Shown here one piece after another: positions 1 to 42,390 of a DNA stretch of 42,390 bases. Source of the DNA: Octopus sinensis (taxonomy: Eukaryota). The notes under the pieces are model-generated. The model did not search any database, was not told where the DNA came from, and saw only the letters and a program-made list of their open reading frames with translations. The position numbers and the translations under genes were made by a program. Numbering within the stretch: position 1 is the first letter of the stretch; each line of letters begins with the position of its first letter. The stretch is from NCBI RefSeq assembly GCF_006345805.1, contig NW_021835118.1, positions 1 through 42,390 of the forward strand, written 5' to 3'.

Positions 1-7
1 AACAGGA

Positions 8-82
8 ATCTTACTGAAGAGCCTACCTGAGTAAATAAATATTATTTTTATTGCTGAAAAAGGCGAAACTGCAGTCTAAGAT
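8..82 (+). ncRNA. Type I hammerhead ribozyme, family A, copy 1
   Basis: ATCTTA-CTGAAGA-GCCT..36 nt..AGGC-GAAA-CTGCAG-TC-TAAGAT. Stem I is 6 bp, the core is a canonical CUGANGA/GAAA, stem II is 4 bp, stem III is palindromic, and the cleavage triplet is GUC. Confidence 0.88.
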
Positions 83-407
83 GAACCGAGATAGTAAAAG
101 TTTTTATTTTCATTTCACTAATTTATCAAGCTTTGTGTATCTAGTACATACTTCGCCTTTAATGTACTTATATGAATAATATATGGCCTGTGCTAGAAAC
201 ACCAGCGATAATAATTAATTTTATTTTATCGCATTTTGAATTTGTTTACATATTTCTCGATAAATTTTGAGCGGTTAGACTATATACCAGAAATCCCTTG
301 TTGTCGGTACGTTCTGCGTCATGCGCAGTGAGCTGATTAGTTAGAAAGAGCAAATTAGTAGACGCACACTGTGTCGTCTATCGTGGTGCGATTTCAAAAT
401 AACAGGA

Positions 408-482
408 ATCTTACTGAAGAGCCTACCTGAGTAAATAAATATTATTTTTATTGATGAAAAAGGCGAAACTGCAGTCTAAGAT
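408..482 (+). ncRNA. Type I hammerhead ribozyme, family A, copy 2
   Basis: Same motif exactly 400 bp downstream of copy 1. Confidence 0.88.
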
Positions 483-662
483 GAACCGAGTTAGTAAAAG
501 TTTGATTTTCATTTCACTAAATTTATCAAGCTTCTGTGTATCTAGTACATACTTCGCCTTTAATGTACTTATATTGAATAAATATATGGCCTGTGCTAGA
601 ACACCAGCGATAATAATTAATTTTATTTTATCGCATTTTGAATTTGTTTATATATAATGTTA

Positions 663-710
<48 letters not shown>

Positions 711-711
711 T

Positions 712-749
<38 letters not shown>

Positions 750-960
750 CATAATATATATATATATGTATATATACATATATATATACATATATATACA
801 TATATATATACATATATATATATATATACATATATATATCATATATAGATATATATATATATATATATATACATATATATAATAATAAATATTAGGGAAT
901 AAATCCAAATTTACAGGCAAAAAATCAGATTTAGGATTAAATCCAATTTAAGTAAAATAT

Positions 961-1064
961 TATATAATATTAATTCGAGACAAAACCACTATTTTGCAAA
1001 ACAAACGAGGAAAGATTTAATCCCAATACATAAAAATTTTTAAGTCTCGAATTAATATTATATA
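961..1064. repeat. 21-bp perfect inverted repeat enclosing a 62-bp spacer
   Basis: TATATAATATTAATTCGAGAC at 961-981 and GTCTCGAATTAATATTATATA at 1044-1064. Confidence 0.75.
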
Positions 1065-1447
1065 CATATATATATATATACATATATATAATATATAACA
1101 TATATATATATACATATATATATACATACTTATATACATATATATATACATATATATATACATATAATATATACATATATATAATACATATATATATATA
1201 CATATATATATACATATAGATATATATACATATATATATACATATATAACATATATATATATATATACATTCTATATATATATACACAATATATATATAC
1301 TATATATATATATATATATATACATATTTATATACATATATATATACATATATATATATATTAATATATATAATAATATAATATACATATATATATATAT
1401 ATATAATATATATATATATATTATATTATATATATATACATATATAA

Positions 1448-1516
1448 TCATCATAATTCAGTGCAATCATTACAGTACTTCAAGCAATCCCCCGAGCAAC
1501 GCCGGCATTCTGCTAG
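1448..1516 (+). mobile_element. Helitron 3' terminus remnant
   Basis: CCCGAGCAACGCCGG hairpin-like motif followed after a short spacer by CTAG|T, the typical Helitron 3' end signature. Confidence 0.6.
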
Positions 1517-1560
1517 TGTATATATAATATATATGTATATGTATATATTATATATATATA

Positions 1561-1602
<42 letters not shown>

Positions 1603-1699
1603 ATATACATATATATATATACAATATATATAAACATATATATATATATAGAACATATATATTACATATATATATATACATGAAACACAACCATAACAT

Positions 1700-3917
1700 A
1701 ACCAACGGACATAAACATGAAACACAAACACTTCATGTCCATAATACAAGCCATATGTGACAAATATGTCCCAATGTGCAGGCCAGCACACACAAGAACA
1801 AAAACAGGATCCCTAGAAAAAGGAGGATTCTTATGAGACGACGGACAAGGATTGCAAACCGCCTTAGCAAGCACACCAAAAGTGGTGAGAAGTCTCGGCT
1901 CGAAAGAATGCTAATGGAAACTGAGAAAATTCTACATCAGTCCCATGAAAGGAGAGAGCAGATAAAGAAGCTTGGTATAGAAAATATAAAATCAAACCCT
2001 AAAGCTTTCTTTAAGTTTGCCAAAGAGACAGCCACAGTGCACCAGAGAATAGGACCTCTCTTCCAAAAAGATGGCTCTCTCACAGGAAATCCCACGAGGA
2101 TAAGTGAAATACTGAACGAACAGTTCCAAAGTGTGTTCACTACACCTCTAGGACACAGGCAAGTAAACAACCCAGAAGAATCTTTGCCACTTTACCATCG
2201 GCCAAAGAGACAAAATTGAGTACATCAACATCGAAGAAGATGATATCACACTAGCCATTGATGAGATTGACACAAACTCAGCTGCTGGACCTGATGGATT
2301 CCCAGCGATCCTTCTCAAATCGTGCAAACGAGCCCTTGCAAAACCGCTACAGCTTCTTTTTCAGAGCTTTCTTGCAAGTTAAGCTCCCAGTCAAACTGAA
2401 AGAGGGGGTAATATGCCCTATCATAAGGGAAGTAGCAGAGCAGATGCTAAAAATTATAGGCCTATCTCTCTGACCTCACACATCAGCAAAGTCATGGAAC
2501 GAATAGTCCGTAAGAAACTAATCATGTTCCTTGAATAAAAGACTTACTGTCTGACACCCAGCATGGATTTCGACCAGGTAGAGGCTGCCTAACACAGCTC
2601 CTGCAACACTATGACTGGGTGTTGAAACAGCTACTAAATGGCTCAAATGTGGATGTTGAATATATCTCGACTTTGCAAAAGCCTTTGATAAAGTCGACCA
2701 TGGTATGATCTGTCACAACTGCGTGGTCTCGGCATAGGCGGGAAACTTGGAGAGTGGCTGCACAACTTCCTAAAAGACAGAAAACAGGCAGTTGTGAGCA
2801 ATGGAGCCACCTCCAGGAAACGCAAATAACAAGCGGTGTCCCACAGGGCACTGTCTTGGGGCCACTGATGTTCATAGTGGCCCTTTCAGACATGCCTTCA
2901 GTTGCTACGATGACCACCCTTGCTAGCTATGCAGATGACACAAAAGTCTCCCACGCAATACAAAACCCTGAAATATTGCGCATCTGCAACATGAGCTGGA
3001 CACAATATACAGGTGGGGCTGAGGACAACAACATGCAGTTTAATGCAGGTAAGTTCAGGCCCTGCGCTACTGGCACACAAAGGTAAATGACGTGAGACTG
3101 GATACACTGGCCCAGGAAGAATTGCAATCCCTGAGTCAAAATCAGTGCGTGACCTGGGCATTGACATGAGCAATGATGCATCTTTCCAAATGCATATTGC
3201 TAATCTGGTGATAAAATGCAGACGGCTAGCTACTGGATGGATTCTCCGAACTTTCAGAACAAGAGAGAAGGAGACACTGATGGTCCTATGGAAAACATTT
3301 GTCCTCAGCCGCTTGGACTACTGCTCCCAACTTTGGTCACCACACATATAAAACAAACAGCAGAACTCGAAGCAACTCAGAGAAGCTACACAAAAGAAAA
3401 TCGTCTCAATGCAAAATGTCAGCTACTGGAAAGACTGAAGGTATTAAACCTCTCTCTCCGGAGCGGAGGCGGGAGAGATATGCAGTGATATACATCTGGA
3501 AAATCCTGGAGGGTCTTGTCCCAAACTTTGGCATTCAAAGTTACTCCAACCGCAGAACGGGGCGCCGCTGCGTGGTGCCAAGGATTCCAACATCACCATC
3601 AAAATACAGGTCCAGATACTGCAACAGCTTGGGTTTCAGAGGACCACAGCTCTTTAACATCCTCCCTAAATGCCTGAGAGACTTACATGGTGTGGATGTG
3701 TTCTTTTAAAACTAAACTGGATCTCTTCTTGTTGGGAGTCCAGATGAACCTACCTCACGACAGGAGACACGGATGCGGGCAGCAGCATCGACTCCCTTGT
3801 TGATCAAGTGCCACGTATCAGAGGTGGATTCACAAACTAGTGTAGCTCATTAAGCGGTGGTGCCCCAGCATGGCCGCGGCCTTCGGGCTAAAACATTTTT
3901 ATGGATTTAAGGATTTA
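1700..3917 (+). mobile_element. CR1-clade LINE, 5'-truncated and frameshifted (RT and C-terminal part of ORF2 plus 3' UTR)
   Basis: Motifs across frames: IKSNPKAFF, DFAKAFDKVDHG, SGVPQGTVLGPLMF, YADDTK, RDLG, RLDYCSQLWSP, ERRRERY. The 3' end GGTGCCCCAGCATGGCC is shared with the other copies. Confidence 0.9.
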
Positions 3918-4220
3918 TACATATATATATACATATATATATATACATATATATATACACATATATATATACATATATATATACATATATATATATACAT
4001 ATATATATACATATATATATACATATATATATACATATATATATACACATATATATATACATATATATATACACATATATATATACATATATATATATAT
4101 ACATATATACATATACATATATACATATACATATATACATATGCATATATACATATACATATATATATACATATATATATATACATATATATACATATAT
4201 ATATATATATACATATATAC
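3918..4220. repeat. (TA)n/(TACATA)n microsatellite
   Basis: Direct inspection. Confidence 0.95.
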
Positions 4221-4252
4221 TTTATTTTAAGCAGCAGAAAATTCAACAAAAT

Positions 4253-4290
4253 CTGTTACTCTGAGTTTCTCGTTGCCGTTCATCAGACAG
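4253..4290 (-). ncRNA. Hammerhead family B, copy in the inverted left arm
   Basis: Reverse complement reads CTGT-CTGATGA-A-CG-GCAA-CG-A-GAAA-CTCAGAG-TA-ACAG, with G-C where the right arm has G-U. Confidence 0.75.
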
Positions 4291-5507
4291 TTTTTGCTAG
4301 AATGGAACTGATATATCAATTCAATCTATACTCTTACAAACGCAACACTTTTAAAAAGAAATGGACTTGTTTGATTGGCCCTTTAGAAAAAAACGGTCAA
4401 TCTTCTTCGAGCGATAAACAAAAAGGTCAAAAATATATGTATATATATAGAAAAAACTTATAAATTATAAAATCGAGGAAAAACCTATTGACGTTAATGA
4501 AGACAGTGAAAATTAATGCATAGAAATTAAACCTGTTATAAATACTGCAATACATATTTATATTAAAATCTACATATTATATATATCAACATACACAAAA
4601 GGATGCGCGTAAACGCCATACATACATATACAGACGTATGAATATAAATCTAAATATACACATAAAAGCATGTGTACATATATTCACCGCAAACCGTCTC
4701 GCACGCAAGCTAAAATTCATCTATGTAGCAATTCTCATATACTGAGCAAGGAGGGGGAACGAAAGAAAGGAAAGAGAGAAAAAGGAACGAAGGAGGGGTG
4801 GGAAAAAACGAAATAAGAAGAAAATTATGTATACAAGCAGTGTTACGATGTTATTGGCATCTATAGAGAACCAGTATACATAACAAGTTGAATGGATACA
4901 TATACATACCGTCGTGTATATGTGTGCTTAAGCACAAACATACTTTCACTTACACATACACAGATACCATGCTTACAAATACATATGCTTTGCTATACAC
5001 ATACTTATATAAACATTCTAATTTTGACAACCTTGCTTTTTTTAAAAAACATTGCTTTTAAAAATGGGTGCATTAATAAAAATATATACGAAAGACATAT
5101 AAAATAAAATATAACATCCTATTTTGGGTCATTTATAATAATCAAGGTAATATAAATAATCAAGGTATCCTATGCAATACAATAACATGAAAACAAAGTT
5201 TGTAGGTTTTTCCTAATAATATGGTAGAAACATAAGACTTTGCTATACGGATTAAGATCCGCATAGCTTGGAAACAAAATCAAAATCCATCGTAGCGCTC
5301 AAGAGTCAAAAAAAAAAAAAAATCAAAAATCAAAATACAAAATATATACTCTTTCCATATGGTATATTTATATTCGACATTTTAAATTTAGCCGCGTGCC
5401 TACATAAGTTCATTAACTCACTTCTTTGATTCAAAGAATTATTGTCTTTGAATAAGATGTACATTTTTTCTAATAGACAAAGTCTGCACTTGAAATTATT
5501 TTTGTAA

Positions 5508-6114
5508 GGAATTTTTGAGATTAGTCTCTAAGCATTTTAAGCAGGGTCATAAATTCTACAGAATATTTAATAGAAGAACCCTGAAGGTTAGCTATTCTTG
5601 TTGCAGAAATTTCGCCTCTTACATTAGCCAACATAATAGGAAGCTAATTGAGATTAGACATGGTGCCGAGCCCATTAAGAAATGTAATTTCAAAACGAAG
5701 CTCCTGTCCGTTAGAGGGGAAATGTCTAGTGAAAGGAGTAGTTTATAGAGCCAAGGTGCAAGTGGAAGGCTCATCGGAATACAAGACATACACAGGGGCT
5801 TCAGAAAATTCATTTAAAACAAGATTTTATTCTCATAAAAATTCATTTAAATACCCAGCCTAGCAAAATATGTCTGGGAACTAAAAGAAAAGGAAGCCAC
5901 ACCTTTCAACGTGACATGGAGCATTCTGGACAGGGCGGCACAATACAGGCATGGAGCTTACAAAAATAATTTCAAGTGCAGACTTTGTCTATTAGAAAAA
6001 ATGTACATCTTATTCAAAGACAATAATTCTTTGAATCAAAGAAGTGAGTTAATGAACTTATGTAGGCACGCGGCTAAATTTAAAATGTCGAATATAAATA
6101 TACCATATGGATAG
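5508..6114 (+). pseudogene. Penelope-like polyprotein C-terminus: end of RT thumb, Cys linker and GIY-YIG endonuclease (frameshifted); possibly Naiad-type
   Basis: IFNRRTLKVSYSC, CPLEGKCL, VVY..YTG..FKTRFYSHKNSF, WSIL, CRLCLLEK, LNQRSEL..CRH. The clade assignment is from recalled motifs only. Confidence 0.85.
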
Positions 6115-7169
6115 AGTATATATTTTGTATTTTTAATTTTTGATTTTGATTTTGACTTTTGAGCGCTACGATGGATTTTGATTTTGTTTCCAAGCAATGC
6201 GGATCTTAATCCGTATAGCAAAGTCTTATGTTTCTACATATATATTAGGAAAAACCTACAAACTTTGTTTTCATGTTATTGTATTGCATAGGATTACCTT
6301 GATTATTTATATTACCTTGATTATTTATAAATGACCCAAAATAGGATTTATATTTATTTTATATGTCTTTCGTATATTTTTATTAATGCACCCATTTTAA
6401 AAGCAATGTTTTTTAAAAAAAGCAATGTTGTCAAAATTAGAATGTTTATATAAGTATGTGTATAGCAAAGCATATGTATTTGTAAGCATGCGTATCTGTG
6501 TATGTGTAAGTGAAAGTATGTTTGTGCTTAAGCACACATATACACGACGGTATGTATATGTATCCATTCAAACTTGTGTATGTATACTGGTCTCTATAGA
6601 TGCCAATAACATCGTTACACTGCTTGTATACATAATTTTTTTCTTATTTCGTTTTTTTCCCCACCCCTCCTTCGTTCCTTTTTCTCTCTTTCCCTTTCTT
6701 TCGTTCCCCCTCCTTGCTCAGTATATGAGAATTGCTACATAGATGAATTTAGCTTGCGTGCGAGACGGTTTGCGTGAATATATGTACACATGCTTTTATG
6801 TGTTATTTAGATTTATATTCATACGTCTTATCTGTGTATGTATGTATGGCGTTTACGCGCATCCTTTTGTGTATGTTGATATATATTGTAGATTTTAATA
6901 TAAATATGTATTGCAGTATTTATAACAGGTTAATTTCTATGCATTAATTTGCACTGTCTTCATTAACGTCAATAGGTTTTTTCCTCGGATTTTATAATTT
7001 TTATAAGTTTTTTATATATATATACATATATTTTTGACCTTTTTGTTTATCGCTCGAAGATTGACCGTTTTTTTCTAAAGGGCAATCAAACAAGTCCATT
7101 TCTTTTTAAAGGTGTAGCGTTTGTAAGAGTATAGATTGAATTGATATATCAGTTCCATTCTAGCAAAAA

Positions 7170-7207
7170 CTGTCTGATGAACGGCAATGAGAAACTCAGA
7201 GTAACAG
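7170..7207 (+). ncRNA. Minimal type I hammerhead ribozyme, family B, in the Penelope pLTR
   Basis: CTGT-CTGATGA-A-CG-GCAA-TG-A-GAAA-CTCAGAG-TA-ACAG. GNRA-capped short stem II with an A.A at its base, near-palindromic stem III, GUA site. Confidence 0.75.
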
Positions 7208-7310
7208 ATTTTGTTGAATTTTCTGCTGCTTAAAATAAAGCATATTACTCTACACTGGTATTTGCGTACTCTTTTTTCCACCTTGTTTCACATTTATGTG
7301 TTTACTCCGG

Positions 7311-7375
7311 TATATACATATATATATATATATACATATATATATACATATGTATATATACATATATATATATAC

Positions 7376-7424
<49 letters not shown>

Positions 7425-7666
7425 CACATATATAGAAAATATATATATATACACATATATATACAATATATATACATATATATTACATATACATATACAT
7501 ACATATATATATACATATATATATACATATATATATACATATATATATACATATACATAGATATTAATATAAATATATATAAACATATACATATATGTAC
7601 ATATATATATGTACCTATATATATACGTATATATATATACATATATATATATACATATATATATAC

Positions 7667-7715
<49 letters not shown>

Positions 7716-7935
7716 CTATATATATATATACATATATATATATACATATATATATATACATATATATATAACATATATATATATATACCAAATACATATA
7801 TATATACATATACATATATATATACATATATATATACAATATATATACATATATATACATATATTATATACATATATATATATATACATAATACATATAC
7901 ATATATACAATTATATACAAATAACATATATACAT

Positions 7936-7978
<43 letters not shown>

Positions 7979-7985
7979 CATATAC

Positions 7986-8036
<51 letters not shown>

Positions 8037-8267
8037 CATATATATATATACATTATATATCATAATATATACATATATATATGCATATATATATATATAC
8101 ATATATATATAATATATTATACATATATATATATACATATTTATATATATATACATATATATATATATACATATTTATATATATATACATATATATATAT
8201 TACATATTATATATATATATATATATATACATATATATATTAATATATAATAATATATATATATACA

Positions 8268-8298
<31 letters not shown>

Positions 8299-8379
8299 TA
8301 TAATATACATATATATATATACATATATATATATACATATATATATATATTATATATATATTATATATATATATAATAT

Positions 8380-8425
<46 letters not shown>
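7311..8425. repeat. Long (TA)n-type microsatellite
   Basis: Direct inspection. Confidence 0.95.
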
Positions 8426-8429
<4 letters not shown>

Positions 8430-11400
8430 AATGCCTCACACTAGGAGGGACAAAGTCATTACTACCAAAAATTATACTAATCATACCAAATAGTTTTGCA
8501 TTTTTCAAAGCAAGACATTTAAAAATGAATTATGTTCTGTATCACCGTGATTTCACATACAACTTGCGTCTAATGATCGTCAGCAGAACTGATTCTGAAT
8601 ACATCATAAATAAACTACCAACCTTACGTAGCGGAGACGAACAGACAACTGCTCACTCCGGCCAAGCACATGGAATGTTATAAATCATATATCCGGTAAA
8701 GGCGGGCTTTTACGAACTGCATGTGGGTAATGAAAAGTATTCGGAATAAGTTTAACAATTAAGGATAATCTCTTAATAAGGGATCTCTAACAAGAAATTA
8801 TCGGGTAGCTAGCGTGAAAAACCTCATAAAGAAAAGAATCCGAAAATAATTTTTTTCTTTTGAACAAATTAATTATATCTATATTGTATAGAGGGCATTA
8901 TTACACATAAATGCCTCACACTAGGAGGGACAAAGTCATTACTACCAAAAATTATACTAATCATACCCAAATGCAGTTTTTCAAAGCAAGACATTTAAAA
9001 ATGAATTATGTTCTGTATCACCGTGATTTCACATACAACTTGCGTCTAATGATCGTCAGCAGAGAACTGATTCTGAATACATCATAAATAAACTACCAAC
9101 CTTACGTAGCGGAGACGAACAGACAACTGCTCACTCCGGCCAAGCACATGGAATGTTTATAAATCATATATCCGGTAAATGGCGGGCTTTTACGAACTGC
9201 ATGTCGGGTAATGAAAAGTATTTCGGAATAAGTTTAACAATTAAGGATAATCTCTTAATAAGGGATCTTAACAAGAAATTATCGGGTAGCTAGCGTGAAA
9301 ACCTCATAAAAGAAAAGAATCCGAAAATATTTTTTTCTTTTGAACAAATTAATTATATCTATATTGTATAGAGGGCATTATTACACATAAATGCCTCACA
9401 CTAGGAGGGACAAAGTCATTACTACCAAAAATTATACTAATCATACCCAAATGCAGTTTTTCAAAGCAAGACATTTAAAAATGAATTATGTCTGTATCAC
9501 CGTGATTTCACATACAACTTGCGTCTAATGATCGTCAGCAGAACTGATTCTGAATACATCATAAATAAACTACCAACCTTACGTAGCGGAGACGAACAGA
9601 CAACTGCTCACTCCGGCCAAGCACATGGAATGTTTATAAATCATATATCCGGTAAATGGCGGGCTTTTTACGAACTGCATGTCGGGTAATGAAAAGTATT
9701 TCGGAATAAGTTTAACAATTAAGGATAATCTCTTAATAAGGGATCTTAACAAGAAATTATCGGGTAGCTAGCGTGAAAACCTCATAAAAGAAAAGAATCC
9801 GAAAATAATTTTTTCTTTTGAACAAATTAATTATATCTATATTGTATAGAGGGCATTATTACACATAAATGCCTCACACTAGGAGGGACAAAGTCATTAC
9901 TACCAAAAATTATACTAATCATACCCAAATGCAGTGTTTCAAAGCAAGACATTTAAAAATGAATTATGTTCTGTATCACCGTGATTTCACATACACTTGC
10001 GTCTAATGATCGTCAGCAGAACTGATTCTGAATACATCATAAATAAACTACCAACCTTACGTAGCGGAGACGAACAGACAACTGCTCACTCCGGCCAAGC
10101 ACATGGAATGTTTAAAATCATATATCCGGTAAATGGCGGGCTTTTTACGAACTGCATGTCGGGTAATGAAAAGTATTTCGGAATAAGTTTAACAATTAAG
10201 GATAATCTCTAATAAGGGATCTTAACAAGAAATTATCGGGTAGCTAGCGTGAAAACCTCATAAAAGAAAAGAATCCGAAAATATTTTTTTCTTTTGAACA
10301 AATTAATTATATCTATATTGTATAGAGGGCATTATTACACATAAATGCCTCACACTAGGAGGGACAAAGTCATTACTACCAAAAATTATACTAATCATAC
10401 CCAAATGCAGTTTTTCAAAGCAAGACATTTAAAAATGAATTATGTTCTGTATCACACCGTGATTTCACATACAACTTGCGTCTAATGATCGTCAGCAGAA
10501 CTGATTCTGAATACATCATAAAAAACTACCAACCTTACGTAGCGGAGACGAACAGACAACTGCTCACTCCGGCCAAGCACATGGAATGTTATAAATCATA
10601 TATCCGGTAAATGGCGGGCTTTTTACGAACTGCATGTCGGGTGTAATGAAAAGTATTTCGGAATAAGTTTAACAATTAAGGATAATCTCTTAATAAGGGA
10701 TCTTAACAAGAAATTATCGGGTAGCTAGCGTGAAAACCTCATAAAAGAAAAGAATCCGAAAATAATTTTTTCTTTTGAACAAATTAATTATATCTATATT
10801 GTATAGAGGGCATTATTACACATAAATGCCTCACACTAGGAGGGACAAAGTCATTACTACCAAAAATTATACTAATCATACCCAAATGCAGTTTTTCAAA
10901 GCAAGACATTTAAAAATGAATTATGTTCTGTATCACCGTGATTTCACATACAACTTGCGTCTAATGATCGTCAGCAGAACTGATTCTGAATACATCATAA
11001 ATAAACTACCAACCTTACGTAGCGGAGACGAACAGACAACTGCTCACTCCGGCCAAGCACATGGAATGTTTAAAAATCATATATCCGGTAAATGGCGGGC
11101 TTTTTACGAACTGCATGTCGGGTAATGAAAAGTATTTCGGAATAAGTTTAACAATTAAGGATAATCTCTTAATAAGGGATCTTAACAAGAAATTATCGGG
11201 TAGCTAGCGTGAAAACCTCATAAAAGAAAAGAATCCGAAAATAATTTTTTTCTTTTGAACAAATTAATTATATCTATATTGTATAGAGGGCATTATTACA
11301 CATAAATGCCTCACACTAGGAGGGACAAAGTCATTACTACCAAAAATTATACTAATCATACCCAAATGCAGTTTTTCAAAGCAAGACATTTAAAAATGAA

Positions 11401-12068
11401 TTATGTTCTGTATCACCGTGATTTCACATACAACTTGCGTCTAATGATCGTCAGCAGAACTGATTCTGAATACATCATAAATAAACTACCAACCTTACGT
11501 AGCGGAGACGAACAGACAACTGCTCACCGGCCAAGCACATGGAATGTTTAAAATCATATATCCGGTAAATGGCGGGTTTTTACGAACTGCATGTCGGGTA
11601 ATGAAAAGTATTTCGGAATAAGTTTAACAATTAAGGATAATCTCTTAATAAGGGATCTTAACAAGAAATTATCGGGTAGCTAGCGTGAAAACCTCATAAA
11701 AGAAAAGAATCCGAAAATAATTTTTTTCTTTTGAACAAATTAATTATATCTATATTGTATAGAGGGCATTATTACACATAAATGCCTCACACTAGGAGGG
11801 ACAAAGTCATTACTACCAAAAATTATACTAATCATACCCAAATGCAGTTTTTCAAAGCAAGACATTAAAAATGAATTATGTTCTGTATCACCGTGATTCA
11901 CATACCACTTGCGCAATGATCGTCAGCAGAACTGATTCTGAATACATCATAAATAAACTACCAACCTTACGTAGCGGAGACGAACAGACAACTGCTCACT
12001 CCGGCCAAGCACATGGAATGTTTATAAATCATATATCCGGTAAATGGCGGGTTTTTACGAACTGCATG
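8425..12068 (-). repeat. About 480-bp tandem array (about 7.6 units), one hammerhead per unit on the minus strand; retrozyme-like
   Basis: CATAAATGCCTCACACTAGG at about 8426, 8906, 9386, 9864, 10340, 10821, 11301 and 11777. Confidence 0.95.
8534..8589 (-). ncRNA. Type I hammerhead ribozyme, family C (first copy; repeated at about 9010, 9490, 9968, 10444, 10925, 11405, 11880 on - and 12163, 12637 on +, some with indels)
   Basis: Sense reads GTTCTG-CTGACGA-T-CAT-TA-GAC-GCAA-GTT-GT-ATG-T-GAAA-TCACGGTGA-TA-CAGAAC. Stem I is 6 bp, the core is intact, and stem III is self-complementary. Confidence 0.85.
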
Positions 12069-12950
12069 ATTTATAAACATTCCATGGCTTGGCCGGAGGA
12101 GCAGTTGTCTGTTCGTCTCCGCTACGTAAGGTTGGTAGTTATTTATGATGTATTCAGAATCAGTTCTGCTGACGATCATTAGACGCAAGTTGTATGTGAT
12201 CACGGTGATACAGAACATAATCATTTTTAATGTCTTGCTTTGAAAAACTGCATTTGGGTATGATTAGTATAATTTTTGTGGTAGTAATGACTTTGTCCCT
12301 CCTAGTGTGAGGCATTTATGTGTAATAATGCCTCTATACAATATAGATATAATTAATTTGTTCAAAAGAAAAAAATTATTTTCGGATTCTTTTCTTTTAT
12401 GAGGTTTTCACGCTAGCTACCCGATAATTTCTTGTTAAGATCCCTTATTAAGAGATTATCCTTAATTGTTAAACTTATTCGAAATACTTTTCATTACCCG
12501 ACATGCAGTTCGTAAAAAGCCCGCCATTTACCGGATATATGATTTATAACATTCCATGTGCTTGGCCGGAGTGAGCAGTTGTCTGTCGTCTCCGCTACGT
12601 AAGGTTGGTAGTTTATTTATGATGTATTCAGAATCAGTTCTGCTGACGATCATTAGACGCAAGTTGTATGTGAAATCACGGTGATACAGAAACATATTCA
12701 TTTTTAAATGTCTTGCTTGGAAAAACTGCATTTGGGTATGATTAGTATAATTTTTGGTAGTAATGACTTTGTCCCTCCTAGTGTGAGGCATTTATGTGTA
12801 ATAATGCCCTCTATACAATATAGATATAATTAATTTGTTCAAAAGAAAAAAATTATTTTCGGATTCTTTTCTTTTATGAGGTTTTCACGCTAGCTACCCG
12901 ATAATTTCTTGTTAAGATCCCTTATTAAGAGATTATCCTTAATTGTTAAA
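12066..12950 (+). repeat. Inverted continuation of the 480-bp array (about 1.8 units)
   Basis: Reverse complement of the same unit; the strand switches at an ATG microhomology at 12066-12068. Confidence 0.93.
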
Positions 12951-12969
12951 TATATACATATATATATAT

Positions 12970-15900
12970 TTTTGATTTTGATTTTTCCAGTTTCAGCTAA
13001 TGAGCTGTGGCCATGCTGGGGCACCGCCATTTGGTTTGCTACACGATTTTACCTCACGGATGCTTTTTAGCAAACGCCATCTGATGCATGAGAGAGTTCG
13101 ATGCAGCTGCCCTCATCTGCACCTCCTGCCGTGAAGTTGGTTCATCCGGGACACCTGACAGGAAGAGGTCCAGTCCTACTTTAAAGACAACCGCATCTAC
13201 ACCATGCAGGTCCCTCAGGTTCTTTGGGAGGATATTGAAGAGCTGTGGGCCTCTGAAGCCCAGGCAATCACAATATCTTGTCCTACATCTTGATGGCAAA
13301 TTTGGAGTCCTTGGTACTACGCAGTGGCGCCCGGTTCTGGCATTTGTGTGACTCTCCATGCCAAAGTTTGGGACAAGTCCTCCAGTATCTTCCAGATATA
13401 TTTATGGCATATCATTCTCGCTACGCTCCAGGGAATAGAGCTTAATCTCTTGAGTCTTCCCAGTAGCTCATATGCTGCACAGAGGCTATCTACTTCGTGT
13501 AGCTTCGTTGGATCGCCTCAAGTTCTGTGATCATCTTGACACTGGATGGTGACCATAGCTGAGAGCAATAGTCAAAGTGGCTTAGGACAAGTGTCTTCCA
13601 GGGGACCATCATGGTTTCTTGTTCTCTTGTTCTAAAGGTTCTGAGAATCCATCCAGCCATCCGTCTACATTTCATTGCCAGTTTAGCAACATGTACACGA
13701 AAGGTCGCGTCATCACTCATGTGAATACCCAGGTCACGCACTGATTGTGCCTCTAGGATCGCAATCCCTCCGGGTCCAGTGTATTCATTGGGTATTGCAT
13801 TCAGTTTTGCATGCTGATAGTATAAAACTTGAAACTTTTCAGTATTGAACTGCATGCTATTCTTTTCAGCCCACTTGTATATTTCGTCCAGCTCATATTG
13901 CAGGTGCTTAGTGTCTTCAGGGTTCTGTATTGCCTGTGAGACTTTTGTATCATCTGCATAACTTGTGATCGTGGCTCTCTGCGTGGCTGAGGGCATGTCT
14001 GAGAGGGCCATTATGAACAGTAGTGGTCCCAAAACAGTGCCCTGCGGAACACCGCTCACTATTTGCGTGTTAATGGAAGTGGCCCCATTGGCAGTTACCA
14101 CCTGACTTCTATTCTTCAGAAAGTCATGAAGCCATTCTCCTAATTTTCCAACTATGCCAAGATCACGCAGTTTGTGACATATCATTCCATGATCGACTTT
14201 ATCAAAGGCCTTTGCAAAGTCGAGATATATCACTACCACATTTGAGTGGTTGAGCAGTTGTTTCAGCACCCAGTCATAGTGTTGTAGGAGCTGAGTTAAG
14301 CAGCTTCTTCCTGGTCGGAAACCATGTTGGGTGTCAGGCAGCAAGTCATTTTCTTCAAGGAAGGTGATTAGTTTCCTTCTGACTATTCGTTCCATGACCT
14401 TGCTGATGTGTGAGGTTAGGGAGATAGGTCTGTAGTTCTTGGCTTCCGCTCTGCTACCTCCTTTATGAATGGGGCATATTTTACCTTCCTTCAGTTTTCT
14501 TGGAAGTTTGCCAGCTGCAAGGAAGCTCTGAAAGAGGAACTGCAGTGGTCTTGCTAGGACTCTCTTACTTACTTTTAGGAGGATTCCCGGGAATCCATCG
14601 GGGCCAGTAGCTGAGTCTGTTTTCATTTCATCGTCTTCCTTTATATCGATGTAATCTATCGTCGCCGCCTCTGATTTTATATCTGCAGTGGTAAAGATGT
14701 CCGTTGGATTGCTGATTTGGAGATGCCCCAGGAGTGGAGTGAAAACACTCTTGAATTGCTCATTCAGTATTTCACTTACCCTCATTGGTTTTCCTGTAAG
14801 TGTGCCATCCTTTTCAAGGAGTGGCCCTATTCTACAGTGCGCCGTAGCTGTTTCTTTGGCATACCTGTAGAAAGCTTTGGGGTTAGATTTTATGTTGTCT
14901 ATAGCCCAGGCTTCTTTGTCTGCTCTTTCCTTCTCATGGGAGAGTTGCAGACATTTTTCGATTTCCAACAGTTTTATCTTCAGGCGGGACTTTTCACTGC
15001 TTTCAATCTGTTTGTTTAGGCGATTTGAAAATTTTGTACGCCGTCTCATTAAAATTTTCCTCTCTCTGGGGATTTTGTTCTTGTGTACAGTGGCCTTTCT
15101 CTCTGGGACACATTTGTAGCATATGGCTTGCATTACAGACATGAATTGTTGAAGTTTCATGTCGATGTCCGGTGAGGAGTGACATTCAGGCCAGTTTTGT
15201 TTGAGGATCTCTTTCTCAATTTGTTTCCAGTTTGCCTTATTGAAGTTCAAGCTGGAAAGATTCTGAGAGTTTCTTGTAGGCTGCATGTCCATTGTTTCCT
15301 TTGGCCCGTACATGGTCAGCTCTACCATGTTCTGATCCTAGAGTGGTGTTGGCGTCACTTTCACATTATGGATGAGATCCATGTCATTTGTGAAGCAGAG
15401 AGCCAGTGTGTTACCTGCCCTGGTTGGTTGGAGTATTACTTGCTCCATGTACAGGGTGTTGATGACGTTCAGGAGGGACCTCGCCTGTCCCCGTTCACCT
15501 CGTGTCATTCCTGGGAGAGAAAGGCCCTCGGGCCATCTGACATTGGGCAGGTTGAAGTCTCCCATGAGAAGTACACTTATGTGCTGTTCTAGTGTGATTA
15601 GAACTTCTTCTATTTTTATAAGGCAGTCTTCAAACTTGCCCATATGGCTCGGGGAATCTGGAGGGCGATATGTAGCACACACAACTACACCAAGTTGCCT
15701 TACATGTACAATTAGTGTGTCACACACCGAGTTTGAGTATGACAAAAGGAACTGGGGTGTGAGGTCCTCACGGATGTACATAGCAACTCCTCCATGACTC
15801 CTTTATTTTCTGTCGGTCCGTAGTACAACATACTGTGGTATGTGTACTTCCGCATCCGCTATGTCCGGTTTCAGGTGTGTTTCCGTAAGTGCTATGCATA

Positions 15901-16175
15901 AGGCTTGATTGCATGCAACAAAGTCTCTCAAGAACGGGACTTTTGTCCTGTTACTGCGTGTTAGTAGTCCTCTGATGTTCAGTAGGAGCATCGAGGTGAG
16001 GTGTATGCTGTTGCCGGTGGTGTCCACCTTGGGTCTATTTGCTGAGGTGGTCTTGTGAACTGTGGGTAGTTCCATCTGCGAGCTTGAGTTTGATGGAGCC
16101 AGGTTAGCTGCTGTACAATCTTTTGTGCCATGCACAAAAAAGATTCTTGTTCAGCAGCTGCCCTTTCAACAACAC
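12970..16175 (-). mobile_element. CR1-clade LINE with nearly complete ORF2 and 3' UTR ending in an (AAAATC)-like tail
   Basis: APE endonuclease motifs ([28 protein letters not shown]) plus a 612-aa RT ORF (NYRPISLTS, QHGFRPGRSC, YLDFAKAFD, GVPQG, YADDTK). Confidence 0.93.
13054..16135 (-). pseudogene. LINE ORF2 (APE endonuclease + reverse transcriptase) broken into four ORF pieces
   Basis: ORFs 15803-16135, 15338-15781, 13490-15328 and 13054-13359 are consecutive parts of one protein. The breaks may be real or sequencing indels. Confidence 0.88.
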
Positions 16176-16176
16176 G

Positions 16177-16421
<245 letters not shown>

Positions 16422-16425
16422 AAAT

Positions 16426-17143
16426 ACCGCCGGCAACAACGTACACCACACCTCGATGCTCCTACTGAACATCAGAGGACTGCAAACACTCAGTAACAGG
16501 ACAAAAATCCCGTTCCTGAGACACTTTGTTGCATGCAATCAAGCCTTATGCATAGCACTTACGGAAACACACAGAGCTCGAGGCGATCCAACGTAGCTAC
16601 ACAAAGAAGATAGCCTCTATGCAGAATGTAAGCTACTGGGAAAGACTCAAGAGATTAAAACTATATTCCCTGGAGCGTAGGCAGGAAAGATATGCCATAA
16701 TATACATCTGGAAGATCCTGGAGGGACGTGTCCTGAACTTTGGCATCGAGAGTTACGCAAATGCCAGAACTGGGCGCCACTGCGTGGTGCCTAGGACTCC
16801 AAACTTGCCATCAAGATGTAGGACAAGATTCTGTGATAGCCTGGGCTTCCGAGGCCCACAGCTCTTCAATATCCTCCCGAAGAACCTGAGAGACCTGCAT
16901 GGGGTGGATGCAGATGTCTTTAAAATGAAGCTGGATCTCTTCCTGTCAGGTGTCCCGGATGGACCAACTTCACGGCAGGAGGGGCAGATGAGGGCAGCTG
17001 CATCGAACTCTCTCATGCAGCAAATGGCAGTTGCTAGAAAGCTTTCGTGAAGTGAAACCAAGTAGCAACACCAAATGGCGGTGCCCCAGCATGGCCACAG
17101 CTCATAAGCTGAAACTAGAATCAATCAATCAATCAATCAATCA
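16426..17143 (+). mobile_element. Internally deleted CR1 copy (endonuclease N-terminus fused to the 3' end), (AATC)n tail
   Basis: 16426-16572 matches the [12 protein letters not shown] region and is joined directly to the ELEAIQRSYTK region and 3' UTR. Confidence 0.88.
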
Positions 17144-17177
17144 TATGTATATATATATATATATGTATATATATATG

Positions 17178-17246
<69 letters not shown>

Positions 17247-17258
17247 GTATATAATATA

Positions 17259-17300
<42 letters not shown>

Positions 17301-17313
17301 ATATGTATATATA

Positions 17314-17773
17314 TTTCAACCTTCGCATGTTCCCTTTAATTCGATCTCCACCATTCACTATCATTTCTTCCCCTGGCTTACAGCGATGTCCATGAGCAGG
17401 CTAAGATTTCTCCCTTCTTTTTTCATTCATACATACATTTGTCTACCGTTTAAATGTTTTGAACTTATAACCACCAATCTGCTTTGCTTTCCTTTTCTTT
17501 CTACATGCCACCCTAAAAACATCGCCATTCCCGCCCGTTTCTCTAAAGATTTCAACCTTCGCATGTTCCCTTTAATTCGATCTCCACCATTCACTATCAT
17601 TTCTTCCCCTGGCTTACAGCGATGTCCATGAGCAGGCTAAGATTTCTCCCTTCTTTTTTCATTCATACATACATTTGTCTACCGTTTAAATGTTTTGAAC
17701 TTATAACCACCAATCTGCTTTGCTTTCCTTTTCTTTCTACATGCCACCCTAAAAACATCGCCATTCCCGCCCG
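17314..17773. repeat. 236-bp near-perfect tandem duplication
   Basis: TTTCAACCTTCGCATGTTCCC at 17314 and 17550. Confidence 0.9.
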
Positions 17774-18034
17774 GTGCACCCGCCCTTGCCCACCCCCACC
17801 ACCAATACCGGATATCTCTATATTTTTGTTCCATCTATACCGGATGTCGCTTCTCCCACCACCATTATAGGTGTCTACTCTTCGAACCCCCCTCTTCAAC
17901 ACGCTATTTCACCATGCATTACCCCTCTCTTGATATCCTACGTTCTACTTGCCTAGAACCTGTCATCATTTCTCTGAACCACCCCTCCCCACTGGTGCTC
18001 CCCTATATATTTCTGCACCCCACCCCCCACATAA

Positions 18035-18275
18035 AAAGCACCATCCGAACGTGGCCGATGCCAGACCCCTCTGGCACCTGTGCAGGTGGCACGTAAAAAA
18101 CACCCACTACACTCGCGGAGTGGTTGGCGTTAGGAAGGGCATCCAGCTGTAGAAACACTGCCAGACTAGACTGGAGCCTGGGGCAGTCCCGAGCTCCCCA
18201 GACCCCGGTCGAAACCGTCCAACCCGTGCTAGCGCGGAAAACGGACGTTAAACGATGATGATGATGATGATGATG

Positions 18276-18280
<5 letters not shown>
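18035..18280 (+). mobile_element. SINE body and tail (Meta/MESC-like central domain, from memory), (GAT)n tail
   Basis: GTGGTTGGCGTTAGGAAGGGCATCCAGCTGTAGAAAC core and ...GGACGTTAAAC(GAT)n end. No tRNA-like head was seen. Confidence 0.65.
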
Positions 18281-18343
<63 letters not shown>

Positions 18344-18345
<2 letters not shown>

Positions 18346-18451
18346 GGCAGTTGCTAAAAAGCTTTCGTGAAGTAAAACCAAGTAGCAACACCAAATGGCG
18401 GTGCCCCAGCATGGCCACAGCTCATCAGCTGAAACTAGAATCAATCAATCA
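18344..18451 (+). mobile_element. CR1 3'-terminal fragment (about 110 bp)
   Basis: Near-identical to 17025-17135, ends in (AATC)n, and is flanked by (TA)n. Confidence 0.88.
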
Positions 18452-18504
18452 TATGTATATATTTATATATGTATATATATTATATATATATATGTATATA
18501 TATA

Positions 18505-18578
<74 letters not shown>

Positions 18579-18655
18579 TATATGTATATGTATGTATAAT
18601 ATATATATGCATATATATATATATGCATATATATATATATGCATATATATATATA

Positions 18656-18699
<44 letters not shown>

Positions 18700-18729
18700 T
18701 ATATATATATATATGCATATATATATAAG

Positions 18730-18762
<33 letters not shown>

Positions 18763-18976
18763 GTATGCATATATATATGTATGTATATATATATGTATGT
18801 ATATATATATATATGGTATATATATATATGTATATATATATGTATGTATATATATATGTATGTATATATATATGTATGTATATATATATGTATGTATATA
18901 TATATGTATATATATGTATATATATATATATATATAATATATATATGTATATATATATATATATATCTATGTATGT

Positions 18977-19024
<48 letters not shown>

Positions 19025-19080
19025 ATGCATATATATATATATGTATATATATATTATATGTATATATATATATATATATA
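18452..19080. repeat. (TA)n/(TATG)n microsatellite
   Basis: Direct inspection. Confidence 0.95.
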
Positions 19081-20276
19081 AGTTTAACAATTAGGGATAA
19101 TCTCTTAATAAGGGATCTTAACAAGAAATTATCGGGTAGCTAGCGTGAAAACCTCATAAAAGAAAAGAATTCGAAAAGAATTTTTTTCTTTTGAACAAAT
19201 TAATTATATCTATATTGTATAGAGGGCATTATTACACATAAATGCCTCACACTAGGAGGGACAAAGTCATTACTACCAAAATTATACTAATCATACCCAA
19301 ATGCAGTTTTTCAAAGCAAGACATTTAAAAAATGAATTTAGTTCTGTATCACCGTGATTTCACATTCAACTTACGTCTAATGATCATCAGCAGAAACTGA
19401 TTCTGAACACATCATAAATAAACTACCAACCTTACGTAGCGAAGACGAACAGACAACTGCTCACTCCGGCCAAGCACATGGAATGTTTATAAATCATATA
19501 TCCGGTAAATGGCGGGCTTTTTACGAACTGCATTTCGGAATAAGTTTAACAATTAAGGATAATCTCTTAATAAGGGATCTTAACAAGAAATTATCGGGTA
19601 GCTAGCGTGAAAACCTCATAAAAGAAAAGAATTCGAAAATAATTTTTTTCTTTTGAACAAATTAATTATATCTATATTGTATAGAGGGCATTATTACACA
19701 TAAATGCCTCACACTAGGAGGGATTAGTATAATTTTGGTAGTAATGACTTTGTCCCTCCTAGTGTGAGGCATTTATGTGTAATAATGCCCTCTATACAAT
19801 ATAGATATAATTAATTTGTTCAAAAGAAAAAAATTATTTTCGAATTCTTTTCTTTTATGAGGTTTTCACGCTAGCTACCCGATAATTTCTTGTTAAGATC
19901 CCTTATTAAGAGATTATCCTTAATTGTTAAACTTATTCCGAAATACTTTTCATTACCCGACATGCAGGTCGTAAAAAGCCCGCCATTTACAGGATATATG
20001 ATTTATAAACATTCCATGTGCTTGGCCGGAGTGAGCAGTTGTCTGTTCGTCTTCGCTACGTAAGGTTGGTAGTTTATTTATGATATGTTCAGAATCAGTT
20101 CTGCTGATGATCATTAGACGTAAGTTGAATGTGAAATCACGGTGATACAGAACTAAATTCATTTTTTAAATGTCTTGCTTTGAAAAACTGCATTTGGGTA
20201 TGATTAGTATAATTTTGGTAGTAATGACTTTGTCCCTCCTAGTGTGAGGCATTTATGTGTATAATGCCCTCTATAC

Positions 20277-20282
<6 letters not shown>
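19080..20282. repeat. Second insertion of the 480-bp family (variant subfamily), head-to-head inverted, with the switch at about 19722
   Basis: 19080-19723 has the same orientation as 8425-12068 and 19722-20282 is reversed. GA microhomology at the junction; diagnostic SNPs are shared by both arms. Confidence 0.92.
20098..20153 (+). ncRNA. Hammerhead family C variant (mirror copy at 19341-19397 on -)
   Basis: GTTCTG-CTGATGA-T-CATT-A-GAC-GTAA-GTT-G-AATG-T-GAAA-TCACGGTGA-TA-CAGAAC. Confidence 0.85.
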
Positions 20283-20314
<32 letters not shown>

Positions 20315-20346
20315 GTATAATATATATATATATGTATATATATATG

Positions 20347-20384
<38 letters not shown>

Positions 20385-20473
20385 TTATATATATGTATAT
20401 ATATGTATGTATATATATATATACATACATATATATATATATGTGTATATATATATATATATGTATATATATG

Positions 20474-20506
<33 letters not shown>

Positions 20507-20598
20507 GTATATATATATAATATGTATATATATATATATGTATATGTAATATATATATATATGTATATATGTATATATATGTATTATGTATATATATG

Positions 20599-20665
<67 letters not shown>

Positions 20666-20680
20666 ATATATATAAATATA
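20283..20680. repeat. (TA)n microsatellite
   Basis: Direct inspection. Confidence 0.95.
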
Positions 20681-20803
20681 ACAATTTAGGAATGGCCTTA
20701 ACAGGCCATTCGTCCACCAGAGAGAGCAGCCAGAACTCAAACCGCCAAGCAGTAGTAATTCAGAAATTAGGTGAAAATTTAAAAACGTTTACCCTAATTC
20801 ATG

Positions 20804-20900
20804 TTTTAGACGATGCATCGTTTCTGTGTTTTTAATGATAAAATAGCTTAATTAAATTAAATTCAGCTAATCTACCATAGGTCACACTTCATCAGTAAAA
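20804..20900 (-). ncRNA. Type I hammerhead ribozyme, family D, in a solitary island of about 410 bp (20685-21095)
   Basis: Sense reads TTTTA-CTGATGA-A-GTGT..54 nt..ACAC-A-GAAA-CGATGCATCG-TC-TAAAA. Stem III is a perfect 10-bp palindrome and the site is GUC. Confidence 0.8.
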
Positions 20901-21092
20901 AACCTGGGAGAGACAAATATACACAAGGCGTCTGTATCAATGCCTCCGGAATATCTGTCTTAAAATTTTCAAGACCAACGTATTCGCGCCAACCCATCAG
21001 CAGTAAATATAAACTGCCGATTCAATCTCAGAATTAGTGAGAAAATTATCAATTAATCAATTTAGGGTAGCAAAAAATTCAATAGGAATTCA

Positions 21093-21123
<31 letters not shown>

Positions 21124-21369
21124 TACATTTAATCAACCTATACATACACACGTCCAGACCTCTCATACGCACTAATACTCTCTCATACACACACACACAC
21201 ACCCTTATGTTGGAGCTGGTCACTCAACCCTATTGTCTCCCCTAATTTCGCTCTCGCGTCTCATGTTTGATCTTTGACTTCTGGCCGAAATCAGATCGCC
21301 ATGTTGGTTCGTTAGTTACTGCAAGCATTTTTTTCTCTCCTTCTTTCTGTGTTTTTTTCTCTCTGTGTA

Positions 21370-21407
21370 TCTTTCTGTTGAAGAGCGTAGGCTCGAAACG
21401 TTAAAGA
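21370..21407 (+). ncRNA. Variant minimal hammerhead, family E (core CUGUUGA)
   Basis: TCTTT-CTGTTGA-A-GAGC-GTAG-GCTC-GAAA-CG-TT-AAAGA, with an AACGTT palindrome at stem III. Confidence 0.55.
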
Positions 21408-21451
21408 CTTGTTTTATTTATATTTCCTGAGCGCCATACTAATACAATTGT

Positions 21452-21521
21452 TTGTTTGTTTTCCACCTGCCTTCGTCTTTTGTCTATTTTCATAAAGCTT
21501 CCCCATATATATATATATGTA

Positions 21522-21590
<69 letters not shown>

Positions 21591-21639
21591 ATGGGAAGCT
21601 TTATGAAAATAGACAAAAGACGAAGGCAGGTGGAAAACA

Positions 21640-21645
<6 letters not shown>
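21452..21645. repeat. About 52-bp inverted repeat pair separated by (TA)n
   Basis: TTGTTTGTTTTCCACCTGCC..AAGCTTCCC versus GGGAAGCTT..GGCAGGTGGAAAACAAACAA. Confidence 0.88.
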
Positions 21646-21677
<32 letters not shown>

Positions 21678-21849
21678 TATATACATATATATAAATATAT
21701 ATATACATTATATATACATATATATATACATATATATTATATACATATATATAAATATATATATACATATATATACACATATATATATACATATATTATA
21801 CATATATATATATATATATATATAATATATATATATATATTATATATAC

Positions 21850-21894
<45 letters not shown>

Positions 21895-21965
21895 CATATA
21901 TATATATGTATATATATACATATATATATACATATATATACACATATATATATACATATATATAT
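21646..21965. repeat. (TA)n microsatellite
   Basis: Direct inspection. Confidence 0.95.
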
Positions 21966-22661
21966 GATTTTCTTTTTCGGATCCGACAGGGAGAGTCGTG
22001 TATCGTCTTTGCTCTGTTTAAAAAGCAGAAAGTGTGCATAAATCGGTGAAATAATCTACTGAAAGTCACAAATTCAACTCATAAATCCCACTACAACACT
22101 TCGGCTACAAATATATTAATCAAAAACGTAATATATTTTGCCTGAAGCCAAACACAGTAAAAATATTTTCTTTTGACCGAAAACGCACATGGTGAAAAAA
22201 AAAAATCCACTGTAGAAGGAAAAAGAAACATCTCCTGGAAAATAACCACGAAAAAAAACCACGAAAAATCCAGACCACATCGTTGGATTAAGTATCACTT
22301 TCATCTTCTATTTCATATTTTGTTTATTATCCTATTTTATATAACCAAAGCCCACATCTCCGTTAAAGTCTACGATCGCTATTTTTTTGTTTGTTTACAT
22401 TTCAATAACTGTCTCGAACTTGGCTTCAAAATTAAATAACCCTTTCTTCACACTTTAAAATATATATATATTTTAATATATTTTCACTCATTTTCTTTCT
22501 TTTTTTCCACCTTCTTTCTCTCCCCGTCTGTGTATATGTGTGTGTGTGTGCACGTGTATGTGTGTGTGTGTGCGTGTATGTATATATGTATGCGTATATA
22601 TGCATGGACGTGAACTTTCACGAACTTATATAGATAACTAACTTTTCCCCTCTTTCTTACC

Positions 22662-23460
22662 TCTTTCAGATACTCCATCTTCTAATTAGCCTTAAGATTA
22701 AATAACGTTTAATACTGTTTATTGTTAATAATTTTTCAGATACTCTATCTTCTAATTAGCCTAAGAATAAACAACGTTTATTACCCACACTTTAACATCT
22801 AATTTTTTACCCACATTTTAAATATTTGTTAATATATTTTCAGATACTCTATCCTCTAATTAGCCTTAAGATTAAATAACGTTTCACCCACACTTTAATA
22901 TATTTTTGGATGCTCTACCTTCTAATTAGCCTCAAGATTAAATAACGATTATTACCCACACTTTAATATAATTGTAATATTGTTAACATATTTTCAGATA
23001 CTCTATCCTCTAATTAGCCTTAAGATTAAATAACGTTTTACCCACACTTTAACTTTAACTTTTTCACCCACACTTTAATATATTTTTGGATGGTCTACCT
23101 TCTAATTAGCCTCAAGATTAAATAACGATTATTATCCACACTTTAATATAATTGTAATATTGTTAACATATTTTCAGATACTCTATCCTCTAATTAGCCT
23201 TAAGATTAAATAACGTTTTTACCCACACTTTAACTTTTTCACCCACACTTTAATATATTTTTGAATACTCTACCTTCTATTTAGCCCCAAGATTAAATAA
23301 CGATTATTACCCACACTTTAATATAATTGTAATATTGTTAACATATTTTCAGATACTCTATCTCCTAATTAGCCTAAGATTAAATAACGTTTTTACCCAC
23401 AAACTTTAATATTGTTAATATTAATAATACTCTATCCCATAATTAGCCTAAGATTAAATA
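22662..23460 (+). repeat. AT-rich subrepeat array, left arm of an inverted pair (higher-order period about 155-180 bp)
   Basis: Recurrent CAGATACTCTATCCTCTAATTAGCCTTAAGATTAAATAACG and ACCCACACTTTAA. Confidence 0.9.
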
Positions 23461-23519
23461 TCTTCTTGTCTTCTCTCGAACATAGTTAAATAGATAAACA
23501 AATAGACAGATCATCCAGC

Positions 23520-23775
23520 ATGTCCAGAGCATGGAGACCTGACGAGCTGGATTTATTCGTACAAGCATGGGAGTGCGCCGGCGGAGATAGCCCTAGCGAG
23601 GTGATTGCGGCTGCGCTGAAGAGCAGAGGCTACAAGAGGACAGCGGCTCAGATGGAGCGAAAGAGACAGGAATTGCACTTGTACGGTCGCACATTGGCGC
23701 ACTTGATGCCATCTTTGAGAACGAGCGGGGCAAAGATGGCAAGAATGGAGACGATGAAAGAAGTCACCCCCACCT
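23520..23775 (+). pseudogene. N-terminus of a Myb/SANT-like (trihelix-type) DNA-binding protein, truncated by rDNA IGS
   Basis: WRPDELDLFVQAW..IAAALKSRGYKRTAAQMERK fits the W-x3-E..IA..L...G..RT..Q...K pattern. The ORF reads on into IGS sequence from about 23775. Confidence 0.65.

Positions 23776-42390: not shown

Follow-up and report, generated by a model that had tools for sequence, protein, structure and literature searches.

A non-coding family of 400-bp tandem units in Octopus sinensis is very probably a non-autonomous Penelope-type element, that is, a non-LTR retrozyme, copied in trans by an RT/GIY-YIG protein of the Neptune clade. Two of its units lie at the start of contig NW_021835118.1 (C11589), whose first 42,390 nucleotides are the window analysed here (genome, 2.7 Gb). 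The retrozyme features found were a type I hammerhead in each unit, a short, low-GC, non-coding tandem unit, and dispersed copies ranging from monomers to multimers. The Penelope features found were a fixed internal 3' end, 5' truncation and partial tandems, with inverted copies only in a sister subfamily and a single tail. The preliminary description had offered a choice between a second retrozyme family and tandem pLTRs of a Penelope element. Its retrozyme reading stood, with non-coding units of ~400 bp in tandem at hundreds of loci, each with a type I hammerhead; the choice itself did not, as the insertion anatomy is Penelope-like and the two options appear to describe one lineage.

Two hammerhead-bearing units at the start of the contig

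Positions 1-650 of the window hold two tandem units with a 400-bp period. Only 1.6 units are present here because the window starts at the first base of the contig, which cuts off the left end of the array. The features are as follows.

1..400, + strand: putative retrozyme unit 1, left-truncated by the contig start; full-length copies 85-95% identical to it lie on many chromosomes
401..650, + strand: terminal partial unit 2 (unit positions 1-248, by alignment), which stops at the fixed 3' end of the family
8..82, + strand: type I hammerhead 1 (Rfam RF00163 and covariation)
408..482, + strand: type I hammerhead 2 (Rfam RF00163), predicted cut between 476 and 477
30..55, + strand: conserved extension helix within loop II (98.3% of alignment cells paired, one-sided changes only)
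68..75, + strand: stem III palindrome ACUGCAGU, through which two hammerheads are predicted to dimerise (duplex, -11.1 kcal/mol)
161..173, + strand: counterpart of the second fixed end, AATGTACT/TATA (slash, end), used by the inverted arms of the sister subfamily
226..271, + strand: internal copy of the fixed 3'-end site, GTTTA/CATAT at 244-253 (slash, end), followed by a CTCGA..TTGAG hairpin at 256-271; presumed start of reverse transcription
651..890, no strand: (TA)n microsatellite, the likely insertion target judging from the sequence and the family junctions

Rfam Hammerhead_1 matched both copies (36.3 bits vs a gathering score of 34, E = 1.3e-5). Hammerhead 1 consists of the core CTGAAGA (14-20), GAAA (65-68) and GTC (74-76), with the predicted cut between 76 and 77, a 6-bp stem I (ATCTTA/TAAGAT, 8-13/77-82) and stem II GCCT/AGGC (21-24/61-64). 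The perfect core, stem II, GAAA and GUC were thus found by Rfam and in the sequence where the preliminary description had placed them, the 400-bp period it reported is exact for the hammerheads, and the array ends at 650 with (TA)n from 651, as it had said. Its long AU-rich loop of stem II is present and was refined by the 9-bp extension helix conserved inside it. What it called a palindromic stem III is an 8-nt palindrome, but stem III itself comprises only 2 bp with a UGCA loop. Units 1 and 2 align with small indels at 96% identity. No ORF is present in the unit, whose longest stop-free frame is 46 aa.

Other elements in the window

A 478-bp tandem array (8425-12068, also ~12586-12969 and 19058-20169) carries a hammerhead-like core, CUGACGA..GAAA, on the minus strand; this core scored below the Rfam gathering score. 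The array, too, runs out into (TA)n, and inverted copies of it occur. Kinship between the 478-bp and 400-bp units was rejected, in agreement with the earlier remark that they share no similarity: local alignment gave scores of 21 and 23, at the level of the shuffled means (21.8 and 23.2) and equalled by 135 and 110 of 200 shuffles. An rDNA unit (18S, 5.8S and 28S with large GC-rich expansions) occupies 29524-38853, with spacer repeats of 141, 190 and ~850 bp at ~23600-29500 and 39500-41800, so that the contig joins rDNA to TA-rich repeat DNA. LINE-type endonuclease/RT fragments flanked by TA tracts lie at 1761-3709 and 13054-17050, including a 615-aa frame at 13490-15337 on the minus strand. 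Between two TA tracts, at ~885-1045, is a non-coding element of ~150 bp, and similar sequence occurs beside TA runs in L055, L074 and L117.

Conservation and predicted activity of the hammerhead

We parsed 124 hammerheads from the arrays and tallied base pairs on 119 of them. CG and UA occurred 83 and 34 times at pair 2 of stem II, and 91 and 26 times at pair 3; pair 4 was UA in 87 and CG in 24, and pair 6 of stem I was AU in 46 and CG in 27. Judged from these sequences, pairs 2-4 of stem II swap CG and UA in step and pair 6 of stem I changes from AU to CG, which are compensatory changes across subfamilies. In a 20-row alignment the hammerhead pairing was kept in 94.3% of cells, compared to 37-49% in slid controls, a comparison whose significance is overstated by the shuffle control since the 20 rows are mutually related; the MAFFT alignment also put stem II out of register in one subfamily.

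The active fold of the monomer was calculated at -8.1 kcal/mol, against -14.2 kcal/mol for the minimum-free-energy misfold, which buries the core. These energies, together with that of the ACUGCAGU duplex, would fit cleavage as a double hammerhead formed through the palindrome, a mode described for motifs with a short helix III (PMC4209133, in the part consulted). Minimum-free-energy folding of the 400-nt monomer was uninformative (z = -1.17). Self-cleavage of the transcript is predicted from covariation and folding. An A-C combination replaced G10.1-C11.1 in 29/119 hammerheads, and the core read CCGANGA in 46/119. Copies with A-C at 10.1-11.1 may be weak, and not all copies need be active; the consulted part of a 2026 preprint reports 8/9 Xenopus retrozyme dimers without cleavage (bioRxiv 10.64898/2026.07.22.740005).

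A dispersed family with several subfamilies

Exact 17-mers from the 3' half of the hammerhead occurred 647 times in the genome, 218 with GUC and 429 with GUA, compared to a single match of the reversed controls (0 and 1, respectively). A DNA search of the genome gave at least 128 matches on many chromosomes among the 40 of 842 candidates scored. The family is therefore dispersed and multicopy, from monomers up to multimers, with unit lengths of 379-441 bp and a longest head-to-tail array of 19.6 units. The GUA copies are subfamilies of the 400-bp unit (332 identical positions over ~400 in L216); a longer GUA sister subfamily of ~425 bp was 72-82% identical to the unit. One locus (L108) was dropped as a chance 17-mer match.

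Units within an array diverged by a median of 0.5% (166 pairs, mostly from the one 19.6-unit array), compared to 10.9% between loci (1487 pairs). This near-identity would fit one template per array; later homogenisation or growth of long arrays at the DNA level could also be read from these sequences, and mosaic variants occur within the long array L031. Pieces of the unit were present in contigs of sequencing runs labelled with four organisms (A-D). None of the runs containing the unit is on record as RNA, four possible-RNA contig sets contained low-depth fragments, and one 401-nt contig was not a closed circle.

Other hammerhead arrangements were also noted. In L033 (7754-9333), arrays of two subfamilies stand ~50 bp apart in the same orientation, probably because one inserted later into the TA flank of the other. 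A hammerhead family with GAAACUGCAGUC, a short stem II and unrelated flanks, often in inverted repeats, occurs in L148, L149, L150, L152 and L155 (about 1320-1800). The top Rfam matches among the 74 of 265813 candidates scored belong to a further type I family (L071, L074, L075 and L076, about 1490-1550) with the consensus GUAC CUGAAGA GACC..GGUC GAAACAUGUGUYGUAC.

Insertions share a 3' end and vary at the 5' end

We dissected 100 loci, one of which was a chance match, leaving 99 family loci. The 3' end fell at unit position ~247-253 in 94 of them and was nearly always followed by (TA)n; in the remaining five, one was ~50 nt longer (a tail, L009), one lay at an N gap and three ended elsewhere. 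This end, at unit position ~250, is internal to the unit and lies 172 nt 3' of the predicted cut. The same junction, the 3' end plus (TA)n, gave 145 exact matches genome-wide vs 0 for the controls, and 29 of 31 further arrays ended 162-199 nt after the last hammerhead. The family thus targets TA repeats; with TA repeats as flanks, no target-site duplication is readable.

The 5' ends, by comparison, fell all along the unit, in most cases at TA microhomologies, with some calls in TA-rich stretches uncertain by several bases. Among 96 3'-anchored insertions (from the first 100 listed of the 145 junction matches), 44 were shorter than 174 nt and 12 measured at least 574 nt. Fifty-five insertions extend far enough to come near the first cut site, and by a hand count from the locus list 52 of them continue across it. 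The template was therefore circular, uncleaved or jumped.

Links to Penelope elements

In the ~425-bp, 75-80% identical sister subfamily, 12/22 loci were head-to-head, and in nine of the 18 listed one arm ended near 170 and the other near 250. An inverted arm was found in 0/99 loci of the subfamilies nearer to the window's own. Inverted copies and tails (bioRxiv 10.1101/2021.04.23.441226) and two internal RT starts (PMC11167929) are Penelope features in the parts of these sources consulted. Head-to-head arms with two fixed ends are a Penelope hallmark.

The genome contains intact ORFs of 775-781 aa with RT, CxxxxCxxC and GIY-YIG, of Neptune type. The 3' end of one Neptune family reads GCATTTT..TTTTACA/(TA)n, and a CTCG..CGAG hairpin follows where its copies run on in tandem; the end of the 400-bp unit has a similar layout. 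End-anchored alignment to the unit gave p = 0.004, 0.043 and 0.050 for three related Neptune copies and 0.34-0.99 for six other 3' ends, in a test chosen after the likeness was seen and with positives that are related to one another. Unanchored local alignment of the unit with Neptune 3' ends was not significant (scores reached in 241-427 of 1000 shuffles), and a blastn search of 30 GIY-YIG locus records with the unit as query gave 0 matches. Among those 30 records there was no autonomous element with clear nucleotide homology to the unit; the GIY-YIG and Rfam genome searches scored 150 of 5029 and 74 of 265813 candidates, respectively, and a closer partner may lie outside them.

No RT plus GIY-YIG ORF continuous with a unit was present in the fetched loci, and tblastn with two intact Penelope ORFs found none continuous with a unit in sets of 100, 60 and 80 locus records, which overlap. 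The Penelope matches near arrays are separate elements; in the three inspected (L089, L045 and L038), their own 3' region and a microsatellite intervene. A pattern for the shared stem III with a shorter stem II matched 8 loci, none with a Penelope ORF or homology to the unit. An inverted hammerhead pair 9.6 kb apart on C2, seen from one side (L274), had no Penelope match within 1.5 kb, and its far side did not match the subfamily's pattern.

The Neptune pLTR in L053 (~410-455), with matching places in L051, L052, L054, L055 and L070, carries, ~90 nt from its 3' end, a degenerate sequence resembling a hammerhead, UUGAUAAGGUUC..GAACYGAAAC, in which the canonical CUGA is missing. Also in L053 (1674-3110), an upstream ORF of 479 aa that matches nothing in Pfam runs into the Neptune RT ORF and overlaps it, giving a two-ORF arrangement.

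5' ends at the predicted cleavage site

In the discovery set, 16/90 5' ends fell within unit positions 77-111, just 3' of the cut, an excess in an interval fixed after the data were seen (rate 4.4-fold; p = 4.6e-6 by exposure, p = 0.005 by the conditional test). The excess was not replicated in an independent set, with 1/31 5' ends in the interval (p = 0.94), a small set of 31 arrays mostly from GUA subfamilies. Pooling the two, with one N-gap locus left out, gave 17/120 (p = 0.03), and the four quarters of the unit were flat (31/30/25/34).

An excess of this kind would be expected if the template were mostly linear RNA cleaved by the ribozyme: RT would start at ~250, jump the held-together cut ends once and often halt at the cut 5' end on its second arrival, leaving a 573-bp 'full-length' insert. 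We consider this unlikely. The discovery interval was among the best of 400, three 5' ends map exactly to 77, and TA density at 77-111 is average. Against these stand the post hoc choice of the interval, its failure in the independent set, other hot spots (105 and 169) as strong as 77, and the finding that hammerhead cleavage is unnecessary in vitro (PMC11167929, in the part consulted). We also hold only as a tentative and rather doubtful proposal that Neptune RT starts at the TA-matching site 172 nt past the cut, crosses the cut first and then preferentially stops at the ribozyme-made 5' end, so that insertion ends would record the template in vivo. If this is true, hammerhead cleavage would shape the inserts of Penelope-type elements, one named Neptune family would be the helper, and a switch between single-arm and head-to-head two-site insertion would depend on the subfamily.

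Proposed mechanism and alternatives

We infer the following order of steps. Multimeric transcripts would cleave themselves after GUC76, probably as double hammerheads through ACUGCAGU, giving 400-nt monomers, some of which would be ligated into circles. A Penelope endonuclease, with Neptune as the presumed helper, would nick a TA tract, and RT would begin internally at unit ~248-250 (UUUA/CAUAU, a partial match to the target). On a circular or uncleaved template it could cross the cleavage junction and cover anything from part of one round to ~19 rounds. The new 5' end would then be joined to the target at a random position, in most cases where there is a TA microhomology.

Other histories could produce tandem units in TA repeats. 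The units may be a satellite spread at the DNA level, through extrachromosomal circles and unequal crossing over, with the hammerhead as a passive relic; the 19.6-unit array with its mosaic variants speaks for this, but neither the polarity of the insertions (fixed 3' end, variable 5' end, 44/96 shorter than 174 nt) nor the compensatory changes across subfamilies would be expected from DNA recombination, and we regard it as very unlikely. LINEs and SINEs, too, show 5' truncation and simple repeats at the 3' flank, and LINE RT fragments are abundant in the window. A SINE-like element moved by a LINE, and not by a Penelope protein, has to be weighed as well. Such an element is highly improbable here: the 3' end lies inside a tandem unit and not at an RNA end, and the head-to-head arms, two fixed ends and tail are Penelope features (PMC11167929; bioRxiv 10.1101/2021.04.23.441226; parts consulted).

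We find it extremely improbable that a coding Penelope element lies beyond the contig start and that the two units are the tandem pLTRs closing its 3' end. The sequence upstream of the contig start is missing, and Penelope pLTRs carry hammerheads (PMC4209133, in the part consulted) and end in microsatellites, as this reading would have it. In every other locus examined, however, the array gives way to flanking DNA or TA repeat a few units upstream at most; none has an ORF continuous with the array, and head-to-tail repeats reach 19.6 units. Copying of a non-coding element in trans by a Neptune-clade protein remains our preferred reading.

Comparison with known systems

Retrozymes of this kind are a known class, to which the locus adds a member and a test case and no new system. 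A plant-type LTR retrozyme was rejected, as the hammerheads have type I topology in head-to-tail units, not type III topology within LTRs. Animal non-LTR retrozymes, as described in the consulted passages of Cervera and de la Pena 2020 (PMC7229834), are low-GC, non-coding tandem units of 150-450 bp (350-390 bp in mussel), each carrying a canonical type I hammerhead whose helix III has 2 bp and a tetraloop. The octopus family is alike in its short, non-coding, low-GC units, type I hammerhead and 2-bp helix III; it differs in the long conserved extension of stem II, and TA-microsatellite targeting and a fixed internal 3' end are features absent from those passages. Circles and cleavage were demonstrated for the retrozymes of PMC7229834; in the octopus family cleavage is predicted and circles are presumed. 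A term search of the octopus repeat annotation (PMC13282606), in the part consulted, found retrozymes and ribozymes unmentioned, and bioRxiv supplements may list similar families.

In the parts of the sources consulted, the role of the hammerhead in endonuclease-bearing Penelope elements is called unclear (bioRxiv 10.1101/2021.04.23.441226), and the mechanism of retrozyme mobilisation is said to be still to be worked out (bioRxiv 10.64898/2026.07.22.740005). The octopus family offers a short template, a defined RT start, a (TA)n target, several subfamilies and an intact candidate enzyme in the same genome. With a defined template and an enzyme in one genome, circular, linear and uncleaved templates can therefore be tested in vitro.

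The closest likenesses are to Penelope elements and their derivatives, as far as the consulted parts of the sources describe them. Neptune-clade elements (Craig et al., bioRxiv 10.1101/2021.04.23.441226) share the microsatellite bias, 5' truncation, partial tandems, inverted 5' copy, tail and pLTR hammerhead; the octopus element differs in having no ORF. Like the octopus family, Poseidon PAc of Anolis (Frangieh et al. 2024, PMC11167929) has internal RT starts downstream of the hammerhead, at two stem-loop sites, together with AT-rich targets and a tail. PAc, an autonomous element, initiates at a site that lacks homology to its target, whereas the octopus fixed ends are at TA-like motifs; the two sites of the sister subfamily lie ~80-95 nt apart on opposite arms, compared to the two stem-loop starts of PAc. 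Li, Clavereau and Pollet (bioRxiv 10.64898/2026.07.22.740005) agree with us on where retrozymes come from and how they are mobilised. They argue from co-occurrence and pLTR homology in vertebrates, we from the anatomy of insertions in an invertebrate, in which no clear pLTR homologue was found.

Follow-up and report, generated by a model that had tools for sequence, protein, structure and literature searches.

Non-LTR retrozymes of animals, as described in PMC7229834 and 10.64898/2026.07.22.740005, are low-GC tandem units that encode no protein and carry a single type I hammerhead ribozyme each; they are dispersed as dimers to multimers, are known from a mussel, and are linked to Penelope-like elements (PLEs). 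EN+ PLEs themselves, according to PMC8557442, PMC3846280, PMC11167929 and PMC4209133, occur as an inverted 5'-truncated copy with a tail at one end and as partial tandems, with a bias for (TA)n targets (the inverted, one-tailed copy in (TA)n being described in PMC8557442), two internal RT start sites and a palindromic helix III. According to PMC11167929, a PLE protein both cleaves and extends the two strands of its target, the tail is delimited by a pair of internal RT start sites, and the protein is predicted to act as a dimer. How the tandem and inverted structures of PLEs are formed is named as an open question in PMC8557442.

The 480-nt repeat considered here (unit period 478-480 nt, ~34% GC, no ORF; hundreds of copies, sited in TA microsatellites) resembles retrozymes and EN+ PLEs in the structural traits listed for each, and insertion 2, the copy under study, belongs to the non-LTR retrozymes, which are known as parasites of PLEs, albeit to a new family. 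The unit exceeds the retrozyme range of 150-450 bp given in PMC7229834, but lies within the 51-972 bp of 10.64898/2026.07.22.740005. The family differs from described retrozymes in a U.U at positions 10.1/11.1 of the ribozyme and in being inserted into (TA)n almost always head to head, with its ends at two distinct fixed positions, a mode for which no description in retrozymes was found. It differs from EN+ PLEs in having no ORF, a tail of 127 nt rather than 30-40 nt, arms of up to 14 units and no homologous PLE terminal repeat that could be found. The literature covered, which does not extend to many subscription papers, contains no description of inverted two-end retrozyme insertions, of a cephalopod retrozyme or of PLE twin priming; family lists in bioRxiv supplements could include the 480-nt element. 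The family is present in sequencing runs from six organisms, and the whole unit is covered, wrapping head to tail, in 4/4 runs, probably of RNA, from 4 studies.

Structure of the insertion

The window, i.e. the whole stretch of 42,390 nt that was analysed, is an entire small unplaced contig of the 2.72 Gb genome, with uncorrected indels, an rDNA unit and long (TA)n tracts; its long GC-rich 18S and the genome size point to a host that is probably a cephalopod. As the first-pass annotation had proposed, a second insertion of the 480-nt family lies in this contig (19078-20282) inside (TA)n, with the target microsatellite at 18451-19077 on the left and at 20283-20680 on the right (no strand assigned), and consists of two head-to-head arms whose 5' ends (unit 86 and unit 54) are joined by a 2-nt microhomology, GA, at 19722-19723. 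Unit positions are counted from the first base 3' of the predicted cleavage site, with the 480-nt majority unit of array 1 as the reference. Arm A (19078-19723, minus strand) comprises unit 86-480 plus 1-269 (1.35 units, with a 19-nt deletion of unit positions 276-294 between 19533 and 19534), and its 3' end is the fixed site A (269), where the three bases ATA (19078-19080) are common to arm and flank. Arm B (19722-20282, plus strand) comprises unit 54-480 plus 1-136 (1.2 units) and has its 3' end at site B, with an ATATA overlap with the flank (20278-20282) and a T in place of G137.

Each arm, and thus each strand, carries one type I hammerhead. That of arm A (19334-19403, minus strand) has a 1-nt insertion in stem I, which is probably a long-read sequencing error; that of arm B (20092-20160, plus strand) was found through motif and structure, the Rfam gathering search having given no call for the hammerhead of insertion 2. 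Two consecutive hammerheads per strand, the criterion for an active copy in Li et al. (10.64898/2026.07.22.740005), are present in array 1 and in many other loci, but absent from insertion 2, so that the release of unit-length RNA is likely not possible. Insertion 2 is an ordinary copy and probably a dead one. Array 1 (8422-12950) belongs to another subfamily and contains 7.6 units in minus sense, ending at 114, and 1.8 units in plus sense, ending at 264, with an overlap of ATG between its arms (12066-12068). Its right end is therefore only 5 nt removed, in unit positions, from the left end of insertion 2 (264 versus 269), a proximity that had already been pointed out.

Pairing of two fixed ends

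In total 127 loci were mapped, of which 67 were chosen by unit similarity and 60 by exact end patterns, the latter being 40 from the first 100 of 215 A junctions and 20, with no exact A match nearby, from the first 100 of 283 B junctions. These 215 A and 283 B junctions are all exact junctions genome-wide, compared to 0 in reversed controls. Two head-to-head arms were found in 98 of the 127 loci (~77%), a single arm in 26 (where short second arms were perhaps missed) and a complex arrangement in 3, which agrees with the earlier suggestion that the inversion is a recurrent product of the integration mechanism.

When end points and inversion junctions were tabulated for the complete two-arm loci (n = 96), 95 combined an A end with a B-side end, with neither A + A nor B + B in any (0 each), so that the ends are never symmetric; one locus (L129) is unclear. 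More precisely, 89 loci pair A (260-271) with B (131-153) and 6 pair A with 105-126. The insertion hallmark of PLEs, an inverted 5'-truncated copy with a one-sided tail, is found in 95/96 complete inverted loci, and it is this strict one-of-each end rule that is the part of the 480-nt family worth following. The B-side ends of these loci lie near unit 136-142 or 109-126, opposite an A end near 269. Among loci not picked by their ends, A ends lie exactly at 269 in 55/61. Outer ends adjoin TA-alternating DNA in 217/225 cases. At L161:3828-3843, two insertions stand tail to tail with both A ends facing some 14 nt of TA between them.

At 78/104 B ends a target T takes the place of G137, as is expected if the target anneals at site B. 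The TA homology at site A is 3 nt, and no arm ends in the unit's longest run of alternating T and A (6 nt, 327-332). With the best TA match unused, the choice of start sites depends on some other factor, and microhomology adjusts the final few bases; the idea that priming uses microhomology to (TA)n thus holds for these last bases (3 nt at A), but not for the choice of site. A sister family (L246-L275, e.g. G000:C1:30128292-30133669) with a unit of 481 nt, 72% identical to the 480-nt unit, and at least 2,231 hammerhead motif matches, has its ends at the homologous places in 9/9 distinct complete inversions.

The hammerhead ribozyme

The ribozyme is of type I, with GUUCUG/CAGAAC as stem I, the core CUGA-N-GA plus GAAA, and a stem II with a GNRA loop. 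In arm B the core is CUGAUGA (20104-20110) plus GAAA, the loop is GUAA, stem III is palindromic, and cleavage is predicted after 20147, at an AUA triplet. As an odd palindrome, stem III gives no fold by itself (0.0), compared to a computed -11.9 kcal/mol as a dimer, and a palindromic helix III with dimer action is typical of PLE and metazoan hammerheads according to PMC4209133 and PMC7229834. The ribozyme would cleave mainly as a dimer. Upon cofolding, the array-1 sequence forms a double hammerhead in the minimum free energy (MFE) structure, whereas the insertion-2 sequence does not. What speaks against activity is the U.U in place of the canonical G10.1-C11.1 pair (the sister family has U.U, A-U or G-U here), the AUA triplet, and the predicted burial of the core in the monomer MFE structure.

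The three substitutions that had been named in the hammerhead, C441T (N7, window position 20108), C454T (GCAA to GUAA, 20121) and T461A (20128), are present in both arms, and the loop indeed stays GNRA; two further changes in the ribozyme of insertion 2 are A7T and T8A (20154-20155). The three named substitutions had been described as structure-neutral or stabilising, of which the latter is incorrect. The hammerhead fold amounts to -9.0 kcal/mol in array 1 and -10.3 kcal/mol in insertion 2, versus -10.6 and -14.3 kcal/mol, respectively, for a misfold that buries the core, and in the insertion-2 background the gap to this core-sequestering misfold widens from 1.2 kcal/mol with C at N7 to 4.0 kcal/mol with U.

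The substitutions are not private to the insertion either, but are subfamily markers (A461 in 90, U454 in 70 and U441 in 25 of 141 loci); position 441 can also be G, and position 454 also A, with the loop still GNRA in every case. In a midpoint-rooted tree of 100 locus units, U7, A8, U454 and A461 are found on the older, more diverged copies and the array 1 type on a derived branch. Two of the three named changes (U454 and A461) are thus probably ancestral, judging from the tree, and rather than insertion 2 gaining a stem II pair through U>A, as was first supposed, array 1 would have lost two pairs. T448A (20 loci) disrupts the extra stem II pair again.

That the RNA structure is under selection had been concluded from these three substitutions, an argument that does not stand as such. 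The chance that three changes miss the 11 core bases is P = 0.59, and that they miss core and stems P = 0.02, so that by themselves they are weak evidence, and as proof of selection they were rejected on the value for the core. The conclusion itself is supported by family-wide and sister-family data. Variants common to at least two loci affect 0/49 core and stem positions versus 7/20 free positions (Fisher 7e-5) and, outside the ribozyme, ~50/411 positions (p about 0.003; bases left uncalled make this number a little too high). Private variants fall on 4 stem versus 2 free positions (p = 0.011). Within the CpG at 441-442 the C is altered in 25 loci and the catalytic G8 in none. The core is invariant in the ~100-108 loci that cover it, although core conservation within the 480-nt family is not significant by itself (P = 0.21), and part of the conservation sample was chosen by similarity, which is a bias against divergent copies. 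L223 and L225 represent the same insertion and were counted once, so C434T was rejected as a shared variant.

The sister family has the same core, a shorter stem II that is still GUAA-capped, a changed centre base in stem III and two stem I pairs altered on both sides (i.e. compensatory), which is one event between two families and not a set of independent replicates. Two other hairpins are conserved with different sequence between the families.

Relation to Penelope-like elements

For comparison, the window also contains, outside insertion 2, a 5'-truncated, inverted PLE of the autonomous type in (TA)n (4220-7312; no strand assigned), which we take to be Neptune-like. It has a GIY-YIG C-terminus, an upstream Cys motif and its own hammerhead with a GCAA loop and an odd-palindromic stem III; 8,509 candidate copies were found, with frames of up to 766 aa. 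Its ORF was placed by Atlas with RT/GIY-YIG clusters and had no match in Pfam and PDB. The two ends of this PLE are 67 nt apart, and one of each is present in 7/7 insertions with both ends visible.

No homology of the 480-nt unit to an autonomous PLE terminal repeat was found in the two PLE families examined. The window PLE was rejected as the parent, there being no significant shared sequence and only one match (E = 0.5) that is not kept in the sister family. In a chimera at L217:1506-2475, within a single (TA)n tract and possibly due to a template switch, the retrozyme is fused near unit 46 to the C-terminus of a second PLE family, which is Asn-rich; L217 was rejected as a full-length parent, since 29/29 other copies of that PLE run into a different 3' region. 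In this second PLE family (L278:2300-2700, oriented locus), stem II of the hammerhead is AT-rich and very long and stem III is palindromic, and there are apparently two 3' ends ~70 nt apart.

Origin of the inverted arrangement

The explanation that fits best, to which a probability of roughly 0.7 can be given, is that insertion 2 is a retrozyme copy of which the arms end at two different fixed unit positions since the endonuclease/RT of a PLE cleaved both strands of (TA)n and started one cDNA from each end. Synthesis from one 3'-OH would begin at RNA site A (~269) and that from the other at site B (~136-142), at which ATATAGATATA is able to base-pair with the target. The two cDNAs would run 3' to 5' on the same or identical multimeric or circular RNA, across the cleavage site, and come to a halt, in short copies often at an identical base, upon which their 3' ends would be joined via 0-6 nt of microhomology. 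The stretch of 127 nt from B to A would then be the PLE 'tail' of the 480-nt family, and the ribozyme may be kept because copies must pass through RNA. In its favour are the A + B pairing of the ends, the like rule in the sister family and in the window PLE, the lengths of the arms, the closely spaced 5' ends of short insertions and the subfamily alleles shared by both arms. What speaks against this explanation is that no autonomous PLE with the 480-nt unit as its terminal repeat was found, L217 being a single case, and that junctions with both 5' ends at one site show no enrichment in long arrays.

Several properties of the arms bear on the template. Arms cross the cleavage site freely, and they mostly overlap by 0-6 nt or have short insertions instead. 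Whole-unit arm lengths, the signature of a circular template, are not in excess (A arms 5/72 versus 6.9 expected, B arms 4/56 versus 5.3), and 5' ends show at most a weak pile-up at the cleavage site (A 7 versus 5.0 expected, B 11 versus 5.4), with the 5'-end hazard about doubled across unit positions 1-72. In the arrays L045, L046, L060 and L063, units with different subfamily alleles form mosaics, which means either that no single monomer circle was the template or that conversion took place later.

It could be that PLE integration as such is obligately two-ended and asymmetric, with a dimer on one RNA of which one subunit always takes the distal site and the other the proximal one, often stopping together; we would put this at even odds. 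If true, such a rule would by itself account for the inversion into head-to-head arms, for palindromic junctions and for the tail at only one end of PLEs, with no need for antisense self-priming, and would constitute the insertion route of animal retrozymes, possibly with two polymerases rolling on one circle. The use of start sites in vitro showed no strand difference (PMC11167929), and published biochemistry therefore does not account for the strict A + B pairing. With its hundreds of insertions, a family as young as this one resolves start sites, stop sites and arm lengths to the nucleotide. Such data discriminate between the published self-priming and priming from two ends, and they lead to precise predictions for the in vitro PLE assay that already exists.

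The alternative that survives best, though still unlikely, is a fold-back, in which a single cDNA primed at A copies itself (or antisense RNA self-primes, as was proposed for PLEs in PMC3846280) and B is only the point of annealing to (TA)n. The replacement of G137 by the target T in 78/104 ends is as expected of such an annealing point, and both arms commonly share a haplotype, subfamily alleles agreeing between arms in 70/83 loci versus 16% of random pairs; the arms of L229, however, differ at four linked subfamily sites. Near-palindromic junctions likewise fit, occurring in about half of the short insertions: both 5' ends lie at most 20 nt apart in 25/48 end-picked, mostly short loci (one being L129; permutation mean 5.6, p < 1e-4), with no such enrichment in long similarity-picked arrays (6/48, p = 0.38). 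Yet a fold-back requires negative offsets, whereas the 23 same-unit junctions have 5 negative, 7 zero and 11 positive ones, i.e. 18/23 zero or positive, of which 7 are without a spacer for a hairpin loop. Moreover, the B arm is longer than the A arm in 27/48 and 9/48 loci of the two samples (36/96), which is impossible from an A cDNA. As the sole route, fold-back is already refuted; judged by how long the arms are and how the junctions are built, two cDNAs primed at the two ends of the target are more likely than self-priming by fold-back or chimeric reads.

Twin priming of the L1 type by a LINE, with both starts set by TA microhomology, is improbable. As described in PMC12016303, two cDNAs are primed by both target strands in L1 twin priming and joined 5' to 5' with a short microhomology, the same head-to-head geometry as in the 480-nt family, and LINE copies do share these TA tracts. 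An RT-encoding LINE family (RVT_1, E = 4e-32) is represented in (TA)n at 1761-3890, 12975-16180, 16430-17100 and 18346-18450, with one copy directly adjoining array 1. There is, however, neither poly(A) nor a LINE-like 3' end; both starts are internal and fixed, with the A arm passing the B primer without stopping and the arms overlapping extensively in sequence; and ~77% of loci are inverted, as compared to ~20% for L1. The best TA match is left unused, and PLE insertions obey the identical rule.

Still less probable is an ordinary satellite that spread by DNA-level recombination, with the hammerhead as a decaying relic. The weak monomer fold and the mosaic units in a few arrays (L045, L060, L063) would be in line with it, but the loci are dispersed with precise ends, and compensatory ribozyme changes and conserved hairpins elsewhere persist across 72% identity. 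The least probable reading, which attributes the inversions to fold-back chimeras among the long reads or to faulty assembly, has on its side the small, unplaced contig with its uncorrected indels and the junction of insertion 2 not being among the matches listed in the short-read contigs of four runs, but it predicts mirror-image arms and flanks, whereas 0/96 loci are symmetric and their ends heterotypic, most loci are on chromosome-scale contigs, and four other near-palindromic head-to-head joints (at about 102/97, 99/94, 97/102 and 96/92, the short sides measuring 21-26 nt) are present in two public runs, in contigs with a depth of 17-114.

Other repeats in the window

A third hammerhead repeat, with a 400-nt period and a sequence unrelated to the 480-nt unit, occupies window positions 1-660 and ends in (TA)n, with Rfam Hammerhead_1 matches at 8-82 and 408-482. 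The 28S gene holds a non-rRNA insert (~36100-37310) with two poly(T) runs and a 112-nt repeat, which ends just before TAGCCAAATGCC, presumably the R2 target site. Inside ITS1 of the rDNA unit, a 352-nt tandem repeat (2.6 copies) is found at 32213-33136.
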